Origin: an uncultured Clostridia bacterium | Lineage (GTDB): Bacteria > Bacillota > Clostridia > TANB77 > CAG-508 | Assembly (NCBI GenBank): GCA_934162255.1 | Contig: CAKPIG010000002.1 | Location: 85,938-149,937, forward strand | Length of the DNA stretch: 64,000 nt | Direction: 5' to 3' | Shown: in pieces, positions 1-64,000 of the stretch | Position numbering within the stretch: position 1 is the stretch's first letter | How the letters are laid out: each line of letters starts with the position of its first letter | Position numbers and translations under genes: made by a program | Notes under the pieces: model-generated | Told to the model about the DNA's origin: nothing | Seen by the model: the letters and a program-made list of their open reading frames with translations, nothing else | The model's database searches: none

Positions 1-1076
1 TAAATAAAAATATAAAATTAAACTCTTTACTTGGAGAGGGAGAAACAAAAGCATATGTAAAAGAAAACATATCAATACCTGCAACAGACAACTTGGCAGA
101 AATACTAAAAGCACAAATATGTTTAGTGGATAAAGATATAAAAATAAGCTACAACAAAATACTAGCAAAATCAGAAATTGAAATTTGTCTAACATATCTA
201 ACAGATGAGGGACGAATATGTACGAATAGAGCAAGAGTGCCTCTAGTTGGATTTATAGATATGCCAAATATAAGTGAAGAACACATATGTGATATATCAT
301 ACTGTGTAAAAAACATTATAATAAAACCAAACACAGTAGAAGAACATAGTGTATATGTAGAAATAGAAGTTGAAATATCATGTATGGTATATGAAGAAAA
401 AGAAATAAATCTAATAGAAGACATGTACTGCCCTGGTGAAAAAATGGAATTTCAAGAAAATATATTTAATGGTATAACTAATAAGCAAAGTAGAAAATGT
501 AATTGTAATATAAGAGAAAAAATAAACATTCCTGATATTCACGAAGGAGAAATAATAGATATAGAAGCAAATCCATCAATAAATAAAGAAAATAAATTAA
601 GAGATAAAATTATTATAGAAGGTGAAATTGAATTAAATATAATATATAGAGAAAATACAGGAATAGGAATAAATACAAAGAAAATAAGTATGCCATTTGA
701 GCAAACAATAGATGGAATAGATGATGTAGAAAAATGCAAAACTAATACTGAAGTTGAAGTTGGTTCTCAAGAATTTATAAATCAAGGAGAAACGATGAGT
801 TCAGACATAAACTTAAATCTTATAACAAACAGCTACAAAAATGTTGAAATACCTGTTATAAGTGATGTAACTGTAGAAGAAATAGAAAACTTAGAAGATT
901 ATAGTGTAATAATTTATGTCGTAAAAAGTGGAGATACAATTTGGAAAATAGCTAAAAGATTCGGAAGCACAGTTGATGATATCGTAAGAGTAAATGGAAT
1001 AGAAAATCCAAACAGAATAAACATAGGAGAGAAAATCTATATACCCAAATATGTAATGATACATCAAAATGGATAA
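1..1076 (+). CDS. LysM domain protein, probably a SPOCS/DUF3794-type sporulation-associated protein; 5' end lies outside the window
   Basis: Frame 3 is open from base 3, so the TTG at 93 is unlikely to be the true start. The C-terminus YVVKSGDTIWKIAKRFGSTVDDIVRVNGIENPNRINIGEKIYIP is a clear LysM motif. The repeated beta-rich N-terminal part resembles DUF3794 from memory. Confidence 0.6.
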   Translation, partial: NKNIKLNSLLGEGETKAYVKENISIPATDNLAEILKAQICLVDKDIKISYNKILAKSEIEICLTYLTDEGRICTNRARVPLVGFIDMPNISEEHICDISYCVKNIIIKPNTVEEHSVYVEIEVEISCMVYEEKEINLIEDMYCPGEKMEFQENIFNGITNKQSRKCNCNIREKINIPDIHEGEIIDIEANPSINKENKLRDKIIIEGEIELNIIYRENTGIGINTKKISMPFEQTIDGIDDVEKCKTNTEVEVGSQEFINQGETMSSDINLNLITNSYKNVEIPVISDVTVEEIENLEDYSVIIYVVKSGDTIWKIAKRFGSTVDDIVRVNGIENPNRINIGEKIYIPKYVMIHQNG

Positions 1077-1734
1077 AATATATTCAAGATTAAGATTTAC
1101 AAGAAAAACGGGCAATACTAAAAAGAGAAAAATAATAAAAATATTCATTATAATACTCATAATAGTTATAGTTTTAAGAATGATGCTTAAGTATATTGAT
1201 CCAATGTTTGAAAAAATATGTGAAGAAAAAGCAAAATCATTAACAACAATTATAACAAATGAGCAATCAACAATAGTAATGAATAAATATCAATATGAAG
1301 AATTATATAAAATAGAAAAAGATGAGCAAGGAAATATTGTAATAATACAAGCAAATATAGCTCCTATGAATAATCTAATGTCAGACTTAGCAGAAAATAT
1401 ACAAAATGAGTTTGATAAAGTAGAAAGAACAAAAATAAAAATACCATTAGGAAGCTTAACAGGTACATATCTACTTTCAGGTGCAGGACCAGATATTTCA
1501 ATTCAAGTAGTGATAGTAGGAAGCATAGACACAAATGTAAAAAGTGAATTTATTAACCAAGGCATAAATCAAACACTTCATAGAGTATATGTGGATATAA
1601 ATTGTAGAATGAAGATTCTGACTCCATTAAAAAGTTTTGAAAAAGAAATTTCAAACCAAGTGATTATAGCTGAGCACATAATAGTAGGGAGTATTCCTGA
1701 TTCATATTATAGCTTTGACTTTACAGAAAAATAA
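1069..1734 (+). CDS. yunB: sporulation protein YunB
   Basis: 221 aa with an N-terminal basic region plus one TM helix. Body motifs (IPLGSLTG..LLSGAGPDISIQV, INQTLHRVYVDI, IIVGSIPDSY) match my memory of the YunB family. Overlaps the upstream gene by 8 nt. Confidence 0.8.
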   Translation: MDKIYSRLRFTRKTGNTKKRKIIKIFIIILIIVIVLRMMLKYIDPMFEKICEEKAKSLTTIITNEQSTIVMNKYQYEELYKIEKDEQGNIVIIQANIAPMNNLMSDLAENIQNEFDKVERTKIKIPLGSLTGTYLLSGAGPDISIQVVIVGSIDTNVKSEFINQGINQTLHRVYVDINCRMKILTPLKSFEKEISNQVIIAEHIIVGSIPDSYYSFDFTEK

Positions 1735-1765
1735 AACCTCGAAGAAAATTCGAGGTTTTGTTTTG
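1733..1765. terminator. bidirectional intrinsic terminator between yunB and rpsI
   Basis: Perfect hairpin aaaacctcg-gaagaaaatt-cgaggtttt, flanked by T-rich runs on both strands. Confidence 0.7.
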
Positions 1766-1768
1766 TAA

Positions 1769-2170
1769 TTATCTCTTTGAGAATTGTGGTGCTTTTCTTG
1801 CTTTTTTAAGACCGTATTTTTTTCTTTCTTTCATACGAGGATCTCTTGTTAAGAATCCACTTGTTTTAAGAGTAGGTCTGTATTCTGAATTAGCTTCATT
1901 TAAAGCTCTAGCAATACCATGTCTTATAGCTCCAGCTTGACCAGAAACTCCACCACCTTGTACAGAACAAATTACATCATATTTTGCTAATGTATTTGTA
2001 ACTGTTAATGGTTGTCTAACAATAACTTTTAAAGTTTCTAAATCGAAAAATTCATCAATGTCTTTTCCGTTAATTGTTATTTTTCCAGTTCCTTCAACTA
2101 ATCTAACTCTAGCTATAGAACTTTTTCTTCTACCTGTACCCATGTATACTATTTTATTTGATTTAGCCAT
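1769..2170 (-). CDS. rpsI: 30S ribosomal protein S9
   Basis: 133 aa ending in the characteristic [12 protein letters not shown], and adjacent to rplM. Confidence 0.97.
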
Positions 2171-2185
2171 TATAGTTCCTCCTTA

Positions 2186-2620
2186 TTAAAAATTCCACAT
2201 TTCTGGTTTTTGTGCTTGAAGATTATGTTCGCTACCTGCGAATACTCTTAATTTTGTTGCCATTTTTCTTCCTAAAGAATTGTGTGGTAACATTCCTTTA
2301 ACAGCTAACATCATAGCTTTTTCTGGATTTTTTTCAAGCATTACACTTGCAGGAGTTTCTTTCATTCCTCCAATGTAACCTGAATGATGTCTATAAATTT
2401 TGTCATTCATTTTATTTCCTGTTAATACAACATCTTTACAGTTGATTATAATAACATTATCACCTGTATCAAGATTTGGTGTGAAAGTTGGTTTATGTTT
2501 TCCTCTTAATAATCTAGCAGCTTCTGTAGCAACTCTACCTAAAGGTTTATCTGCTGCATCAATAACATACCATTTTCTTTCAATTTCTGCTTTTTTTACA
2601 CTATATGTAACATTATTCAT
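2186..2620 (-). CDS. rplM: 50S ribosomal protein L13
   Basis: 144 aa with the KWYVIDA..LGR.A...A..LRGKHKP.FTP signature. Conserved rplM-rpsI gene order. Confidence 0.97.
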
Positions 2621-2851
2621 GGTAATATATACCCTCCTATTTTAAATTAAATTATATATGAAATTTAAATCTAAAACCACCGGGGAGAAGTTTCATATTT
2701 AAATCATATTTCTAAAATATACCCAATTATTTTAATACAAAATACGGAATTTGTCAATAAATTTAACTAAAGTTATTGCTAATTTTAGTAATTTTATCTA
2801 TAATATGGATATAAATATTATAAATATAGAAAATTAACATAGGAGGAAACG

Positions 2852-4477
2852 ATGCCAGAAGTAGAAAAAAAAATAAAAAAAGAAACATTTATGCAAGGTG
2901 TAATAACAATAATGTTTTCACAAATATTAATAAAAGTATTAGGATTAATTTATACTTTATATTTAACAAATAGAGAAGGATTTGGAGATGCAGGGAATGC
3001 AATATATATTAGTGGATATCAAATATATGCATTACTTCTTACAATATCATCAATAGGAGTTCCAAACGCAATTTCAAAATTAGTAGCAGAAAGACTTGCA
3101 TTAGGAGATAGTAAAGGAGCGAACCGAATATTTAAAATAGCATTAGCTACATTTGGAATAATAGGAGCAGTTGGAACAATGCTATTATTTTTTGGCGCAC
3201 ATACAATAGCATATAACTGGATTCAAATACCAGAAGCAGAACTAACACTAGTTGCGCTTTCGCCAGCAATATTCTTTGTTTCAATATCATCAGTATTTAG
3301 AGGATATTTTAATGGAAGAAGAACATTAAAAATAACAGCAAGAGCCCAAACATTAGAACAAATATTTAAAACAGTATTAACAATAGGAATAGTAGAAATT
3401 GTAGCATATGCTACATCAACATCAACAGAAATGATGGCAGCAGGAGCAAATGTTGCAACAACAATTGCTACATTTTCAAGTTTTGCATACTTATTTATAT
3501 ATTACAAAATAAAGAGAAAAGAAATAGGGCAAGAAATAGCTCAATCTAAAAATTATAAATATGAAAGTGTAAAAAAAGTTGTAAAAAGAATATTAATGGT
3601 TTCAATACCATTAACATTAAGTTCAATAATGACATCATTTAATAAAAACATAGATTCATTTACAGTAAAAAGAATATTAAGTACATATATGGATTCAGCA
3701 ATGGCACAAAAACTGTATGGAATTTTAGGAGGAAAAGTAGATACTGTAACAAACCTACCATTAGCTATAAATATAGCATTTGCAACAGCATTAGTACCAA
3801 CAATATCTGCAGCAAATGCAAAACATGACACAGAAACAGCAACAAAAAGAATATCATTTTCATTATTAACATCGATGCTAATAGGTTTGCCATGTGTTAT
3901 AGGATTAGTAATTTTTGCACAACCAATATTAAACTTATTATATCCAAATGCAAACCAAGGAGCATTACTAATGCAATTAGTAGCAATTGGAGTAATATTC
4001 TCAATATTAAACCAAACAATAAGTGGGGCATTACAAGGATTTGGAAAGGTTATGGTACCTGCAATGGCATTAGGTGCAGGATGTGTGGTAAAATTAATAC
4101 TTAATTTAATATTACTAAGAATACCAGAAATAAATGTATATGGTGCAGCAATTTCAACAATAGCATGTCATGCAACAGCATTTGCAATTGTATTTATTGT
4201 ATTAAAGAAATATGTAAAATTAGATTTACCATTTAGTAAATTTGTAGTAAAACCACTAATAGCAACAGGAATAATGGGAGTATGCTCATATACAGTATAT
4301 TATCTATTAAATAGTATAGGATTAAGAAATAAGGCAACAATAATAGCAATATTATTCGCAGTAATTATATATATATTAACAGTAGCAGTGCTAAAAATTT
4401 ACAATAAAGAAGACATATACATGTTACCAAAAGGAGAAAAAATTTTTAAAATTCTAGAAAAAGCAAAAATATATTAA
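2852..4477 (+). CDS. MOP-superfamily polysaccharide/lipid II flippase, SpoVB/MurJ-like
   Basis: 541 aa with about 14 predicted TM segments. Length and pattern are typical of stage V sporulation protein B and polysaccharide biosynthesis proteins. RBS aggagga precedes the ATG. Confidence 0.75.
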   Translation: MPEVEKKIKKETFMQGVITIMFSQILIKVLGLIYTLYLTNREGFGDAGNAIYISGYQIYALLLTISSIGVPNAISKLVAERLALGDSKGANRIFKIALATFGIIGAVGTMLLFFGAHTIAYNWIQIPEAELTLVALSPAIFFVSISSVFRGYFNGRRTLKITARAQTLEQIFKTVLTIGIVEIVAYATSTSTEMMAAGANVATTIATFSSFAYLFIYYKIKRKEIGQEIAQSKNYKYESVKKVVKRILMVSIPLTLSSIMTSFNKNIDSFTVKRILSTYMDSAMAQKLYGILGGKVDTVTNLPLAINIAFATALVPTISAANAKHDTETATKRISFSLLTSMLIGLPCVIGLVIFAQPILNLLYPNANQGALLMQLVAIGVIFSILNQTISGALQGFGKVMVPAMALGAGCVVKLILNLILLRIPEINVYGAAISTIACHATAFAIVFIVLKKYVKLDLPFSKFVVKPLIATGIMGVCSYTVYYLLNSIGLRNKATIIAILFAVIIYILTVAVLKIYNKEDIYMLPKGEKIFKILEKAKIY

Positions 4478-4593
4478 AAAAATCTGATAAAAAGAAGGGA
4501 TTTTAAATAATTATGGAGAATAAAATAGAAGTACAGATATAGCTTAGAGGCTAATATAAGTACATATACAAAATTTATAGGAGGTAAAGTACA

Positions 4594-4869
4594 ATGAACA
4601 AAGCTGAATTAGTAGCAGCTATCGCTGCAAAAACAGGTGAATCTAAAAAAGCAACAGAAGAAACAGTTAACGCATTTGTATCAGTTGTTTCAGAAGCATT
4701 AAAAGGAGGAGACAAAGTTCAATTAGTTGGATTTGGTTCTTTCGAAGTTAGAAAAAGAGCTGCTAGAAAAGGTAGAAATCCTCAAACAAAAGAAGAAATA
4801 AAAATACCTGCATCTAAAGCTCCAGTATTCAAAGCTGGAAAAGCATTAAAAGATTTAGTAAACGGATAA
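4594..4869 (+). CDS. hup: HU family DNA-binding protein
   Basis: 91 aa. MNKAELV....A......K......V.....LVGFGSFEVRKRAARKGRNPQT is the canonical HU signature. Confidence 0.95.
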   Translation: MNKAELVAAIAAKTGESKKATEETVNAFVSVVSEALKGGDKVQLVGFGSFEVRKRAARKGRNPQTKEEIKIPASKAPVFKAGKALKDLVNG

Positions 4870-4896
4870 TTAAATTAAAATATATAAATATATGGA

Positions 4897-4927
4897 AAAA
4901 GATAGTGATTACTCACTATCTTTTTTG
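4897..4927. terminator. intrinsic terminator after hup (bidirectional hairpin)
   Basis: Hairpin gatagtga-ttac-tcactatc followed by tttttt. It overlaps the stop codon of the convergent small ORF. Confidence 0.7.
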
Positions 4928-5085
4928 TCTACCTTTTTTTCCTCAGGAACAATAATATTTTTTGGATTTTTATCTTTTCCTTTTGGTTTTGCAGCACTAA
5001 TATGTTCATAAACAGGTGAAATATCTAAATTTGAACCATCACCATTAACAACTTCAATGCTTTTTTTGTTTTTTTCTTCAGACAT
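4909..5085 (-). CDS. small lysine-rich hypothetical protein
   Basis: The internal ATG at 5085 is preceded by aagaggag at good spacing, whereas the ORF-track start at 5127 has no RBS. No recognisable family. Confidence 0.35.
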   Translation of the reverse strand: MSEEKNKKSIEVVNGDGSNLDISPVYEHISAAKPKGKDKNPKNIIVPEEKKVDKKDSE

Positions 5086-5220
5086 ATATAACACTCCTCT
5101 TAAATCCTTTTTTTGATAATAGCACAAAAAAAGAAAAAAGTAAATAAAAACTTGACATAAAGCTAAAAAAGTGAGAAAATATAACCACTAAAAAATAAAA
5201 GTAAGAAGTGGAAAAATAAG

Positions 5221-5781
5221 ATGGAAGAAAACAAGATAAAATCAGTTATAGAAGCAATATTATTTGCTGCCGGAAGAGCAGTAAATGAAGAAGAACTAAT
5301 ACTAAGTTTAGAACTTAGCAAAGAAGAAATTGAAGAACAAATATCAAAAATGCAAGAAGAATACAAAAAAAGAGGAATAGAAATAATAAAAATAGATAAA
5401 AGTTACCAAATGTGTAGCAAAAAAGAATACTATGATTACATATATCAAGTATTAGATAAAAGAACAAAACCAAACTTATCAAATGCAGCATTAGAAACAC
5501 TTGCTATTATTGCATATAATCCAAGAGCAACAAGAGCAGAAATAGAAGCAATAAGAGGAGTAAACAGTGATGGAACAATATACAAATTATTGGATTATGG
5601 ATTAATTGAAGATGCAGGAAAAGCAGACTTACCAGGAAGACCAACATCATATAAAACAACAGAGCAATTCTTGAAAATGTTTGGTTATCAATCACTTAAA
5701 GAATTACCAGAATTGCCGAAATATAAATTAGATGCAAATAGACAAATTGTAATAGATGAAATAATAGAAGAAAACAAATAA
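5221..5781 (+). CDS. scpB: SMC-Scp complex subunit ScpB
   Basis: 186 aa. IEAILFAAGRAV near the N-terminus, LETLAIIAY.QP.TRAEIE.IRGV and GRP..Y.TT..FL..FGL are typical of ScpB. Confidence 0.9.
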   Translation: MEENKIKSVIEAILFAAGRAVNEEELILSLELSKEEIEEQISKMQEEYKKRGIEIIKIDKSYQMCSKKEYYDYIYQVLDKRTKPNLSNAALETLAIIAYNPRATRAEIEAIRGVNSDGTIYKLLDYGLIEDAGKADLPGRPTSYKTTEQFLKMFGYQSLKELPELPKYKLDANRQIVIDEIIEENK

Positions 5782-5796
5782 TTTCAGGAGGAAATA

Positions 5797-7236
5797 ATGG
5801 AAGATAATAAAAATTTTGTAAAAGAAATAACAAATATAGATGAGAATTTTGCACAATGGTATACAGACATAGTGCTAAAAGCAGAACTTGCAGACTATAC
5901 AGACACAAAAGGATGTATAGCAATAAGACCATATGGATATGCAATATGGGAAAACATTCAAAATTATACAGACAAAAAATTTAAAGAAACAGGAGTTCAA
6001 AATGCATATTTTCCAGTATTAATACCAGAAAGCTTACTTCAAAAAGAAAAAGACCATGTTGAAGGATTTGCTCCAGAAGTAGCTTGGGTAACAGATGCAG
6101 GTGGAGAAAAATTAGACGAAAGATTATGTATCAGACCAACATCTGAAACAATAATAACAACAATGTACTCAAAATGGTTAAAATCTTGGGCAGATTTACC
6201 ATTTGTATATAATCAATGGTGTAATGTATTAAGATGGGAAAAGGAAACAAGACCATTTTTACGTTCAAGAGAATTTTTATGGCAAGAAGGACATACAATC
6301 CATGAAACTGCAGAAGAAGCAAAAGCAAGAACATTACAAATGTTAGATATATATGCAGATGTTGTAGAAAATCTACTTGCAATACCAGTAATAAAAGGAA
6401 TAAAAACAGAATCAGAAAAATTTGCAGGAGCAGAAGAAACATATACAATAGAAACAATGATGTATGATGGAAAAGCACTTCAATCTGCAACATCACATTA
6501 TTTTGGACAAAACTTTACAAAACCATTTAATGTTAAATTTCAAAACAGAGAAGGAAAACAAGAATATGCATATCAAACATCATGGGGATCTACAACACGA
6601 CTAATAGGAGCTATAATAATGGCACATGGTGATGATAGAGGATTAAAACTACCACCAAGAGTTGCACCAATACAAGTTGAAGTAATACCTATTGCACAAC
6701 ATAAAGAAGGAGTAGAAGAAAAAGTTTCAGAAATTTATAATAGACTAAAAACAAAATTTAGAGTAGAAGCAGATTTTAGAAGAAAAGTATCACCAGGAGT
6801 AAAATTCAATGATTCAGAATTAAGAGGAATACCACTTAGATTAGAAATGGGACCAAGAGACATTGAAAATGAAGAATGTGTATTAGTAAGAAGAGATACA
6901 TTTGAAAAAATAACAGTAAAATTAGAAAATCTTGAAGAAACAATATCAAAACTATTAGAAGAAATTCAACAAAACATGTATGACACATGTAAAAAAAGAA
7001 TGGAAGCCAAAACAACAATTGCTCACAATTTAGAAGAATTCCAATCAAACATGAATAATGAACAAGGATTTATAAAAGCAATGTGGTGTGGAAGTGCAGA
7101 ATGTGAGGCAAAAATAAAAGAACTAACAGGAGCAAAATCAAGATGTATGCCATTTGAGCAAGAACATGTAGGAGATACATGTGTATGCTGTGGAAAGAAA
7201 GCAGACAAAATGGTTGTATGGGGAAGACAATATTAA
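5797..7236 (+). CDS. proS: proline--tRNA ligase, archaeal/eukaryote-like type with C-terminal zinc-binding domain
   Basis: 479 aa. FAQWYTDIV.KAEL.DY, the RPTSET motif and a C-terminal cysteine cluster (CGSAECE...C.P......C..CG) match. Confidence 0.95.
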   Translation: MEDNKNFVKEITNIDENFAQWYTDIVLKAELADYTDTKGCIAIRPYGYAIWENIQNYTDKKFKETGVQNAYFPVLIPESLLQKEKDHVEGFAPEVAWVTDAGGEKLDERLCIRPTSETIITTMYSKWLKSWADLPFVYNQWCNVLRWEKETRPFLRSREFLWQEGHTIHETAEEAKARTLQMLDIYADVVENLLAIPVIKGIKTESEKFAGAEETYTIETMMYDGKALQSATSHYFGQNFTKPFNVKFQNREGKQEYAYQTSWGSTTRLIGAIIMAHGDDRGLKLPPRVAPIQVEVIPIAQHKEGVEEKVSEIYNRLKTKFRVEADFRRKVSPGVKFNDSELRGIPLRLEMGPRDIENEECVLVRRDTFEKITVKLENLEETISKLLEEIQQNMYDTCKKRMEAKTTIAHNLEEFQSNMNNEQGFIKAMWCGSAECEAKIKELTGAKSRCMPFEQEHVGDTCVCCGKKADKMVVWGRQY

Positions 7237-7345
7237 TAAAATTCGATAAAATAGTTGTAAAAAAAGAAAAAAATTGATATACTAATAAAGACAAAAAAGT
7301 CAAAAAGGTTATGTGCAAAACAAACCTTAGAAAGGGAGGATAAAA

Positions 7346-7777
7346 ATGGCAGATAACGAAGAAGAAAAAAAAGAAGAAATTCAAGAAATTACAGAAAAAG
7401 TAGAAGAAGGAAATGATGAAATAAAAATAGCAAATGATGTAGTTGCAGTAATTGCAGGAGTTGCAGTATCAGAAGTTTCTGGTGTAGCTGGTATGTCTGG
7501 AGGTTTTGCTGGAGGAATATCAGAAGTTCTAAGTGGAAAAAAGAACTTATCAAAAGGAATAAAAGTAGAAGCAAATGAAAAAGAAGTAAAAATTGATGTA
7601 AACATTATAGTAGAATATGGCTCAAGAATACCAGATGTAGCATTTGAAATACAAAATAGAGTAAAAAAATCAGTAGAAAGCATGACAGGACTAAAAGTAT
7701 CTGAAGTAAATGTTCATGTTCAAGGAGTAAAAACAGAAAAAGACAATGCTGAAGAACCAAAAGAAGATAACGAATAA
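7346..7777 (+). CDS. Asp23/Gls24 family envelope stress protein
   Basis: 143 aa. IANDVVAVIAGVAVSEVSGVAGM and VEYG..IPDVA..IQ..V are classic Asp23 features. Confidence 0.9.
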   Translation: MADNEEEKKEEIQEITEKVEEGNDEIKIANDVVAVIAGVAVSEVSGVAGMSGGFAGGISEVLSGKKNLSKGIKVEANEKEVKIDVNIIVEYGSRIPDVAFEIQNRVKKSVESMTGLKVSEVNVHVQGVKTEKDNAEEPKEDNE

Positions 7778-7795
7778 AGAAATGGAGAAATAAAA

Positions 7796-8377
7796 ATGAA
7801 ATTTTTAGAAAGATTTGCATTAGTAGTTTATTCATACATAATAATAATAATAGCAGTAATATTAGGATTAGTATCTGTAGATTTAATTAGCTTAGAACAA
7901 GTAGTAGATGTTATAAATCCATTAATATCAGGAGAAGTAGCATCAAAAGTAACATTAGGAATTTGTATAGTATTTTTAGCATTATCTATAAAATGTATAT
8001 TCTTTGATGAAAAAACAAAGGAAAAAATAAGAGAAGCACAAGGAATACTATTAAAAAACGAAAATGGAGAGCTAATGATTTCAAAAGAATCAATAGATAA
8101 CATGGTAAAAAATGCAGTTTCAAGATTTGATGATGTAAAAGAATGTGAAACGAAAATCTATATAGATGAAGAAAAACAAATAATGATAACATTATGTGTG
8201 ATTGTAAATGAAAATGTAGTAATAAAAGACTTAGCAAGTGATTTACAATTAAAAATAAAAGACGAAATTAGAAAAATAGCAGATTTGGATGTAAAAGAAG
8301 TAAATGTAAAAGTAATAAAACTTCAAGAACCAAAAAAGAAAAATAAAGATAGGATGAAAGAAAATGGAGAATTTTAA
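7796..8377 (+). CDS. alkaline shock response membrane anchor protein, AmaP-like
   Basis: 193 aa with N-terminal TM helices followed by an Asp23-like soluble part. It sits directly after asp23, as in the known asp23 operon. Confidence 0.55.
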   Translation: MKFLERFALVVYSYIIIIIAVILGLVSVDLISLEQVVDVINPLISGEVASKVTLGICIVFLALSIKCIFFDEKTKEKIREAQGILLKNENGELMISKESIDNMVKNAVSRFDDVKECETKIYIDEEKQIMITLCVIVNENVVIKDLASDLQLKIKDEIRKIADLDVKEVNVKVIKLQEPKKKNKDRMKENGEF

Positions 8378-8567
8378 AAATTTCTTAACAAAATATAGAG
8401 GTGCAATAATTGGTGTAATAATTGCAGTGTTAGTATTATGTACAAGACTATATGAATTAATATTAGCATTAGTATTAGTTGGGTTATGTGCAGTTGCAGG
8501 AAATTACATTCAACAAAACAAAGATGATGTAAAAGATAAATTAAAAAAATTTATAGACAAATTATAA
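8364..8567 (+). CDS. DUF2273-like small integral membrane protein
   Basis: 67 aa with two hydrophobic helices. Overlaps the amaP-like gene; the position matches the asp23-amaP-DUF2273 arrangement. Confidence 0.55.
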   Translation: MENFKNFLTKYRGAIIGVIIAVLVLCTRLYELILALVLVGLCAVAGNYIQQNKDDVKDKLKKFIDKL

Positions 8568-8570
8568 AAG

Positions 8571-8990
8571 GTGGGAAAAATGAAAAGGTCAGCAATAAGA
8601 GAACTAACATTCAGACTAATATATAGTTTAGAAATACAAAAAACAGAAAATATAGAAGAGCAAATAGAACTATACTTAGAATGCAATGAAGTTGAAGAAA
8701 ATGAAGCAAAAGAATATATAAAAAATACTGTCATTGGAATAAATGAACATATAGATGAAATAAAAGAATTAATAGAAAAAAACTTAAAAGCTGATTGGAA
8801 AATTGACAGAATATCAAAAATAGACTTAAGCTTATTAAAACTTGCAATATATGAAATAAAATATACAGAAATACCTTATAAAGTTGCTATAAATGAAAGT
8901 TTGGAACTTGCAAAAAAATATGGAGAAGAAACATCTAAAAATTTCATAAATGGAATATTAGCAAGTATTGTAAAAGAAATAGGAGATTAA
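8571..8990 (+). CDS. nusB: transcription antitermination factor NusB
   Basis: 139 aa. R..A.......E, DRI...D...L.LA.YE and INE..ELAK.Y......FINGIL fit the NusB pattern. Confidence 0.9.
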
Positions 8991-8993
8991 CAA

Positions 8994-10181
8994 ATGAAAT
9001 ATAATGCCGTAACAGTTACAGAATTAAACAAATACTTAAAAGATAGATTTGATGAAGATGAAAACTTAGGCGCAATATTAGTAAAAGGAGAAATCTCTAA
9101 CTTTAAAAACCATTACACAGGACATCTATATTTTACATTAAAAGACGATAAATCGTTAATAAAATGTATAATGTTTAAAAGCTATGCTGAAAGGTTAGCT
9201 TTTAAACCAAAAGATGGAATGCAAGTAATGGTTTTTGGCTCTGTACAGGTATTTGAAAGAGATGGAGTATATCAAATATATGCAAAACAAATGCTTGAAG
9301 ACGGAATGGGAGATTTACACGAAAAATTCGAAAAATTGAAAAAAAATTTAGAAGAAGAAGGAATATTTGCAGAAAGCCACAAAAAGGCAATACCTATGTA
9401 CCCAAAAGAAATAGGAGTATTAACATCTCAAACAGGAGCAGTAATAAGAGATATAATAAATGTATCAACTAGAAGAAATCCAAATGTACACATAAGATTA
9501 TTACCAGTACCTGTCCAAGGACCAGGCGCTGCTGAGAAAATTGCTGAAAAAATAAAAACAATGAATGATAAAAAATTAGCAGATGTAATAATTGTTGGTA
9601 GAGGAGGAGGTTCCTTAGAAGACTTATGGCCATTTAATGAGGAAATTGTAGCAAGAGCAATTTATGAATCTGAAATACCTATAATTTCTGCAGTAGGACA
9701 TGAAACAGACTTTACTATAGCAGATTTTGTTGCAGACCTAAGAGCACCAACACCATCTGCAGCAGCAGAATTAGCTGTTCCAGATGTATATGAATTAAAA
9801 CAAAAATTAGAATCTTATAAAAACAGATGTAGAATCTCATTAAAAAAGAAAATAGAATTAATGAGATTGAGATATGAAAAATGTATGACATCAAGAGTAT
9901 TTACAGATCCAACGAGAAAAATAAAAGACCAATATATAATATTAGATGATTATATAAAAAGAATGGAAAATCAAGTAAAAAATGTTCAAAAAGTAAGTCA
10001 AACAAGATTTGTTGAATTAGCCACAAAACTTGATACATTAAGCCCATTAAAAACGTTAACAAGAGGATATATAATAGCAGAAAAAGATAATAAAATAATA
10101 AAAAGTGCAAAACAACTGAAACAAAATGATGAAATCGAATTAAAATTTCAAGATGGAAAACAAAAAGCAAAAATAATTTAA
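8994..10181 (+). CDS. xseA: exodeoxyribonuclease VII large subunit
   Basis: 395 aa. SVTELN.Y.K, GEISNFK.H.SGH.YF.LKD, GV.TS.TGA.IRDI and RGGGS.EDLW.FN are all present. Confidence 0.95.
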   Translation: MKYNAVTVTELNKYLKDRFDEDENLGAILVKGEISNFKNHYTGHLYFTLKDDKSLIKCIMFKSYAERLAFKPKDGMQVMVFGSVQVFERDGVYQIYAKQMLEDGMGDLHEKFEKLKKNLEEEGIFAESHKKAIPMYPKEIGVLTSQTGAVIRDIINVSTRRNPNVHIRLLPVPVQGPGAAEKIAEKIKTMNDKKLADVIIVGRGGGSLEDLWPFNEEIVARAIYESEIPIISAVGHETDFTIADFVADLRAPTPSAAAELAVPDVYELKQKLESYKNRCRISLKKKIELMRLRYEKCMTSRVFTDPTRKIKDQYIILDDYIKRMENQVKNVQKVSQTRFVELATKLDTLSPLKTLTRGYIIAEKDNKIIKSAKQLKQNDEIELKFQDGKQKAKII

Positions 10182-10182
10182 A

Positions 10183-10635
10183 ATGGAGGATAAACATATG
10201 GAAAAACAAAAGATACTAACACTAATAATAGTAGTAGCAATAATAGGTCTTATTGGGCTTGGAGGATATGTTGTATATGATGAAATGCAACAAAAAAACA
10301 CACAAACAAAAACTGAAACAATAAGTGCAGACAAAGAAAATCAAATTCAAAAAGAAGAACCAAAAGAGGAAGAAAATAAAGAAGAACAACCAAAACAAGA
10401 GCAAGCAGAAGGCAAAGAAGAAAAAGAAAGTAATGCAGAAGCAAAAAATGAAGAATCAAAAGATGATAAAGCGATAGCATTAGCAAAAAAAACATGGGGA
10501 AACGATAATTCTGTAACATTTAATATAGAAGAAAAGAAAGGAAATCTATATTATATAGCAGTAAAAGGCGATGGAGCTGTAATATCTTGGTATGAAGTAA
10601 ATACAGATACATGGGAAATAAGCGATTTTTATTAA
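10183..10635 (+). CDS. membrane-anchored hypothetical protein with a Glu/Lys-rich linker
   Basis: 150 aa: one N-terminal TM helix, a low-complexity E/K/Q-rich stretch, then a small C-terminal globular part. Lies between xseA and xseB. Confidence 0.5.
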   Translation: MEDKHMEKQKILTLIIVVAIIGLIGLGGYVVYDEMQQKNTQTKTETISADKENQIQKEEPKEEENKEEQPKQEQAEGKEEKESNAEAKNEESKDDKAIALAKKTWGNDNSVTFNIEEKKGNLYYIAVKGDGAVISWYEVNTDTWEISDFY

Positions 10636-10651
10636 TAGGAAGGAAACTAAA

Positions 10652-10873
10652 ATGAGTAAAGAAAATTTTGAAGAATCAATAAATGAGTTAGAAAAAATAG
10701 TAACAGAATTAGAAGATGGAAACTTAAGTTTAGACAAATCTGTAGAAAAATTTGAAGAAGGAATGAAAAGAGCAAAGCAATGCAGTAAAATTTTAGAAGA
10801 AGCAGAAAAGAAAATAACAATTTTACTTGAAAAAGATGGTAAGATTGAAGAAGAAAACTTTGAGGCAGAATAA
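10652..10873 (+). CDS. xseB: exodeoxyribonuclease VII small subunit
   Basis: 73 aa. FEE....LE.IV..LE.G.L.L..S...FE.G is canonical XseB. Confidence 0.9.
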   Translation: MSKENFEESINELEKIVTELEDGNLSLDKSVEKFEEGMKRAKQCSKILEEAEKKITILLEKDGKIEEENFEAE

Positions 10874-10884
10874 GGAGATAGAGA

Positions 10885-11325
10885 ATGAATGACTTTCAAA
10901 AGTTTATAACAAACAAGTATATCTATATACCATTTTTAGTATGGCTTTGTGTACAAACTTTTAAAGTAATATATGAATTAATAACAACAAAAAAATTCAA
11001 CTTTAAGAGAATAATGGGAGCAGGAGGAATGCCAAGCTCACATTCTGCAGTAGTAACTACACTTGCGACATTAATAGGAAAATATCAAGGTGTAGATACT
11101 CCAATATTTGCGATGGCACTAGTATTTGCGATGATTGTAATGTATGATGCAGCAGGAGTAAGAAGAGCAGCAGGAAAACAAGCACATTTACTAAATAAAA
11201 TAATAGAAACACCAGGACTTACAAATGTGCAAGTTCAAGAAAAACTAGTAGAAGTTCTTGGTCATACGCCTTTACAAGTAATTATTGGAGCAATAATAGG
11301 AATAATTGTAGGAATATTAGCATAA
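10885..11325 (+). CDS. divergent PAP2 family (DUF212/YuiD-like) membrane protein
   Basis: 146 aa. GGMPSSHSA....LAT and YDA.GVRR.AG.QA match the acid phosphatase/vanadium haloperoxidase-related family. Confidence 0.8.
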   Translation: MNDFQKFITNKYIYIPFLVWLCVQTFKVIYELITTKKFNFKRIMGAGGMPSSHSAVVTTLATLIGKYQGVDTPIFAMALVFAMIVMYDAAGVRRAAGKQAHLLNKIIETPGLTNVQVQEKLVEVLGHTPLQVIIGAIIGIIVGILA

Positions 11326-11338
11326 AGGAGGAAAAATC

Positions 11339-12946
11339 ATGACAGATTTAGAAATAGCCAGAAATGTGAAATTAGATGAAATTTCAAAAATTGCAGAAGG
11401 ATTAAATATAAGCCAAGATGATATAGAACAATACGGAAAATACAAAGCAAAAATTTCAAATAGTGCATGCGAAAAATTGAAAAATAAAAAAGACGGTAAA
11501 TTAGTACTTGTTACAGCAATGACACCAACTCCATTAGGTGAAGGAAAAACAACAATATCAATCTCAATTGCAGATGGATTAAAAAGAATAGGAAAAAAAT
11601 CAATATTAGCATTAAGAGAACCTTCACTAGGGCCTGTATTTGGAATAAAAGGAGGAGCAACAGGAGGAGGATATGCACAAATAGCACCAATGGAAGACAT
11701 CAATTTGCATTTCACAGGTGATATACATGCAATAACAGCTGCAAATAATTTATTATCTGCTATGATAGATAATCATATATACCATGGAAATGAACTCCAA
11801 ATAAAACAAGTTGTATGGAAAAGATGCATGGACTTAAATGATAGACAATTAAGAGTTGTGAACACAGGTCTATCAGGAGAAAAAAACATAAAACCTAGAG
11901 AAGATAAATTTGATATAACTGTTGCATCAGAGGTAATGGCAATATTATGTCTAGCAACAGATATAAATGATTTAAAAAGAAGATTAGGAAATATATTAAT
12001 CGGATACAACAAAGATAAACAACCAATATATGCAAAAGATTTAAAAGCAGAAGGTAGTATGACAGTACTACTAAAAGACGCATTAAAACCAAACTTAGTG
12101 CAAACATTAGAACATACACCAGCAATAGTACATGGAGGTCCATTTGCCAATATTGCACATGGATGTAATAGTATAATAGCAACAAAAATGGGATTAAAAC
12201 TTGCAGACTATTGCATTACAGAAGCAGGTTTTGGAGCAGACTTAGGAGCAGAAAAGTTCTTAAATATAAAATGTAGAAAAGCAAATATTACTCCAGATGT
12301 AGTAATTATTGTAGCAACAATAAAAGCACTGAAATATCTTGGAATAGATAATTTATATAAACATATAGATAATTTAAAAAACAAATTTGGATTAAATGTA
12401 ATTGTAGCAATAAATAAATTCAGTCAAGATACTGATTCTGAAATAGAAAGCTTACAACAAGACTTAAGTAAAAATAAAATAGAATCAAGCATTGTAGAAA
12501 GCTGGGCAAAAGGTGGAGAAGGAGCAATTGATATTGCAGAAAAAATAGTGAAAATTGCAGAAAAGGAAAATAATTTTAAATTTACTTATGAACTTGAAGA
12601 TAATATACAAGAAAAAATAAAAAAAGTTGCTCAAAACATATATGGAGCAAGTGATGTTGAATTTGAAGAAAATGCAAAAGAACAAATTGAGAAAATAGAA
12701 AAATTAGGATATCAAAATTTACCAATATGTATAGCAAAAACACAATATTCATTTTCAGATGATGCCAAAAATTTAGAATGCAAAGAACCATTTAAAATAC
12801 ATGTAAGAGATGTAGAATTAAAATCAGGAGCAGAATTCATTGTAGTAATTACAGGAAAAATAATGACAATGCCAGGACTTCCAAAAGTTCCTGCAGCAGA
12901 AAAAATTACAATAGACGAAAATGGAGAAATTGAAGGAATATTTTAA
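11339..12946 (+). CDS. fhs: formate--tetrahydrofolate ligase
   Basis: 535 aa. Has the TPTPLGEGKTT P-loop, the YGKYKAKI N-terminal motif and HGGPFANIAHGCNS. Confidence 0.97.
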   Translation: MTDLEIARNVKLDEISKIAEGLNISQDDIEQYGKYKAKISNSACEKLKNKKDGKLVLVTAMTPTPLGEGKTTISISIADGLKRIGKKSILALREPSLGPVFGIKGGATGGGYAQIAPMEDINLHFTGDIHAITAANNLLSAMIDNHIYHGNELQIKQVVWKRCMDLNDRQLRVVNTGLSGEKNIKPREDKFDITVASEVMAILCLATDINDLKRRLGNILIGYNKDKQPIYAKDLKAEGSMTVLLKDALKPNLVQTLEHTPAIVHGGPFANIAHGCNSIIATKMGLKLADYCITEAGFGADLGAEKFLNIKCRKANITPDVVIIVATIKALKYLGIDNLYKHIDNLKNKFGLNVIVAINKFSQDTDSEIESLQQDLSKNKIESSIVESWAKGGEGAIDIAEKIVKIAEKENNFKFTYELEDNIQEKIKKVAQNIYGASDVEFEENAKEQIEKIEKLGYQNLPICIAKTQYSFSDDAKNLECKEPFKIHVRDVELKSGAEFIVVITGKIMTMPGLPKVPAAEKITIDENGEIEGIF

Positions 12947-12998
12947 TATGAATAAAAATAAATCTGTTTTGAAATAATAACAACAAGGAGGCCAAAAA

Positions 12999-13829
12999 AT
13001 GTATAATTTCAGAACAGATTTAGCTTTAGAAAGAAGAGATATCTATCGAGAAATAAATAATTTAAAAGAAATAGATGGGATAGATACTGAAGAAACTCCA
13101 ATAAATGAAAACATCAAAGTTTCAAAAGTAAAAGTAACAAATAGTAATGGAGAACAAGCAATAGGAAAGCCAGTAGGAACATATGTAACAATAGATGTTA
13201 AAAATTTAAAAATTGCACAAGATGAAGAAATACAAAAAACATCTGAAACACTTTCAAGTGAACTAAAACATATAATAGATGAACATGTAAACAAACAAGA
13301 AGAAATATTAATAGTAGGACTTGGAAACATGTATGTAACTCCAGACTCATTAGGTCCAAAAGTAACAAATGAAATAGATGTTACAAGGCATATAATAAAA
13401 TATTTGCCACAATATGTAGAAAAAGGAACAAGGTCAGTAAGTGCAGTAGCACCAGGAGTACTGGGAACAACTGGGATAGAGACTTTAGAAATACTAAAAG
13501 GAATTACTGATAATGTAAAACCAAAGTTATTAGTTGTAATAGATGCATTAGCGACAAGAAGTCTAGAAAGAATAAGTAGTACAATTCAAATTTCAGATAC
13601 AGGAATTGTTCCGGGAGCAGGAGTAGGAAATAAAAGACAAGAAATAAGTCAAAACACTTTAGGAGTACCTGTTATTGCAATAGGAATACCAACAGTAGTG
13701 GAACTTGCAACAATTGTACCAGCTGAAGAGCTTGGAGACAATAATATGATAGTTACTCCAAAAGAAATAGATGACCTAATCGAAAAAATGAAAGATATAG
13801 TTGCAAGGGGAATTAACTTTGCAGTATAA
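12999..13829 (+). CDS. gpr: GPR endopeptidase (spore germination protease)
   Basis: 276 aa. N-terminal RTDLALE, GLGN...TPD.LGP and VIDALA are GPR hallmarks. Confidence 0.9.
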   Translation: MYNFRTDLALERRDIYREINNLKEIDGIDTEETPINENIKVSKVKVTNSNGEQAIGKPVGTYVTIDVKNLKIAQDEEIQKTSETLSSELKHIIDEHVNKQEEILIVGLGNMYVTPDSLGPKVTNEIDVTRHIIKYLPQYVEKGTRSVSAVAPGVLGTTGIETLEILKGITDNVKPKLLVVIDALATRSLERISSTIQISDTGIVPGAGVGNKRQEISQNTLGVPVIAIGIPTVVELATIVPAEELGDNNMIVTPKEIDDLIEKMKDIVARGINFAV

Positions 13830-13856
13830 AGCAAACAAGATACCACAAAAGGTATC

Positions 13857-14708
13857 TTATTTTTTCTCAATATTCAAATTTTTATATAAATTACAAATAC
13901 TACAATCTGTACAAATAGTGATACGATTTTCAAAAATCAATTTTAAAGTATCTATAAAATCCAAATTAGATGCTGAAGCAACATGCAAGTAAATTTTAGA
14001 AGGTAGTAAGCTTAACAAGGTATTTAAAACATAATCATTATCAGAAAAAGTAATATCAGATAAGTACTTAGCATTTAAAGAAGATTTATTAATTTCAATA
14101 ATATCTAAATTTTCATCTAAAAGCAAAATATTGTTACCATAGCAAATAATGTGTATCAAACCAAATTTTGCACTTTGAGAATTTACATACAAATTAACAA
14201 GAGATATAAATTCAAAATATTCTCTTTCAACTATAAACTCATTAACAGACAAATCTACCAAATTCTCTAAAAGAGACTTATAGTTAAACAGTCTAAAATT
14301 AATAAAACCAGAAAGTACTATAGAATGATGTGTTGAAATATAATCATAAAAAGCATCAAAAATTTTCATTTGTCTATTTATAAATGAAAAATCAGGACTA
14401 GATAAATTATTATCACAAATTTTCAAGATTTCTGAAAATTCAGAAGAATCAAAATAAAAATAATTAGACAATAATATATTCTTTATAATTTTATCTTCAA
14501 ACTCATCAATAACTAAGTAAGAAAGAATAGTAGCAATCTTACTATAAAAAAGCTCTGTATCAATACCTTTATAGTGAATAATTATATTTTTATATAATTT
14601 AAATTCATTACAAGAGAAAAAAACATTCAACATATTAAAATTGCAAAACTCATTTTGCAAATAATCAATAATATGTTCATTATTTGTTTTTATACATAAT
14701 GAACTCAT
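13857..14708 (-). CDS. putative sporulation protein, YtxC-like
   Basis: 283 aa. Size and motifs such as GFINFRL resemble my memory of the YtxC family; not verifiable here. Confidence 0.45.
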   Translation of the reverse strand: MSSLCIKTNNEHIIDYLQNEFCNFNMLNVFFSCNEFKLYKNIIIHYKGIDTELFYSKIATILSYLVIDEFEDKIIKNILLSNYFYFDSSEFSEILKICDNNLSSPDFSFINRQMKIFDAFYDYISTHHSIVLSGFINFRLFNYKSLLENLVDLSVNEFIVEREYFEFISLVNLYVNSQSAKFGLIHIICYGNNILLLDENLDIIEINKSSLNAKYLSDITFSDNDYVLNTLLSLLPSKIYLHVASASNLDFIDTLKLIFENRITICTDCSICNLYKNLNIEKK

Positions 14709-14837
14709 AAAAAACTCCTTTTAAAATTCTATTTTGAAATAGTATCTACTCAAAATCGAAAAATTATACAATATAATATTCAAAATAAAATTAAAGTGTG
14801 TTTGACCAAAAAATAAAGGTAGCAAACTACCTTTAAA

Positions 14838-16427
14838 TTATAATTTTGTATAAATATGATAATCAATATCAGGAAAAACGCAATCCTTTTTCTGAATATC
14901 ATTTAAAAAGTCTTTATCAATATTATTATTTTTAATTTGATAGTACAATTTAGTAAATCTACCAATATGATCCTTAATACGTTTTTTTGCATAATCTACC
15001 ATAGTACCATTTGTAATAATGAAAAGCCAATCACTACTTTGAGCAAGTAGAAGTTCTCTAGCAGCTTGATTCAAAGCCTTTTTTTGTAATCCCTTTGCAT
15101 TAGGATAATCAGTTGCGAGTTCAACCATTCTAGAACCAGCTTTATGCAAATGCCTATGTGCATAATCATTTGTCTCATTTAGCCAAACACCACTATATCC
15201 ATTAGCACCCCAGCTAGAACGGCAAGGAGAAGAAACTTGAATATTAGGGTATTTGTCAATATATTCTGAAGGAGTAATTAATTCAAAATTACACTCATCA
15301 TAATAAATCTTTTTAAATAAAATATATAACCAATAAGGACCTTCATACCACCAATGGCCATAAAGCTCAGCATCATAAGGACATAAAATAATAGGTGGAA
15401 CATCCATATAATCAGCAACATTATTAATCTGTTCAGTTCTAGAATTTAAGAAATGACCAGCTTGTCTTTCAGCAGAATCTTTAGCCCATTGAATATTGTA
15501 ATAATCTTTAAACTCAGTCTTTCCAGTTATTCTATGGTAACGAATACCTGTATGAACACGCACACCATTATGAGCAATATAAGGTTTTATATAATCATAA
15601 TCAGCCTCATAACCGATATCCCTGTAAAACTCTCTATAATTAAAATCACCAGGGTAACCATCGATAGAACTCCAAACCTGTTGAGAAGAAGTCATATCTC
15701 TACCAAATGCAACTAATCCTTCAGGAGAAACTATAGGTGCATATGTGCCATAAATAGGTGTAGGGTTAGCATATAAAATTCCATGAGATTCTACAATAGC
15801 ATAATCAATACCAAACTCTCTTAAATATTTATCAGCTTCAGGAACATAGCCACATTCAGGAAGCCAAATACCACGAGGTTTCTTGCCAAAATATTTTTCA
15901 TATGTTTGAACACCAACCGCAATTTGAGCACGAACAGTTTCTTCTGTGACATAAAGAATTGGAAAATAGCCATGAGTTGCACCACAAGTTATAATCTCCA
16001 AAACACCGATATCTTGAAAATACTTAAATTTTTCAATTAAATTGCATTTACATTCATCTCTAAAAAATTTAAGATCACTAGTATATCTATCATAATAATA
16101 ATGAGACAATTCATTAAGTCTAGAATCATATGCAGTTCTTTTAATTTCTTTTTCTGACAATTCAATTAGTTTTTTTAAATAATTAATATATTTTTTTTGT
16201 AACAATTTATTATCTAACATTGAAAGTAGAGGGGGAGTCATAGACATTGTTATTCTAAAATTAACACCTTCATCTACTAATTTTTGAAAATTGTGTAATA
16301 GTGGAATATATGTTTCTGAAATTGCTTCATATAACCAAGACTCTTCCAAATAATCATCACTTTCAGGATGATGGATAAATGGCAAATGAGCATGTAATAC
16401 AAAGCTTACATATCCTTTTTTTTGCAT
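14838..16427 (-). CDS. GH57 family 1,4-alpha-glucan branching enzyme (DUF1957-containing)
   Basis: 529 aa. The N-terminus GYVSFVLHAHLPF..HPE, the WLPE.GY motif and the overall length fit GH57 branching enzymes. Confidence 0.9.
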   Translation of the reverse strand: MQKKGYVSFVLHAHLPFIHHPESDDYLEESWLYEAISETYIPLLHNFQKLVDEGVNFRITMSMTPPLLSMLDNKLLQKKYINYLKKLIELSEKEIKRTAYDSRLNELSHYYYDRYTSDLKFFRDECKCNLIEKFKYFQDIGVLEIITCGATHGYFPILYVTEETVRAQIAVGVQTYEKYFGKKPRGIWLPECGYVPEADKYLREFGIDYAIVESHGILYANPTPIYGTYAPIVSPEGLVAFGRDMTSSQQVWSSIDGYPGDFNYREFYRDIGYEADYDYIKPYIAHNGVRVHTGIRYHRITGKTEFKDYYNIQWAKDSAERQAGHFLNSRTEQINNVADYMDVPPIILCPYDAELYGHWWYEGPYWLYILFKKIYYDECNFELITPSEYIDKYPNIQVSSPCRSSWGANGYSGVWLNETNDYAHRHLHKAGSRMVELATDYPNAKGLQKKALNQAARELLLAQSSDWLFIITNGTMVDYAKKRIKDHIGRFTKLYYQIKNNNIDKDFLNDIQKKDCVFPDIDYHIYTKL

Positions 16428-16499
16428 ATTTAATCTCCTTCATTAAATAAGTCGCAGGGAAAACTATTTGATTTTATTTTAGCCCTACGACATATTTTA

Positions 16500-17312
16500 C
16501 TAAAATTTTTCTGAAAATTCACCAGAAGATGGGTTTGAAATTCTATCAAAAAATGAAATATCTTCGTTTTGATAAATTCCAGAATAAAGTTGTTTGAAAA
16601 GTTCTTTACTAATATAAGGAATACTAGTTGAACCTTTTAAAGCAGGTAAATGTTTAACAATATCATATAATGTAACTGAATGTTCAACATTATTTTTTAC
16701 ATTTCTGAACTTAATTGTATTATTCTCATTTGTATTAAATAATACATGGTCATTAGGTGATTCTATGTTATTTGAATTTGAAATATAAACATAATCTGGT
16801 TCATTATTTTTTTGAACTGAATTAGGTTTTCGTCCAAGTTCGACAGTATAATCACACTTACTATCATTTATATGTAAATACCAACTATTTGCAAAATCAT
16901 TGATAGGAACTTCAAAACTATATCCAAGAGTTTTATTGTGAACAATTAAAACTGGTCTAGTATTATTAAAGAAATTTTCTCCATATTCTTGAACATAATT
17001 TGCTCTATCTTCATCTGAAATATCCCAATATACAAATAAAGTATTTGGTGTTTGATAAAGAATTTTTACAATAGTTTCATTATATCTATAAGGTAAATCA
17101 TAATATTCTACAATTTCTACAGCAGGCTTAACTTTTTTAGTACTTTTCTTTGCAGTAGTCTTTTTAGCAGTTGCTTTTTTTGAAGTAGTCTTCTTTGAAG
17201 TCGTTTTCTTTTTAGCAGTTGTAGTAGTTTTGGCTTTAGATGTAGACTTTGCCTTTGTAGTAGTTTTTTTCTTTTCTTTTAAATCTTTTGCTTCTTTTGT
17301 TTTTTCTGGCAT
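16500..17312 (-). CDS. DUF4912 domain protein with Lys/Thr-rich N-terminal tail
   Basis: 270 aa. LPYRYNET.V.ILYQTPNTLFVYWDIS is the DUF4912 core, and the gene is cotranscribed with the GH57 enzyme as in other genomes. Confidence 0.7.
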   Translation of the reverse strand: MPEKTKEAKDLKEKKKTTTKAKSTSKAKTTTTAKKKTTSKKTTSKKATAKKTTAKKSTKKVKPAVEIVEYYDLPYRYNETIVKILYQTPNTLFVYWDISDEDRANYVQEYGENFFNNTRPVLIVHNKTLGYSFEVPINDFANSWYLHINDSKCDYTVELGRKPNSVQKNNEPDYVYISNSNNIESPNDHVLFNTNENNTIKFRNVKNNVEHSVTLYDIVKHLPALKGSTSIPYISKELFKQLYSGIYQNEDISFFDRISNPSSGEFSEKF

Positions 17313-17501
17313 TTTTTATCCTCCTATGTGAAAAGACAATATTTCCTATATACTATACTAAATTGAAAATAAATTCAAGAGAAAATTGAAAAAATGTGCA
17401 AAAAATTTGGTTTGAAATTTATTGACAAAATAAGATAAATAAGTATAAAATAAAACAAAATGTTTTAAAATAAACATATCAAAAGAAGAAAGGATGGGAA
17501 A

Positions 17502-19217
17502 ATGAGAAAAAAGCAAAAAAGAACAGAAAGAGGAATAACACTAATAGCTTTAGTCGTAACAATAGTAGTGCTATTAATATTAGCAGGAACGACAATTGCA
17601 ATGCTGACAGGAGATAATGGGATAATAGCAAAGGCAGCAAAAGCAAAAGAAGCAACAGATAAAGCGGCAAGTGAAGAAGAGTTAGGATTGCAAAGAACAT
17701 TACAAGAAATAGCAAGTAGAGTACCATCAGTAGAAGGATATAATGATATAAAAAAAGTAAATAGCCCCAAATTAGCAGAGGGAATGATACCGGTAAAATG
17801 GAATACAAACAAAAATGTATGGGTTGTATGTGATGAAAACGATCCAACTTGGTATAACTATGACTCAAAAGAATGGGCAAATGTAATGTTGAGAGATGGT
17901 AGCAAGTATACACCAGGAAAAGATGTAGAAGAAGGAACAGAAATAGCTGATAAAGACTTAGGAAGCATGTACGTATGGATACCAAGATATGCGTATACAA
18001 TAACTAACACAAATAATAAAATAAATGTAACATTTGTAAAAGGAAACACAAATGAAGGAGTAAACGGAGAAATATTCACAACAGATGAAAGTGTAGACAC
18101 AACATCAACAAAATTAATACATCCAGGGTTTAATTTAGGAGGAAGTCCACTAACAGGAATATGGGTAGCAAAGTTTGAAGCAAGTGGAGTAGATGATAAT
18201 GGGAATGCAGTAGGAAATGCAAGCGAAAATAGTACAACTCAAATATATGCACCAAATACTAATACAATCGCACAAAGTCTACCAAATAGAATAAGCTGGA
18301 GACATATAACAATTGGAGAATGTGAACAAAGAAGCATGGAAGTTGCGACAAAAGATAGTTTTGGATTGAAAAATGCAAATAGCCACTTAATGAAAAATAG
18401 TGAATGGGGAGCAGTAGCATATTTATGTTATAGTGATTATGGAAGTGTACCACAAATAAATGCAGCAGGAACAATAAAAACGACACCATATTGGTACGCA
18501 TATGATATGTATGCAGGACAAGGACCAAAAACAAATGATTCAAACAATTATAGTACAACAAACGGAATGCTAGCAAGCACAACAGGAAATACAACAGGAG
18601 TATATGACATGAATGGTGGAGCATGGGAATATGTGGCAGCATACATAGATAATGGAAATAGTAATTTGAATAGTGGTAAAAGTTATTTCGAAAATCAAAA
18701 AGTAAAATCAATATATGCAAGCTTATGGGACGAATATGAAGCGAGTGAAGAAGAAAAGAAGAATAAAATTAAAATAGATGACCAGACAGAATTAACTCAA
18801 AGTGGATTATGGGGAGATTCTACTAATAAATTAGTAGAAATAAAATATCAAAATGCAAGAAAGAGATTGACACAAGCAGTATTTGATGGAATGGCAAAAC
18901 ATAAAGGAATAGGAGTAAATGAAATGACAACAACATTCTCATATTATACAGCATATCAAAATACAAATGGAGATTATGCACGAGGATGGTTTGTAGACCC
19001 AGAAGTAGCTGCAGCGGAGAAGACAAAAGAACAATATATATCAGGAGTAGCAAGATCATGGGATAATGATTTAATACGTATCGGGCATTCGTCTCGTCCG
19101 TTCGTGTACCGTGGTGGCGGTTTCAGTATCGGCGGTGGTGCTGGTGTATTCTATTCAGACGCGAGCTACGGTTACGGCGATAGCAGCAGAGGGTTCCGTC
19201 CAGTCGTTGTGGTGTAG
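17502..19217 (+). CDS. prepilin-like large surface protein with C-terminal FGE-sulfatase/C-type-lectin-like domain (putative pilus-displayed adhesin)
   Basis: 571 aa. The N-terminus MRKKQKRTERG/ITLIALVVTIVVLLILAG...MLTGDNGII is paralogous to the pilins at 25.8-27.2 kb. YVWIPRYAY, GIWVAKFEAS, NSEWGAVAY and the terminal RGGG...GFRPVVVV resemble the FGE-sulfatase/CLec fold. The last 141 nt are compositionally aberrant (see findings). Confidence 0.7.
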   Translation: MRKKQKRTERGITLIALVVTIVVLLILAGTTIAMLTGDNGIIAKAAKAKEATDKAASEEELGLQRTLQEIASRVPSVEGYNDIKKVNSPKLAEGMIPVKWNTNKNVWVVCDENDPTWYNYDSKEWANVMLRDGSKYTPGKDVEEGTEIADKDLGSMYVWIPRYAYTITNTNNKINVTFVKGNTNEGVNGEIFTTDESVDTTSTKLIHPGFNLGGSPLTGIWVAKFEASGVDDNGNAVGNASENSTTQIYAPNTNTIAQSLPNRISWRHITIGECEQRSMEVATKDSFGLKNANSHLMKNSEWGAVAYLCYSDYGSVPQINAAGTIKTTPYWYAYDMYAGQGPKTNDSNNYSTTNGMLASTTGNTTGVYDMNGGAWEYVAAYIDNGNSNLNSGKSYFENQKVKSIYASLWDEYEASEEEKKNKIKIDDQTELTQSGLWGDSTNKLVEIKYQNARKRLTQAVFDGMAKHKGIGVNEMTTTFSYYTAYQNTNGDYARGWFVDPEVAAAEKTKEQYISGVARSWDNDLIRIGHSSRPFVYRGGGFSIGGGAGVFYSDASYGYGDSSRGFRPVVVV

Positions 19218-19352
19218 TGCTTTTGGATGCAAGCTTATGTTGATTATAAAAACGAAAAAAGTTTGTCAAGATTAGTTGTTACACGGAAATTTTTATTTGA
19301 ATACTTTATTCTGATAATTGATAAATATTCAAATAAAATTCCAAAACACCTA

Positions 19353-19515
19353 TTGACAAAGATAAACAAAAATGGTAAAATAAATACTGTTACAAGAAGA
19401 AGTTATCCACTTCTCACCTTATCTATGAGGAAAAAGGTTAGAAAAAATAAGTTATAATAGTAATTATATCTATATTTTTGTGGAATTGGCTTGTAACAAA
19501 GGCCAATTTTTTTTG
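19353..19515 (+). promoter_or_regulatory. infC operon promoter plus L20-leader-like transcription attenuator
   Basis: TTGACA (19353-19358), a 17-nt spacer, then TAAAAT (19376-19381). Downstream, the hairpin aattggc...gccaatt (19484-19508) is followed by a T8 run before infC, the position occupied by the L20 leader in Firmicutes. Confidence 0.5.
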
Positions 19516-19570
19516 GCAAAGAAAAGATTAAAAATCACTTTTCTAAAAGCAAAAATAACGGAGGTGTTTT

Positions 19571-20083
19571 ATTATAAAACAAGAATTACCTATAAATGGG
19601 CAAATAAGAGCCAAAGAAGTTCAATTAATAAGTGATGATGGAGAAAAATTAGGAATGGTGCCAATATCAAGAGCACTAGAAATTGCAGGAGACAAAAAAT
19701 TAGATTTAGTATTAGTTGCACCAAATGCAGAAGTACCAGTTTGTAAAATAATGAATTATGGTAAATACAAATTTGAGCAAGCAAAAAAAGAAAAAGAATC
19801 TAAGAAAAAGCAAAAAGTTCAAGAAACAAAAGAACTAAGAATCACACCTAATATTGAAGAACACGACTTTGGATTCAAAGCAAAAAATGCAAGAAAATTT
19901 CTAGAAGATGGTAACAAAGTTAAAATAACAGTAAGATTCAGAGGTAGAGAATTAAACAACACAAAAATGGGAGAAAATGTTTTAAATCAATTTATTGAAA
20001 CATTAGAAGACATTTCAACAGTAGAAAAAAAGCCAAAACTAGAAGGAAAAAATATGTTTATAATTTTAGCTAAAAAAGCTTAA
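19571..20083 (+). CDS. infC: translation initiation factor IF-3, with non-canonical ATT start
   Basis: The frame is open from 19559. GGAGGTG precedes an in-frame ATT at 19571, giving IIKQELPINGQIRAKEVQLISDDGEKLGM..., the conserved IF-3 N-terminus. The track ATG at 19655 would truncate it. An AUU start is the known autoregulatory feature of infC. Confidence 0.9.
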   Translation: MIKQELPINGQIRAKEVQLISDDGEKLGMVPISRALEIAGDKKLDLVLVAPNAEVPVCKIMNYGKYKFEQAKKEKESKKKQKVQETKELRITPNIEEHDFGFKAKNARKFLEDGNKVKITVRFRGRELNNTKMGENVLNQFIETLEDISTVEKKPKLEGKNMFIILAKKA

Positions 20084-20122
20084 CAGCTTAATATATAAAA
20101 ACATTCGAAAGGAGTAAAAACT

Positions 20123-20326
20123 ATGCCAAAACTAAAAACAAATAAAGCAGCAAAAAAGAGATATTCTTTAACAGCTACAGGAAAAGTAAAAAGAACAACA
20201 GCTAATAGAAGACATTTATTAGCAAACAAAACAAAAAGACAAAAATTATCTAGCAGACGCCCAGGAGCATATGCTGATAAAACATGTGAAAATACAATTA
20301 AAAAATTATTACCATATGGTAACTAA
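20123..20326 (+). CDS. rpmI: 50S ribosomal protein L35
   Basis: 67 aa, MPKLKT.KAA.KR, within the infC-rpmI-rplT order. Confidence 0.95.
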
Positions 20327-20357
20327 GAAGTAGATTAGGAATTAGGAGGGAAAATAA

Positions 20358-20708
20358 ATGGCAAGAGTAAAATCAGCAATGACAACAAGAGCAAGACATA
20401 AAAAAGTATTAAAACAAGCAAAAGGATACTATGGAGCAAAACACTATAGATTCAGAAATGCAAACCAAGCAGTATTAAAATCATTATCATATGCTTATGT
20501 TGGAAGAAAAGATAAAAAGAGTAATTTCAGAAAATTATGGATAGCAAGAATAAATGCAGCAGCAAGAATGAATGGAACAACATATAGCAAAATGATAGCT
20601 GGACTAAAAAAAGCTAATGTAACAATAAATAGAAAAATGTTAGCAGAAATAGCTGTAAGTGATCCAAAAGCATTTACAGAAATAGCTGAAATAGCAAAAA
20701 AAGCATAG
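20358..20708 (+). CDS. rplT: 50S ribosomal protein L20
   Basis: 116 aa. MARVK....R.RHKK.LK.AKGY.G and RK.RK.DFR.LWI.RINAA match L20. Confidence 0.97.
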
Positions 20709-20748
20709 TAATAAAAAGAATAAAATCGGAACATTAAATGTTCCAATC

Positions 20749-21126
20749 TTATTCTTTTTTCATTTTTGGCTTAGAAATCAAAGAAGCAATATATCCAAAG
20801 AACACAGCTGCTGCAATTCCACCAGCAGAAGCAGTAACACCACCTGTGAATGCACCAACTAGGCCATATTCTTTAACACCTTTAATTGCACCTTTTGCAA
20901 GATTATATCCAAAACCTGTTAAAGGAACAGTAGCACCAGCACCTGCAAAATCTACAACATACTGATAAATTCCTAGACCTCCAAGAATAGCACCAGTAGT
21001 AACAAAAATAACTAAGATTCTAGCAGGAGTAAGTTTTGTTTTATCAATTAATATTTGTCCAACAACACAAATGGCTCCTCCAACAACAAAGCATTTTAAA
21101 AGTTGTAACCAATCCATAATATACAC
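20749..21126 (-). CDS. spoVAE: stage V sporulation protein AE (SpoVAEB)
   Basis: 125 aa membrane protein with GGAICVVGQIL..........ILV motifs. Last gene of the spoVAC-AD-AE triplet. Confidence 0.85.
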   Translation of the reverse strand: MYIMDWLQLLKCFVVGGAICVVGQILIDKTKLTPARILVIFVTTGAILGGLGIYQYVVDFAGAGATVPLTGFGYNLAKGAIKGVKEYGLVGAFTGGVTASAGGIAAAVFFGYIASLISKPKMKKE

Positions 21127-21132
21127 CTCACT

Positions 21133-22140
21133 TTATATTTCAATACTAACTGCATGAGCAATACCGGGAATAGTCTCACCTTGTTGAGATGATGTCGAAT
21201 TTGTTAAAGCACCAGTTGCAATTAGTAATAATCTCTTTATTTTTTTATCTTTTAATTGTTTAAACAAATATCCAGAAAATACACTAGCACAGCATGCACA
21301 ACCACTACCACCAGAATGGGTATCTTGTTTTTCTTTATCGAAAATAAGAACACCACAATCATTATAGTTAGACTTTATATTATATCCATTATCTAAAGCT
21401 AAATCAGTCAAAATATCTTTTCCAATATGTCCAAGGTCACCAGTGATTATTGCATCATAATAGTTAGGACTTCTTCCAGTATCTTTAAAATGAGTTACTA
21501 GAGTATCTAATGCGGCAGGGGCCATTGCAGAACCCATGTTGTTTGCATCTTTAATTCCCATATCAACAATTTTTCCAGTTGTAATATGTGTTATAAAAGG
21601 ACCAGTTCCTGATTTTGATAATATTGCAGCACCTGCACCAGTAACTGTCCATTGAGATGTAGGTGGCCTTTGGTTGCCAAGCTCTAGTGGAAATCTGAAT
21701 TGCTTTTCGGCACTACAGAAATGACTTGATGCAGCACATAATACATAATTTGCACAAGATTCAGCAAAAACAGCACCTAAACTTAAACCTTCAACAAATG
21801 TAGAACAAGCTCCAAATATTCCAAAAAAAGGAATATTTAAATTTCTAAGTCCAAAACTAGAAGAAATACATTGATTTAATAAGTCTCCGGCAAAGCAATA
21901 TTCAATATCTTGAGAGGCAACACCTGATTTTGATATAGCCATATTAACAGTTTCTTTTATAATTTTGCTCTCGGATTTTTCCCAAGTTTTTTCACCCCAA
22001 AACTCATCATCTAAGCATTGGTCAAAATAGCTAGCAAGTGGGCCATTAGCTTCTTTTGGACCTACAATAGAAGCAACATTTAAAATAGATGGAGGAACAT
22101 CAAATTTAATAGTTTGTTTTCCAATTTTCTTCATAATCAA
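21133..22140 (-). CDS. spoVAD: stage V sporulation protein AD (thiolase-like fold)
   Basis: 335 aa. GPKE..GPL...FD......D..WG..TWEK.ES and the C-terminal GALLS.TS..QGE.IP.I.HAV are typical of SpoVAD. Confidence 0.9.
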   Translation of the reverse strand: MIMKKIGKQTIKFDVPPSILNVASIVGPKEANGPLASYFDQCLDDEFWGEKTWEKSESKIIKETVNMAISKSGVASQDIEYCFAGDLLNQCISSSFGLRNLNIPFFGIFGACSTFVEGLSLGAVFAESCANYVLCAASSHFCSAEKQFRFPLELGNQRPPTSQWTVTGAGAAILSKSGTGPFITHITTGKIVDMGIKDANNMGSAMAPAALDTLVTHFKDTGRSPNYYDAIITGDLGHIGKDILTDLALDNGYNIKSNYNDCGVLIFDKEKQDTHSGGSGCACCASVFSGYLFKQLKDKKIKRLLLIATGALTNSTSSQQGETIPGIAHAVSIEI

Positions 22141-22149
22141 TCGACCTTT

Positions 22150-22614
22150 CTATATTAAAGTAATAGTTTGTGTGTTAAATATCAAATAAACAATTCCAAC
22201 AATAATAGAAGTTGAAATTCCAAAAACAAGAACAGGACCTGCAACAGTGAACATTTTTCCGCCGACTCCCATAACATATCCTTCTGACTTATATTCCATG
22301 GCAGGGGAAACAATCGAATTAGCAAAACCTGTGATTGGTATCAAAGAACCCGCACCTGCAAATTTTCCTATTTTATTAAAAATATTTAATCCCGTAAGAA
22401 AAGCACTAATTCCAATTAAAAGAATAGATACAATTGTTCCAGAAACCTCTTGTGATAATCCTCTAGTTTTACAAAAATTTAGTATAATTTGACCAATTGA
22501 ACAAATTAATCCACCAACCCAAAAAGCATTAAAACAATTTTTTAAAATAGGAGAATTAGGTGATTTTTCATTAACATAATCTTGATAATTTTGTTTAGAA
22601 TCTAATGGCTTCAT
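22150..22614 (-). CDS. spoVAC: stage V sporulation protein AC
   Basis: 154 aa with four TM helices. NAF.VGG.IC..GQ and ITGFANS fit SpoVAC. Confidence 0.9.
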   Translation of the reverse strand: MKPLDSKQNYQDYVNEKSPNSPILKNCFNAFWVGGLICSIGQIILNFCKTRGLSQEVSGTIVSILLIGISAFLTGLNIFNKIGKFAGAGSLIPITGFANSIVSPAMEYKSEGYVMGVGGKMFTVAGPVLVFGISTSIIVGIVYLIFNTQTITLI

Positions 22615-22676
22615 AATAACCTCCTTTAAATATATTACACAAAGTATTTCCCAAAAATTAAATATTATACAATCAA

Positions 22677-22709
22677 ATATTACAGAAATATTACAGAAAT
22701 ATTACAAAT
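22677..22709. repeat. three tandem 11-bp direct repeats (ATATTACAGAA x2, ATATTACAAAT) in the spoVAC/pilM divergent intergenic region
   Basis: Read directly: atattacagaa atattacagaa atattacaaat. Related copies lie at 22632-22642 (tatattacaca) and 25733-25744 (atatattacaat). Confidence 0.8.
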
Positions 22710-22805
22710 AATACAGTTAAATTACATTTTACCTAAAGTTCTTGACTTTTTGTCTAAAAAAGGTAAAATAAAAATAAGCGTAATTATAAAAGCAAGGAGG
22801 ATAAA

Positions 22806-24416
22806 ATGCCAAGCTATCTAGGATTATATATTCAAGATAATTTAATAAAATATGCTAAAGTTTCAAAAGAAAAAGAAAGCATAAAAATAGATTCATATGG
22901 AATAAAATTTTATACAAATGTATACCAAGCAATAAAACAAATTATTGAAGAAACATATAGTTATAAAACACTGATAAGTACAAATTTAACAGAAGAATCT
23001 TATCAGTATTTTGAAATGTTTGCATTATTAAATAAAAAAGATTTAGAAAAGGCAATAAAACTAGAATTTGATTCATATTGTTCAGAGAAAGGATATAATG
23101 CAAATACTTTAGAAACAAGATATGCAATAGTAAATAATGCTGAGGATAAAGAAAAATTAAAAGTAATAAATATATGTGAAAATAAAATGGAACTAAGTAA
23201 AATAAATCAAAAATTTGATGGCTACAGATTAGGTACGATAGTTCCGATTTCTATGTCAATATCTAATATATTGAATGTAGACTCAAAAGAAAATGCATTA
23301 ATTGTAAATATAGATGACAATACAGTTATCACAAAAATAATAAATGGAAGCATATATGATGTAGAAACTTTAGATGAAGGAAGCAAAGAAATATTACAAG
23401 CAATCAGTTTAAAAGAAAATTCTTACTCAAAAGCATATGAAATATGTCAAAACACAACAATATATACAGCAGATGTTCAAGATTTTGCTGAAACAGCAAG
23501 TACTCATTTAGAAGATATAATGCCAACTTTATACAACATTGTTGGAAAAGTTCAAAAAATAATAAATGAAAGTTCTGAACAAATAAACAAAGTATATATT
23601 ACAGGAACACTTTCATGTGTAAACAATATTGATTTATATTTTCAAGAATATTTGGGAAAAGTAAAATGTGAAATACTAAGACCATATTTTATACCAAATA
23701 CAACAAGTGAAATAAATATAAAGGAATATATTGAAGTAAACTCTGCAATAGCACTAGCATTACAAGGACTAGGTGAAGGAGTAAAAGGAATAAATTTTAA
23801 AAAGAATGCACCAGGAGAAAGTTTCTGGAATATTCAAATAGGCGGAGGAAAGAAAGAACCAAAAGGTAAGAATTCCAAAGTTGATTTAGGTGGATTTAAA
23901 GATAAGTTTTCAATACAAGAAATGGGATTAGTAAGAGGAATTACATCTTTACTATTATTTGTTATCATATTTAGTATATTCTCAACATTACTAGTAAAAC
24001 AAATAGAAAATAAATCAAATGTTATTGATGGAGTTACATCAGAGATAAATGTACAAATATCAAAAGTAAATAGAGATACTTCAACACTAAGTACACAAAA
24101 AGAGCAATATACACAATTAATTAAAGACTTGGAAGAAGCAAATCAAAAAATTAGTGATATAAATGCAAGCAAAAATTTAATACCACAATTGTTAAACAAC
24201 ATAATGAACACAATAGATGCAACAGTACAAATAACATCAATAGAAAATACTACAGGAAAGCATATTGTAATAACTGCACAATCAGCAAAATATCCAGGAC
24301 TAGGATATTTCAAAACAAAATTAAAAACAAATGGAATACTTCAAAATGTTGTTTCAGGAAGTAGTATGAAACAAAATGGAGTAATTATAGTAACGATAGA
24401 AGGTGATTTACCATGA
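22806..24416 (+). CDS. pilM: type IV pilus assembly protein, PilM-like actin-fold ATPase fused to a PilN-like TM/coiled-coil segment
   Basis: 536 aa. The N-terminal ~330 aa have a PilM/FtsA-like pattern (GL.I....IK.A). They are followed by a TM helix (LLLFVIIFSIFSTLLV) and a coiled-coil/beta C-terminal part like PilN. First gene of the pilus cluster. Confidence 0.7.
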   Translation: MPSYLGLYIQDNLIKYAKVSKEKESIKIDSYGIKFYTNVYQAIKQIIEETYSYKTLISTNLTEESYQYFEMFALLNKKDLEKAIKLEFDSYCSEKGYNANTLETRYAIVNNAEDKEKLKVINICENKMELSKINQKFDGYRLGTIVPISMSISNILNVDSKENALIVNIDDNTVITKIINGSIYDVETLDEGSKEILQAISLKENSYSKAYEICQNTTIYTADVQDFAETASTHLEDIMPTLYNIVGKVQKIINESSEQINKVYITGTLSCVNNIDLYFQEYLGKVKCEILRPYFIPNTTSEINIKEYIEVNSAIALALQGLGEGVKGINFKKNAPGESFWNIQIGGGKKEPKGKNSKVDLGGFKDKFSIQEMGLVRGITSLLLFVIIFSIFSTLLVKQIENKSNVIDGVTSEINVQISKVNRDTSTLSTQKEQYTQLIKDLEEANQKISDINASKNLIPQLLNNIMNTIDATVQITSIENTTGKHIVITAQSAKYPGLGYFKTKLKTNGILQNVVSGSSMKQNGVIIVTIEGDLP

Positions 24417-25234
24417 GAAAGATATTATTAGGAGTATTGGTAGCTTTACTATTAGCACTTTCAGTATATACAGCAGTTTATGGTATTTCACTTGGAAATA
24501 TAAAAATTAGTGGGATTCCATTAATTAAACAAAAAAATGCTGAACTTGAAACAAAAATAGAAAAGGCTAATCAATTAAAAAATGAAACATATCCATCTAG
24601 TGTAAATAAACTAGAATCAGAATACAAAAATTTAATAAGTGAAAAAGAAAGATATGAACAAATTGTTGAATTAGGCGTTGACGCAAATGGACAACCATTA
24701 AACAAAATTCAAGAATACGAAGTTGAAAAAATTTGGGTAACAATGGGAAACTATGCTAAAAAACAAGGTGTAGATTTAAAAATGGATGTTAGCCAAAACA
24801 ATGAAATAAGCAAAAGTTATGATTTAACATTCACAGTAACAGGTGGATATATACAAATTACAGACTTTTTATATGATGTAGAAAGAGATAGCACTTTAGT
24901 ATTTAAACTAGAAAATTTCAAAATGGTACCAGGTTCAAGCAACAGTAACAATAACAATAACAGTAGTAATTCTAGTAGTAATAGTAATAGTTCTAGTAGT
25001 AATAGCAATAGTAGCTCTACAGGAACTTCAGAAAAGAAAACAGATGATAATGATAATCTAGAAGCAACATTTGTATGTAAAGATATTAAACTTAATATAT
25101 CAGGAATAAATACTGTAAAAACAGATAATACAAATTCATCAAATGGAACAAGCGGAACAGGTACATCAGATACATCAACACAAAATAATAGCAATGATAG
25201 TACAACTTCAACAAATAGCAATTCAAATTCATAA
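24413..25234 (+). CDS. PilO-like pilus assembly membrane protein with Ser/Asn-rich tail
   Basis: 273 aa: N-terminal TM, coiled coil, then a ferredoxin-like segment (YDLTFTVTGGYIQITDFLYDVE) resembling PilO. Overlaps pilM by 4 nt. Long S/N low-complexity C-terminus. Confidence 0.5.
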   Translation: MRKILLGVLVALLLALSVYTAVYGISLGNIKISGIPLIKQKNAELETKIEKANQLKNETYPSSVNKLESEYKNLISEKERYEQIVELGVDANGQPLNKIQEYEVEKIWVTMGNYAKKQGVDLKMDVSQNNEISKSYDLTFTVTGGYIQITDFLYDVERDSTLVFKLENFKMVPGSSNSNNNNNSSNSSSNSNSSSSNSNSSSTGTSEKKTDDNDNLEATFVCKDIKLNISGINTVKTDNTNSSNGTSGTGTSDTSTQNNSNDSTTSTNSNSNS

Positions 25235-25252
25235 AAGAAAGGGGTAAATGGT

Positions 25253-25711
25253 ATGAACAAAACAATTATGAGAGAAATAATAATAGCATTATTGATATGT
25301 TTAGCAATACTACTTATATTGGCAGTAGCTTTATATAATTTTATTCCAGCAAATAAAGTTGTACCAGAAGTAATAAAATACACACCAACAAGTGAAATAC
25401 AAACACAGTTAAATTCAGAAGTGGAAGATAATTCAAAAGAAATTCTTATGACATATGAAATAACGGCACAAGACTTAGAGAATTATAGAAAAACAAAAGA
25501 TTATCAACCAGGAAAGGCAAACCCTTTTGCTGAGTACAAAGAAGACACTGGAGATGAAAGTACTGGAACAGGAAACACTAACACATCAAATGGTAGTACA
25601 AGCACAGGAAGCAGTAATAACAGCCAAACAAATCAAGGTAGTGGAACAACATCAAAAGACAATAATAGTAGTTCAAGTGGAAAGTTGTTCGAAAATGGTT
25701 CAAGTAAATAA
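25253..25711 (+). CDS. membrane-anchored hypothetical protein of the pilus cluster
   Basis: 152 aa with one TM helix and an S/T/N/G-rich tail. Has an RBS (aaagaaagggg). Position suggests a pilus accessory role, but no family is recognised. Confidence 0.4.
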   Translation: MNKTIMREIIIALLICLAILLILAVALYNFIPANKVVPEVIKYTPTSEIQTQLNSEVEDNSKEILMTYEITAQDLENYRKTKDYQPGKANPFAEYKEDTGDESTGTGNTNTSNGSTSTGSSNNSQTNQGSGTTSKDNNSSSSGKLFENGSSK

Positions 25712-25775
25712 GGTTATATTTAATAACTTAAATATATTACAATAAATTTCAAGATAAAAAAGGGGGGAAATACTT

Positions 25776-26249
25776 ATGAAGAATCAAAAAGGTGTAACAT
25801 TAATCGCTTTAGTAGTAACAATTGTAGTATTATTAATACTAGCAGGAGTTGCAATAGCAATGCTAAGAGGAGATAATGGAATATTAAAAGAAGCAACAAC
25901 AGCTTCAAAAGAAACAGATTTAGGTGAGCAAAGAGAAGCAGTTCTTAATGTCATAAATGAAGCTACAACAAAATATTATGACTTAAAATATGTACAAAAT
26001 AGTGCAACAATTAAAGAAGTAACACAAGCACAATATATAGCAAAAGAATTAATAACTTCTAGTAAGTCAGGAGCATTACAGAATAAAGTAACTATTACTT
26101 ATGCAGATGCTGGTGAGACTGCTATAGGAGATGTATTAACATATACAGGTAAAAAAATAAAAATAAAATTAGCTGCAGATACTTCAAAAACAGCAATATA
26201 TGATACTGAAACAAATCCAACAGGAGACCTAATTACAAGTTGGAATTAA
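25776..26249 (+). CDS. type IV pilin paralog 1
   Basis: 157 aa. MKNQKG/VTLIALVVTIVVLLILAGVAIAML is a prepilin leader (Gly-1, hydrophobic helix) but with Ala at +5. Strong RBS aaaagggggg. Confidence 0.8.
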   Translation: MKNQKGVTLIALVVTIVVLLILAGVAIAMLRGDNGILKEATTASKETDLGEQREAVLNVINEATTKYYDLKYVQNSATIKEVTQAQYIAKELITSSKSGALQNKVTITYADAGETAIGDVLTYTGKKIKIKLAADTSKTAIYDTETNPTGDLITSWN

Positions 26250-26284
26250 AATATAAAATATTAATAAATAAAGGAGAAAAAACA

Positions 26285-26746
26285 ATGAAAAATCAAAAAG
26301 GTGTAACATTAATTGCTTTAGTAGTAACAATTGTAGTATTATTAATACTAGCAGGAGTTGCAATAGCAATGTTAAGAGGAGATAATGGAATATTAACAGA
26401 AGCTGCAAAAGCTTCAGATTCAACAAAAATATCAGAAGAAAAAGAAGCAGTTTCAAACGCAATAAATGAATTGACAACAAAATATTATGACTTAAAATAT
26501 GTAGAAACAAATACAACATTAACAAGTGCAATTGAGGGAAAAAAACAAGGACAATATATAGCAGAACATTTAAATGATAAAGTAAGTTCTAAAGTTGATA
26601 TATCAAAAGATGAAAGCACAGGAAATTTAACAATAAAAACTAAAACTGTATATACATCAGGAACAGACAAAGGAAAAGTTGAACAAGCAACATATACTGC
26701 AGAAACAGGAACTCTTAGTGATTGGACTAAAGTAACAAAAGAATAA
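26285..26746 (+). CDS. type IV pilin paralog 2
   Basis: Start moved to the ATG at 26285 (RBS aaaggagaa), giving MKNQKGVTLIALVV.... The first ~115 nt are nearly identical to paralogs 1 and 3. Confidence 0.8.
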   Translation: MKNQKGVTLIALVVTIVVLLILAGVAIAMLRGDNGILTEAAKASDSTKISEEKEAVSNAINELTTKYYDLKYVETNTTLTSAIEGKKQGQYIAEHLNDKVSSKVDISKDESTGNLTIKTKTVYTSGTDKGKVEQATYTAETGTLSDWTKVTKE

Positions 26747-26761
26747 AGGAGAGAAAAAACA

Positions 26762-27199
26762 ATGAAAAATCAAAAAGGTATAACATTAATCGCTCTAGTA
26801 GTAACAATTGTAGTATTATTAATACTAGCAGGAGTTGCAATAGCAATGTTAAGAGGAGATAATGGAATATTAAAAGAAGCAACAACAGCTGCAAGCGAAA
26901 CAAAAAAATCAGAAGCTGAAGAAGCTATAAATAATGCAATAAATGAAGGGACAACAGCATATTATGATAAGAAATATGTAACAAAATCATTTGAAGCTGC
27001 AGAAGAAAATTTTAAGGATACTCAAGCAAAATATGTAGGATATTATTTAAAAAATAAAGCTACAAATTTATCAGAATATGTAGAAAATTTTGGAGAATAT
27101 ACAAAAGATAGTACAAAATTAGTTATAAAGGTAAAAGGTGATTATGGTGGTGCAGTGTATGAATACAATACAAATGGTACATTAACAAAAACTAATTAA
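26762..27199 (+). CDS. type IV pilin paralog 3
   Basis: 145 aa, MKNQKG/ITLIALVV.... Shares the conserved 5' block with paralogs 1 and 2, then diverges. Confidence 0.8.
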   Translation: MKNQKGITLIALVVTIVVLLILAGVAIAMLRGDNGILKEATTAASETKKSEAEEAINNAINEGTTAYYDKKYVTKSFEAAEENFKDTQAKYVGYYLKNKATNLSEYVENFGEYTKDSTKLVIKVKGDYGGAVYEYNTNGTLTKTN

Positions 27200-27207
27200 T
27201 TTAACAA

Positions 27208-27232
27208 CAGGCATATACTAAGTATATGCCTG
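27208..27232 (+). terminator. hairpin after the pilin triplet (possible partial terminator/attenuator)
   Basis: 10-bp perfect stem caggcatata-ctaag-tatatgcctg. The T-tract is weak, so it may only attenuate read-through into pilD. Confidence 0.5.
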
Positions 27233-27262
27233 TACTAATATAAAACAAAGGAAGGCAAGGAA

Positions 27263-28078
27263 ATGAACATATATTTATATGTAGTAATATTCATGATAGG
27301 AACAGTATTCGGAAGTTTTTATACACTTGCGGTGTATAGAATACCACAAAATATAGACATAGTAAAAAAGCACTCATATTGCCCAAATTGTAATAACAAA
27401 TTAGGCTTTTTTGAGTTGATACCTGTACTAAGTTATATATTATTAGGAGGAAAATGCAAACATTGTGGTAAAAAAATAAGACCAAGATACTTGATATTAG
27501 AACTATTAGGAGGAATATCATTTGTAGTGTTAGCAATTGCACTAAAAATAGATGCTAGAACAATAAATTTACAAACAGCAATAATATATGCATTCACTGT
27601 ATTATATTTTACAGCAATAGTGCTAATTGCAGGAATAGACAAAGAACATATAAAAATAGAAAAAAGAGTCCTTGCATATGGAATAATCATATCAATTTTA
27701 TATATGATATATCTATATACAATAGGCTATGCTAGTATATATAGATATGCTATATATTTTCCTATATACTTAGCTACATATGCAGTATTATTAATAATAG
27801 ATTCACTTTTCTTAAGAAAACAAGCAGAAGATAGTTATTTAATAAATACACTAATATTATTAAATATGATATTAATATTTTCAGGGTCACAAAGGTATTT
27901 AATGACAGTTATAATGTCAATTATAGCAATATTAGTATATGTACTAATAAAAAGAATAACACAAAGAAAAAACGGAAATGTGAAATTGAAATTTAAAGAA
28001 ATTCCAATAGGATATTTTATATGTGCAAGTAATATAATTGTAATTTTCATGATGACAATTTTAACAAACATACAATAA
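27263..28078 (+). CDS. pilD: prepilin peptidase (A24 family, PilD)
   Basis: 271 aa polytopic membrane protein. Has the CPNC...CKHCGKKI zinc-knuckle pair in the first cytoplasmic loop and the AGIDKEH aspartate motif. Confidence 0.85.
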   Translation: MNIYLYVVIFMIGTVFGSFYTLAVYRIPQNIDIVKKHSYCPNCNNKLGFFELIPVLSYILLGGKCKHCGKKIRPRYLILELLGGISFVVLAIALKIDARTINLQTAIIYAFTVLYFTAIVLIAGIDKEHIKIEKRVLAYGIIISILYMIYLYTIGYASIYRYAIYFPIYLATYAVLLIIDSLFLRKQAEDSYLINTLILLNMILIFSGSQRYLMTVIMSIIAILVYVLIKRITQRKNGNVKLKFKEIPIGYFICASNIIVIFMMTILTNIQ

Positions 28079-28093
28079 AAATGGAGGACAAGT

Positions 28094-28519
28094 ATGAAAT
28101 CAGAAAGAGGTATAACATTAACTTCTGTAATGATATATGTATTAGTTTTTACAATAGTTGTACTGACAATAGGTAGAATAACAACATATTTTTATAAAAA
28201 TGTAAAAACATTATCAACAAGTACAACTTCATATGGGCAATATACAAAATTTAATAGTTACTTTTCTGAAGAAGTAAACATAAAAGAAAATACTGTAGAA
28301 ATTCAGGAAGATGATAAAACTAAAAAAATAATATTTTCAGAAACAAATAATGTATATACATGGACTGAAAATAAAATATTCAGAAATAAAGTAAAAATAT
28401 GTAGCAATGTAAAAGATTTTAATTGCTCATATAATTCAGAGACTGGAGTTATAACTATCAGTTATAAAATCAACGGAGAGGATGCTCCACTTACAACGAA
28501 TTACACAATAGCAAAATAA
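28094..28519 (+). CDS. minor pilin/pseudopilin-like protein
   Basis: 141 aa. MKSERG/ITLTSVMIYVLVFTIVVL is a prepilin-like leader with Ser at +5. Located between pilD and pilB. Confidence 0.65.
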   Translation: MKSERGITLTSVMIYVLVFTIVVLTIGRITTYFYKNVKTLSTSTTSYGQYTKFNSYFSEEVNIKENTVEIQEDDKTKKIIFSETNNVYTWTENKIFRNKVKICSNVKDFNCSYNSETGVITISYKINGEDAPLTTNYTIAK

Positions 28520-28536
28520 CAAAGGAGGACAATATA

Positions 28537-30174
28537 ATGGATGTAAGAAAACGTCAACCAATAGGAATAGAACTTGTAAAAAGAGGAATAGTAAAAGAAT
28601 CAGATATAGAAAATGCTTTGCTAGAGCAAAAGAAAAATCCTAATAAAAAAATAGGAGAAATTTTAAATGAATTAAAAGTATGTGATTCACAAATATTAAT
28701 AGAAGCAATTGGAGATATAATAGGTGTAAAAGGCATGATATTAAGCCAATCACAAATAAAAATTGAAGTATTAGATTATGTTTCATTAGAAATTGTAAGA
28801 AAAAATAGAATGGTTCCATTTGAAATAGAAAATGGAAAAATAAAAGTATGTTTTGCAGATACAACAAATACAAGAAATATAGAAACAGTAAGATTATTAA
28901 TGTTAAATAAAGGCCTAATAATAGACCCATATATCACATTTGGAAGTATTATTGATGAAATAATAAGTAAATTAGGTGGTTCTGTAGATAAAGACATGTC
29001 AAGAATAGGACAAGATAATAATATAACAGAAATAGTTGATACAATAATAAAAACAGCTATGGAAAAAAGAGCAAGTGATATTCACATCGAACCATTAAGA
29101 GATGAAATAAGAATTAGATACAGAATAGATGGAGAATTGTTTACAGAAACTACACTTCCAAAATCTAAACAACCTCAAATAATAGGAAGATTAAAAGCAA
29201 TTTCTAATATGCATCAAGAAAAACAAGAATCACAAGATGGTAGAATCTTATTATATGATGATTATAATATCCGTGTATCTTCTCAAAAAAACGTATGTGG
29301 AGAAAAATTTGTATTAAGACTATTAAAAAAGAATACAAATATTAGAAATATATTTGAACTTGGATATCCAGGAACAGAACAAAGTTTAAATAAGAGTATA
29401 AACAAAAGAAATAGTATAACAGTAATTGCAGCTCCTACAGGAGAAGGAAAAACAACATCATTATATAGTTTCATTGATTATTTGAACAAACCAGAAATAA
29501 ATATAACAACAATTGAAGACCCTGTTGAAATACGTATAGATGGTCTAAACCAAATAGAAATTGATTCAAAAGCAACATTTTCAGACTCTTTAAGAACAGT
29601 ATTAAGACAAGATCCTGATATTATTCTAGTTGGAGAAATAAGAGATAAGGAAACTGCTGAAATTGCAATACAAGCAGGACAAACAGGACATTATGTATTA
29701 TCAACAATACACACAATTGATGCAATAGAAGTAATCACAAGATTAAGAAAAATAGGATTGACAGATTATGATATAGCAAGTACACTTGCAACAAGTATTT
29801 CACAAAGACTATTAAGAAAATTATGTCCACATTGTAGACATGAAAGAGAATTCACTCAAGAAGAAAGAGATATAATCGCAAGTATTGGTCAAAGATATAA
29901 TGTAGAATTTGACTTAAATGGAAAAACAACATTTGATGCAATTGGATGTGATAAATGTAATAATACAGGTTATTATGGAAGAACAGGAATATTTGAAATA
30001 CTTGATATAACAGATGATATAAAAGAACTTATAATGAAAGGTGCATCAAGTATCGAAGTAAAAAGACAAGCACTAACAGGAAGTTATAAGCCACTTTGCA
30101 TAGATGGAATTAACAAAATACTAAATGGAGTTACAAATTTAGAAGAATTAAATAGAAAAATACTATTATTTTAA
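28537..30174 (+). CDS. pilB: type IV pilus assembly ATPase PilB (GspE family)
   Basis: 545 aa. N-terminal T2SSE_N/MshEN-like domain, Walker A APTGEGKTT, the Asp box/His box region (ILVGEIRD, GH.VLST.HT) and a tetracysteine motif (CPHC...CDKC). Confidence 0.92.
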   Translation: MDVRKRQPIGIELVKRGIVKESDIENALLEQKKNPNKKIGEILNELKVCDSQILIEAIGDIIGVKGMILSQSQIKIEVLDYVSLEIVRKNRMVPFEIENGKIKVCFADTTNTRNIETVRLLMLNKGLIIDPYITFGSIIDEIISKLGGSVDKDMSRIGQDNNITEIVDTIIKTAMEKRASDIHIEPLRDEIRIRYRIDGELFTETTLPKSKQPQIIGRLKAISNMHQEKQESQDGRILLYDDYNIRVSSQKNVCGEKFVLRLLKKNTNIRNIFELGYPGTEQSLNKSINKRNSITVIAAPTGEGKTTSLYSFIDYLNKPEINITTIEDPVEIRIDGLNQIEIDSKATFSDSLRTVLRQDPDIILVGEIRDKETAEIAIQAGQTGHYVLSTIHTIDAIEVITRLRKIGLTDYDIASTLATSISQRLLRKLCPHCRHEREFTQEERDIIASIGQRYNVEFDLNGKTTFDAIGCDKCNNTGYYGRTGIFEILDITDDIKELIMKGASSIEVKRQALTGSYKPLCIDGINKILNGVTNLEELNRKILLF

Positions 30175-30194
30175 TACTAAGGGGGAAATGTCTA

Positions 30195-31301
30195 ATGGTT
30201 AATATGGACAAAATAATTGAACAAGCAATAGAAAAGGACGCATCAGATATACATTTAATGTCTGGATTAAAACCAATGTTTAGAATTACAAGAGCATTAG
30301 TGGAAGCAGAAAATACAGAAATTTTAAAAGATGAAGATATGTATGAAATATATGATTATATCGTAAAAGGAAATGTAGATAAAGATAAAGTATTTACAGA
30401 AACACGAAAATTGGATACATCTTATGAATTCAATGATATTCGTTTAAGGGTAAATATTTCATATGCAAATGAAGTTCCAATTTGTACAATGAGACTTATA
30501 AAAAATGAGCTACCAGCATATGAAGACTTAGGAGTTCCTGATATAGTAAGAAGAATGACATATCAACCACAAGGATTAATACTTGTAACAGGAAAAACAA
30601 ACTCAGGTAAATCAACAACATTAAATGCATTAGTAAATCATATAAATGAAACACAAAATAAGAAAATATTATCATTAGAAAGCCCTATAGAATATAAGCA
30701 CAAATCAAAAAATTCAATGATAGTACAAAAAGAAGTAGGACCAGGAAGAGATTGTTTGACATATCATGATGGTGTAAAAAATGCATTAAGAGAAGACTGC
30801 GATATTCTAGTAATAGGAGAGATTAGAGACAAAGTAACAATGGAAGCTGCAATAGAAATGGCAGAATCAGGACACTTAGTAATAGGTACACTTCATACAA
30901 AATCATGTGCAGAAACAATAGACAGAATGATAAACTTCTATGAAGTAAGAGACCAATCTCAAATAAAATATTTATTATCAGCATTATTAAAACTTGTAAT
31001 ATCACAAAGATTACTAGTTGGAACTTCAGGAAAACTTGAATTAGTACCAGAAGTAATGGTTGTAGATAATATAGTAGCAGGTGTTATGAGAAAAGAAAAA
31101 ATAAGTGTATCTGAAATAGAAGATGCAATTCAAAGTGGTCAAGAAAAAGGAAGTATCAGCTTAATAAACTCAATAGCACAACTATTTGTAGATAACAAAA
31201 TAACTCTAGAACAAGCAAAAATGCAAGTTGAAGAGAAAAATATTGAAACATTAAACAGAACGATTATGCAATTAAAAATAAAAAAAGGAAATAATTTTTA
31301 G
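30195..31301 (+). CDS. pilT: type IV pilus retraction ATPase PilT
   Basis: 368 aa. ASDIHL, Walker A GKTNSGKSTT, ILVIGEIRD and GHLVIGTLHT match. It lacks the N-terminal domain of PilB. Confidence 0.9.
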   Translation: MVNMDKIIEQAIEKDASDIHLMSGLKPMFRITRALVEAENTEILKDEDMYEIYDYIVKGNVDKDKVFTETRKLDTSYEFNDIRLRVNISYANEVPICTMRLIKNELPAYEDLGVPDIVRRMTYQPQGLILVTGKTNSGKSTTLNALVNHINETQNKKILSLESPIEYKHKSKNSMIVQKEVGPGRDCLTYHDGVKNALREDCDILVIGEIRDKVTMEAAIEMAESGHLVIGTLHTKSCAETIDRMINFYEVRDQSQIKYLLSALLKLVISQRLLVGTSGKLELVPEVMVVDNIVAGVMRKEKISVSEIEDAIQSGQEKGSISLINSIAQLFVDNKITLEQAKMQVEEKNIETLNRTIMQLKIKKGNNF

Positions 31302-31316
31302 GTAAGGGAGAGAACA

Positions 31317-32660
31317 ATGCCAGTATATGTATATAAAGCAGTAACAGATAAAGGTCTAATTGTAAAAAACAAGGTTGAAGAACCTAGTAAACAAGACTTG
31401 ATAAAAAAACTAAAAAACAATGATATTACACCAATTGAAATAATTCAAGTTGCATACAAGAAAAAAACAAGACAGAAAAAGAATGTTACTAATATAAAAG
31501 ACATTATAAAAGATGTAAATACAACACAATTAGATAGAAGAATGCCAGCAAAGCAAATATCAGCTATTGAAAAGCTAAACTTATATTTGGCTGCGACAGA
31601 AAAAGTAAAAACCAGAGATATAATAATTTTTACAGAAAACTTTTATTTATTAAAAAAGGCAAATTTCAATAATATTCACGCATTAAATACGATTATAAAA
31701 AGTACAGAGAATATCTCATTAAAAGGTATATTAGAAGATGTATTAGCAGGAGTAGAAGCTGGAGAGTATATGTATACAACATTGGAATATTATTCAGATG
31801 TATTTCCATTCATATATATAAATATGATAAAAGTAGGGGAATTATCAGGTTCATTAACAAATTCTTTAGGCCAAGCAGTAAAATATCTAGAAGATAATGA
31901 AAGAATAACAAAAAGGATAAAAAGTATAGTAATACCAAATATTATACAATTTGTTGTAATATTAGCATTGTTAATAGGAGGAACACTATTTGCAATACCA
32001 CAAATTCAAAACCTATTTGATGAAATAGGATCACAAGCTACATTACCAAAAATAACATTGTGGTTCCAGAGTTTTATAAATCTGGTGTTAAAATATTGGT
32101 ATATACCAGTACTCGTAATAGCTGGAGTAATAGCAGCAATATTAACATATGTTAATACACCAGTAGGAAAATATAAATACCATTATTTTAAATACACAAT
32201 GCCTGTATTTGGAAAATTAATATTCTCACTAGAATTTTCAAGATTAATGAAAGCAATGCACTTAAACCTAGAAAATGGAATGAGAATTCAAGAAGCATTA
32301 GATGTAAGTAAATCAGTAAGTAAAAACTATGTAATGTTATCAATAGTTGAAACATCAATAAACAATATGTTAACAGGTTATTCATGGATAGATCCATTTG
32401 AAAAATCAGGATTTTGCTCTCCAATGATAACAGAAATGTTAAGAATAGGAATGCAAACAGATATAACAGAAATGTTAGGAAAATTGCTAGAATACATGGA
32501 TATGGACATAAACAACACAATAAATAGAGTAATGAAAGTATTACCTGAAATTGCTTATTCAATTGTAGGTATAGTATTAATATTCTTCGTATGTGTAGTT
32601 TTAGTACCAGTAATTCAAGTATACATGGGAAACTTCTTATTCTCAGCATATGGAGTTTAA
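31317..32660 (+). CDS. pilC: type IV pilus platform protein PilC (GspF family)
   Basis: 447 aa. Shows the duplicated GspF-domain pattern with three or more TM segments. Follows pilB/pilT. Confidence 0.88.
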   Translation: MPVYVYKAVTDKGLIVKNKVEEPSKQDLIKKLKNNDITPIEIIQVAYKKKTRQKKNVTNIKDIIKDVNTTQLDRRMPAKQISAIEKLNLYLAATEKVKTRDIIIFTENFYLLKKANFNNIHALNTIIKSTENISLKGILEDVLAGVEAGEYMYTTLEYYSDVFPFIYINMIKVGELSGSLTNSLGQAVKYLEDNERITKRIKSIVIPNIIQFVVILALLIGGTLFAIPQIQNLFDEIGSQATLPKITLWFQSFINLVLKYWYIPVLVIAGVIAAILTYVNTPVGKYKYHYFKYTMPVFGKLIFSLEFSRLMKAMHLNLENGMRIQEALDVSKSVSKNYVMLSIVETSINNMLTGYSWIDPFEKSGFCSPMITEMLRIGMQTDITEMLGKLLEYMDMDINNTINRVMKVLPEIAYSIVGIVLIFFVCVVLVPVIQVYMGNFLFSAYGV

Positions 32661-32682
32661 ATAAAATAAAAAATGCATTTAT

Positions 32683-32716
32683 AGGACATCCTAGTCGAAT
32701 AAAGATAGGGTGTCCT
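32683..32716 (+). terminator. hairpin terminator after pilC
   Basis: 11-bp stem aggacatccta...tagggtgtcct (one G-T pair) immediately after the pilC stop. Confidence 0.5.
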
Positions 32717-32738
32717 AAATTCATAGAAAGGGATATAA

Positions 32739-33623
32739 ATGAAAATAGGAATAGACTTAGGCGGAAGTCATATAGGAATAGGATTAGTAAATGAAAATGG
32801 AGAAATAATTCAAAAAGAAGAAAAATACTTAACAGGAGAAAAAGAATTACAAAAAACTATAGAAGAATTTATAATTGAAAAAGTAATGCAAATATGTATT
32901 GCAAATGATATAGAAAGTATAGGAATCGCAATACCAGGAACAGTATCAGAAAATAAAATAATAAAAGCAGTAAATTTGGGATTAGAAAATTATGATTTAG
33001 CAAAACAAATAGAAGAATTCATACATATACCAGTCAAATTAAAAAATGATGCAAAATGTGCAGCACTTGCTGAGCAAAAATATGGGGAATTGAAAGAATA
33101 TGAAGATAGTATATTCTTATGTATTGGAACAGGAGTAGGAAGTGCAGTAATATTTAATGGAAAACTTTTAGAACCTAAAGGAGTTCCAGGTTTTGAATTC
33201 AGTCATACAATAATTCAAAAAAATGGAATATTATGCAACTGTGGAAAAAGAGGATGTTTTGAAACATATGCAAGTATAAAACGATTCAAAGAAAAAATCT
33301 CAAAAGAATATAATTTAAATACTATTAGTGGTAAAGTAATAAGAGCATTCATATTAGAACATCCTGAAGACATAAAATTACAAAACATGTTAAAAGAATA
33401 CATAGAAGACTTGAGTATAGGAATATCAAACTTCATAAATATATTTGAACCAGAAGCAATATGTATAGGAGGAAGTTTTGCTGAATATGAAAAAATCTTA
33501 TACAAACCTTTGAAAGATGAGTTATTACATGGAAACTTGCTATTTAACAAAAGAGATGATATAATAATAAAACATGCAAAATTAGGAAATGATGCAGGAA
33601 TAATAGGATCAACACTAATTTAA
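32739..33623 (+). CDS. ROK family glucokinase
   Basis: 294 aa. MKIGIDLGGSHIG N-terminal ATP motif and the CNCGKRGCFETY zinc motif are ROK signatures. Confidence 0.85.
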   Translation: MKIGIDLGGSHIGIGLVNENGEIIQKEEKYLTGEKELQKTIEEFIIEKVMQICIANDIESIGIAIPGTVSENKIIKAVNLGLENYDLAKQIEEFIHIPVKLKNDAKCAALAEQKYGELKEYEDSIFLCIGTGVGSAVIFNGKLLEPKGVPGFEFSHTIIQKNGILCNCGKRGCFETYASIKRFKEKISKEYNLNTISGKVIRAFILEHPEDIKLQNMLKEYIEDLSIGISNFINIFEPEAICIGGSFAEYEKILYKPLKDELLHGNLLFNKRDDIIIKHAKLGNDAGIIGSTLI

Positions 33624-33646
33624 TAAAAGGAGACATAAAAGCAAAA

Positions 33647-34951
33647 ATGAAAAGAGTAAGTTTTTACACACTAGGATGTAAAGTAAATCAATATGAAACA
33701 AATGGAATGACGCAAAAATTCAAAGAAGCAGGATATGAAATAGTAGATGTAAATGATGATATTTCAGATGTATGTATAGTTAATACATGTACAGTCACAA
33801 ACATGTCTGACAGAAAATCAAGACAATTATTAAGAAGAGTAAAAGAAAAAAATCATCAAGCAATAATAGTAGCTGTGGGATGTTATGCACAAGTTGCAAA
33901 AGAAGAGCTACAGAAAATGGAAGAGATAGACATAGTATTAGGAAATGAAGAAAAAAAAGATATTGTAAATTATATAGAAGAATACTTCAAACAAAATCAT
34001 AAATTAATAGAAGTTCAAGATATAGCTTCACAAAAAGAATTTTCAGACATGGGGCAAATAACATATACTGAAAAGACTAGAGCAGTAATAAAAGTGCAAG
34101 ACGGATGTAACCAATTCTGTTCATACTGTATAATTCCATATGCAAGAGGAAGAGTTAGAAGTAGAAAAATAGAAAGTATAATAAAAGAAATAGAACAAAT
34201 TGCTCAAAAAGGAATAAAAGAAGTTGTAATAACAGGAATTCATATTGCATCATATGGAAAAGATTTTGAAAAAGAAGATGGATTAATAGAATTATTAGAA
34301 GAAATAAACAAAGTAGAAGGAATAAAAAGAATAAGACTAGGCTCTTTAGAGCCTAAAATAATAACTGAAGAATTCATGAAAAGATTAATAAAGTTAGAAA
34401 AAATATGCCACCATTTCCATCTATCTTTACAAAGTGGATGTGATGAAACACTTAAAAGAATGAACAGAAAATACACAACTCAAGATTTAACAGAAATAAT
34501 GGAAAGACTAAGAAGATATTACACAGATGTAATGCTTACAACTGACATTATTGTAGGATTTCCAGGAGAAACAGAAAGTGAATTTGAAAAAACATATAAA
34601 TTTTTAGAAAAAGCCAAATTTTATAAAATGCATGTATTCCAATATTCTCAAAGAAAAGGAACAAGAGCTGCAGTAATGCCAAACCAAGTAGATGGAAATA
34701 TAAAAGAAAAAAGAAGCAAAGAGCTTATAGAAATGTCAAACAAATATCAAAAAAAATATAACGAAAAATATATTGGAAAAGAAGTAGAGGTACTTTTTGA
34801 AGAAAAAGAAGAAATCAACAATGAGATTTATTACAAAGGACATACACAAAATTACATAATGGTAAAATATAAAACAAATGAGGAAAAACTTGAAAATGTA
34901 CTAAAAAGAGTTACACCTCAAATTGCTGAAACAGAGTTTATTATTGCATAA
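33647..34951 (+). CDS. mtaB: tRNA (N6-threonylcarbamoyladenosine-37-C2)-methylthiotransferase MtaB (radical SAM)
   Basis: 434 aa. UPF0004 N-domain (F.TLGCKVNQYE, NTCTVT), radical SAM CxxxCxxC (CNQFCSYC) and a TRAM-like C-terminus. Confidence 0.88.
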   Translation: MKRVSFYTLGCKVNQYETNGMTQKFKEAGYEIVDVNDDISDVCIVNTCTVTNMSDRKSRQLLRRVKEKNHQAIIVAVGCYAQVAKEELQKMEEIDIVLGNEEKKDIVNYIEEYFKQNHKLIEVQDIASQKEFSDMGQITYTEKTRAVIKVQDGCNQFCSYCIIPYARGRVRSRKIESIIKEIEQIAQKGIKEVVITGIHIASYGKDFEKEDGLIELLEEINKVEGIKRIRLGSLEPKIITEEFMKRLIKLEKICHHFHLSLQSGCDETLKRMNRKYTTQDLTEIMERLRRYYTDVMLTTDIIVGFPGETESEFEKTYKFLEKAKFYKMHVFQYSQRKGTRAAVMPNQVDGNIKEKRSKELIEMSNKYQKKYNEKYIGKEVEVLFEEKEEINNEIYYKGHTQNYIMVKYKTNEEKLENVLKRVTPQIAETEFIIA

Positions 34952-35069
34952 TAAATATTACAAATGTAATAATTTTGTAATACAAATTTAATATAAATGT
35001 ACTTGATATATTATGAAAAATGTTATATAAATAATATGAATTAATTATACTACAAAGGAGGAATTAATT

Positions 35070-35369
35070 ATGGCAAATATAGAAGAAATTGCAGGAGTAT
35101 ACGGAGGAGTAAAAACAGAAGAAACAGCTAGTAATATAGGTTTCGGAGAACAAAATGCTATTCCTACTACAGAAAATGCAGGAACACAATTACCAGCAAA
35201 AAGAGGATTCTGGGATAAAGTTAAAGCAGTTCTATTCTATGAAATAAAAGTTGAATTAACACCTCAACAACAAAAAGTAGAAGATGAAATAAACGAATTC
35301 TTACACCAAGAAGTTACTTGGTCAAAAGTAAAAGATTTCCTATTCCAAGAAATAACATTTGGAAAATAA
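35070..35369 (+). CDS. hypothetical protein
   Basis: 99 aa with a good RBS (aaaggagg) and its own terminator. No family recognised. Confidence 0.5.
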   Translation: MANIEEIAGVYGGVKTEETASNIGFGEQNAIPTTENAGTQLPAKRGFWDKVKAVLFYEIKVELTPQQQKVEDEINEFLHQEVTWSKVKDFLFQEITFGK

Positions 35370-35390
35370 GTGAAAATGAAATAAAAGTAG

Positions 35391-35424
35391 AGACAGAAAA
35401 ATATAAATTATTCTGTCTTCTTTT
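35391..35424 (+). terminator. intrinsic terminator
   Basis: Hairpin agacagaa...ttctgtct followed by tctttt. Confidence 0.65.
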
Positions 35425-35506
35425 AGTTTATATTTTAGCATATATTTTTGTTTATAAAAAAATTGCAAAAAAGTTGTAAAAAAAATAAAAAATTACAAAA
35501 AAACTA

Positions 35507-35535
35507 TTGACAATTAATAAAAAATAGATTATACT
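35507..35535 (+). promoter_or_regulatory. sigma-A type promoter for the tRNA pair, with upstream A-tract (UP-like) region
   Basis: TTGACA (35507-35512), a 17-nt spacer, then TATACT (35530-35535). Phased A-tracts lie at 35460-35505. Confidence 0.55.
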
Positions 35536-35574
35536 TAGACTTGCGTTAGACAGTTAGTCTAAACGCAAAAATAT

Positions 35575-35651
35575 GCTCCCATAGCTCAGTTGGTCAGAGC
35601 AACCGGCTCATAACCGGTGGGTCCTAGGTTCAAGTCCTAGTGGGAGCACCA
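35575..35651 (+). tRNA. tRNA with CAT anticodon (elongator Met or lysidine-modified Ile2; loop CTCATAA favours Ile2)
   Basis: Cloverleaf read by hand: acceptor GCTCCCA/TGGGAGC, D arm GCTC-AGTTGGTCA-GAGC, anticodon stem ACCGG/CCGGT with loop CTCATAA, T arm CTAGG-TTCAAGT-CCTAG, encoded CCA. G1-C72 pairs, so it is not an initiator. Confidence 0.9.
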
Positions 35652-35683
35652 TTTTTTTATTATATTGCATAATAAAAAAATTT

Positions 35684-35983
35684 GGACAGGTGGCCGAGTG
35701 GCTAAAGGCGGCAGACTGTATGCTTTGCTTGTAAAAGCAGAAATTGCAGCTCATACAAGAAATTGTATGATGAAAACTAGGCTAATTCGGGGAAGTCTTA
35801 ACAGGCTATGCTGATGATAATCCCGAGCTAGGAAGAAAATCCGAGTGTAGAGACTTTATACCTGGCATCTGAAAAGATGAAGAGAAAGTCCAGACTACAA
35901 ACCATAATGGGTAGTGAAAACTATAGTAGTAAGAAATCTGTTCTCATTTGAGTACGATGGTTCGAATCCATCCCTGTCCACCA
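35684..35983 (+). tRNA. tRNA-Tyr(GTA), class II, interrupted by a 214-nt intron in the anticodon
   Basis: The 5' exon is GGACAGGTGGCCGAGTGGCTAAAGGCGGCAGACTGT. The 3' exon is AAATCTGTTCTCATTTGAGTACGATGGTTCGAATCCATCCCTGTCCACCA. Joined, they give a canonical bacterial tRNA-Tyr with anticodon loop CTGTAAA, long variable arm CTCA-TT-TGAG, T loop TTCGAAT and encoded CCA. Confidence 0.85.
35720..35933 (+). ncRNA. group I intron (IC3-like, tRNA-type), no internal ORF
   Basis: The 5' exon ends in U (35719) and the intron ends in G (35933). The intron element GCAG (35737-35740) can pair with exon CUGU, giving the U-G wobble at the splice site. Core strings AATTCGGGGAAGTC, CCCGAGCTAGG and GTGTAGAGACT...AGTCC closely resemble my memory of the Azoarcus tRNA-Ile intron core (AAUUCGGCGAAACC, GCCGAGCCAAG, GUGUAGAGACU). 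Confidence 0.75.
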
Positions 35984-35992
35984 TATTAAAAG

Positions 35993-36031
35993 CCGTAGAA
36001 ACATTGAGATATCAATAATTCTACGGTTTTT
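35993..36031 (+). terminator. intrinsic terminator after tRNA-Tyr
   Basis: Hairpin ccgtagaa...ttctacgg followed by ttttt. A second hairpin-plus-T-tract (cctctttc-atc-gaaagagg tttctttttt) follows at 36087-36116. Confidence 0.6.
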
Positions 36032-36203
36032 ATAATGTAATTTTAATGCAACTAGATATTTTTAAAGTAAAGTAATATTTTCTTTCCCTCTTTCATCGAA
36101 AGAGGTTTCTTTTTTATAAAAATTGAAAAATATAAATACTTGTTTTTATACAAATTTTATGATATAAATAAGGAAAATTTGCAATTTTCGAATGGAGGAG
36201 ATT

Positions 36204-36587
36204 ATGATTTTTGATACCAATAAAGAAAAAGGAAATGCAGGATTAGGAATTGCTATTGCATATTATAGTGCTAATGGATATATAGTATCTATTCCATTAA
36301 ATGATACTCAAGACTATGATTTAATTGTTGATAAAAATAATAAATTAAAGAAAGTCCAAGTTAAAGCAACATCTTGTAAAACAAAATATGATAAATACCA
36401 AGTTGCGTTAAAAAGTTGCGGAGGAACAAAAGGGAAAACTTATAAAACAATAATAGATACTAATGTAGATGAAGTATTTATTATTACAGATAAAATGGAT
36501 TTATTTTTATTACCAATAGATAAAATAAAGAATAAGTCAACTATTAATTTATGTGAAAAATATAATGATTATAGAGTAAATATATAA
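36204..36587 (+). CDS. PD-(D/E)XK endonuclease-like protein (PF11645-like, the family of the tRNA-intron homing endonuclease I-Ssp6803I)
   Basis: 127 aa from the ATG at 36204 (RBS ggaggag). The pattern G..G..IA..Y....GY.VS.P......YDLIVD....L.KVQVK, followed by VDEVFIIT....FLLPIDKI, matches the family layout I remember: catalytic Asp in YDLIVD, then a (E/Q)VK motif. Confidence 0.55.
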   Translation: MIFDTNKEKGNAGLGIAIAYYSANGYIVSIPLNDTQDYDLIVDKNNKLKKVQVKATSCKTKYDKYQVALKSCGGTKGKTYKTIIDTNVDEVFIITDKMDLFLLPIDKIKNKSTINLCEKYNDYRVNI

Positions 36588-36636
36588 TAATATACTATAA
36601 TTATAAAAAATGTAAAGAAACCATGCCATAGCAAAT

Positions 36637-36665
36637 TTGACAAAAATAAAAAAAAATGTTATAAT
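36637..36665 (+). promoter_or_regulatory. consensus sigma-A promoter for rnj, leaving a leader of about 190 nt
   Basis: TTGACA (36637-36642), a 17-nt spacer, then TATAAT (36660-36665). Confidence 0.6.
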
Positions 36666-36864
36666 TCTACTCAGGTTGCCAAAAGGCAAAGAAGAGATTT
36701 TATTTTAATGTATTAAAAAAAGAGAGAAAGCAAATAATAAAAGAGCGGAAACTAAATACATATAAAACTTAATTAGGCATGAAAGAGCGGTAGTTCATGT
36801 TTATTTAAAGTTTTTTTAGTCGTACATTAATAAAATTAAATAAACAAAAAGAGAGGAGAAAAAT

Positions 36865-38691
36865 ATGACAGATGAAAACAAAGTGCTAGAAGAGAGAGAA
36901 ACAAAAGCACTAGAAAAGAAAGAAAGAGGAGTAGGAAGAAAAAGAAACTATTCAAAAGAAGGAGGAGAAAAGAAAGTAGCAGAAACAACGAAAAAAAGGA
37001 GAACTAGAAAAAAAGAAGATAGTATATTCAAAAAGCCAAATATTAAAATAATCCCATTAGGAGGATTACATGAAATAGGAAAAAACATAACAGTATTTGA
37101 ATATGAAGATGAAATAATAGTTGTTGACTGTGGACTATCATTCCCAGAAGATGATATGCTAGGAGTTGATTTAGTAATTCCTGATATAACATATTTAGTA
37201 AAAAATCAAGAAAAAGTAAAAGGATTAGTAATAACTCATGGACATGAAGACCATATAGGAGGAATACCATATTTCCTAAAACAATTAAATGTACCTGTAT
37301 ATGCAACAAGACTTGCAGCAGGGTTAATTAATAATAAATTAGAAGAACATAAAATTCTAAGAAGTACAGAAATGCATATTGTAAATCAAGGAGATACAAT
37401 AAAGTTAGGAAAACACTTCAAAGTAGAGTTCATAAGAAGTTCTCATAGTATTCCTGATTCTGTAATGTTAGCAATAACAACACCAGCAGGAACAATATTA
37501 CACACAGGAGATTTTAAAGTAGATTATACTCCAATAGATGGTCAATTAATGGACTTAGGTAGAATTGCAGAACTTGGAAAAAATGGAATATTAGCATTAA
37601 TGTCAGATAGTACAAATGCAGAAAGAAAAGGATTTACATTATCAGAAAGTTCTGTAGGAGATGTATTAGATAAGTGTTTCCAAAATTGTACTAAAAGAAT
37701 AGTTGTAGCTACATTTGCTTCAAATGTACATAGAATACAACAAATAGTAAATTCAGCAATTAAATATAATAGAAAAATTGCAGTATGTGGAAGAAGTATG
37801 ATAAATATTATATCAACTGCAAGAGAACTTGGATATATAAAATGTCCAGATGATATTTTTATAGATATAGATATGATAGGAAGCTATACTGATGAACATT
37901 TAGTAATAATAACAACAGGAAGCCAAGGGGAACCAATGTCAGCTTTAACAAGAATGGCGGCAGGAGATCATAGAAAAGTAAAAATTACACCAAATGATTT
38001 AATTATAATATCAGCAACACCAATACCAGGAAATGAAAAATATGTTTCAAAAGTAATTGATGATTTAATGCAATTAGGAGCTGAAGTTGTATATAGTGCA
38101 TTAGCAGATGTTCACGTATCAGGGCATGCTTGCCAAGAGGAACAAAAATTAATTTTAGCATTAACAAAACCAAAATATTTTATACCAGTTCATGGTGAAT
38201 ATAGACAATTAAGAGCACATAGTGAAACAGCACAAGACATGGGAATAAGTAAAGATAATATCTTTATGCTAACAAATGGTAGAGTATTAGAAATAGGAGA
38301 AAATGAAGCTAAATTTAATGGCTCAGTACCAAGTGGAAGAATTCTAGTAGATGGATTAGGTGTAGGAGATGTTGGAAATATTGTATTAAGAGATAGACAA
38401 CATTTGGCACAAGACGGATTAATAATAATAGTATTAACAATGGATTCAAATACAGGTGAAGTAGTTGCAGGTCCTGATGTAATATCAAGAGGATTTGTAT
38501 ATGTAAGAGAATCTGAGAATTTAATGGATGAAGTTAAAAGTGTAGTAAGACATGAAATTTCTAAATGTGAAGAAAGAGGAGTTCGTGATTGGGCAACAAT
38601 AAAATCTACAGTTAAAGAAAACTTAAGAGATTATATATTTATAAAAACAAAAAGAAACCCAATGATAATACCAATAATAATGGAGGTTTAA
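36865..38691 (+). CDS. rnj: ribonuclease J, with a Lys/Glu-rich N-terminal extension
   Basis: 608 aa. Metallo-beta-lactamase motif HGHEDHIGG, beta-CASP region and C-terminal domain. About 50 aa of charged low-complexity sequence precede the IIPLGGL.EIGKN start of the fold. Confidence 0.93.
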   Translation: MTDENKVLEERETKALEKKERGVGRKRNYSKEGGEKKVAETTKKRRTRKKEDSIFKKPNIKIIPLGGLHEIGKNITVFEYEDEIIVVDCGLSFPEDDMLGVDLVIPDITYLVKNQEKVKGLVITHGHEDHIGGIPYFLKQLNVPVYATRLAAGLINNKLEEHKILRSTEMHIVNQGDTIKLGKHFKVEFIRSSHSIPDSVMLAITTPAGTILHTGDFKVDYTPIDGQLMDLGRIAELGKNGILALMSDSTNAERKGFTLSESSVGDVLDKCFQNCTKRIVVATFASNVHRIQQIVNSAIKYNRKIAVCGRSMINIISTARELGYIKCPDDIFIDIDMIGSYTDEHLVIITTGSQGEPMSALTRMAAGDHRKVKITPNDLIIISATPIPGNEKYVSKVIDDLMQLGAEVVYSALADVHVSGHACQEEQKLILALTKPKYFIPVHGEYRQLRAHSETAQDMGISKDNIFMLTNGRVLEIGENEAKFNGSVPSGRILVDGLGVGDVGNIVLRDRQHLAQDGLIIIVLTMDSNTGEVVAGPDVISRGFVYVRESENLMDEVKSVVRHEISKCEERGVRDWATIKSTVKENLRDYIFIKTKRNPMIIPIIMEV

Positions 38692-38692
38692 A

Positions 38693-40354
38693 ATGGATTA
38701 TAAAGATTTAGCAGATTTAATCTTTCCAGATGCGAAAGATATATCATATTATGAAGAAAAATATCCTGAAAGGGATTTACCAGAAGGAGCAATTGTAACA
38801 AGATTTGCTCCTAGTCCTACAGGATTTGTACATATAGGAGGTCTATACCAAGCATTAGTTGCAAGAACAGTTGCAAATAAAACCAAAGGAGTATTTTTCT
38901 TAAGAATAGAGGATACAGACCAAAAAAGAGAAGTTGAAAATGGAGTAACTGGAATTGTAAATTCATTAATTGATTTTGATATGAAACCAGATGAAGGAAT
39001 GATATCAGATAAAGAAGAAATAGGAAATTATGGACCATATAAACAATCTTTAAGAAGAGAAATTTATCAAGCATATGCAAAATACTTGATTGCACAAGGT
39101 AAAGCATACCCTTGTTTTTGTACACCAGAAGATGGTGAAGAATTAAGGAAAAAACAAGAAGCTGCTAAATTAAGACCTGGATATTATGGTGTTTGGGCAA
39201 AGTGCAGAAATATATCAGTTGAAGAAGCAATTCAAAAAATAAAAAATGGAGAACAATATATAATAAGATTTAAATCACCAGGAAGAGAAGATAGAAAAAT
39301 AAAACATAAAGATGTTATAAAAGGAAATGTTGATTTCCCCGAAAATGATTTAGATATAGTAATAATAAAAGCAGATGGATTACCAACATATCATTTTGCA
39401 CATGCTGTTGATGATCACTTAATGAGAACAACACATGTTATTAGAAGTGATGAATGGTTATCATCAGTTCCACTTCATTTACAATTATTCCACGAATTAG
39501 GATTTAAAGCTCCTAAATTTGCACATATTTCACCAATTATGAAGAATGATAATGGTGGAAAACGTAAATTGAGCAAGAGAAAAGACCCTGAAGCAGCGGT
39601 AGATTACTATAAAAAAGAGGGAATACCTTCAGAAGCGGTAAAAGAATATTTATTAAATATTGCAAATTCTACTTTTGAAAATTGGAGAAGAGCAAACCCT
39701 GATAAAGATATATCTGAATTTGATTTTCAATTAAATAAAATGAGTGTTAGTGGGGCATTGTTTGATATGGTAAAGTTACTTGATATAAGTAAAACAGTAA
39801 TATCAAAGATGACAGCTCAAGAAGTGTATGAAAGAATTTTAACATGGTCTAAAGATTATGATGAAGAATTAATGAAAATGCTAGAAGATAAAGATTATGC
39901 TTTAAAAGTATTAGGAATTGAAAGAGGAAATAAAAAGCCAAGAAAAGATATTTCAAAATGGTCTGATGCTAAAGAAAATATTGAATATATGTATGATGAG
40001 AAATTTTTTGCTAAAACACAAGAATATCCATATCAACCAGCAATTTCAGATAAAGAAGATATTTCTAAAATATTAGATTTATATATTGAAAAATATTATG
40101 ATGTATCTGATGATAAACAAGCTTGGTTTGATAAAATCAAAGCATTATCTGTAGAAATGGGATATGCAGGAGAAGTTAAAGAATTTAAAGCAAATCCAGG
40201 TATGTATAAGGCTCATGTTGGAGATGTTAGTACAGTTTTAAGAGTTGCATTAACTTCAAGAACCAATACACCTGATATGTATGAAATTATGCAGGTTCTT
40301 GGAAAAGAAAGAATTGCTAAACGTTTTGAAATTGCTAAGGAAAATTTAAAGTAA
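38693..40354 (+). CDS. gltX: glutamate--tRNA ligase (long form)
   Basis: 553 aa. RFAPSPTGFVHIGG (HIGH-type motif) and KLSKRK (KMSKS). Confidence 0.93.
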   Translation: MDYKDLADLIFPDAKDISYYEEKYPERDLPEGAIVTRFAPSPTGFVHIGGLYQALVARTVANKTKGVFFLRIEDTDQKREVENGVTGIVNSLIDFDMKPDEGMISDKEEIGNYGPYKQSLRREIYQAYAKYLIAQGKAYPCFCTPEDGEELRKKQEAAKLRPGYYGVWAKCRNISVEEAIQKIKNGEQYIIRFKSPGREDRKIKHKDVIKGNVDFPENDLDIVIIKADGLPTYHFAHAVDDHLMRTTHVIRSDEWLSSVPLHLQLFHELGFKAPKFAHISPIMKNDNGGKRKLSKRKDPEAAVDYYKKEGIPSEAVKEYLLNIANSTFENWRRANPDKDISEFDFQLNKMSVSGALFDMVKLLDISKTVISKMTAQEVYERILTWSKDYDEELMKMLEDKDYALKVLGIERGNKKPRKDISKWSDAKENIEYMYDEKFFAKTQEYPYQPAISDKEDISKILDLYIEKYYDVSDDKQAWFDKIKALSVEMGYAGEVKEFKANPGMYKAHVGDVSTVLRVALTSRTNTPDMYEIMQVLGKERIAKRFEIAKENLK

Positions 40355-40378
40355 TAAAAAATAAAGGAGGAACTCAAT

Positions 40379-40561
40379 ATGGAATACAATGTTGGAGATA
40401 TAGTTAGAACCAAAAAACAACATCCATGTGGAAGTAAATTATGGGAGATAACTAGAGTTGGTGTTGATTTTAAGTTAAAATGCCAAGGTTGTGGACATAT
40501 TGTAGTTCTTGAAAGGCCTAAGGCATTAAAGGCAATAACTAAAATAGAAAAAAAATCATAA
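40379..40561 (+). CDS. DUF951 family protein
   Basis: 60 aa. VGDIVR.KK.HPCGS..WEI.R.G.D...KC..CGH.V matches DUF951. Confidence 0.8.
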   Translation: MEYNVGDIVRTKKQHPCGSKLWEITRVGVDFKLKCQGCGHIVVLERPKALKAITKIEKKS

Positions 40562-40573
40562 TAGAAAAATAAT

Positions 40574-40606
40574 AAAGAAGGTGTCTATCTATGGCACCTT
40601 CTTTTA
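40574..40606. terminator. bidirectional terminator between the DUF951 gene and engB
   Basis: Hairpin aaagaaggtg...caccttcttt with T/A runs on both sides. Confidence 0.7.
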
Positions 40607-40613
40607 TAAAAAC

Positions 40614-41201
40614 TTAAATATAATTTTCTATTATTTTCCAAACATCTTCACTATAAATTTTTCTTTCTGAAGAAAATGGAAGAGTAGGAATATCACCGAT
40701 TGGATTTAATTGCTTTTGAATAGCAAGTGTTGCATCTAATACTTTTGTTTTTGCAATTTTATCTGCTTTATTTGCGATTATTACACAAGGCAAGCCACTT
40801 CTAATGACATAATCATACATTAAAAAATCATTTGAAGATGGATTATGCCTAATATCAACTAGGAATATTATTAATGAAATTTCTTGTCTATGTTTTAAAT
40901 AATATTCAATAAAATCTCCAACTTTGGACTGTTCTTGTTTTGACATTTTACTGTAACCATATCCAGGAAGGTCAACAAAGTAAAAATTATTATCAATATT
41001 ATAAAAGTTTAATTGTCGAGTTTTTCCTGGTTCACTGCTTGTGCGAGCTAGTTTTTTTCTATTAATCATAGTATTTATAAAACTTGATTTTCCAACATTA
41101 GATTTACCAACTAAAACAATCTCAGGAAGACCTGATTTTGGATATTGTTTTTCACTAACTGCTGAAATTTCAAATTGAGGATTTTTTACTATCATAAACA
41201 A
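40614..41201 (-). CDS. engB: ribosome biogenesis GTP-binding protein YihA/YsxC (EngB)
   Basis: 195 aa. G1 GKSNVGKSS, G3 DLPGYG and G4 NKADK. Confidence 0.92.
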   Translation of the reverse strand: MFMIVKNPQFEISAVSEKQYPKSGLPEIVLVGKSNVGKSSFINTMINRKKLARTSSEPGKTRQLNFYNIDNNFYFVDLPGYGYSKMSKQEQSKVGDFIEYYLKHRQEISLIIFLVDIRHNPSSNDFLMYDYVIRSGLPCVIIANKADKIAKTKVLDATLAIQKQLNPIGDIPTLPFSSERKIYSEDVWKIIENYI

Positions 41202-42004
41202 ATCTCCTTATTTAAATCATTTTCTAAATATAAATCAATTAAATTACTAATATTTTTTGAATTTCTAGATAATGTGTCAGAAATGGTTCTTAAATCTGCA
41301 TTTTCTGGATCTCTTATAAGAGGAGTAAGAACAGATATAGAAGAATTACACATATCTTTGAAAATTAATAAGTTTGAATAATTTTGATATAGATTTTCTT
41401 TGTCTAATTTACCACTAACTATATAATTGTTTATTATTTCCAAAAGTTCATCTATAAGAGAGCTTGCAACTATATATCTTGAGCCTAAATTGTATTGTAT
41501 ATAAGATGATTTAAAGTTATTAAACAAATTATTACCATTGTTATCAAATGTCTTCATGTAATTATAGACTAATACTTTAGAACTATTAAATACACGACTA
41601 TCAAATTTATACTCTCTATAAGCACCTATAATTGGATTTTTCGAGCTTTTTATAGGTTGAGGATTCAAAAATAATTCATTGTATTTTTCATAATCTGTAT
41701 AAAGTACGCTAAAAAAATTATTATCCTGTGTTTTACTTGATGAAAAAATACCATAATCAGAAAAAATCTGAAAAAATTCATCACCATTTTCATCAAATGT
41801 ACATTCACATAAAAGTAAATATCTATCAGCGCCTAAGTTTTTATACAAAGTCATATTTCCGGAACTAAAACTATAATCTAAAACAAGGGAAGAATTTTCT
41901 GTTTCAAATAATTCACTGTCTTGATCATTTCCGAGTGAATAGACATAATCTTTATCAGTAATTAAAAAATCACAATTTTCATTTTCTAAATTCATGTTCA
42001 ACAT
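41192..42004 (-). CDS. hypothetical protein, translationally coupled to engB
   Basis: 270 aa, Asn/Ser/Tyr-rich. Its stop overlaps the engB start by 10 nt. No family recognised. Confidence 0.55.
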   Translation of the reverse strand: MLNMNLENENCDFLITDKDYVYSLGNDQDSELFETENSSLVLDYSFSSGNMTLYKNLGADRYLLLCECTFDENGDEFFQIFSDYGIFSSSKTQDNNFFSVLYTDYEKYNELFLNPQPIKSSKNPIIGAYREYKFDSRVFNSSKVLVYNYMKTFDNNGNNLFNNFKSSYIQYNLGSRYIVASSLIDELLEIINNYIVSGKLDKENLYQNYSNLLIFKDMCNSSISVLTPLIRDPENADLRTISDTLSRNSKNISNLIDLYLENDLNKEICL

Positions 42005-42016
42005 CCTTTTTATTTA

Positions 42017-43303
42017 TTATTTTTTTGGAAGAATTTTTTCTGTTCCACCCATATAAGGTCTTAGAACTTCAGGGATAGTGACACTTCCATCTTCATTATA
42101 ATTATTTTCAAGAACTGCTATTAGACCTCTTGGAGTAGCAACGACAGTATTATTAAGTGTATGTAGAAAATAATTTCCTTTTTCTCCTTTAGCACGAATT
42201 CCTAATCTTCTTGCTTGTGCATCTCCTAGAGTAGAACAACTGCAAACTTCAAAATATTTTTGTTGTCTTGGACTCCAAGCTTCAATATCACAAGATTTTA
42301 CTTTTAAGTCTGCTAAATCACCAGTACAACAATCAAGTTGTCTTACAGGAACATTAAAGTTCCTAAATAATTGAATACTTAAATTTTTCATTTTATCATA
42401 CCAAGCCATAGAATCTTCTGGTTCGCAAATTACTATCATTTCTTGTTTTTCGAATTGATGAACTCTGTATAGGCCTCTTTCTTCTAGCCCATGTGAACCT
42501 ATTTCTTTTCTAAAACAAGGAGAATATGAAGTCATGTTAATAGGTAAATCTTCTTTTTTTATTATTTGATCTTTAAATCTTCCTATCATTGAATGCTCAG
42601 AAGTACCAATTAGAAATAGATCTTCACCTTCTATTTTATACATCATGGCATCCATTTCTTCAAAACTCATAACTCCAGTTACAACATCACTTCTAATCAT
42701 AAATGGAGGAATACAATATGTAAATCCATTATTTATCATGTAATCTCTAGCATAGGCAAGCATTGCTTCATGTAAACGAGCAATATCACCAATTAAATAA
42801 TAGAAACCAACTCCACTTGTTCTACCAGCACTTTCTTTATCTAATCCATTAAATCTTGCAATTATATCTGCATGATGAGGAATTTCATAGTTAGGAATAA
42901 TAGGGTCTCCAAATCTTTCAACTTCGACATTTTCACTATCATCTTTTCCTACAGGTACTGATGGATCAACTATATTTGGTATCTTCATCATTCTTTCTTT
43001 TATTTCTTGAGAATATTTTTCTTCTAAGTCTTCATTTTCAGAAAGAGCATCATTTATTTTTTGAACTTCTTGCCTTATGCTTTCAGCTTCATCTTTTTTT
43101 CCAGATTTCATTAACATACCAATTTGTTCACTTAATCTTTTTCTATCTGCTCTTAAATTATCTCCATTTAATTTTGCTTCTCTATTCTTTTTATCTAATT
43201 CCAAAACTTCATCAACTAAAATTAATTTGTGGTCTTGAAATTTTTTCTTGATATTTTCTTTTACCATTTCTGGATTTTCTCTAATTAATTTAATATCAAT
43301 CAT
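42017..43303 (-). CDS. serS: serine--tRNA ligase
   Basis: Start set at the ATG at 43303 (RBS aaaggaga), giving MIDIKLIRENPE..., the conserved SerRS N-terminus. Class II motifs are present (FRKE.G..G...RGL.RVHQF.K.E, TLNNT). Confidence 0.95.
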   Translation of the reverse strand: MIDIKLIRENPEMVKENIKKKFQDHKLILVDEVLELDKKNREAKLNGDNLRADRKRLSEQIGMLMKSGKKDEAESIRQEVQKINDALSENEDLEEKYSQEIKERMMKIPNIVDPSVPVGKDDSENVEVERFGDPIIPNYEIPHHADIIARFNGLDKESAGRTSGVGFYYLIGDIARLHEAMLAYARDYMINNGFTYCIPPFMIRSDVVTGVMSFEEMDAMMYKIEGEDLFLIGTSEHSMIGRFKDQIIKKEDLPINMTSYSPCFRKEIGSHGLEERGLYRVHQFEKQEMIVICEPEDSMAWYDKMKNLSIQLFRNFNVPVRQLDCCTGDLADLKVKSCDIEAWSPRQQKYFEVCSCSTLGDAQARRLGIRAKGEKGNYFLHTLNNTVVATPRGLIAVLENNYNEDGSVTIPEVLRPYMGGTEKILPKK

Positions 43304-43430
43304 AATGATTCTCCTTTCGTATATCCAATGCAAATATTATATAACAAAAAACTTGAAATATCAATATTTTATGGATAATTTTAGCTTTTGCCGCATACAA
43401 TAGTATCAAATTATGTAAAAGGAGAAAAAT

Positions 43431-43697
43431 ATGCAAGAGGAATATTTGTTAGAAAAAATGATAAAGGGAAAAACTGATGAGCAAAAAAAGGAAGAGCTTA
43501 TAAGAACAATTATAGAGACAAAAGAAAAGCTTAAGAATGCAATTTTGAATTTCGAATTTGCAGAAGATGACTTAATAGATTATTATACGTATCAAATAAA
43601 AGCTAATCAAGCTAAACTAGATTATTTAATAAAAACTGCAAAACATAACGGGATAATTGTAACCAGATTTTATAAGAAAAAAGATATGGCGGTTTAG
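43431..43697 (+). CDS. YaaL family protein (DUF2508)
   Basis: 88 aa. F.FAEDDLIDYYTYQIKA..AK.DYL matches DUF2508. It has the usual position upstream of bofA. Confidence 0.7.
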   Translation: MQEEYLLEKMIKGKTDEQKKEELIRTIIETKEKLKNAILNFEFAEDDLIDYYTYQIKANQAKLDYLIKTAKHNGIIVTRFYKKKDMAV

Positions 43698-43719
43698 TGA
43701 TAACCAATGAGGTGATTTA

Positions 43720-43978
43720 ATGAACATAAGTATACTTATATTTATATCATGTATATGCTTAATATTTGTGCTAGGAAAGGTCTTTATAGTGCCTATTAAA
43801 TGGATTATTAAACTAATAATAAATTCAATTATTGGTGGACTTTTGATATTTTTAATAAATTTTGTGGGGAAGATGTGGGCATTTCACATTGGATTAAATA
43901 TTTGGACTGCAATAATTGTACGGAATTCTTGGAATTCCTGGAGCAGTATTTTTAGTGATACTTAAATTAATAATATAA
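43720..43978 (+). pseudogene. bofA: bofA (pro-sigma-K processing inhibitor) with an apparent 1-nt frameshift near the 3' end
   Basis: The annotated frame ends ...IWTAIIVRNSWNSWSSIFSDT*. From 43922 the +1 frame reads GILGIPGAVFLVILKLII*, which is the conserved BofA C-terminal helix. One extra base near 43921 (gta-c-gga) separates the two parts. Confidence 0.65.
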
Positions 43979-44010
43979 AGACAGAGGCTATTGGTAAGCC
44001 TCTGTCTTTG
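43978..44010. terminator. intrinsic terminator after bofA
   Basis: 13-bp perfect stem aaagacagaggct...agcctctgtcttt. Confidence 0.75.
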
Positions 44011-44029
44011 AGGAGAGCCCTCAGATTAA

Positions 44030-44317
44030 TCACGAATCCAAACGATTAAACTCGATCAGAGCTTGGATTCTTTTCATAGCTTTATCTGTGATGTACAATA
44101 CATGTACATCTTTATTGATAAAAGCCTTCCTCAAAAAAAAGTTTTCGAATTCGCTTGGATACTTCAACAATGGAGATATAAAGTATCTGAAATTCAAAAA
44201 TGTCACTGTCTGACAGTTATCAGTCCGTTCAAGAATTTTGAACGCATCATCCTCAACAGAGATAATAACTGCAGGGTTTGTAGTAACTTGCCTTTTAGTT
44301 GAAATAATCTTGAACAT
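44030..44317 (-). CDS. hypothetical protein, locally higher G+C than its neighbours
   Basis: 95 aa with a strong RBS (gaggaggac). No family recognised. Composition is visibly less AT-rich than the flanks. Confidence 0.45.
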   Translation of the reverse strand: MFKIISTKRQVTTNPAVIISVEDDAFKILERTDNCQTVTFLNFRYFISPLLKYPSEFENFFLRKAFINKDVHVLYITDKAMKRIQALIEFNRLDS

Positions 44318-44394
44318 ATAGTTGTCCTCCTCAAAAAAGAATAAATATTATGTATAGTACATATTATACTCTTAAATTAGCTAAAAGTCAATAA

Positions 44395-46749
44395 CTACAC
44401 GATTTTATTAAAATTACCATTTGTATAAGAATTTCCTTCAAGCTTTTTACCAGTTTTTACAATGTTAATTATTTTATTAATCTCATTAATATTTTCATCT
44501 AAAATATCTATTCGAACAGAAGAAACATTTAAATCTTTATGTTCAATAGAGGTTATTTTACTATTATAAATAGTAGTAACAGTCTCTATATTGTCAGGAA
44601 TTATTCTAAACAAAAATCCAAGTCTATCTTTTAAATAATATTTATTAGTTGAATTACATAGTTTCTTACAAGTAGGGTAACATTTATTTGATTTTCCAAG
44701 CAAGCAATAGTTTGAATTCATGACAGGGGTGATTCCATAAACAATTAATTCACAAACTTTTTTATTAGAAATTTCCATAATATCATCATGATTAAGTTCA
44801 GGAGATAGAGTTACTTTAGAAACATTTAATTCATCAATTGTTAAATTATTAAAAACGTTAAAAGTATAATTGCAAATAAATTCATGTGAATGAGCATAAT
44901 TTTTTAATAATTCAAAATTACTGATATTTGAAATCACAAAGCCTTTTATATTATAGTTAGCTAATATTTTATCAATAAAAGAGTTTATTAAATTTTTATA
45001 ATTTTTCCTTATAATTGTTGGCATATAAATATATGTTTTAAATCTTGTAGTAAGCAAATTTAATACATTTGAATATTTTGGGTTAGTAAAATATTTAAAT
45101 GGAATATATATATTATCAATATTGTTTAATTTTGAATAATCATAATTAAGATGTATTAAATTTAATAATACTGATATTTGCTTATTGTGTGCAGAAGAAC
45201 TATTAAATGAAGGCGAATATTTTATGTTAGAAGTTCTCTTAAAGTTCTGAATAAGCATATTTTCATATTTTTCTAGAATATTTCTACGAAGTTCATTTAG
45301 ACTTCCTATGCTTGGAATATGCAAGTTTTCATCTAAAGAAATATTAAAATCTTTAAAAGCAAATGGAGTGTTACTAGTTTTAGAAAGTTGAGAAATCAAT
45401 CTTTCTTTTGTTATAGGAGAATTTATTGCAATTGTAGGATAAATATCTGAAATTATGCTTGCAACTAAATTGCCATCTGTAACTTCAATTGAAATAGGAG
45501 AGTCCTTTTTTACATTTAAAATACAACTCAAATTTCTTTTTCGACTTTCTTTGTTCAAAGAATCTAAAGCTGATTGGGATAAGGCTTTGTCAGATATTTT
45601 GTAAATTTTATTTCCAATAAAAATTTTGCCTTTCATTCTACCAATTTTTACTTTATCTCCAGGAACAGCTTGTTTTATATTTTTGTTATTTATCATTAAT
45701 TCAGAAATTGTGTATTTTTCATCTTCAACACTAATTTTATCTCCAATATTTAAAACTTCATTTGTAATAAAAGAAATATAGCCATTTGTTTTATTGAAAT
45801 TGGTTACTTTACCTAGGTATAGTCCCATATTATTTGGCTTTACAGGATATATAAGCTTCTTATTTGGTTCAGTATTTAAATGTCCATTTGAAAAACCACC
45901 ACGATTAAAAACTTGAGCTAAATCTTTTTTGTCTTGTTCATCTATAATATAGTTTTTTCCAGAGATGGCAAGGTCTAAATATTTTCTATAAATACGAGTA
46001 ACAGTAGCAACATATTCAGGAGTTTTCATTCTTCCTTCAATCTTTAAACAATCAATACCGCAATTTACTAATTGAGGCAAATACTCTAAACCACATAAAT
46101 CTTTTGTACTTAAAAGAAAGCCTTTATCAATAAATGAATCATTTTCAAGTAATTCATATGGAAGTCTGCAAGGTTGAGCACATCTACCACGATTTCCAGA
46201 TCTGCCTCCAACCATGCTTGAAAATAAGCATTGACCTGAATATGAGATACATAATGCACCATGAACAAAAGCTTCAACTTCAATAGATGTATTTTTGCAA
46301 ATTTCCTCGATTTCTTTAATATTAAGTTCACGAGAGAGAACAACTCTTGAAAATCCTAGATTTTGTAGTTCAATAGCACCTTCTAAATTATGAACAGTCA
46401 TCTGAGTACTACCATGTATAGGTAAATCAGGAAAGTTTTTTATTAAATATTTTGCTAAACCTAAATCTTGAACAATAATGGCATCAATTCCAAATTCATA
46501 TGCTTTTTTTGCAAGATTTATAGCTTCAGCTAATTCATTATTTTTAATTAGAGTGTTTAAAGTAAGATTTGTTTTAACACCACGAACTTTAGCATAATTG
46601 ATGGCTTTTTCTAATAATTCATCATCAAAATTAGAGGCAAAAGCTCTGGCACTAAACAAACTTGCACCAAAATAAACAGTATCTGCACCATTTTGTACAG
46701 CAGCTTTTAAACATTCAAAATCACCAACAGGTGAAAGTAATTCGATCAT
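44395..46749 (-). CDS. U32 family peptidase (long form with DUF3656-like C-terminal region)
   Basis: 784 aa. N-terminus ELL.P.G....L.AA...GAD.VY.G and the E..VHGALC.SYSGQC...S...GRS.NRG.C.Q.CR signature. Confidence 0.9.
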   Translation of the reverse strand: MIELLSPVGDFECLKAAVQNGADTVYFGASLFSARAFASNFDDELLEKAINYAKVRGVKTNLTLNTLIKNNELAEAINLAKKAYEFGIDAIIVQDLGLAKYLIKNFPDLPIHGSTQMTVHNLEGAIELQNLGFSRVVLSRELNIKEIEEICKNTSIEVEAFVHGALCISYSGQCLFSSMVGGRSGNRGRCAQPCRLPYELLENDSFIDKGFLLSTKDLCGLEYLPQLVNCGIDCLKIEGRMKTPEYVATVTRIYRKYLDLAISGKNYIIDEQDKKDLAQVFNRGGFSNGHLNTEPNKKLIYPVKPNNMGLYLGKVTNFNKTNGYISFITNEVLNIGDKISVEDEKYTISELMINNKNIKQAVPGDKVKIGRMKGKIFIGNKIYKISDKALSQSALDSLNKESRKRNLSCILNVKKDSPISIEVTDGNLVASIISDIYPTIAINSPITKERLISQLSKTSNTPFAFKDFNISLDENLHIPSIGSLNELRRNILEKYENMLIQNFKRTSNIKYSPSFNSSSAHNKQISVLLNLIHLNYDYSKLNNIDNIYIPFKYFTNPKYSNVLNLLTTRFKTYIYMPTIIRKNYKNLINSFIDKILANYNIKGFVISNISNFELLKNYAHSHEFICNYTFNVFNNLTIDELNVSKVTLSPELNHDDIMEISNKKVCELIVYGITPVMNSNYCLLGKSNKCYPTCKKLCNSTNKYYLKDRLGFLFRIIPDNIETVTTIYNSKITSIEHKDLNVSSVRIDILDENINEINKIINIVKTGKKLEGNSYTNGNFNKIV

Positions 46750-46933
46750 AATTTAAATCCTTTCGACATTAATATTTAAATTATAACATAAAATGAAAAA
46801 TAAATCTATTGTAATATAAATGTAATATAAAAATAATTGGCAAAACTTGACTTTAAAAGTAGAAAAATGATATACTTGTATTGAAAAAAATACAACAAAA
46901 TTGAAACGAAATAAACAAAAGAGGTGTAAGAAA

Positions 46934-48631
46934 ATGAAGAAAAAAGTAGTAATGTTTTTATTACTAATAAGTATATATATAATTTTAACATTTATCTGTG
47001 GGAGTAAGGTTTTTGCAATAAACCAAACTACTTCAACAGACATTAATTCAATAGATTCAAATCAATATCCACAAATAAAAGAAATGTTACAAAATCTAAA
47101 AAATGAGCATCCAAATTGGAACTTTAAAATATTATATACAGACATAGATTGGAATGATGCAATTGCAAATGAATATGTAGGACATGGAAGTTCTCCAAGA
47201 AACTTATCATATAAAAGTTACACAGGAGAATGGAGATGTGGAGTATGTGGAGACAGAGCATATGATAATGGAAGCTGGTATTGTGCTTCTGAAAAAGCAA
47301 TTGGATATATGATGGATGCTAGAAATTCAGCAAATTATTCAGACATATTTCAATTTATGGAATTGACATATGGTGGATGTAATGAACAGACAATAAGAAC
47401 AATGGTATCTGGAACATTTTTAAATAATGATTCATACATAAATGCAATTATAAGTGCAGCACAAAAATACAATGTAAATCCATATTACATTGTTGCAAGA
47501 ATAATTCAAGAACAAGGTAAAAATGGTTCAACATTAAGTAAAGGACAAGGATATAATGGACAATATGTAGGATATTATAATGTGTTTAATATAGGAGCAA
47601 ATGGAAGAGGTTCAGAAACAATTATATTAAATGGATTAAGAAAAGCAAAAAGCTATGGATGGACATCTATAGAATCATCAATAGATGGAGGAGTTTCAAT
47701 AATAGCATCAAGTTATATTGCAAAAGGTCAAAATACATTATATTTTCAAAAATTTGATGTGGAAAATTCAGATGGAAATTTATATTGGCATCAATATATG
47801 CAAAATTTATTAGCAGCACAATCAGAAGGTAGTACACTAAGAAAAACATTTGAAAGTGTTTCTTCAATAGATGGAGAATATACATTTATAATACCACTAT
47901 TTAAAAATATGCCAAGTAGTGCATCACCAAGACCAGGAACAAGTGGTTCTGATGTAGTTAGTACAGAACTTGTTAGAGTAAATGTAACAAGTACATTGAA
48001 ACTAAGAAATGAACCAAAAGGAGCAACAACAGTAGGAAAAGTATATAAAGATGAAATTATTACAAGATTAATTAAAGCAACAAGTAAAGTTGGTGGAACA
48101 TATTGGGATTATGTAATGAAAGGTGATGGAACTAAAGGATATGCTGCTAGAGAAACATATGATGATGAAAATCCATATAAATTATATTTAGTACCAATTG
48201 AAACTGAAAAACCAGATGATAATAATGGGGGAAATACAGAAATTAATACTGAAAAAGTAAAAATGGATACAGTTTCAGGAGAAGCTATTGCTATACCAAA
48301 CGCAACTGTGAAAGATTTGAAAGAACTTGTTGGAAATGAAATTGTAGTAAAAAATGCTTCAGGAGAATTAGTTACAGATGATAATAAACTTGCTACAGGA
48401 TATACAATTAATGATACAAATACAGTTATAGTCTTAGGAGATATAAATGGAGATGGAGAAGTTGACACAGGAGATACATTCTTGTTGAAATTAATAGTAT
48501 TAGGAAAAAAAGAAATTCCAACTGGATGCTTTGGAAGAGCAAGCGACATAAATGGAGATGGAGAAGTTGATACAGGAGATACTTTCTTATTAAAAAAGCA
48601 AGTATTAAATATTGGAAATATAACTTTATAG
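46934..48631 (+). CDS. secreted peptidoglycan hydrolase: GH73 N-acetylglucosaminidase-like domain + SH3-like domain + C-terminal type I dockerin
   Basis: Start at the ATG at 46934 (RBS aagaggtg), giving a signal peptide MKKKVVMFLLL...VFA. NPYYIVARIIQEQG, YNVFNIGA and TLYFQKFDV resemble GH73. VNVTSTLKLRNEP....VGKVYKD is SH3-like. Two DINGDGEVDTGDTFLLK repeats form a dockerin. Confidence 0.8.
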   Translation: MKKKVVMFLLLISIYIILTFICGSKVFAINQTTSTDINSIDSNQYPQIKEMLQNLKNEHPNWNFKILYTDIDWNDAIANEYVGHGSSPRNLSYKSYTGEWRCGVCGDRAYDNGSWYCASEKAIGYMMDARNSANYSDIFQFMELTYGGCNEQTIRTMVSGTFLNNDSYINAIISAAQKYNVNPYYIVARIIQEQGKNGSTLSKGQGYNGQYVGYYNVFNIGANGRGSETIILNGLRKAKSYGWTSIESSIDGGVSIIASSYIAKGQNTLYFQKFDVENSDGNLYWHQYMQNLLAAQSEGSTLRKTFESVSSIDGEYTFIIPLFKNMPSSASPRPGTSGSDVVSTELVRVNVTSTLKLRNEPKGATTVGKVYKDEIITRLIKATSKVGGTYWDYVMKGDGTKGYAARETYDDENPYKLYLVPIETEKPDDNNGGNTEINTEKVKMDTVSGEAIAIPNATVKDLKELVGNEIVVKNASGELVTDDNKLATGYTINDTNTVIVLGDINGDGEVDTGDTFLLKLIVLGKKEIPTGCFGRASDINGDGEVDTGDTFLLKKQVLNIGNITL

Positions 48632-48644
48632 AAGGAGAGAATGT

Positions 48645-50393
48645 ATGAAAAAGAAAATAATTAGTTTTTTATTTGCAATATTTCTTATCTTTGCATTAAA
48701 AAATACATGTAGTGCAGCTAGTGCAAGCATTTCTTGCCCTAGTAGTGTAAAAGTAGGAGAAACAGCTACAATAAATGTAACAGGTAGTGCTGTTCAGTGG
48801 AAATTATCATTAAAAGTTAATGGAACAGAAATTGCAAGTAGTAATGATGTTGAAAATATTGATGGAAATAAGACAATATCATTTTCTGGAAAATATACAC
48901 CACAGACTACAGGCACTTTAAATGTAACATTAGAGGGAAATGCAACAGAATATTCTGACGGAACAACAATAAGAAGTTTTGCTTCAAAAACAATAGAAGT
49001 AGTAAATGCAGATAGTGGAAACAATAATAATTCTGGAGAAGACTCTAACCAAAACAATGGTGGTTCAACAACAGGAGGAAATACAACAACAAAATCATCA
49101 GAAGCAAGATTAAGTAATTTAGGAATCAGACCAAATGATTTCAAAGGATTTAAAAGAAATAAGTATAGTTATGATATAAGTGTGCCAAACGATGTAAGTG
49201 AAGTAGAAGTATATGCATCACCAGTTAATAATAAAGCAAAAATATCAGGAACAGGAAAGATAAAATTAAAAGAAGGAAAAAATACTGCAAAAGTCACAGT
49301 AACAGCAGAAGATGGAAAAACTAAAAAAACATATACATTAAATATAACAAGAGAAACAGCTAATGAAACACCAAATACAACAACAACTGATTCTGATGCA
49401 ACATTGAAAAATCTAGGAATAACACCAAAAGAATATGATTTTTCAGGCTTTAAAAAAGATACAATGCAATATTCTGTAGAAGTTCCAAATGATGTTACTA
49501 ATGTAGAAATATATGCAGAAGCAACAAGTAGTTCAGCTAAAATTACAGGAACAGGAAAAGTTGATTTAAAAGAGGGAGACAATTCATTTAATGTTGAAGT
49601 AACTGCTAAAGATGGAACAAAAAAGACATACACAATAGCAATAAAAAGAGCAGTAGCTCAAACTACAGTTGATAATAATCCAGACGAAGAGAAAAATCTA
49701 AGACTTTCAAAATTAATAATAAGTAATTTTGACTTAGTACCTAATTTTGACAAAGAAATATATGAATATAAAATAGATGTAGATGAAAATATTTCAAAAT
49801 TAGATTTAACTGCAGAAGCAAATGAAAAAAATGCAAAAATTGAAATACTAGGAAATGAGAACTTAAAAGAAGGAGAAAATGTTATAACTATAATACTTAC
49901 AAATGAAGAAACACAAGAAGTTACAACATATCAAATAATTGTAAACAAAAGTACATCACAAGAAATAATAGGAATGGCAAAATGGACAAATCCTTCAACA
50001 TGGGGATTGAAAGAAAAAGTAATAGTCGCAACTGGAGTAGCTTTAGTTTTGATAATAATAGTTGCAATAGTATTAAAAATTAGATTAGCAAAACAAGATA
50101 TTGATTATGATGTAGAACTTCCAGGAGGGGAAGAATTGGATAAAGCATTATCAAAACATCAAGAACTTGTAGAAGACACAGAAGAGAATCAAAAGCATGA
50201 GATTGTAGAAGAGAATACTAGTTTTGATGATAATCCAGAAACTCCAACATACATAAAATCAACATTCAAGGATGATATTTTCCCAGAGAAAAAGGTAGAT
50301 ACTAATAAAGAAATATACATAGATGATTCAATACCAAATGATTATACAGAACAATATACAAGTAATAGAAAAAAAGGAAAACATTCTTTATAA
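48645..50393 (+). CDS. membrane-anchored surface protein with three cadherin-like beta-sandwich repeats
   Basis: 582 aa: signal peptide, a ~100-aa Ig-like N-domain and a G/N/T linker. Three repeats follow, of the type L..LGI.P..F..F....Y.Y...VPNDV..V.V.A.......I.GTG...LKEG.N...V.VTAEDG..K.Y...I (PF12733-like). Then a TM helix (VIVATGVALVLIIIVAIVL) and an acidic cytoplasmic tail. Confidence 0.7.
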   Translation: MKKKIISFLFAIFLIFALKNTCSAASASISCPSSVKVGETATINVTGSAVQWKLSLKVNGTEIASSNDVENIDGNKTISFSGKYTPQTTGTLNVTLEGNATEYSDGTTIRSFASKTIEVVNADSGNNNNSGEDSNQNNGGSTTGGNTTTKSSEARLSNLGIRPNDFKGFKRNKYSYDISVPNDVSEVEVYASPVNNKAKISGTGKIKLKEGKNTAKVTVTAEDGKTKKTYTLNITRETANETPNTTTTDSDATLKNLGITPKEYDFSGFKKDTMQYSVEVPNDVTNVEIYAEATSSSAKITGTGKVDLKEGDNSFNVEVTAKDGTKKTYTIAIKRAVAQTTVDNNPDEEKNLRLSKLIISNFDLVPNFDKEIYEYKIDVDENISKLDLTAEANEKNAKIEILGNENLKEGENVITIILTNEETQEVTTYQIIVNKSTSQEIIGMAKWTNPSTWGLKEKVIVATGVALVLIIIVAIVLKIRLAKQDIDYDVELPGGEELDKALSKHQELVEDTEENQKHEIVEENTSFDDNPETPTYIKSTFKDDIFPEKKVDTNKEIYIDDSIPNDYTEQYTSNRKKGKHSL

Positions 50394-50395
50394 AA

Positions 50396-50425
50396 TTAAG
50401 CTCCAAGCAAAAACTTGGAGCTTAA
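50396..50425 (+). terminator. intrinsic terminator
   Basis: 12-bp stem ttaagctccaag-caaaaa-cttggagcttaa. Confidence 0.7.
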
Positions 50426-50465
50426 TACTTGAAATTTATAAATAAATTTAGTATTATAATTATAT

Positions 50466-50541
50466 GCCACTATAGCTCAGTTGGTAGAGCGACGGATTCG
50501 TAACCCGTAGGCCAGCAGTTCGATTCTGCTTGGTGGCACCA
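50466..50541 (+). tRNA. tRNA-Thr(CGT)
   Basis: Acceptor GCCACTA/TGGTGGC, D arm GCTC-AGTTGGTA-GAGC, anticodon loop TTCGTAA, T arm AGCAG-TTCGATT-CTGCT, encoded CCA. Confidence 0.92.
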
Positions 50542-51193
50542 TTTTATAACAACTTATGAACTTAAAAGTTTGCAGGTTGTTTTTTTATATATAAAATTAA
50601 AATGTTTTATTTCTAGAAAGGATGGAATTTTTTTATGTTGGAATTTAAAGTATTACAATAAATAGAGCTAAATAATGAATACTAGAAATTATTAAAGAAT
50701 ATGCTCTTACTATATTTGAATATAAAGTAAATGAAATAAGTAGTAAAAACTTTTAAATCAAAGAACATAATCAAAAGTATAATCTCAAAGAAATTAAGCA
50801 AATTCTCATAAAATTAAAAATTTAGAGTCAAAAAATGCATTTTATAGAAACAATATGAAAATATAAAATTTTTTCAAAAAACTTTGTAATTTCATCATAC
50901 AAACTCAAAAGTAAGAAGGATAATTTTTTACCTAAAGCAGGGGGAAAAAACCTACTTTTTTGAGCAAACATATAGAGGTAATTTTATGAGATGCGGAATT
51001 TATAAAAGATTAGTAAATTTATATTTGAGTTCTAACTTAAATGTTGAGACAATGAACCATAAAAATATATTATAAAAAATTGAAAACTTAAATAATAAAA
51101 AACAGCAAATAGATCCAATAGAAATAAAGCAAGATAAAAACTACAGTATAGAGATAACAAATATTAAATTTACATAAGAATTTAAATATAAGA

Positions 51194-51222
51194 TTGACAT
51201 AATTTGATTAAAACGTTATAAT
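51194..51222 (+). promoter_or_regulatory. perfect consensus sigma-A promoter for the island operon
   Basis: TTGACA (51194-51199), a 17-nt spacer, then TATAAT (51217-51222), about 75 nt upstream of the first island CDS. Confidence 0.65.
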
Positions 51223-51298
51223 AATGTAGTAAACATTAAGTAAGAGGCAAAAGGCTTATATGTAGGTGATTATTAATCAAATGTAAAAGGAGGAAATT

Positions 51299-52117
51299 AT
51301 GATTAACTTTAATGAGTATAAAGAAGCATTGGAGTATATTAAACGGTATTTTCTTTATGACTTAAAAGAACTTGAAATTGTTTCAGCGCAAATTTTTGGT
51401 TCTACTACTTATGATGGAGTCTTTGTTAGGAAAATTTCTGATATTGATATATGTATTTTTACACCCAAAATGTATACTATGGATTATCGGGATATTGTTC
51501 AGCTTATTATCAACAATACTAAAGGAGATTTTATAGATAAAAAGCCTTCAATTGTAGTTGATTATATAGCTGATCGGATTGAGTTTTACATCAATCATCC
51601 ACAAATTGCAATAGATGTAACAGTTATGGCTCCAGAATTACCTAATAGCAATAATATGGAAGAAACTGTAGCTCATGATTCTGTTGATATGTTTTTAGGT
51701 GCTTTTTATCAATATGGTATTCCATTAATAGGTGAAGTACCAAAAAAAAAATTAGTAGAGGAAACTTTTTTTCCGTTCTATAGTGAAGAGTTAAGGAAAA
51801 AACGTTTAGATATGCTTATTCCAAGGATAGAAAAATATAACAAGAGAATAGAAATTTTGATTGAACAAAAAAATTATGATATATTAGATCATATTTATAA
51901 ATCAAGACTATATTTTCTTAAGTGGCTGTTTATTTATAAAAGAAAGTATCCTGTAAACTTACACAAGCATTTAGATTACCAATTATCAACAATTTTATGC
52001 CTCCCCAAAAAAGAAAGAGAAAAACTCTTATTTATCGGAGAAGGTAACTTATTTAAATTAGCCTCTGATTATTTACAGGTTGTAAATAGTTATTTAAATG
52101 AGTATTGGAAAATATAA
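51299..52117 (+). CDS. Pol-beta superfamily nucleotidyltransferase with helical C-terminal domain (ANT/KNTase-like architecture)
   Basis: 272 aa with RBS aaaggagga. Has the G-S...D-x-D motif (IFGSTTYDGVFVRKISDIDICIF) and a third acidic residue in IAIDVTV. The C-terminal ~130 aa are predicted helical and contain RKYPVNLH, a loose R-x6-H pattern. Confidence 0.7.
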   Translation: MINFNEYKEALEYIKRYFLYDLKELEIVSAQIFGSTTYDGVFVRKISDIDICIFTPKMYTMDYRDIVQLIINNTKGDFIDKKPSIVVDYIADRIEFYINHPQIAIDVTVMAPELPNSNNMEETVAHDSVDMFLGAFYQYGIPLIGEVPKKKLVEETFFPFYSEELRKKRLDMLIPRIEKYNKRIEILIEQKNYDILDHIYKSRLYFLKWLFIYKRKYPVNLHKHLDYQLSTILCLPKKEREKLLFIGEGNLFKLASDYLQVVNSYLNEYWKI

Positions 52118-52193
52118 GCTCTATCAAAGTGTAGAATTAATTATTTATTTCTACACTTTGGTAATTATAAAAAATAAAAAGGAATTGTTAAAT

Positions 52194-53330
52194 ATGAATT
52201 ATGATATTCTGTATCCAGATTATAATAGAAGTATATTATCTATAAGTTCTTCATTATTAAATAAATTTAACATCAGTTCAAATTATCCTACACTAAAAGA
52301 ATTAGATATATATTTAAAAAAAGATTATAAAAATATTATATTTTTAATTTTAGATTGTCTAGGTACAAAAATTTTAAATAATAATTTGAGCAAAGATAGT
52401 ATATTAAAAGAAAATTTTAAAACAAATGTTACTACAGTATTTCCAAGTACAACAGTAGCAGCTACAACAGCTTTTCATTCTGGAATTTCACCTGTGGAAA
52501 ATGGTTGGATAGGCTGGATGCCCTATTTTACAGAATATAATGATATTATAGAAATTTTTACCTCTAAGCAGTTTTATACAGGTAAAAAATTAGAAATATT
52601 AGATATTGGAAAAAGTATTTTAAATTATGAAACAATATATTCAAAGATAATTAATAAAAATCCACATATAATTTATAATAAAATATTTCCAAGTTTCATA
52701 CCAGAAGGAGCAAAGTCTATAGAAGAACTTTGTGAAAAAATATATGATAGCTGTAATAATCAAAACAAGTGTAATTTAATATCTTCATATTGGAATGAAC
52801 CAGATCATACTATACATCATACTGGTACATATTCAAATGAAACAAAAGTAGTATTAGAAAATATAGATAGAAATATAAGGCAATTAGTTAATAAATTGGA
52901 TAATTCTCTAATTATTATTTCGGCAGATCATGGTGCTGTAGACGTAGAAGAAATTTATATAAATGAGTACGAAGAACTTGTAAATTGTTTAAAAATGCCA
53001 CCATCTATAGAAACGAGATTTGTAACATTTTTTGTAAAAAAAGATAAAAAACAATTTTTTAAAATAAAATTTAACGAAATATTTGGAAACGATTTTATAT
53101 TTTTGGAAAAAGATGAATTTTTATCATCAAATTTATTAGGAAAAGGAAAAAAACATTATAAAATAAATGAGTATTTTGGAGATTTTATAGCTATTAGTAA
53201 ATCTAATAAAACTATTAGATTTACAATGGATGGTAATAAATTTGAAAGGTTAATTGCAGATCATGGAGGATTAACAAAAGATGAAATGGAAGTACCAGTT
53301 ATAATAATAGATAAGGAGAAAAATAAATGA
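52194..53330 (+). CDS. alkaline phosphatase superfamily enzyme (nucleotide pyrophosphatase/phosphodiesterase- or PglZ-like)
   Basis: Start moved to the ATG at 52194, since the 52098 start overlaps the upstream stop and has no RBS. The motifs appear in the expected order: LDCLG (metal Asp), FPSTTVAATT (Thr nucleophile), EPDHTIHHTG, SADHG and ADHGG. No TM segments. Confidence 0.75.
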   Translation: MNYDILYPDYNRSILSISSSLLNKFNISSNYPTLKELDIYLKKDYKNIIFLILDCLGTKILNNNLSKDSILKENFKTNVTTVFPSTTVAATTAFHSGISPVENGWIGWMPYFTEYNDIIEIFTSKQFYTGKKLEILDIGKSILNYETIYSKIINKNPHIIYNKIFPSFIPEGAKSIEELCEKIYDSCNNQNKCNLISSYWNEPDHTIHHTGTYSNETKVVLENIDRNIRQLVNKLDNSLIIISADHGAVDVEEIYINEYEELVNCLKMPPSIETRFVTFFVKKDKKQFFKIKFNEIFGNDFIFLEKDEFLSSNLLGKGKKHYKINEYFGDFIAISKSNKTIRFTMDGNKFERLIADHGGLTKDEMEVPVIIIDKEKNK

Positions 53331-55012
53331 GTATTAATTTAAAAGAATATTTTGGAGATTATAAACAAAATAATGTAAATATATTAAATCAATACATATC
53401 TATGTTGGATAGTAAAGTAGGTAAGTATTATAATTTCGGAAAACCTTTTTTTAAAGGAGAACATAAATTAAGTTATAAAGAATATTTAAAAAAATGTAAA
53501 TTAAATTATAATCCATTAACAGCAGAGGAAACTTTTGAATATATATCACCGCTATATCAAAACTTACCAAATTGGAATAACCCTGGAACCATGATAAATG
53601 TGATTCCACCAGTAAACTTAATTTCAATGGCAAGTATGAGCTTTACAGAACTATTTAACCCTAATTTTGCACAAGATACTTACTCTGGATTATTGATTAC
53701 ATCTGAATTAGAGGTTGTAAAATATATATCGGATTTACTAAATTGGAATTGGGAAAAGAGTTTTGGAGTATTTACTTTTGGAGGAAAAGGAACAAACCTT
53801 TATGCAACTAAAATAGCATTAACAAAAGCCTGCTTGGAAACACAAGATTACGGTTGTGAACGAAACAAATATTTTATGATAACAAGTCAAAATGCTCATC
53901 CTTGTCACTATGAAGTTTGTAATTGGTTAGGAATTGGAAAAGATAATTGTATTGAGGCTAAATGTAATACAGACGGAAGAATAAATTTAGAAGAAACAGA
54001 AAAAATAATATGTGAGAATATTGAAAGTGGAAGAATATTTTTAGGATTTAATTTAAATGGTGGAAGTACAAATGAGCTTATCATTGATCCGATAAAAGAA
54101 ATTTCAGAAATTAATCAAAAAATAGTAAACAAATATAAATTAAACTATATTCCACATATTCATGTTGATTCAGTATTGGGATGGATATATTTATTCTTCA
54201 ACAAATATGATTATAATAATAATTACCTTGATATCCCCAAAGAGCATTTGAAAAAAATATTATCTTTAAATAAAAAAGTACAAGAATTTAAATATGCAGA
54301 TTCTTTAGGTGTAGATTTTCACAAAACAGGATTTTGTCCATATGTATCAAGTCTATTTATTGTTAAAAATAGGAAAGATTTCTACAACCTTAATCCGGGT
54401 AAAGAAGTTTCCTTAGAAGATTTACATTATGGGAATTATAATCCATTTGAAACAACATTAGAATTAACACGACCTTCTAGTGGACCAATAACAGCGCTAA
54501 CAACATTAAAATCATTAGGAATAAGAGGTTTTCAAGAAATCATATCAAATATGTTTGTATCTACAGAAAAATTCAGAAAGATACTTTCAAAAAATGATAA
54601 TATTTGTATACTAAATGAAGATACTGAGTGGTTAACAACATTATTTATATTAAAACCTGAAGAATACAAAAAAATAAAATTAGATGAAATTTTGAAATTA
54701 GAAGAACATGAAATAAAAAAAATAAGGGAATATAATATAAATTTTGCAAAATACATATTGGAAAAAGGAAAAAATGGAGAAATTTCATTTACATTTACTT
54801 CTTCAAGAAGTTATAAAATTCCAAATACTGATATAAAATTAGGAACATTAAAAGTGTATCCAATGTCTGTATTTTTAAATGACAATGAAGTTAGATGTTT
54901 ATCGGAAGAAATATTTAATAGTATAGAAGATTATAAGAAAAATTTAATAAATATGGATTATACTAAGCTATCATCTATATCCGATAATATGGTATATAGA
55001 AATAGTAAATAA
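53327..55012 (+). CDS. group II pyridoxal-phosphate-dependent decarboxylase-like enzyme
   Basis: 561 aa. The ATGA overlap with the upstream gene indicates translational coupling. FTFGGKGTNLYATKIAL (the GG.-.N..A region), HIHVDSVLGW (the H.DAA.GG equivalent) and SLGVDFHKTGFCPY (PLP-lysine motif) match the family. Confidence 0.75.
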   Translation: MSINLKEYFGDYKQNNVNILNQYISMLDSKVGKYYNFGKPFFKGEHKLSYKEYLKKCKLNYNPLTAEETFEYISPLYQNLPNWNNPGTMINVIPPVNLISMASMSFTELFNPNFAQDTYSGLLITSELEVVKYISDLLNWNWEKSFGVFTFGGKGTNLYATKIALTKACLETQDYGCERNKYFMITSQNAHPCHYEVCNWLGIGKDNCIEAKCNTDGRINLEETEKIICENIESGRIFLGFNLNGGSTNELIIDPIKEISEINQKIVNKYKLNYIPHIHVDSVLGWIYLFFNKYDYNNNYLDIPKEHLKKILSLNKKVQEFKYADSLGVDFHKTGFCPYVSSLFIVKNRKDFYNLNPGKEVSLEDLHYGNYNPFETTLELTRPSSGPITALTTLKSLGIRGFQEIISNMFVSTEKFRKILSKNDNICILNEDTEWLTTLFILKPEEYKKIKLDEILKLEEHEIKKIREYNINFAKYILEKGKNGEISFTFTSSRSYKIPNTDIKLGTLKVYPMSVFLNDNEVRCLSEEIFNSIEDYKKNLINMDYTKLSSISDNMVYRNSK

Positions 55013-55024
55013 AAGGAGAAAATT

Positions 55025-55627
55025 ATGAAACTTGTAATTATATTTGGTCCACATGCTGTAGGTAAAATGACAGTTGGACAAGAATTAGAAAAAATAACAG
55101 ATTTAAAATTATTTCATAATCATATGACAATAGACATTGTTGCAGATTTATTTGAAAATATGCCACAAGAAAGACAAAGGTTGACAGAATTATTTAGAAA
55201 TGAAATATTTCAATCTTTTTCAAAAAGTGATGAATATGGAATGATTTTCACATGTATGTGGGCATTAGAAAAAAAAGATGATTGGGAATATATAAATAAC
55301 TTGGAGACCATGTTTAAAAGTAACGGAGCAGATGTTTATTATGTTGAGTTAGAAGCTGATTATGATATAAGACTTCAAAGAAATACCACAGAAAATAGAC
55401 TTTTAAATAAACCTTCAAAAAGAAATATAGAAAAATCTGAAAACTTATTTAGAGATATAGAAGCAAGACACAGATTAAATTCTTATCCAAATGAAATTCA
55501 GAAAGAAAATTATATAAAAATAAATAATACATATATAGATCCCCAAAGTGTAGCTAGGTCAATAAAAGAAAGATTTAGATTACAAAGTAAAAATAAAAAG
55601 ATACAAGAAGATGATTTTGAAAGATAA
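55025..55627 (+). CDS. P-loop NTPase, small-molecule kinase-like (AAA_33/shikimate kinase-like fold)
   Basis: 200 aa with RBS aaaggaga. Walker A GPHAVGKMT at residues 8-16, followed by LFHNHMTIDIV. Size and layout resemble small-molecule kinases of the CPT/TmrB type. Confidence 0.65.
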   Translation: MKLVIIFGPHAVGKMTVGQELEKITDLKLFHNHMTIDIVADLFENMPQERQRLTELFRNEIFQSFSKSDEYGMIFTCMWALEKKDDWEYINNLETMFKSNGADVYYVELEADYDIRLQRNTTENRLLNKPSKRNIEKSENLFRDIEARHRLNSYPNEIQKENYIKINNTYIDPQSVARSIKERFRLQSKNKKIQEDDFER

Positions 55628-55681
55628 TAGTAAAATTTACAAAATATATTTTATAATAATTTTAGAAAGAAAATAAGAGAG

Positions 55682-55726
55682 TTCGTAACCCGTAGGCCAG
55701 CAGTTCGATTCTGCTTGGTGGCACCA
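55682..55726 (+). repeat. attR-like partial copy of the tRNA-Thr 3' end
   Basis: Exact 45-nt match to 50497-50541 (ttcgtaacccgtaggccagcagttcgattctgcttggtggcacca). Confidence 0.9.
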
Positions 55727-55797
55727 ATATGAAGAGTTATAAGGTTTCAATCTGTCACTTTATACTAAAAATAAAATGCTTTTTTTAAAAAAGCATT

Positions 55798-56145
55798 TTA
55801 TTTTTTTAATCTAATTAATATTGCTATACCTAATAAAATAAGTAAAACTCCTACTACAATAAGACAAATATTCAAAACATTTGTTAAAGTCAAATCAAAA
55901 TCAGAAGTAGTTACTGTACTAGTAAGAGTAGTTGAAGAAGAACTTCCTGAATTGCTTCCAGAACTACTAGTATTTGTATTACTTGCTGAATTAGAGTCAT
56001 TTGAATTATTATTAGAAGTATTTGATGTATTATTAGAACCAGAATCTGTAAGATTCATATCAACTGCTGCCAAAACATGAGAACAGCTAGATATTAAAAG
56101 TAAAACTAGTGCTAATATACAAAAAAATTTAAAAAATTTTGGCAT
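55798..56145 (-). CDS. small secreted/membrane-anchored Ser/Asn/Thr-rich protein
   Basis: 115 aa: signal peptide (..LLISSCSHVLA), about 60 aa of S/N/T low complexity, and a C-terminal TM helix plus RLKK. Confidence 0.55.
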   Translation of the reverse strand: MPKFFKFFCILALVLLLISSCSHVLAAVDMNLTDSGSNNTSNTSNNNSNDSNSASNTNTSSSGSNSGSSSSTTLTSTVTTSDFDLTLTNVLNICLIVVGVLLILLGIAILIRLKK

Positions 56146-56315
56146 TTGTAAAACCTCCCATAGTTATCTCTAAAATCATAATCTTTAATAATAATAACAG
56201 AATTGAAAAAAAATGTCAATTAAAACGAAAAATATAATGTGAAAATATTGTGAATTAAACGAAAAAATGATAATAAATATGCTATAATAATCAAAATAAA
56301 GTTGGAGGGAAAAAT

Positions 56316-57017
56316 ATGTCATATATAGAATTCAAGAATGTATATAAAAAATATCAAATGGGAGAAGTAACAATAAATGCACTAGAAAATACTAATTTTA
56401 ACATTGATAAAGGAGAACTTGTAGTAATAGTAGGACCATCAGGGGCTGGAAAAACTACGACTTTAAATATATTAGGTGGAATGGATGCAGCAACATCAGG
56501 AGAAGTTATAGTTGATGGAAAAAATGTAACAAATCTAAAAAATAAAGCTCTTATAAAATATAGAAGAGAGGATATTGGGTTTGTATTTCAATTTTATAAT
56601 TTAGTACAAAACCTAACGGCAAAAGAAAATGTAGAACTTGCAATACAAATATGTAATAATGCATTAAATCCAGTAGAAGTGTTAGAAAAAGTAGGATTAA
56701 AAGATAGAATGGATAATTTTCCATCTCAATTGTCAGGAGGAGAACAACAAAGAGTTGCAATAGCAAGAGCTATAGCTAAAAATCCTAAACTATTGTTATG
56801 TGATGAACCAACAGGAGCGTTAGACTATAAAACAGGAAAACAAATTTTAAAATTATTACAAGATACTGCAAGAAAAGAGAAAATGACAGTATTAATAATT
56901 ACTCATAACACTGCAATTGCACCAATGGCAGATAAAGTAATTCATTTTAAAAATGGAACAGCTGAAAGTATAGAAATAAACAATAATCCTATGTCAATAG
57001 ATGACATAGAATGGTAA
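56316..57017 (+). CDS. ABC transporter ATP-binding protein (MacB/LolD-like)
   Basis: 233 aa. Walker [10 protein letters not shown], signature [14 protein letters not shown] and Walker [13 protein letters not shown]. Confidence 0.93.
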
Positions 57018-57029
57018 AAGGGGTAGTAT

Positions 57030-59852
57030 ATGAAAAAGTCATTAATGAAAAATAATATAAAAACAATAAGTAAAACAAGAAGACGTTTCATATCAATCTT
57101 GGTAATGGCATTTTTAGGAGTAGGCTTTTATTCTGGGTTAGTATCAAGTAGTCCTGATATGCTAGACAGTCTAGACAAATATGTAGATAAAAACAATATG
57201 TATGATATTAATATAATATCAACATTAGGATTAAAAAATGATGATATAGAGGTATTACAAAAAATAGATGGAGTAGAAGGAGTTTTTGGAATACACTCAA
57301 AAGATACCTTTGTTGAATTTAATGAAAAGGAAAATATTTGTAAAGTTATAGAATATAGTGATAAAATAAATACTCCAGAAATAATTGCAGGAAGAGACAT
57401 CGAAAATGATAATGAATGTCTGTTAGATGCAAGATACTCTTATGCTGAAAGTACTGAAAATTATATAGGCAAAAAAATAATTATTAAAGATGATACAGAT
57501 GAATTTTCACAAAAAGAGTTAGAAGTAGTTGGAATAGTAGAATCTCCAATATATATATCAACAGAAAGAGGAAGTACAACATTAGGAAATGGAAGCATTA
57601 ATTTTTATATATATTCAGGAAATATAATAAATCAAGATTATTATTCTGAAATAGGTGTAAAAGTAGCAAATGCAGAAAAAGAGGTTACTAATAGTGATAA
57701 ATATCTAGAACTAGTAGAATCAGTTAAAACTAAAATTGAAGGAATAAAAGAAGAAAGACAACAAGCAAGATATGATGAATTAGTAAATGAAGCAAATTCA
57801 AAAATTGATGATGCACAAAAAGAATATGATGACAAAAAGGCTGAAGCTGACAGAGAATTGCAAGACGCAGAAAACAAAATAAATAAAGCTAAAGCAGATA
57901 TAAGAAATAGTGAAGAAAAATTAGATAATTCAGAAAAAGAGTTAGACAATCAGGAAAAAGTGCTTGAGGCAAATAGTCAAATACCAAATATTCAAGCAAT
58001 GAAACAACAAATTACAAATGCGAGAAAAGAAATAGAAGATGGAAGAAAAAAGATTCAAACAGCAAAACAAGAATTATCTAAAAATGAGCAAGAATTTAAT
58101 ACTAAAAAAGCAGAAGCACAACAGAAATTAGATGAAGCACAACAAGAAATAGATGATGCTAGAAAAGAAGTTGAAAAAATAGAAAAAGCAAAATGGTACA
58201 TACAAGATAGATTAGATAATGTTGGATATACAAATATATTTGATGCAATAAAGACAATGGAAAATATATCAAAAATGTTCCCAGTAATATTTTATTTAGT
58301 AGCTGTATTGATAAGTTTAACATCAATGACAAGAATGATAGAAGAAGAAAGAGGAGAAATAGGAACATTAAAAGCATTAGGATATAATAATCTTCAAATA
58401 ATATCAAAATATATATTATATGCATTTCTAGCTTGTGTAATAGGTGGAATATTAGGAATGTCCCTTTGCTTCTATTTATTACCTAGTATAGTATGGACAT
58501 TATATTCAATGATTTATAAAATTCCAAAGTTTTATATGACTTATAGGTTAGGAATAGGAGTTGCAGGAATTTTAATAGCATTTATTTGTATAGGAGGGGC
58601 AACAATATTTGTAGCATTTAAGGAATTAAAACAAACACCATCTGTTTTAATGAGACCTAAGCCACCTAAAAATGGAAAAAGAATTTTTATGGAAAGAATA
58701 ACTTTCATATGGAAAAGATTAAACTTTTCAAAAAAAGTTACAATAAGAAATATTTTTAGATACAAAAAAAGAGCGATAATAACGATAATAGGAATTGCAG
58801 GATGTACAGGACTTATGCTTGCGGGCTTTGGAATAAGAGATTCTGTTGTAGACATACCTAATTTACAATTCAAAGAAAATTTTAAATATGAAATATCAAT
58901 AGCTCTAAGTAAATCTGATAATATAAAACAAATTGAAGAATATTTAAATTCTCAAGAAAAGATAGAAAACTATGAAGAATTTACGGCTTCTAGTAGTAAG
59001 GCAATACATGAAAAGAAAACATTTGATATAAATATTTTTGTACCAAATGATAAAGAATCTATAAGCAATATAGTCAATTTAAAAGATTATGAAACAGGAG
59101 AAAAACTTGAAATAACAGATGATGGTGTAATAATAACAGATAAAGTTGCAATAACTTTTGGACTAAAAGTAGGAGATACAATTACAATAATAGATGGAGA
59201 TGATGTTGAACATACATTATTGATTAGTGGAATAACAAAAAATTATGTAGGACATTACATGTATATGTCAAAAGAGTTTTTTGAGAAAAACTTAGATAAA
59301 TATGATACAAATATGATTTTAATTAATTCAAAAGATATGACAGATGATGAACAAAATCAAATATCTGAACAAATATTAAATATTGATGGTGTTGCTTCAG
59401 TAACAAATATGTCTAGCATGATAAAATCTGTAAGTGATATGTTAAACACAATGAATTATGTTGTAGTTGTGTTAATTGTTACATCTGCGATGTTAGCATT
59501 TGTAGTACTATACAATTTAGCAAATATCAATATTGGAGAAAGACAAAGAGAAATTGCAACATTAAAAGTTTTGGGATTTTATGATAAAGAGGTTGATAAT
59601 TATATAAACAAAGAAAATATAATATTTACGATTTTAGGAGTTGGATTAGGATTATTATTTGGAGTAGGACTAACAAATGGAATTATAGCAAGTATAGAAA
59701 TAGATACATTAAGATTTAGTAAAAATATACTGCCAACAAGCTATATATGGGCAGCTGTTATAACAATAACGTTTTCTATTATAGTAAATAATATAATACA
59801 TTTTATTTTAAAGAAAATAGATATGATAGAAAGTTTAAAAAGTGTAGAATAA
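57030..59852 (+). CDS. FtsX-family ABC transporter permease (double FtsX domain, long extracytoplasmic coiled-coil)
   Basis: 940 aa. An N-terminal TM is followed by a large external domain with a ~170-aa heptad-rich segment (residues ~230-400), then two 4-TM FtsX modules (G.LKALG, LKVLGF motifs). Confidence 0.88.
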   Translation: MKKSLMKNNIKTISKTRRRFISILVMAFLGVGFYSGLVSSSPDMLDSLDKYVDKNNMYDINIISTLGLKNDDIEVLQKIDGVEGVFGIHSKDTFVEFNEKENICKVIEYSDKINTPEIIAGRDIENDNECLLDARYSYAESTENYIGKKIIIKDDTDEFSQKELEVVGIVESPIYISTERGSTTLGNGSINFYIYSGNIINQDYYSEIGVKVANAEKEVTNSDKYLELVESVKTKIEGIKEERQQARYDELVNEANSKIDDAQKEYDDKKAEADRELQDAENKINKAKADIRNSEEKLDNSEKELDNQEKVLEANSQIPNIQAMKQQITNARKEIEDGRKKIQTAKQELSKNEQEFNTKKAEAQQKLDEAQQEIDDARKEVEKIEKAKWYIQDRLDNVGYTNIFDAIKTMENISKMFPVIFYLVAVLISLTSMTRMIEEERGEIGTLKALGYNNLQIISKYILYAFLACVIGGILGMSLCFYLLPSIVWTLYSMIYKIPKFYMTYRLGIGVAGILIAFICIGGATIFVAFKELKQTPSVLMRPKPPKNGKRIFMERITFIWKRLNFSKKVTIRNIFRYKKRAIITIIGIAGCTGLMLAGFGIRDSVVDIPNLQFKENFKYEISIALSKSDNIKQIEEYLNSQEKIENYEEFTASSSKAIHEKKTFDINIFVPNDKESISNIVNLKDYETGEKLEITDDGVIITDKVAITFGLKVGDTITIIDGDDVEHTLLISGITKNYVGHYMYMSKEFFEKNLDKYDTNMILINSKDMTDDEQNQISEQILNIDGVASVTNMSSMIKSVSDMLNTMNYVVVVLIVTSAMLAFVVLYNLANINIGERQREIATLKVLGFYDKEVDNYINKENIIFTILGVGLGLLFGVGLTNGIIASIEIDTLRFSKNILPTSYIWAAVITITFSIIVNNIIHFILKKIDMIESLKSVE

Positions 59853-59896
59853 AACATTGCCAAAATGAATAATATGTTATATAATAGCTCAAAATC

Positions 59897-59920
59897 CTGA
59901 GAATATAATTATATTCTCAG
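59897..59920 (+). terminator. hairpin terminator after the ABC permease
   Basis: 11-bp stem ctgagaatata-at-tatattctcag. Confidence 0.55.
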
Positions 59921-59948
59921 TTGCCTTTATTTGAAAAGAGGTAGTATT

Positions 59949-61196
59949 ATGAAAAAATTTTTACAAAATTACAAATCAACAATTATTCTTTTAGTTGCTA
60001 TAATTGTTGGTGCAATTGCGGGATTAATTTTCCAGGAAAAAGCAACTATCGTAAGTCCTTTAGGAGATTTATTTTTAAATCTTTTACTAGTTATTATAGT
60101 TCCACTCGTATTTTTAACAATAACAACTTCAATATCTAAAATGAAATCACCAAAAAGATTGGGCAAAATCATATTTACAATAATAGCTGTTTTTATAATA
60201 ACATCAGTAATAGCTGTGTTTATAGGCTTTTTAAGTACATATTTTATTAAATTAGTCAATCCATCTGATGGAGAACAAATAAAAACATCACTTTCAGATG
60301 AAACAGAAGAAGTTGAAGAAGATGAAATGACGATATTAGAAAGAACAGTAAATTTAATATCTGTAAATGATTTTCAAAAAATAATATCAAAAGATAATAT
60401 AATCGCTCTATTAGTATTTTCTGTACTAGTTGGTCTAGCAATAAATATGACAGGAGAAAAAGCCAAACCAGTTATTGAATTTCTAGAAGCGGCAAATGAA
60501 GTTGTAAATAATCTAGTAAAGATTATAATGTATTACGCTCCGATAGGATTAGGATGCTACTTTGCAGCATTAGTTGGAAACTTTGGAGAAATGATAGTAG
60601 TAGGATATTTAAAGACTTTTGTAATATATACATTAGTAGCAATAGGTTTTTACATAATAATGTATAGTATATATGCACTAATTGGTGGAGGAAAAAAAGG
60701 ATTACAACTATTTTGGAAAAATGTTTTACCTTCAACAGCAACGGCATTAGGAACATGTTCAAGTGCAGCATCTATACCAATAAATATAGAATGTAGCAAA
60801 AAAATAGGAGTACCTGATGATATTGCAGAAACAACAATACCACTTGGAACAAGCTTTCACAAAGATGGTTCAATCATTGGATCAGTATTTAAAATAATGT
60901 TTCTTGTATGTTTATTTGGAACAAGTATAGGAACAGTAGGAGGAGCACTTCAAATAATAGGAATTGCTCTAGTTGCGACATTATTAATAGCAGGAGTTCC
61001 AATTGGTGGTGGAACAATTTCAGAAATGTTAATAATATCAATGTTAGGATATCCTGTAGCAGCACTCCCAATACTTACGATTATAGCAACAATTATAGAT
61101 GCTCCAGCTACAATGCTTAATGTAGTAGGAGATATGGCATCATCAATGATGGTAGCAAGGATTGTTGATGGAAAAGAATGGATAAACAAAAAATAA
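59949..61196 (+). CDS. dicarboxylate/amino acid:cation symporter (DAACS family)
   Basis: Start at the ATG at 59949 (RBS aagagg). Polytopic, with TASSAA-like (LGTCSSAASIPI), IPLG.S...DG and DM..T..NV.GD-type motifs typical of the GltP/SstT family. Confidence 0.88.
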   Translation: MKKFLQNYKSTIILLVAIIVGAIAGLIFQEKATIVSPLGDLFLNLLLVIIVPLVFLTITTSISKMKSPKRLGKIIFTIIAVFIITSVIAVFIGFLSTYFIKLVNPSDGEQIKTSLSDETEEVEEDEMTILERTVNLISVNDFQKIISKDNIIALLVFSVLVGLAINMTGEKAKPVIEFLEAANEVVNNLVKIIMYYAPIGLGCYFAALVGNFGEMIVVGYLKTFVIYTLVAIGFYIIMYSIYALIGGGKKGLQLFWKNVLPSTATALGTCSSAASIPINIECSKKIGVPDDIAETTIPLGTSFHKDGSIIGSVFKIMFLVCLFGTSIGTVGGALQIIGIALVATLLIAGVPIGGGTISEMLIISMLGYPVAALPILTIIATIIDAPATMLNVVGDMASSMMVARIVDGKEWINKK

Positions 61197-61220
61197 TAAA
61201 TAATATATAAAGGACTTAGA

Positions 61221-61247
61221 GTAGCTAGAAAACTAGCTACTTTTTTT
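61221..61247 (+). terminator. intrinsic terminator after the symporter gene
   Basis: Hairpin gtagctag-aaaa-ctagctac followed by T7. Confidence 0.8.
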
Positions 61248-61320
61248 GGAAAAATATTGTCTAAATTTGTTTGTTCTGATATAATGCAATCAGAATATAA
61301 ATTAGTGGGAGGGCTAAAAA

Positions 61321-61797
61321 ATGGCATGTGAAAAACGAGATGAATTTCTAGAAAAAATAAAAGAAGAATATAAACCGATAAAAGATAATCTAATTCAAAT
61401 ATTAAATGAGGTACAGGAACATTATGGTTATATACCAATGTATGTACAAGAATTTTTATCAGAATTTTTGAGAATTCCAATGGCAGAAATTTATGGAGTA
61501 ATAACATTTTATTCAAGATTTACTTTAAAACCAAAGGGAAAATATAATATATCTGTATGTCTTGGAACAGCATGCTTTGTAAAAGGTTCACAAAAAATAA
61601 TGGATAGATTATTAGAAAGGTTAAAAATAAAACCAGGAGAAACGACTCCAGATGGTAAATTTTCAATAGAAGAAACAAGATGTGTAGGTGCTTGTGGATT
61701 AGCACCAGTATTTACAGTAAATGGTGAAGTATATGGAAAAGCAACAGTACAAAAACTTGATGAAGTATTAGATGAATTAAGAGCAAAGGAGGATTAA
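61321..61797 (+). CDS. NuoE-like [2Fe-2S] subunit of a NADH-dependent [FeFe] hydrogenase (HydC/HndA type)
   Basis: 158 aa. Thioredoxin-like [2Fe-2S] pattern C.G.AC....(~35 aa)....C.GAC..AP. First of three hydrogenase genes. Confidence 0.88.
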   Translation: MACEKRDEFLEKIKEEYKPIKDNLIQILNEVQEHYGYIPMYVQEFLSEFLRIPMAEIYGVITFYSRFTLKPKGKYNISVCLGTACFVKGSQKIMDRLLERLKIKPGETTPDGKFSIEETRCVGACGLAPVFTVNGEVYGKATVQKLDEVLDELRAKED

Positions 61798-61799
61798 TT

Positions 61800-63575
61800 A
61801 TGGAAAAACACATTTTAGTATGTCATGGAACTGGATGTACATCTTCAAAATCTCCACAAATATTAGAAAACTTCAATAAAATACTAAAAGAAAAAAATAT
61901 TCCAGATGTTAGAGTAATAATGACAGGATGTTTTGGGTTATGTGCAAAAGGACCAATAGTAATAATAAGACCAGATGAAACTTTTTATTCAAATGTGTCT
62001 CCAAACGATTGTGAAGAAATTGTACAAAAACATATAATAGAAGGCAAAAAAGTAGAAAGATTATTATGCAAAGATATAGACGGAAAAATTGTTAATAGTC
62101 TAGATGAACTGAATTTTTATAAAAAACAAAAAAGAATAGTATTAAAAAATTGTGGAATGATTAATCCCGAAGATATAGAAGAATACATAGCTGTTGATGG
62201 ATATAAGGCATTAGAAAAAGTACTAAAAGAAATGACTCAAGAAGAAGTAATAGATATAATAAAAAAGTCAGGTCTAAGAGGTAGAGGCGGAGCAGGATTC
62301 CCAACAGGTAAGAAATGGGAACTAACCAAAAGTTATAAATCAGAACAAAAATATGTTGTATGTAATGCTGATGAAGGAGATCCAGGAGCGTTTATGGATA
62401 GAAGCATATTAGAAGGAGATCCGCATTCTGTATTAGAAGCAATGATAATTGCAGGATATGCAATAGGTGCAAATAAAGGATACATATATGTAAGAGCAGA
62501 ATATCCAATTGCAGTCAAAAGATTTCAAAAGGCAATAGAACAAGCAAAAGAACATGGATTGCTTGGAGAAAATATATTTGGTACTAATTTTGAATTTGAT
62601 GTTGAAATAAGATTAGGTGCAGGAGCATTTGTATGTGGAGAAGAAACAGCACTACTTGAATCAATAGAAGGAAAAAGAGGCCAACCAAGAGTAAAACCAC
62701 CATATCCTGCAGAATCAGGCTTATGGGGAAAGCCAACTTTAATAAATAATGTTGAAACATTTGCAAATGTAACAAGAATAATTTTAAATGGAGTTGAATG
62801 GTTTACATCAATAGGAACTGAAAATTCAAAAGGAACAAAAGTATTTGCATTAGGAGGAAATGTTAATAATGTAGGACTTGTTGAAGTACCAATGGGAACT
62901 ACATTAAGAGAAATTGTATTCGATATAGGTGGAGGAATTCCAAAAGGAAGAAAATTTAAAGCGGCTCAAACAGGAGGTCCATCAGGAGGATGTATACCTG
63001 CAGAACATCTTGATACACCAATTGATTATGAATCACTAAAAGAAATTGGTTCAATGATGGGCTCAGGAGGACTAATAGTAATGGATGATACAAAATGCAT
63101 GGTTTGCCTAGCAAAATTTTATTTAGAATTTACTGTTAGTGAGAGCTGCGGAAAATGTACACCTTGTAGAATAGGTACCAAAAGAATGCTTGAACTACTT
63201 GAAAAATTATGCTCAGGAGAGGGTGATGAATATGATATTTATAAACTAGAAAGATTAGCTGTAAATATCCAAAAGGCAAGTATTTGCGGACTTGGACAAA
63301 GTGCACCAAACCCTGTAATAAGTACATTAAAATATTTTAGAGAAGAATTTAGACAACATGCAATAGAAAAAGAATGTAGAACATTAGAATGTAAAGCACT
63401 TTCAAAAATAATGATAGATCCAGAAAAATGCAAAGGATGTGGATTATGCCAAAAACATTGTCCTGTTAAAGCAATAAGTGGAGAAAGAAGAGAAAAGAGA
63501 GTAATAAATCAAGATAAATGTATTAAATGTGGAACATGTTTAACTAATTGCCCATTTCATGCAATAGGAAATTAG
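61800..63575 (+). CDS. NuoF-like flavoprotein subunit (HydB/HndC type) with N-terminal [2Fe-2S] and C-terminal 2x[4Fe-4S] ferredoxin domains
   Basis: 591 aa. GLRGRGGAGFPTG.KW (FMN/NADH site), ESCGKCTPCR ([4Fe-4S]), and C-terminal CKGCGLC..HCP and CIKCGTC...CP clusters. Confidence 0.92.
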   Translation: MEKHILVCHGTGCTSSKSPQILENFNKILKEKNIPDVRVIMTGCFGLCAKGPIVIIRPDETFYSNVSPNDCEEIVQKHIIEGKKVERLLCKDIDGKIVNSLDELNFYKKQKRIVLKNCGMINPEDIEEYIAVDGYKALEKVLKEMTQEEVIDIIKKSGLRGRGGAGFPTGKKWELTKSYKSEQKYVVCNADEGDPGAFMDRSILEGDPHSVLEAMIIAGYAIGANKGYIYVRAEYPIAVKRFQKAIEQAKEHGLLGENIFGTNFEFDVEIRLGAGAFVCGEETALLESIEGKRGQPRVKPPYPAESGLWGKPTLINNVETFANVTRIILNGVEWFTSIGTENSKGTKVFALGGNVNNVGLVEVPMGTTLREIVFDIGGGIPKGRKFKAAQTGGPSGGCIPAEHLDTPIDYESLKEIGSMMGSGGLIVMDDTKCMVCLAKFYLEFTVSESCGKCTPCRIGTKRMLELLEKLCSGEGDEYDIYKLERLAVNIQKASICGLGQSAPNPVISTLKYFREEFRQHAIEKECRTLECKALSKIMIDPEKCKGCGLCQKHCPVKAISGERREKRVINQDKCIKCGTCLTNCPFHAIGN

Positions 63576-63591
63576 AAAAAGGAGTGATAAA

Positions 63592-64000
63592 ATGGTTTCA
63601 TTAACAATAGATAATCAAAAAATTCAAGTAAAAGAAGGAACGACAATATTAGAGGCTGCAAAACAAGCGGGAATAGACATACCTACACTATGTTTTCTAA
63701 AAGATATAAATGAAGTTGGAGATTGTAGAATGTGCATAGTAGAAGTCGAAGGAAGAAAAGGTTTTGCTACATCATGTATACAAAAAGTTGAAGAAGGAAT
63801 GATAGTTCACACGCATACACCCAATGTGTTAGAAGCAAGACATGTTATATTAGACTTAATAATATCAAACCATGCAAAAGACTGCCTTACATGTACTCGT
63901 TCAGGCAATTGCGAATTGCAAACACTTGCAGTTAAATTTAATGTTTTAAATGTAGAATTTCCAGGAGAAATGGCAAAACATAAAATTGATGATTTATCAC
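63592..64000 (+). CDS. [FeFe] hydrogenase catalytic subunit HydA, N-terminal part (3' end outside the window)
   Basis: Not in the ORF track because it runs off the window. The ATG at 63592 follows aaaaggag. It translates to MVSLTIDNQKIQVKEGTTILEAAKQAGIDIPTLCFLKDINEVGDCRMCIVEVEG..., the NuoG/HydA-type [2Fe-2S] N-domain, then HAKDCLTCTRSGNCELQ. Confidence 0.85.
   Translation, partial: MVSLTIDNQKIQVKEGTTILEAAKQAGIDIPTLCFLKDINEVGDCRMCIVEVEGRKGFATSCIQKVEEGMIVHTHTPNVLEARHVILDLIISNHAKDCLTCTRSGNCELQTLAVKFNVLNVEFPGEMAKHKIDDLS

Follow-up and report, generated by a model that had tools for sequence, protein, structure and literature searches.

A probable DGR variable region at the 3' end of a pilin-like gene in an uncultured gut Clostridia

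Directly 5' of infC-rpmI-rplT, the window (the whole 64-kb stretch of DNA that was analysed) carries a gene whose product joins a type IV pilin-like N-terminal module to a large C-terminal module, the end of which is probably the variable region (VR) of a target of a diversity-generating retroelement (DGR), a known hypermutation system (Table 1). The reading frame of this gene, its tail peptide and the motifs YVWIPRYAY, GIWVAKFEAS and NSEWGAVAY had been quoted correctly in an earlier note on this DNA. A sigma-70-like site in front of the gene may work as its promoter, judging from its match to the consensus.

Table 1. Features of the target gene and of the neighbouring type IV pilus (T4P) gene cluster. 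Positions are those of the window; functional names are assignments made on the basis listed. TR, template repeat.
Feature	Position	Strand	Basis
Putative sigma-70-like promoter (TTGACA-18-TAAAAT), ~50 nt 5' of start codon	17422-17451	+	11/12 consensus matches
Target gene, 571 aa: pilin-like N-terminal module and large C-terminal module ending in VR	17502-19217	+	ORF
Type IV pilin-like module, residues 1-159; small globular part	17502-17978	+	Pilin homology
C-terminal module, ~410 aa, probably FGE-type C-type-lectin fold	17979-19217	+	Profile match to TaqVP
A-poor, GC-rich 12 nt (CGT ATC GGG CAT)	19077-19088	+	Outside present TR homology, on its 5' side
Probable VR, 129 nt, last 43 codons	19089-19217	+	Homologous to sister-lineage TR
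TR-adenine sites, first part	19095, 19107-09, 19119-20, 19125-26, 19128-29, 19137-38, 19153, 19157, 19159	+	TR alignment
TR-adenine sites, remainder (30 in all)	19164-65, 19167-68, 19173-74, 19179-80, 19182-83, 19185-86, 19188-89, 19216	+	TR alignment
Five scaffold differences from lineage TR	19096 T>G, 19127 C>T, 19148 G>A, 19190 C>A, 19202 G>A	+	Non-adenine sites
GC-rich 3' end of VR, GGGTTCCGTCCAGTCGTTGTGGTGTAG	19191-19217	+	Position expected for IMH
T4P gene cluster	22806-32660	+	Pfam A24_N_bact, T2SSE, N_methyl; NCBIfam
Pilins	25776-26249, 26285-26746, 26762-27199	+	T4P cluster
Prepilin peptidase	27263-28078	+	T4P cluster
PilB	28537-30174	+	NCBIfam E 1e-124
PilT	30195-31301	+	NCBIfam E 9e-96
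GspF/PilC	31317-32660	+	NCBIfam E 4e-49

Homologue searches returned 7,057 and 4,956 matches, none of which carries a Pfam annotation, and the protein family comprises several thousand unannotated proteins of gut Clostridia. An identical protein is encoded on the ENA contig ERZ27287511:k141_363914. The nearest relatives (92% and 89% identity) lie in genomic contexts other than that of the window, and paralogues of the family are scattered, with at least three on one 1.6 Mb contig and six loci in one MAG.

The leader of the target protein reads MRKKQKRTERG / ITLIALVVTIVVLLILAG, with Ala at position +5, where the canonical type IV pilin motif G|(F/I)TL(I/L)E has Glu. In tblastn the pilin-like module matches all three pilins encoded in the T4P cluster (E 1e-13 to 1e-16; 36% identity over 163 aa to 26276-26725), and the N-termini of the target and of the cluster pilins are nearly identical. 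This bears out the earlier description of the leader as prepilin-like and as a paralogue of the pilins at 25.8-27.2 kb. The match of the target to Pfam N_methyl (E 0.009) is below threshold, while 19 of 71 family members match this family; in the PDB, geopilin and MshA are matched weakly through their N-termini. A distance of about 3.6 kb separates the target gene from the T4P cluster, whose machinery may process and assemble the target protein. No DGR target that has a type IV pilin leader emerged from our literature search, and a single line of one survey lists 'G-type pilin' among rare VR-bearing domains.

The C-terminal module is probably an FGE-type C-type lectin and may bind a ligand. 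A profile of 15 divergent family members compared against the PDB matches TaqVP (5VF4) with marginal E-values of 0.0022 and 0.0052. The alignment consists of three colinear segments in which the VR of the family falls on the VR of TaqVP, and SUMF2 and PvdO come next among the top profile matches. However, the window protein scores 16.2 bits against Pfam FGE-sulfatase (PF03781), short of the cut-off of 23.3. Matches to this Pfam family have E-values of 0.0009-0.009, the best family member reaches 19.4 bits, and E < 0.01 is seen in five of 71 members. The AlphaFold2 models are unusable, with a mean pLDDT of 47 for the full-length protein, 53 for the C-terminal module (modelled from a more diverse alignment) and below 40 for the VR; the top Foldseek match of the poor model is again TaqVP, at a non-significant level (E 1.9, TM 0.17). 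The FGE/CLec fold suggested in the earlier note is thus favoured, marginally, by the profile match to TaqVP.

The composition of the gene changes abruptly at position 19077. Base counts over 19077-19214 give 58.0% G+C and 13.0% A, in agreement with the figures of 58% and 13% that had been counted by hand in the earlier note. Over the 141 nt of 19077-19217 the values are 57% GC and 13.5% A, against 33.7% GC and 45.4% A in the rest of the CDS (17502-19217, tail excluded) and 27.9% GC and 43.3% A in the 64-kb window. A GC content under 30%, which had been given for the backbone, holds only for the window average, the gene body itself being at 34%. No other 141-nt stretch of the window is as GC-rich as the one that begins at 19077, and 50% GC or more is reached nowhere else.

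Synonymous codon choice flips at the same place, as had been claimed for Arg, Gly, Phe, Tyr and Ile. Arg is encoded by CGT four times and by AGA once in the tail, against 13 AGA and one CGA in the body, and Gly by six GGT, three GGC and two GGG, against 37 GGA, three GGG and three GGT. Phe is TTC (4/4), Tyr mostly TAC (3/4) and Ile ATC (2/2) in the tail, where the body mostly uses TTT, TAT and ATA. The usual codons of the genome are AGA, GGA, ATA, GTA and GCA. The same tail anomaly is present in a 56%-identical paralogue from another genome (15% A and 54% GC, in a locus of 27% GC).

DGR machinery is found in homologous loci, in which the tail of the target gene is followed by a TR, an RT-14 RNA and an operon of MutS-like, bAvd and reverse transcriptase (RT) genes. 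The RT matches RVT_1 (E 1e-15 to 1e-19), bAvd is matched with E 1e-19 to 1e-23, and the small MutS-like protein (MSL, about 140-145 aa) matches MutS_I (E 1e-8 to 1e-10); the accessory order in the sister loci is MSL, then bAvd, then RT. Cassettes occur in two layouts. One is convergent, with target and TR reading towards RT, avd and MSL on the opposite strand (RT nearest to the TR), and the other is divergent, with target and then TR reading one way and MSL, avd and RT the other. The RNA directly 3' of the TRs is Rfam RF02921 RT-14 (51.3 and 49.9 bits against a gathering score of 48.1) and covaries, with compensatory changes in 14 of 26 pairs. RT-14 marks the template locus, not the target; the literature searched for a link between RT-14 and DGRs contained no paper that makes it. 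TR/VR pairs with mismatches at TR adenines are found in six loci, with counts of 21/22, 13/14, 13/13, 15/17 and 17/17. These adenine-specific pairs, lying beside Pfam-confirmed RT, bAvd and MutS_I genes, support the earlier proposal of a DGR variable region.

The closest lineage has one TR sequence common to four samples (L095, L096, L097 and L103), and its four cassette-adjacent VRs differ from this TR at 14-19 of 30 adenine sites and at none of 99 others. Between two of these samples, L096 and L097, the gene body shows no difference in 1620 positions, against 18 in the 129 of the tail. A remote paralogue, L085, departs from the TR at 16/30 adenine sites and at 1/99 others. Among proteins that are 94-98% identical (cluster P0084), the last 46 residues hold 33 of the 42 variable columns, and the alignment of the whole family reveals about 15 hypervariable positions, occupied by the residues of the NNC-codon set, within an invariant scaffold. 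The earlier note had raised the case of an A-poor block that is conserved and non-variable in homologues; the scaffold is indeed conserved, but some 15 codons within it are hypervariable, which favours a DGR. The TR varies by at most 1 nt between lineages with 8-10% gene-body divergence, and the TR of a further lineage (P0123) is unrelated. Directly after the cassette-adjacent VRs lies a hairpin of the form CACTTT..AAGTG. Comparison of remote VRs with TRs across contigs of single MAGs gives mismatches mainly at adenine sites plus 3-10 at other sites, and was dropped as proof of trans-homing since it is too unclean.

The tail of the window gene is itself accounted for by the sister TR. Relative to the TR shared by the four samples, the window VR is changed at 16 of 30 adenine sites and 5 of 99 others, and relative to the TR of L084 at 16 of 30 and 6 of 99 (Fisher p = 5e-8); 14 of the 17 adenines in the window VR lie at TR-adenine sites. 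In the sister TR, 28 of the 30 adenines occupy codon positions 1 or 2, and 11 codons are AAC or AAT. The A-poor block does start at 19077, where the earlier note had set the beginning of the VR, but homology to the sister TR begins only at the equivalent of 19089; the TRs of other lineages reach a few codons further 5'. The VR is in frame and intact and occupies the 3' terminus of the ORF. Four of its five scaffold changes are GC>AT and three are synonymous. Its segment 19191-19217 has a single mismatch to the TR, CCA for CCG at 19202, and apart from this G>A of the window it is the same in the TR and in all VRs of the lineage. It may represent the IMH, by analogy with the Bordetella phage model described in PMC5758913.

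Neither the window nor its flanks contain a DGR core. No TR-like copy was found within the window or on either flank, about 82 kb of the source contig being covered, by blastn with short words or by an adenine-tolerant sliding comparison. RT-14 RNA is absent from window and flanks, and so are RT, Avd and MSL in HMM searches at E <= 10, in which the positive control gave 1e-64 to 1e-209. The earlier statement that no TR, Avd or RT is in the window, and that the gene would be a remote or orphaned target, is therefore confirmed and its range widened to about 82 kb. Because remote targets are an accepted category of DGR (PMC5758913), the gene may still be a DGR target with no RT or Avd nearby. A VR-scaffold pattern gave no match in a collection of representative genomes (the source genome is absent from it) or in a viral collection; this pattern required C as the third base of codon 536, which is AAA in the TR, and could match VRs only. 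The corrected pattern gave no match in metagenome and viral collections. A search for the core by way of the MutS-like protein recovered complete cassettes of the sister lineage, none of them from the sample ERZ27287511, although some come from the study series to which the source sample belongs.

The positional orthologue of the window gene, L105, differs from the window VR at 17/30 adenine sites and 8/99 others; the locus has therefore been rewritten since the two lineages diverged. The gene bodies of the two are 12% diverged and the flanks about 3-8%. The change 19148 G>A is common to both, and against the TR of its own sample the L105 VR has five scaffold changes of its own, one of them common to the window. 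The orthologous VR is unchanged in at least six samples with differing gene bodies. A hairpin of the CACTTT..AAGTG type is absent 3' of the window VR (z = 0.25). For the exact locus one VR sequence is known, from two assemblies with 3 SNPs in 21.7 kb, none within the gene. Scaffold drift, the missing hairpin and the static VR of the sister clade together suggest that homing at the window copy is now rare or has stopped. We conclude that 19089-19217 is very probably the VR of a DGR target, a pilin-like protein encoded by a remote copy that seems to be rewritten rarely or no longer.

According to this explanation, a DGR core elsewhere in the genome, consisting of a small MutS-like gene, bAvd, reverse transcriptase and a TR with RT-14 RNA on its 3' side, would transcribe the TR. 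The reverse transcriptase would convert the TR RNA into cDNA with random bases opposite adenines, and this cDNA would replace the VR, anchored by the invariant GC-rich 3' end, so that AAC/AAT codons of the TR would show up as NNC/NNT in the VR. The scaffold would use CGT, GGT/GGC, ATC, GTG and GCT because the scaffold codons of the TR must avoid adenine. About 15-17 variable residues, or some 10^16 possible sequences, would be presented by the C-terminal module, which may in turn be displayed on a pilus. The window copy would have undergone mutagenic homing after its split from the positional orthologue and scaffold drift since, and its present activity is likely to be low or nil.

The five scaffold differences might also be carried by the TR of the source genome itself, and the window copy may therefore be a fully active remote target whose rewriting is ongoing. 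We regard this as possible but doubtful. It agrees with the presence of the DGR lineage in the study series of the source sample (L087, L099 and L101, from ERZ272870xx-72xx assemblies), with the recovery of both the L105 orthologue and the complete cassette L097 from one sample, and with the near-perfect match of the remote paralogue L085 to the TR (1/99). The differences between the window and L105 lie mainly at adenine sites, the reading frame of the window VR is uninterrupted and its 3' anchor almost perfect, the gene has a strong promoter-like site, and three of the five changes (GTA, CCA and AGT) would be harmless in a TR. However, five differences would be unusual in a TR that varies by no more than 1 nt across lineages with 8-10% body divergence, and GC>AT, the direction in which a genome of 28% GC is expected to drift, accounts for four of the five. 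The orthologous VR that is static across at least six samples, the five scaffold changes that the orthologue has acquired against its same-sample TR (one common to the window) and the lack of the flanking hairpin likewise speak for a copy that is seldom or no longer rewritten.

Another origin, which we consider unlikely, is that the window VR was made by a DGR elsewhere and came from a paralogous target by homologous recombination or gene conversion. Genomes of this group do hold several scattered paralogues (the three or more on the 1.6 Mb contig, the six loci of one MAG), the 92% and 89% identical relatives occupy other genomic contexts, and a body divergence of 12% between flanks at about 3-8% could mean exchange between paralogues. 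However, no donor paralogue was identified, and the tail differences between the window and L105 are concentrated at adenine sites, with a non-adenine divergence of 8%, similar to the body, so that homing followed by drift suffices. A GC-rich block that has nothing to do with a DGR, be it a horizontal patch, a by-product of a Gly/Arg/Val-rich peptide or an RNA structure or attenuator acting on the downstream infC operon, has next to no probability. The gene does immediately precede infC-rpmI-rplT, and its tail is Gly-rich, but amino-acid content is no explanation because synonymous codon choice flips, and neither the adenine-specific relation to the TR (p = 5e-8) nor the RT/Avd cassettes beside homologues would be explained. 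As a structured RNA or attenuator the block was rejected, its fold being no better than that of shuffled sequences (z = +0.44); the only Rfam match near it is an L20 leader at 19388-19520, outside the target gene. The TR/VR pairs and the adenine-site statistics refute the non-DGR reading for practical purposes.

As a remote DGR target, the window gene can be compared with several known systems. In the 'Lineage 4' cellular DGRs and the TvpA system of Treponema denticola, one RT/TR core serves scattered targets, some more than 100 kb away, and can act in trans (PMC5758913). The family described here shares with these remote-target DGRs a VR at the 3' end of the ORF. However, the accessory gene in Treponema is HRDC, while the present lineage has MSL and bAvd, and the targets here, unlike those of the TvpA system, have a pilin-like N-terminus, the window copy being tied to the TR of a sister lineage. 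The sister loci correspond to 'Architecture D' of the same survey, in which a small MutS-like (MSL) gene occurs together with avd, as in the Legionella DGR; they contain MSL, bAvd and RT, with the TR on the strand opposite the RT, an arrangement also recorded there. MSL was present in just 16 DGRs of that survey (PMC5758913), whereas here it accompanies a target family of several thousand.

The target resembles TaqVP, TvpA and Mtd in that its VR forms the last ~40 residues and ends in ...RGG...G.R...V; its module is larger (~410 aa) and pilin-fused, and its similarity to TaqVP is marginal (E 0.0022). According to the TaqVP paper, TaqVP has no surface-targeting signal. Type V pilus adhesins of Bacteroides (bioRxiv 10.1101/2024.11.15.621889) embody the same idea, the DGR of a gut bacterium diversifying a pilus adhesin, but pilus type (V against IV), phylum and protein family differ, and type IV pili, Firmicutes and Clostridia go unmentioned in that work. 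The fusion of a pilin module to a larger adhesive module, in a Gram-positive species that has a T4P cluster, is also seen in PilB of Streptococcus sanguinis (PMC8179133). The modules of those modular pilins are not known to be hypervariable, whereas the module here ends in a probable DGR VR; further differences are the Ala for Glu at +5 of the leader and the distance of about 3.6 kb between the gene and the T4P cluster.

To our knowledge, DGRs are the sole natural system of targeted protein hypermutation known in prokaryotes. Their density is highest in the gut, and work on them to date has mainly concerned phage tail fibres and, lately, the type V pili of Bacteroides. The present locus suggests an equivalent in Firmicutes, a family without Pfam annotation that combines a type IV pilin with a DGR variable module and has several paralogues per genome of about 1.6 Mb, located among essential genes. 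In an AT-rich genome, an abrupt A-poor, GC-rich 3' end combined with a codon flip reliably indicates a DGR target, and is legible from the sequence alone even when the retroelement is out of view.

A broader view, which we put forward tentatively and hold to be about evenly balanced, leaning slightly against, is that gut Clostridia with small genomes possess a very large family of modular type IV pilins, so far unannotated, whose lectin-like module is programmable by a DGR. One chromosomal MSL/bAvd/RT core would rewrite paralogues scattered among housekeeping genes in trans, at unequal rates, and the type IV pilus would display a repertoire of hypervariable adhesins. Rewriting would then be constant in cassette-adjacent copies and no more than occasional in the infC-adjacent copy. 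The constantly rewritten cassette copies and the near-static infC-adjacent copy together offer a natural experiment on the retrohoming competence of remote VRs, for which the flanking hairpin and a perfect IMH are candidate determinants. If the variable module is indeed displayed on a pilus, the family would constitute a variable adhesin system in a poorly known group of uncultured gut Clostridia.

The composition of the CDS 17502-19217 (571 aa) switches abruptly at 19077. The final 141 nt have 57.4% G+C and 13.5% A, compared with 33.7% GC and 45.4% A in the remainder of the gene and 27.9% GC and 43.3% A in the whole window. Scanning all 141-nt stretches of the 64 kb, GC peaks in the one that begins at 19077, and no other region reaches 50%. 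Synonymous codon choice flips at the same tail, as had been proposed from the sequence: Arg is encoded by CGT (four times) versus AGA (13 times) in the gene body, Gly by GGT/GGC versus GGA, and Phe, Tyr and Ile by TTC, TAC and ATC. Because synonymous codons flip, amino-acid content is ruled out as the cause of the GC-rich block. A structured-RNA reading of the block was rejected, since its fold is not above that of shuffles (z = +0.44), and the single Rfam match near it is the L20 leader 5' of infC.

Homologues of the encoded protein form a large family, with 7,057 and 4,956 matches in two protein-collection searches, all of them from uncultured Clostridia of the human, chicken, rabbit and ruminant gut and none with a Pfam annotation. 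Several copies per genome are dispersed between housekeeping genes. The aligned family tail reads RIGHSSxPFVxRGGxFxxGGxAGVFxSxAxxGxGxxxxGFRPVVVV; about 15 of its positions are the entropy maximum of the protein and carry the NNC-encoded residue set, within a scaffold that is invariant in the family alignments. A 56%-identical paralogue from a different genome has an equal compositional anomaly in its tail. In some members the conserved 3' end is read in an alternative frame, ending in ...RFPSSCGCALAL or ...SARCWSCSTLK versus ...GFRPVVVV before the stop codon. These frame shifts in the P0084 protein cluster look like indels inside the variable region (VR). At the L042 locus the template repeat (TR) is in the same shifted register as the gene, so the shifted frame is used by the whole sub-lineage. 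Contigs very often end inside or at family genes or the TR (L004, L012, L018, L019, L086-L088 and L098-L101), the pattern left when a multi-copy repeat interrupts the assembly of short reads; family members and cores of the diversity-generating retroelement (DGR) are therefore probably under-counted in MAGs.

In 11 of 78 loci taken from representative genomes, an ORF of ~370 aa with YxDD and [ILV]GxxxSQ motifs is present, mostly directly 3' of the family gene, and all eight of these ORFs submitted to Pfam contain RVT_1. Between the family gene and this reverse transcriptase (RT) sits a second copy of the tail, and the mismatches fall on the adenines of that copy (21/22, 13/14, 13/13, 15/17 and 17/17, by locus). 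The RT is preceded by bAvd and by a small gene for MutS domain I (MutS-like, MSL). This is 'Architecture D', the MSL-carrying DGR type of Wu et al. (2018, PMC5758913), who also described remote targets and the possible placement of TR and RT on different strands. Each TR has a conserved element directly on its 3' side, with compensatory changes in 14 of 26 predicted pairs, which Rfam identifies above threshold as RT-14 RNA (RF02921) on the strand of the TR and target. Its structure comprises a long-range closing helix and two covarying hairpins, and it probably serves as the DGR RNA 'spacer' from which cDNA synthesis is primed; our literature search found no paper connecting RT-14 with DGRs. 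In the P0123 lineage the MSL/bAvd/RT core has two integrase/transposase (rve) genes within a few kb, and thus some cores may be carried by mobile elements.

The nearest homologue, L084 (92% identical), has a TR 110 nt past its stop codon, and the contig ends in a truncated bAvd. Complete sister cassettes, obtained with the L084 MutS-like protein as probe, are ordered tex < TR < target / MSL > bAvd > RT. The TR of this lineage is identical across four samples. In the cassette-adjacent VRs, 14-19 of its 30 adenine sites are changed and none of the 99 other sites. Two cassettes, L096 and L097, differ at 0/1620 positions in the gene body and 18/129 in the tail. The sister-lineage DGR is clearly active; 17 variable codons are predicted from the TR, equivalent to ~10^16.5 protein sequences. 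A remote paralogue, L085, differs from the TR at 16/30 adenine sites and 1/99 others. Directly after its VR come the initial ~45 nt of a TR-type 3' flank (CACTTCGATACACAAAGAAGCATAAAGGCTTC...) in place of the VR-type hairpin, which hints at duplication of a TR-containing segment or cDNA reaching past the TR. In two sister-lineage samples, a toxin-antitoxin-like nucleotidyltransferase/HEPN pair is inserted between target and MSL gene.

The window VR (19089-19217) differs from the sister TR at 16 of 30 adenine sites and 5 of 99 others (16/30 and 6/99 against the L084 TR; Fisher test, p = 5e-8), and 14 of its 17 adenines stand at TR-adenine sites. Together with the TR/VR pairs of the family and the RT/bAvd cassettes, this bears out the claim of the earlier note, and the window tail is almost certainly a DGR-made VR. 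The note had also seen no TR, Avd or RT in the window. Searches of the window and of ~9 kb past each end found neither a TR-like copy nor RT-14 RNA, RT, bAvd or MSL, with a working positive control for the HMMs. This makes the window copy a remote target: any core would have to lie at least 26 kb upstream or 54 kb downstream of it.

Of the five scaffold changes, most are GC>AT and most are synonymous. These changes could mean that the window VR is fully active and that its source genome has a TR variant of its own, a reading we regard as possible but rather doubtful: lineages with 8-10% gene-body divergence have TRs no more than 1 nt apart, so it is more likely that the VR has drifted since the last homing event than that the TR is divergent. 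More likely than not, the window VR is now rewritten rarely or not at all. A single VR sequence is known for the window's own lineage, in which 3 SNPs, all outside the gene, separate two assemblies over 21.7 kb.

The positional orthologue, L105 (P0020), has the context of the window (DUF4912, gene, infC-rpmI-rplT, spoVA, type IV pilus cluster; flanks 92-97% identical) and comes from the same sample as the cassette L097, from whose TR its VR differs at 15/30 adenine sites and 5/99 others. The only scaffold change common to both VRs is 19148 G>A. The two VRs differ from each other at 17/30 adenine and 8/99 other sites, so the locus has undergone at least one mutagenic homing event after the separation of the two lineages. 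At least six samples share one L105-type VR although their gene bodies differ. Cassette-adjacent VRs are followed by a small CACTTT..AAGTG hairpin, which the window lacks and which is degenerate in L105. Divergence of the target-gene body (window 17502-19076 vs L105 1247-2830) is 12.1%, with 61/43/83 differences by codon position, against identities of 97.3% in the T4P/spoVA flank and 92% in the DUF4912-infC segment, suggesting fast evolution or paralogue exchange outside the VR too.

The T4P cluster 6.5 kb downstream encodes three pilins, to all of which residues 1-159 of the target show homology (E 1e-13 to 1e-16), with near-identical leaders (RG/ITLIALVVTIVVLLILAG, predicted cleavage after RG), so the prepilin-like leader proposed earlier stands. 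Prepilin peptidase, PilB, PilT and PilC are encoded there too. Mature residue +5 is Ala, not the canonical Glu, in all three pilins and the target (G/VTLIA, G/ITLIA). An Ala at this position is unusual in type IV pilins and is the probable reason for N_methyl falling under the Pfam threshold. A promoter-like site (11/12 matches) is present 5' of the gene.

The FGE/CLec fold suggested for the C-terminal module fared less firmly. A profile of 15 divergent members matches TaqVP (5VF4; E 0.0022), a DGR variable protein of FGE-type CLec fold, in three colinear segments, the last of which puts the family VR within the TaqVP VR; next come SUMF2 and PvdO, likewise FGE-fold proteins. Pfam FGE-sulfatase is under cut-off for target and family, both AlphaFold models are poor, and Foldseek, again with TaqVP first, is not significant. 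Given this marginal match, an FGE-type CLec fold is probable.

Above the gathering score, Rfam finds only the two tRNA genes in the window and flanks. The 76-aa ORF downstream of the target gene is probably spurious.

Coordinates of features in the window and at homologous loci
Feature	Location	Strand	Remarks
Scaffold changes of window VR vs TR	19096 T>G, 19127 C>T, 19148 G>A, 19190 C>A, 19202 G>A		
Ala+5 leaders	25776-27199 (pilins); 17532-17550 (target)		
L20 leader (RF00558)	19388-19520	+	E 2.7e-8; 48.4 bits vs gathering score 58.7; 5' of infC-rpmI-rplT
Promoter-like TTGACA-17-TAAAAT of L20 leader	19353-19381		
76-aa ORF	19227-19457		overlaps L20 leader
tRNA genes	35575-35648; 50466-50538	+	Rfam
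RT-14 RNA (RF02921)	L084 2776-2928	+	directly 3' of TR, TR strand, converging on RT gene
RT-14 RNA (RF02921)	L005 2541-2697	+	directly 3' of TR, TR strand, converging on RT gene
Remote VR and TR-type flank	L085 11759-11800		
rve genes	L089 1028-3241		
Nucleotidyltransferase/HEPN pair	L093 927-1471; L094 719-1263		
Frame-shifted 3' end	L042 11494-11635; L044; L037		also P0265, P0277 (P0084 cluster)

There are earlier descriptions of DGRs, remote targets, MSL accessory genes, CLec variable proteins and RT-14 RNA. Adhesins of Bacteroides type V pili are diversified by DGRs according to a paper (bioRxiv 10.1101/2024.11.15.621889) in which neither type IV nor Firmicutes or Clostridia are mentioned. 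On targets linked to type IV pilins, our search found one survey line, listing 'G-type pilin' among rare VR-bearing domains, and no paper joining DGR, variable protein and type IV pilin. The mechanism at the target gene is ordinary for a DGR; what is undescribed so far is the architecture of the target, the size of its family and the unequal rates at which its paralogues are rewritten.

What the first reader, a model, noticed from the sequence alone, without database searches (positions are those of the whole stretch)
35684..35983. Group I intron splitting the anticodon of tRNA-Tyr(GTA)
The two exon parts (35684-35719 and 35934-35983) join into a textbook bacterial class II tRNA-Tyr. Its anticodon stem-loop is GCAGA-CTGTAAA-TCTGT, with a long variable arm and an encoded CCA. 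The 214-nt insert lies between anticodon positions 35 and 36. It follows a U, ends in G, and contains GCAG (35737-35740), which can pair with exon CUGU to give the U-G wobble at the 5' splice site. Its core strings (AATTCGGGGAAGTC, CCCGAGCTAGG, GTGTAGAGACT...AGTCC, and small P8/P9-like hairpins CATC-TGAAAA-GATG and CTAC...GTAG) closely parallel my memory of the compact Azoarcus tRNA-Ile IC3 intron. The classical bacterial tRNA group I introns sit in tRNA-Leu(UAA), tRNA-fMet, tRNA-Arg(CCU) and tRNA-Ile(CAU) of cyanobacteria and proteobacteria. I am not aware of a described case in tRNA-Tyr or in a low-GC spore former. If this is the only tRNA-Tyr gene, self-splicing is essential for the cell.
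Basis: partly seen in the sequence, partly recalled or inferred. Interest (0 to 1): 0.7.

Follow-up and report, generated by a model that had tools for sequence, protein, structure and literature searches.

The report
Self-splicing intron in tRNA-Tyr, with endonuclease
The tyrosine tRNA gene of this gut bacterium is split by a genuine self-splicing group I intron found in at least 98 bacterial species, and in about half of them a small homing-endonuclease gene sits just downstream and probably helps the intron spread.

Summary
Exons 35684-35719 and 35934-35983 join into a class II tRNA-Tyr(GTA). The 214-nt insert (35720-35933) is a group I intron of the bacterial tRNA (IC3-like) kind.

Standard ARAGORN and Rfam gathering thresholds miss it (RF00028 33.9 bits against a cutoff of 50). 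A scan of species-representative genomes found the same split in 98 species, mostly uncultured gut Clostridia/Bacilli MAGs. In 96 aligned introns the P1-P9 model holds: 97.9% of cells pair and 34 of 61 pairs show compensatory change. The exons co-vary like a working tRNA.

- The guide sequence is TTGCAG at 35744-35749, not GCAG at 35737-35740.
- tRNA-Tyr introns at this site are already catalogued as "Tyr.4Ug" (Williams, bioRxiv 2020), without experiments.

New here: ORF 36204-36587 belongs to the I-Ssp6803I family of PD-(D/E)XK homing endonucleases (PF11645).
- It follows the intron-bearing tRNA in 41 of 82 species but only 1 of 94 intron-less loci.
- It is present or absent within one species, and is under purifying selection.
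- In one Bacilli MAG a homolog lies inside the intron.

Best reading: an ORF-less intron mobilised in trans by a neighbouring free-standing endonuclease. Splicing, cleavage target and tRNA-Tyr copy number are untested.

The parts
35507..35535 (+). Sigma-70-like promoter (TTGACA, 17 nt, TATACT) upstream of the tRNA-Met / tRNA-Tyr pair
   Evidence: 11 of 12 consensus matches. A consensus match only; transcription was not shown.
35575..35651 (+). tRNA-Met(CAT), probably co-transcribed with tRNA-Tyr
   Evidence: ARAGORN and RF00005 at 73.3 bits. tRNA-Met lies directly upstream of the split tRNA-Tyr in 60 of 95 related loci.
35684..35719 (+). tRNA-Tyr(GTA) 5' exon, ending in C32 U33 G34 U35
   Evidence: ARAGORN on the joined exons and in intron mode. 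The exon is conserved in 95 loci.
35720..35933 (+). Group I intron, 214 nt, no ORF; omega-G at 35933
   Evidence: RF00028 33.9 bits, E 5.9e-7. 96-sequence alignment A1. RNAalifold consensus. Pair counts.
35716..35749 (+). P1 hairpin. Exon CUGU plus intron nt 1-2 (35716-35721) pair with the guide sequence TTGCAG (35744-35749), with the U35719-G35746 wobble at the 5' splice site. The distal P1 extension is 35727-35730 / 35735-35738.
   Evidence: The U-G, G-C and U-A pairs are invariant in 96 of 96 sequences. All 4 pairs of the P1 extension show compensatory changes.
35751..35770 (+). P2 hairpin (35751-35758 / 35763-35770) capped by a GNRA tetraloop (GAAA, 35759-35762)
   Evidence: All 8 pairs show compensatory changes. 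The loop is always GNRA in the alignment.
35777..35865 (+). P3 (35777-35781 / 35861-35865), enclosing the P4-P6 domain: P4 35786-35792 / 35821-35827; P5 35796-35797 / 35816-35817; P5a 35802-35804 / 35811-35813; P6 35831-35834 / 35839-35842
   Evidence: P3 has compensatory changes in 4 of 5 pairs. P4 is invariant and 100% paired. P5 has compensatory change in 1 of 2 pairs, P5a in 3 of 3 and P6 in 4 of 4 (coordinates).
35850..35891 (+). P7 pseudoknot (G35850, then G35852-U35855, with A35887-C35891; A35851 bulged). This is the inferred guanosine-binding helix. It encloses P3' and P8 (35866-35869 / 35876-35879).
   Evidence: P7 is invariant and 100% complementary in 96 sequences. P8 has compensatory changes in 2 of 4 pairs. 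The role of the G-C pair next to the bulged A is inferred from established group I structure.
35894..35930 (+). Three-way P9 domain: outer helix 35894-35898 / 35926-35930; P9a 35902-35904 / 35908-35910; P9b 35911-35915 / 35920-35924, with an invariant GAAA tetraloop at 35916-35919
   Evidence: Found de novo by RNAalifold. P9a has compensatory changes in 3 of 3 pairs and P9b in 4 of 5.
35934..35983 (+). tRNA-Tyr 3' exon (A36 onwards, long variable arm, T arm, acceptor, encoded CCA)
   Evidence: Across 28 distinct spliced tRNAs the acceptor stem pairs in 192 of 196 cells, with 10 stem variants.
35993..36031 (+). Hairpin CCGTAGAA...TTCTACGG followed by a T-run, probably the terminator of the tRNA operon. 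A second terminator-like site lies at 36087-36115.
   Evidence: Read directly from the sequence. The second site comes from the scan. Neither was shown to function.
36204..36587 (+). Free-standing PD-(D/E)XK homing-endonuclease gene of the I-Ssp6803I family, 127 aa. GGAGGAG lies upstream of the ATG; an alternative in-frame start is at 36192.
   Evidence: PF11645 62.3 bits against a cutoff of 26.1. Best PDB match is 2OST, E 0.006 for the single sequence and 1.2e-4 for the profile. PADLOC 'HEase' E 1.5e-5. Adjacent to the intron in 41 of 82 species. Median dN/dS 0.23.

Best explanation
This is a functional tRNA-Tyr(GTA) gene interrupted between U35 and A36 by a small ORF-less group I intron of the bacterial tRNA (IC3-like) family.

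Inferred splicing pathway:
- The gene is transcribed with tRNA-Met from the promoter near 35507.
- In the precursor, anticodon-loop bases C32-U35 plus the first intron bases pair with the guide TTGCAG (35744-35749) to form P1, with the U35-G35746 wobble.
- The P3-P8 and P4-P6 domains and the P7 pseudoknot form the catalytic core, braced by GNRA tetraloops on P2 and P9b.
- Free guanosine/GTP bound in P7 attacks after U35.
- Omega-G35933 then takes its place, and the 5' exon attacks after it. This ligates the exons and restores the GUA anticodon.

The structure is shown by comparative analysis. The chemistry is inferred from the family.

The intron itself has no mobility gene. The ORF 220 nt downstream of the tRNA (36204-36587) encodes a free-standing PD-(D/E)XK homing endonuclease of the I-Ssp6803I family. 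My best reading, at about 0.5 for this part, is 'collaborative' (trans) homing:
- The enzyme cuts intron-less tRNA-Tyr alleles in or near the pseudo-palindromic anticodon stem-loop.
- The intron-bearing allele is immune because the site is split.
- Repair from the donor copies both the intron and the endonuclease gene.
- Afterwards the endonuclease gene decays and is lost in many lineages.
For: Intron identity:
- ARAGORN intron call.
- RF00028 matched over the full model, E 5.9e-7.
- Relatives with the same core pass Rfam's cutoff at 63 and 65 bits.
- 98 species carry the same split.
- RNAalifold recovers P1-P9 de novo, with 35 of 64 pairs compensatory.
- The explicit model with P7 gives 97.9% paired against 29-43% when slid, 34 of 61 pairs compensatory, and 0 of 500 shuffles as high.
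- U-1 and omega-G are present in all 96 sequences.

Functional exons:
- 10 acceptor-stem variants, 192 of 196 cells paired.

Endonuclease:
- PF11645 at 62 bits; 2OST is the best PDB match.
- The D-x-D-L...K-V-Q-V-K motif is invariant.
- Median dN/dS 0.23.
- Same strand, usually about 55-80 nt and within about 170 nt after the tRNA in most of 41 of 82 intron-bearing species (a few lie farther, up to about 550 nt), against 1 of 94 intron-less loci; Fisher p 6e-16.
- Present in L005/L006 and absent in L007, which appear to be one species.
- Truncated remnants exist.
- An ectopic copy still carries the tRNA 3'-end and terminator footprint (L340).
- Endonuclease and intron similarities are discordant, rho 0.32.
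- L186 has a PF11645 ORF inside a tRNA-Tyr intron at the same site.
- Intron-less alleles exist with identical exons and the same synteny.
Against: - No RNA data and no biochemistry: splicing and cleavage are both inferred.
- RF00028 is below its gathering score for this lineage.
- P4 and P7 never vary, so covariation says nothing about them.
- L332 shows an apparently intact endonuclease gene next to an intron-less tRNA-Tyr whose 28-bp anticodon region is identical to the presumed target. This argues against cleavage exactly there. An inactive enzyme or a chimeric metagenome assembly would reconcile it.
- The association statistic compares two differently sampled collections and is not corrected for phylogeny.
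- The structure model of the protein was too poor to use (pLDDT 49).
- The number of tRNA-Tyr genes per genome is unknown.
Confidence: 0.8

Rival explanations
1. The endonuclease is an independent free-standing homing gene that spreads on its own ('intron-less homing'). It would cut in the 3' part of tRNA-Tyr or in the downstream spacer of genomes that lack it. The intron is a separate, mostly vertically inherited element that merely hitchhikes on co-conversion because it lies about 130-190 bp away.
For: L332 has the ORF next to an intron-less tRNA-Tyr with an unchanged anticodon region. L370 and L354 have decayed ORFs next to intron-less genes. Endonuclease and intron similarities are discordant. 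36 of 82 intron-bearing species lack the ORF.
Against: The ORF is about 90 times more often next to intron-bearing than intron-less genes. The characterised family member targets the anticodon region at its own intron's insertion site (PMC3384342; title of Bonocora and Shub 2001 as cited). In L186 a family member sits inside a tRNA-Tyr intron at this same site.
Confidence: 0.3
2. The intron is now an immobile, vertically inherited passenger, and the downstream ORF is a relic or has been recruited for some other host function. There is no ongoing homing.
For: The 2014 review notes little evidence for horizontal movement of bacterial introns (PMC3984707). Many lineages have lost or truncated the ORF.
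Against: Purifying selection on intact ORFs. Presence/absence polymorphism within what appears to be one species. Patchy intron distribution among syntenic relatives and identical exons with and without the intron. An ectopic cassette copy. The intron is 93% identical between species whose MtaB is 78% identical.
Confidence: 0.15
3. The split gene is a dead tRNA-Tyr copy disrupted by an insertion. Another intact tRNA-Tyr gene elsewhere supplies the cell.
For: Only 64 kb of this genome, and about 8 kb around each related locus, could be inspected, so a second copy cannot be excluded.
Against: The exons remain perfect tRNAs with compensatory acceptor-stem changes across 28 distinct sequences. The insert keeps a covarying catalytic fold in 96 sequences. 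No second tRNA-Tyr was found in the window or in the related loci.
Confidence: 0.04

Closest known systems
Tyr.4Ug tRNA introns (Williams 2020, bioRxiv 10.1101/2020.01.27.920355; seed Mba143.Tyr.4Ug)
   Same: Same host gene and same insertion site (CUGU/intron...g/AAA), the same UUGCAG guide, U-1 and omega-G.
   Different: The published seed is only 70% identical. It has a different P3/P4 core (GAUAACGGUGAAA...AAUACCGUGG) and a simple P9. The preprint is a catalogue without experiments and says nothing about an associated endonuclease.
[quoted passage not shown]
   Same: Same core strings. The 3' domain is nearly identical (AGTCCAGACyACAAAC...GGTAGTGAAAACTATAGTrGTAAG). The exon context is very similar (CAGACTT^AAAATCTGT against CAGACTGT^AAATCTGT).
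   Different: It is inserted one loop position earlier, after U34, in a different tRNA. Leu relatives pass the Rfam cutoff at 63 bits, but this AT-rich lineage does not.
Azoarcus tRNA-Ile(CAU) intron (Ile2.5Ug)
   Same: Small size (about 200 nt). Same J3/4-P4, P7 and J8/7 strings. Two GNRA tetraloops, on P2 and P9.
   Different: 67% identity. Different insertion position and guide sequence. The Azoarcus type has a simple P9 hairpin instead of a three-way P9.
Synechocystis tRNA-fMet intron with intron-encoded I-Ssp6803I (PDB 2OST)
   Same: A tRNA anticodon-loop group I intron paired with a PF11645 PD-(D/E)XK endonuclease. Same family by Pfam and best PDB match, with a conserved D...QVK motif. 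According to PMC3384342 the enzyme is a tetramer recognising a 23-bp pseudo-palindrome.
   Different: Here the gene lies outside the intron, downstream of the tRNA terminator. The host is gut Bacillota, whereas I-Ssp6803I and its close homologues were described as 'generally encoded in cyanobacteria'. Sequence identity is low (E 0.006).
Collaborative / trans homing in phages (T4 mobE with the nrdB intron, PMC2790892; cyanophage S-PM2 F-CphI with the psbA intron, the latter from my own knowledge)
   Same: An intron without a working endonuclease sits next to a free-standing homing-endonuclease gene. This arrangement is defined as pathway (b) in PMC3984707, Fig. 5.
   Different: Those cases are in phage protein-coding genes and use HNH or other endonuclease families. 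This one is chromosomal, in a tRNA gene, uses a PD-(D/E)XK enzyme and occurs in dozens of bacterial species. The trans-homing activity is inferred here, not shown.

Membership tests
Group I intron | 5' splice site after a U that forms a U-G wobble in P1 with an internal guide sequence | tested here: met
   U35719-G35746. The U-G pair is present in 96 of 96 sequences, and the flanking G-C and U-A pairs are invariant.
Group I intron | Intron ends in G (omega-G) | tested here: met
   G35933. All 95 related introns end in G.
Group I intron | Conserved core helices P3-P8 and P4-P6 with the P3/P7 pseudoknot, supported by covariation | tested here: met
   97.9% of cells paired, 34 of 61 pairs compensatory, slid controls 29-43%. 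P4 and P7 are invariant, so for them only complementarity is shown.
Group I intron | Guanosine-binding G-C pair in P7 next to a bulged nucleotide | tested here: met
   G35852-C35890 next to the bulged A35851, invariant in 96 sequences. Binding itself was not tested.
Group I intron | Score at or above the Rfam RF00028 gathering threshold | tested here: not met
   33.9 bits against 50 (E 5.9e-7 in a local search). Not reported at gathering for the window or for L163, L206 and L210. The Leu and Asn relatives score 63 and 65 bits. According to Williams 2020, none of the model's seeds is bacterial.
Group I intron | GTP-dependent self-splicing | not testable with these tools
   Needs in vitro transcription and splicing, or RNA-seq.
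Bacterial tRNA (IC3-like) introns | Inserted in the anticodon loop; about 200-250 nt; no P5abc extension; GNRA tetraloops on P2 and P9 | tested here: met
   Insertion between positions 35 and 36; length 214 nt; simple P5/P5a; L2 GAAA (GNRA in all sequences) and an invariant L9b GAAA. The tetraloop-receptor contacts are inferred from Azoarcus, not tested.
Tyr.4Ug type (Williams 2020) | tRNA-Tyr split after the fourth anticodon-loop nucleotide, with U-1 and omega-G | tested here: met
   CUGU/a...g/AAA, compared with the seed Mba143.Tyr.4Ug.
PF11645 / I-Ssp6803I PD-(D/E)XK homing endonucleases | Pfam score above the gathering cutoff, with full-length similarity to I-Ssp6803I | tested here: met
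   62.3 bits against 26.1. 2OST aligned over query residues 10-122 and chain residues 4-119, E 0.006; profile E 1.2e-4.
PF11645 / I-Ssp6803I PD-(D/E)XK homing endonucleases | Catalytic D ... (E/Q)xK signature | tested here: met
   D37-Y-D39-L ... V51-Q52-V53-K54 is invariant in 30 homologs and aligns with YDL...VQVK of 2OST. Which residues are catalytic is taken from the family, not tested.
PF11645 / I-Ssp6803I PD-(D/E)XK homing endonucleases | Encoded within the group I intron it mobilises | tested here: not met
   The ORF starts 220 nt after the tRNA 3' end in the window and usually 55-80 nt after it in relatives. Only L186 has a family member inside the intron.
PF11645 / I-Ssp6803I PD-(D/E)XK homing endonucleases | Site-specific cleavage of the intron-less allele | not testable with these tools
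   Needs a cleavage assay. L332 (intact ORF next to an intron-less gene) is a warning sign.
Collaborative (trans) homing module | ORF-less intron plus an adjacent free-standing endonuclease gene, co-occurring more often than chance | tested here: met
   41 of 82 against 1 of 94, p 6e-16, not corrected for phylogeny.
Collaborative (trans) homing module | The endonuclease cuts intron-less alleles, and the intron is co-converted with it | not testable with these tools
   Only indirect signs: presence/absence polymorphism, discordant histories and an ectopic copy with a footprint.

The most novel reading that the evidence does not exclude
A chromosomal, naturally polymorphic 'collaborative homing' system. 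An ORF-less group I intron in tRNA-Tyr is kept mobile across dozens of gut Clostridia species by a free-standing I-Ssp6803I-family endonuclease gene parked just behind the tRNA. All the predicted stages of mobile-intron evolution can be seen in nature: empty site, intron only, intron plus neighbouring endonuclease, decaying endonuclease, and (L186) endonuclease captured inside the intron.
Probability: 0.45. Interest if true: 0.65.

Novelty: new variant of a known kind. Interest (0 to 1): 0.5.

Why it matters
First, annotation. This intron lineage is invisible to default tRNA finders and scores below Rfam's threshold. As a result, dozens of gut MAG species appear to lack tRNA-Tyr. That can distort completeness estimates, tRNA censuses and codon-usage inferences.

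Second, biology. If this is the only tRNA-Tyr gene, which is untested, all protein synthesis in these bacteria depends on a ribozyme.

Third, the intron-plus-neighbouring-endonuclease arrangement gives a cellular, population-level system for testing how ORF-less introns become mobile. That pathway has so far been supported mainly by a few phage cases. The system also extends the I-Ssp6803I endonuclease family well beyond cyanobacteria. The enzymes are small (127 aa) and presumably recognise a long tRNA-gene site, which could interest people who engineer nucleases.

Tried and rejected
- My first core pattern was mistyped (CNCCGAGC) and matched nothing, even in the window. It was corrected.
- The corrected core pattern was too general. 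It hit more than 120 viral contigs, mostly tRNA-Leu and other tRNA introns. ARAGORN's 'Tyr(ata)' and L126 'Tyr(gta)' calls there were misplaced boundaries, not Tyr genes.
- My first endonuclease tblastn used a frame-shifted translation (start 36205 instead of 36204) and under-counted hits: 18 against 46.
- The AlphaFold model of the endonuclease was unusable (pLDDT 48.9) because all 30 available homologs are more than 76% identical. I therefore ran no fold search and relied on sequence profiles instead.
- Zhao et al. 2007 (PMC1864971), which gives the I-Ssp6803I target site, is not held. I could not compare target sequences directly.
- I could not count tRNA-Tyr genes genome-wide, because only the regions around matches are retrievable.
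- I considered and rejected a protein-spliced (BHB-type) intron or a random insertion or pseudogene, because of the covarying group I core and the intact exons.
- I considered and rejected a defence-system role for the ORF. PADLOC's only meaningful match is its own 'homing endonuclease' model.
Full report
**1. The observation**

The sequence is as described. Joining 35684-35719 to 35934-35983 gives an 86-nt class II tRNA-Tyr(GTA) with encoded CCA. ARAGORN in intron mode calls tRNA-Tyr with a 214-nt intron in place. The insert follows U35719 and ends in G35933.

Default ARAGORN and Rfam at gathering thresholds see only the neighbouring tRNA-Met (35575-35651) and a distant tRNA-Thr. A permissive local search matches RF00028 (group I intron) end to end at 33.9 bits, E 5.9e-7, below the 50-bit gathering score. 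The precursor folds better than all 200 shuffles (z = -3.07).

**2. Context and organism**

The locus is ordinary chromosome. Upstream lie pilB, pilT, pilC, a ROK kinase, mtaB and a small unknown ORF. Then comes a strong promoter-like site (35507-35535), tRNA-Met and the split tRNA-Tyr. Downstream are a small ORF, RNase J1 and gltX.

MtaB is 100% identical to proteins from human-gut metagenome contigs. It is about 79% identical to 'Clostridium sp. CAG:356' and relatives, whose longest contigs are about 1.65 Mb. A same-species contig (L001) has the identical intron. A species with only 78% MtaB identity (L005-L007) has the same split gene, with an intron that is 93% identical.

**3. How widespread**

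The core pattern AATTCGGNGAA...CCGAGC...GTAGAGACT is common. It hit more than 120 viral contigs, about half of them inside tRNA genes of many isotypes.

Ninety-five are tRNA-Tyr(GTA) split at exactly this site by introns of 215-249 nt, all preceded by U and ending in G. Three more Tyr cases were initially miscalled: L186, L184 and L248. Most of the rest are tRNA-Asn(GTT).

The hosts are mostly gut MAGs labelled Clostridia, Clostridium sp. CAG:567/575/354, Bacilli or Erysipelotrichaceae. There are also two Gammaproteobacteria MAGs with a different intron lineage.

**4. Is it a group I intron?**

I aligned 96 distinct introns with 12 nt of each exon (A1). RNAalifold, given no model, recovered the following:
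- the tRNA anticodon stem;
- P1 (exon U33 G34 U35 plus intron nt 1-2 with UUGCA) and a distal P1 extension;
- P2, P3, P4, P5/P5a, P6 and P8;
- a three-way P9 domain.

Thirty-five of its 64 pairs showed compensatory change. I then replaced one spurious helix by the P7 pseudoknot and counted pairs:
- 97.9% of cells pair, against 29-43% when partners are slid by 1-3 columns.
- 34 of 61 pairs have changes on both sides.
- No shuffle out of 500 reaches the observed values.

P4 and P7, the catalytic core and guanosine site, are invariant and fully complementary. P2 and P9b carry GNRA tetraloops, as in the Azoarcus-type introns. Relatives with the same core pass Rfam's cutoff: a tRNA-Leu intron at 63 bits and a tRNA-Asn intron at 65 bits. 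The AT-rich Tyr lineage does not, which explains why it goes unannotated.

**5.

- The GCAG at 35737-35740 is not the guide sequence. It is the 3' strand of the variable P1 extension and changes to AUCA, ACCU and others in relatives. TTGCAG at 35744-35749 is conserved in nearly all sequences and pairs with the splice site.
- CTAC (35895-35898) pairs with the terminal GTAG, not the nearer one.
- The intron is 63-75% identical to all published tRNA-intron seed types. It is closest to Asp.4Ug and Ser.3Ug, and 67% identical to the Azoarcus type.
- Its 3' domain and exon context are strikingly like tRNA-Leu(UAA) introns.

**6. Is the tRNA functional?**

The 96 genes give 28 distinct spliced tRNAs with 10 different acceptor stems, and 192 of 196 acceptor-stem cells pair. 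The exons are therefore under selection as a tRNA.

No second tRNA-Tyr is present in the window or in the roughly 8-kb related loci. A genome-wide count was not possible, so essentiality remains open.

**7. The neighbouring ORF**

ORF 36204-36587 (127 aa, GGAGGAG upstream) is a clear member of Pfam PF11645:
- It scores 62.3 bits against a 26.1-bit cutoff.
- Its best PDB match is 2OST, which I recall from my own knowledge to be I-Ssp6803I, the PD-(D/E)XK homing endonuclease encoded in the Synechocystis tRNA-fMet intron. The match covers nearly the full length (E 0.006; profile E 1.2e-4) and shares the signature YDL...VQVK.
- PADLOC's 'homing endonuclease' model and phrog_5018 also match.
- NCBI names one homolog 'group I intron-associated PD-(D/E)XK endonuclease'.

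Across the 95 intron-bearing Tyr loci:
- 41 have a full-length homolog on the same strand, usually starting 55-80 nt after the tRNA.
- 2 have it farther away.
- 3 have truncated remnants.
- 36 with enough flank have none.

Among L005, L006 and L007, which appear to be one species, the first two have the ORF and L007 lacks it cleanly. Intact ORFs are under purifying selection, with median dN/dS 0.23.

**8. Intron-less alleles**

A metagenome scan for the spliced junction found at least 120 intron-less tRNA-Tyr genes. Some are identical to the spliced exons of intron-bearing genes, and some share the same mtaB / tRNA-Met / tRNA-Tyr synteny.

Of 94 with enough downstream sequence:
- only L332 has an intact adjacent endonuclease ORF;
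- L370 and L354 have decayed ones;
- L340 has the ORF elsewhere but still preceded by a tRNA 3'-end and terminator footprint.

The association with the intron is strong: 41 of 82 against 1 of 94, p about 6e-16, uncorrected for phylogeny and for the two sampling frames. The window's endonuclease is most similar to ORFs beside 'GGTC-type' introns, while its intron is most similar to 'ATGC-type' introns whose ORFs are more distant (rho 0.32). This suggests that the ORF recombines or moves independently.

**9. A telling relative**

In L186 (a Bacilli MAG) the tRNA-Tyr intron at the same site is 621 nt long. It carries a 143-aa ORF in its P6 loop that is also PF11645 (47 bits). That ORF is 27% identical to the window's protein (E 5e-7), and its best PDB match is again 2OST.

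The same enzyme family thus occurs inside a tRNA-Tyr intron in one lineage and just outside it in another.

**10. Mechanism**

- Shown: the architecture, its conservation and covariation, and the genetic association.
- Inferred from the family: two-step guanosine-initiated splicing that restores the GUA anticodon.
- Inferred with moderate confidence (about 0.5): trans ('collaborative') homing. The free-standing enzyme would cut intron-less tRNA-Tyr genes at the pseudo-palindromic anticodon stem-loop. The intron would protect its own allele, and both would be co-converted into recipients.

The main counter-evidence is L332. The main rival is that the endonuclease homes independently and the intron hitchhikes.

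**11. What is known**

The 2014 review lists tRNA and rRNA genes as the usual bacterial hosts, defines collaborative homing, and states that all phage introns then known were in protein-coding genes (PMC3984707).

tRNAscan-SE 2.0 notes tRNA genes missed because of group I introns, for fMet and Ile2 only (PMC8450103).

Williams 2020 raised the four classical types to 21 by a bioinformatic screen. The seed alignment includes Mba143.Tyr.4Ug. A tRNA-Tyr group I intron is therefore not new as a type.

I found no description of its association with a free-standing PD-(D/E)XK endonuclease. I-Ssp6803I relatives were described as generally cyanobacterial.

**12. Verdict**

This is a real, widespread but routinely unannotated group I intron in a functional tRNA-Tyr gene. 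The type is already catalogued. The added value is the polymorphic neighbouring homing-endonuclease gene, which makes this a new variant of known intron-plus-endonuclease systems and a good natural test bed. Interest is moderate (0.5).

Noticed in passing
L013-L132 (IMG/VR viral contigs), e.g. L029 7322-7511, L123 800-990: About half of 120 viral-contig hits to the intron core lie inside tRNA genes at the anticodon loop, in many isotypes (Leu, Arg, Phe, Lys, Met, Ser, Asn and others). The 2014 review stated that all known phage introns were in protein-coding genes. Some of these contigs may be misclassified host DNA.
   Followed up: partly
L123 1-5600: A phage-like contig carries more than 20 tRNA genes plus a tmRNA gene (RF00023, 126 bits). 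One of the tRNAs, tRNA-Asn(GTT), is split by a group I intron (RF00028, 65 bits).
   Followed up: no
L141, L180, L200, L205, L228, L229, L233 and others: Most of the non-Tyr hits are tRNA-Asn(GTT) genes split by a related intron just after the GTT anticodon. Many are in Burkholderiaceae, Lautropia, Saccharibacteria and other Patescibacteria MAGs. ARAGORN labels some of them 'tRNA-Stop(tta)' or Thr because it misplaces the boundary.
   Followed up: partly
L184 2017-2330; L248 3898-4210: Two Gammaproteobacteria MAGs have tRNA-Tyr(GTA) split at the same site by a different intron lineage. It has an extra insert after P7 (like the Phe.2Ug and Asn.4Ug seeds) and no ORF. ARAGORN miscalls them tRNA-Ser.
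   Followed up: partly
L340 11300-11800: A copy of the endonuclease ORF lies 10 kb from the contig's intron-less tRNA-Tyr. It is still preceded by ...GCACCATAAAAACAAGGAAACTTGTTTTTATTTTT, which matches the tRNA 3' end plus terminator seen at the normal site. This looks like a footprint of cassette transfer to an ectopic site.
   Followed up: partly
L332 100-720 (reverse strand): An apparently intact endonuclease ORF lies directly downstream of an intron-less tRNA-Tyr whose anticodon region is identical to that of intron-bearing genes. This is unexplained. It could be an inactive enzyme, a different cleavage site, or a chimeric assembly of mixed strains.
   Followed up: partly
window 35070-35369: A 99-aa ORF between mtaB and the tRNA promoter is conserved in the same species (L001-L004). 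It has no Pfam, NCBIfam or PADLOC match. The related species L005-L008 has an unannotated 129-aa ORF at the same position.
   Followed up: no
window 36032-36203: The spacer between the tRNA terminator and the endonuclease start is about 220 nt here, against 55-80 nt in most relatives. It contains a second terminator-like hairpin (36087-36115), so the window's copy may have its own transcription unit.
   Followed up: no
window 28537-32660: A type IV pilus gene set (pilB with an MshEN-like c-di-GMP-binding N-terminus, pilT, pilC) lies upstream of the locus. Related species instead have SpoVA sporulation genes in this neighbourhood (L005, L009).
   Followed up: no
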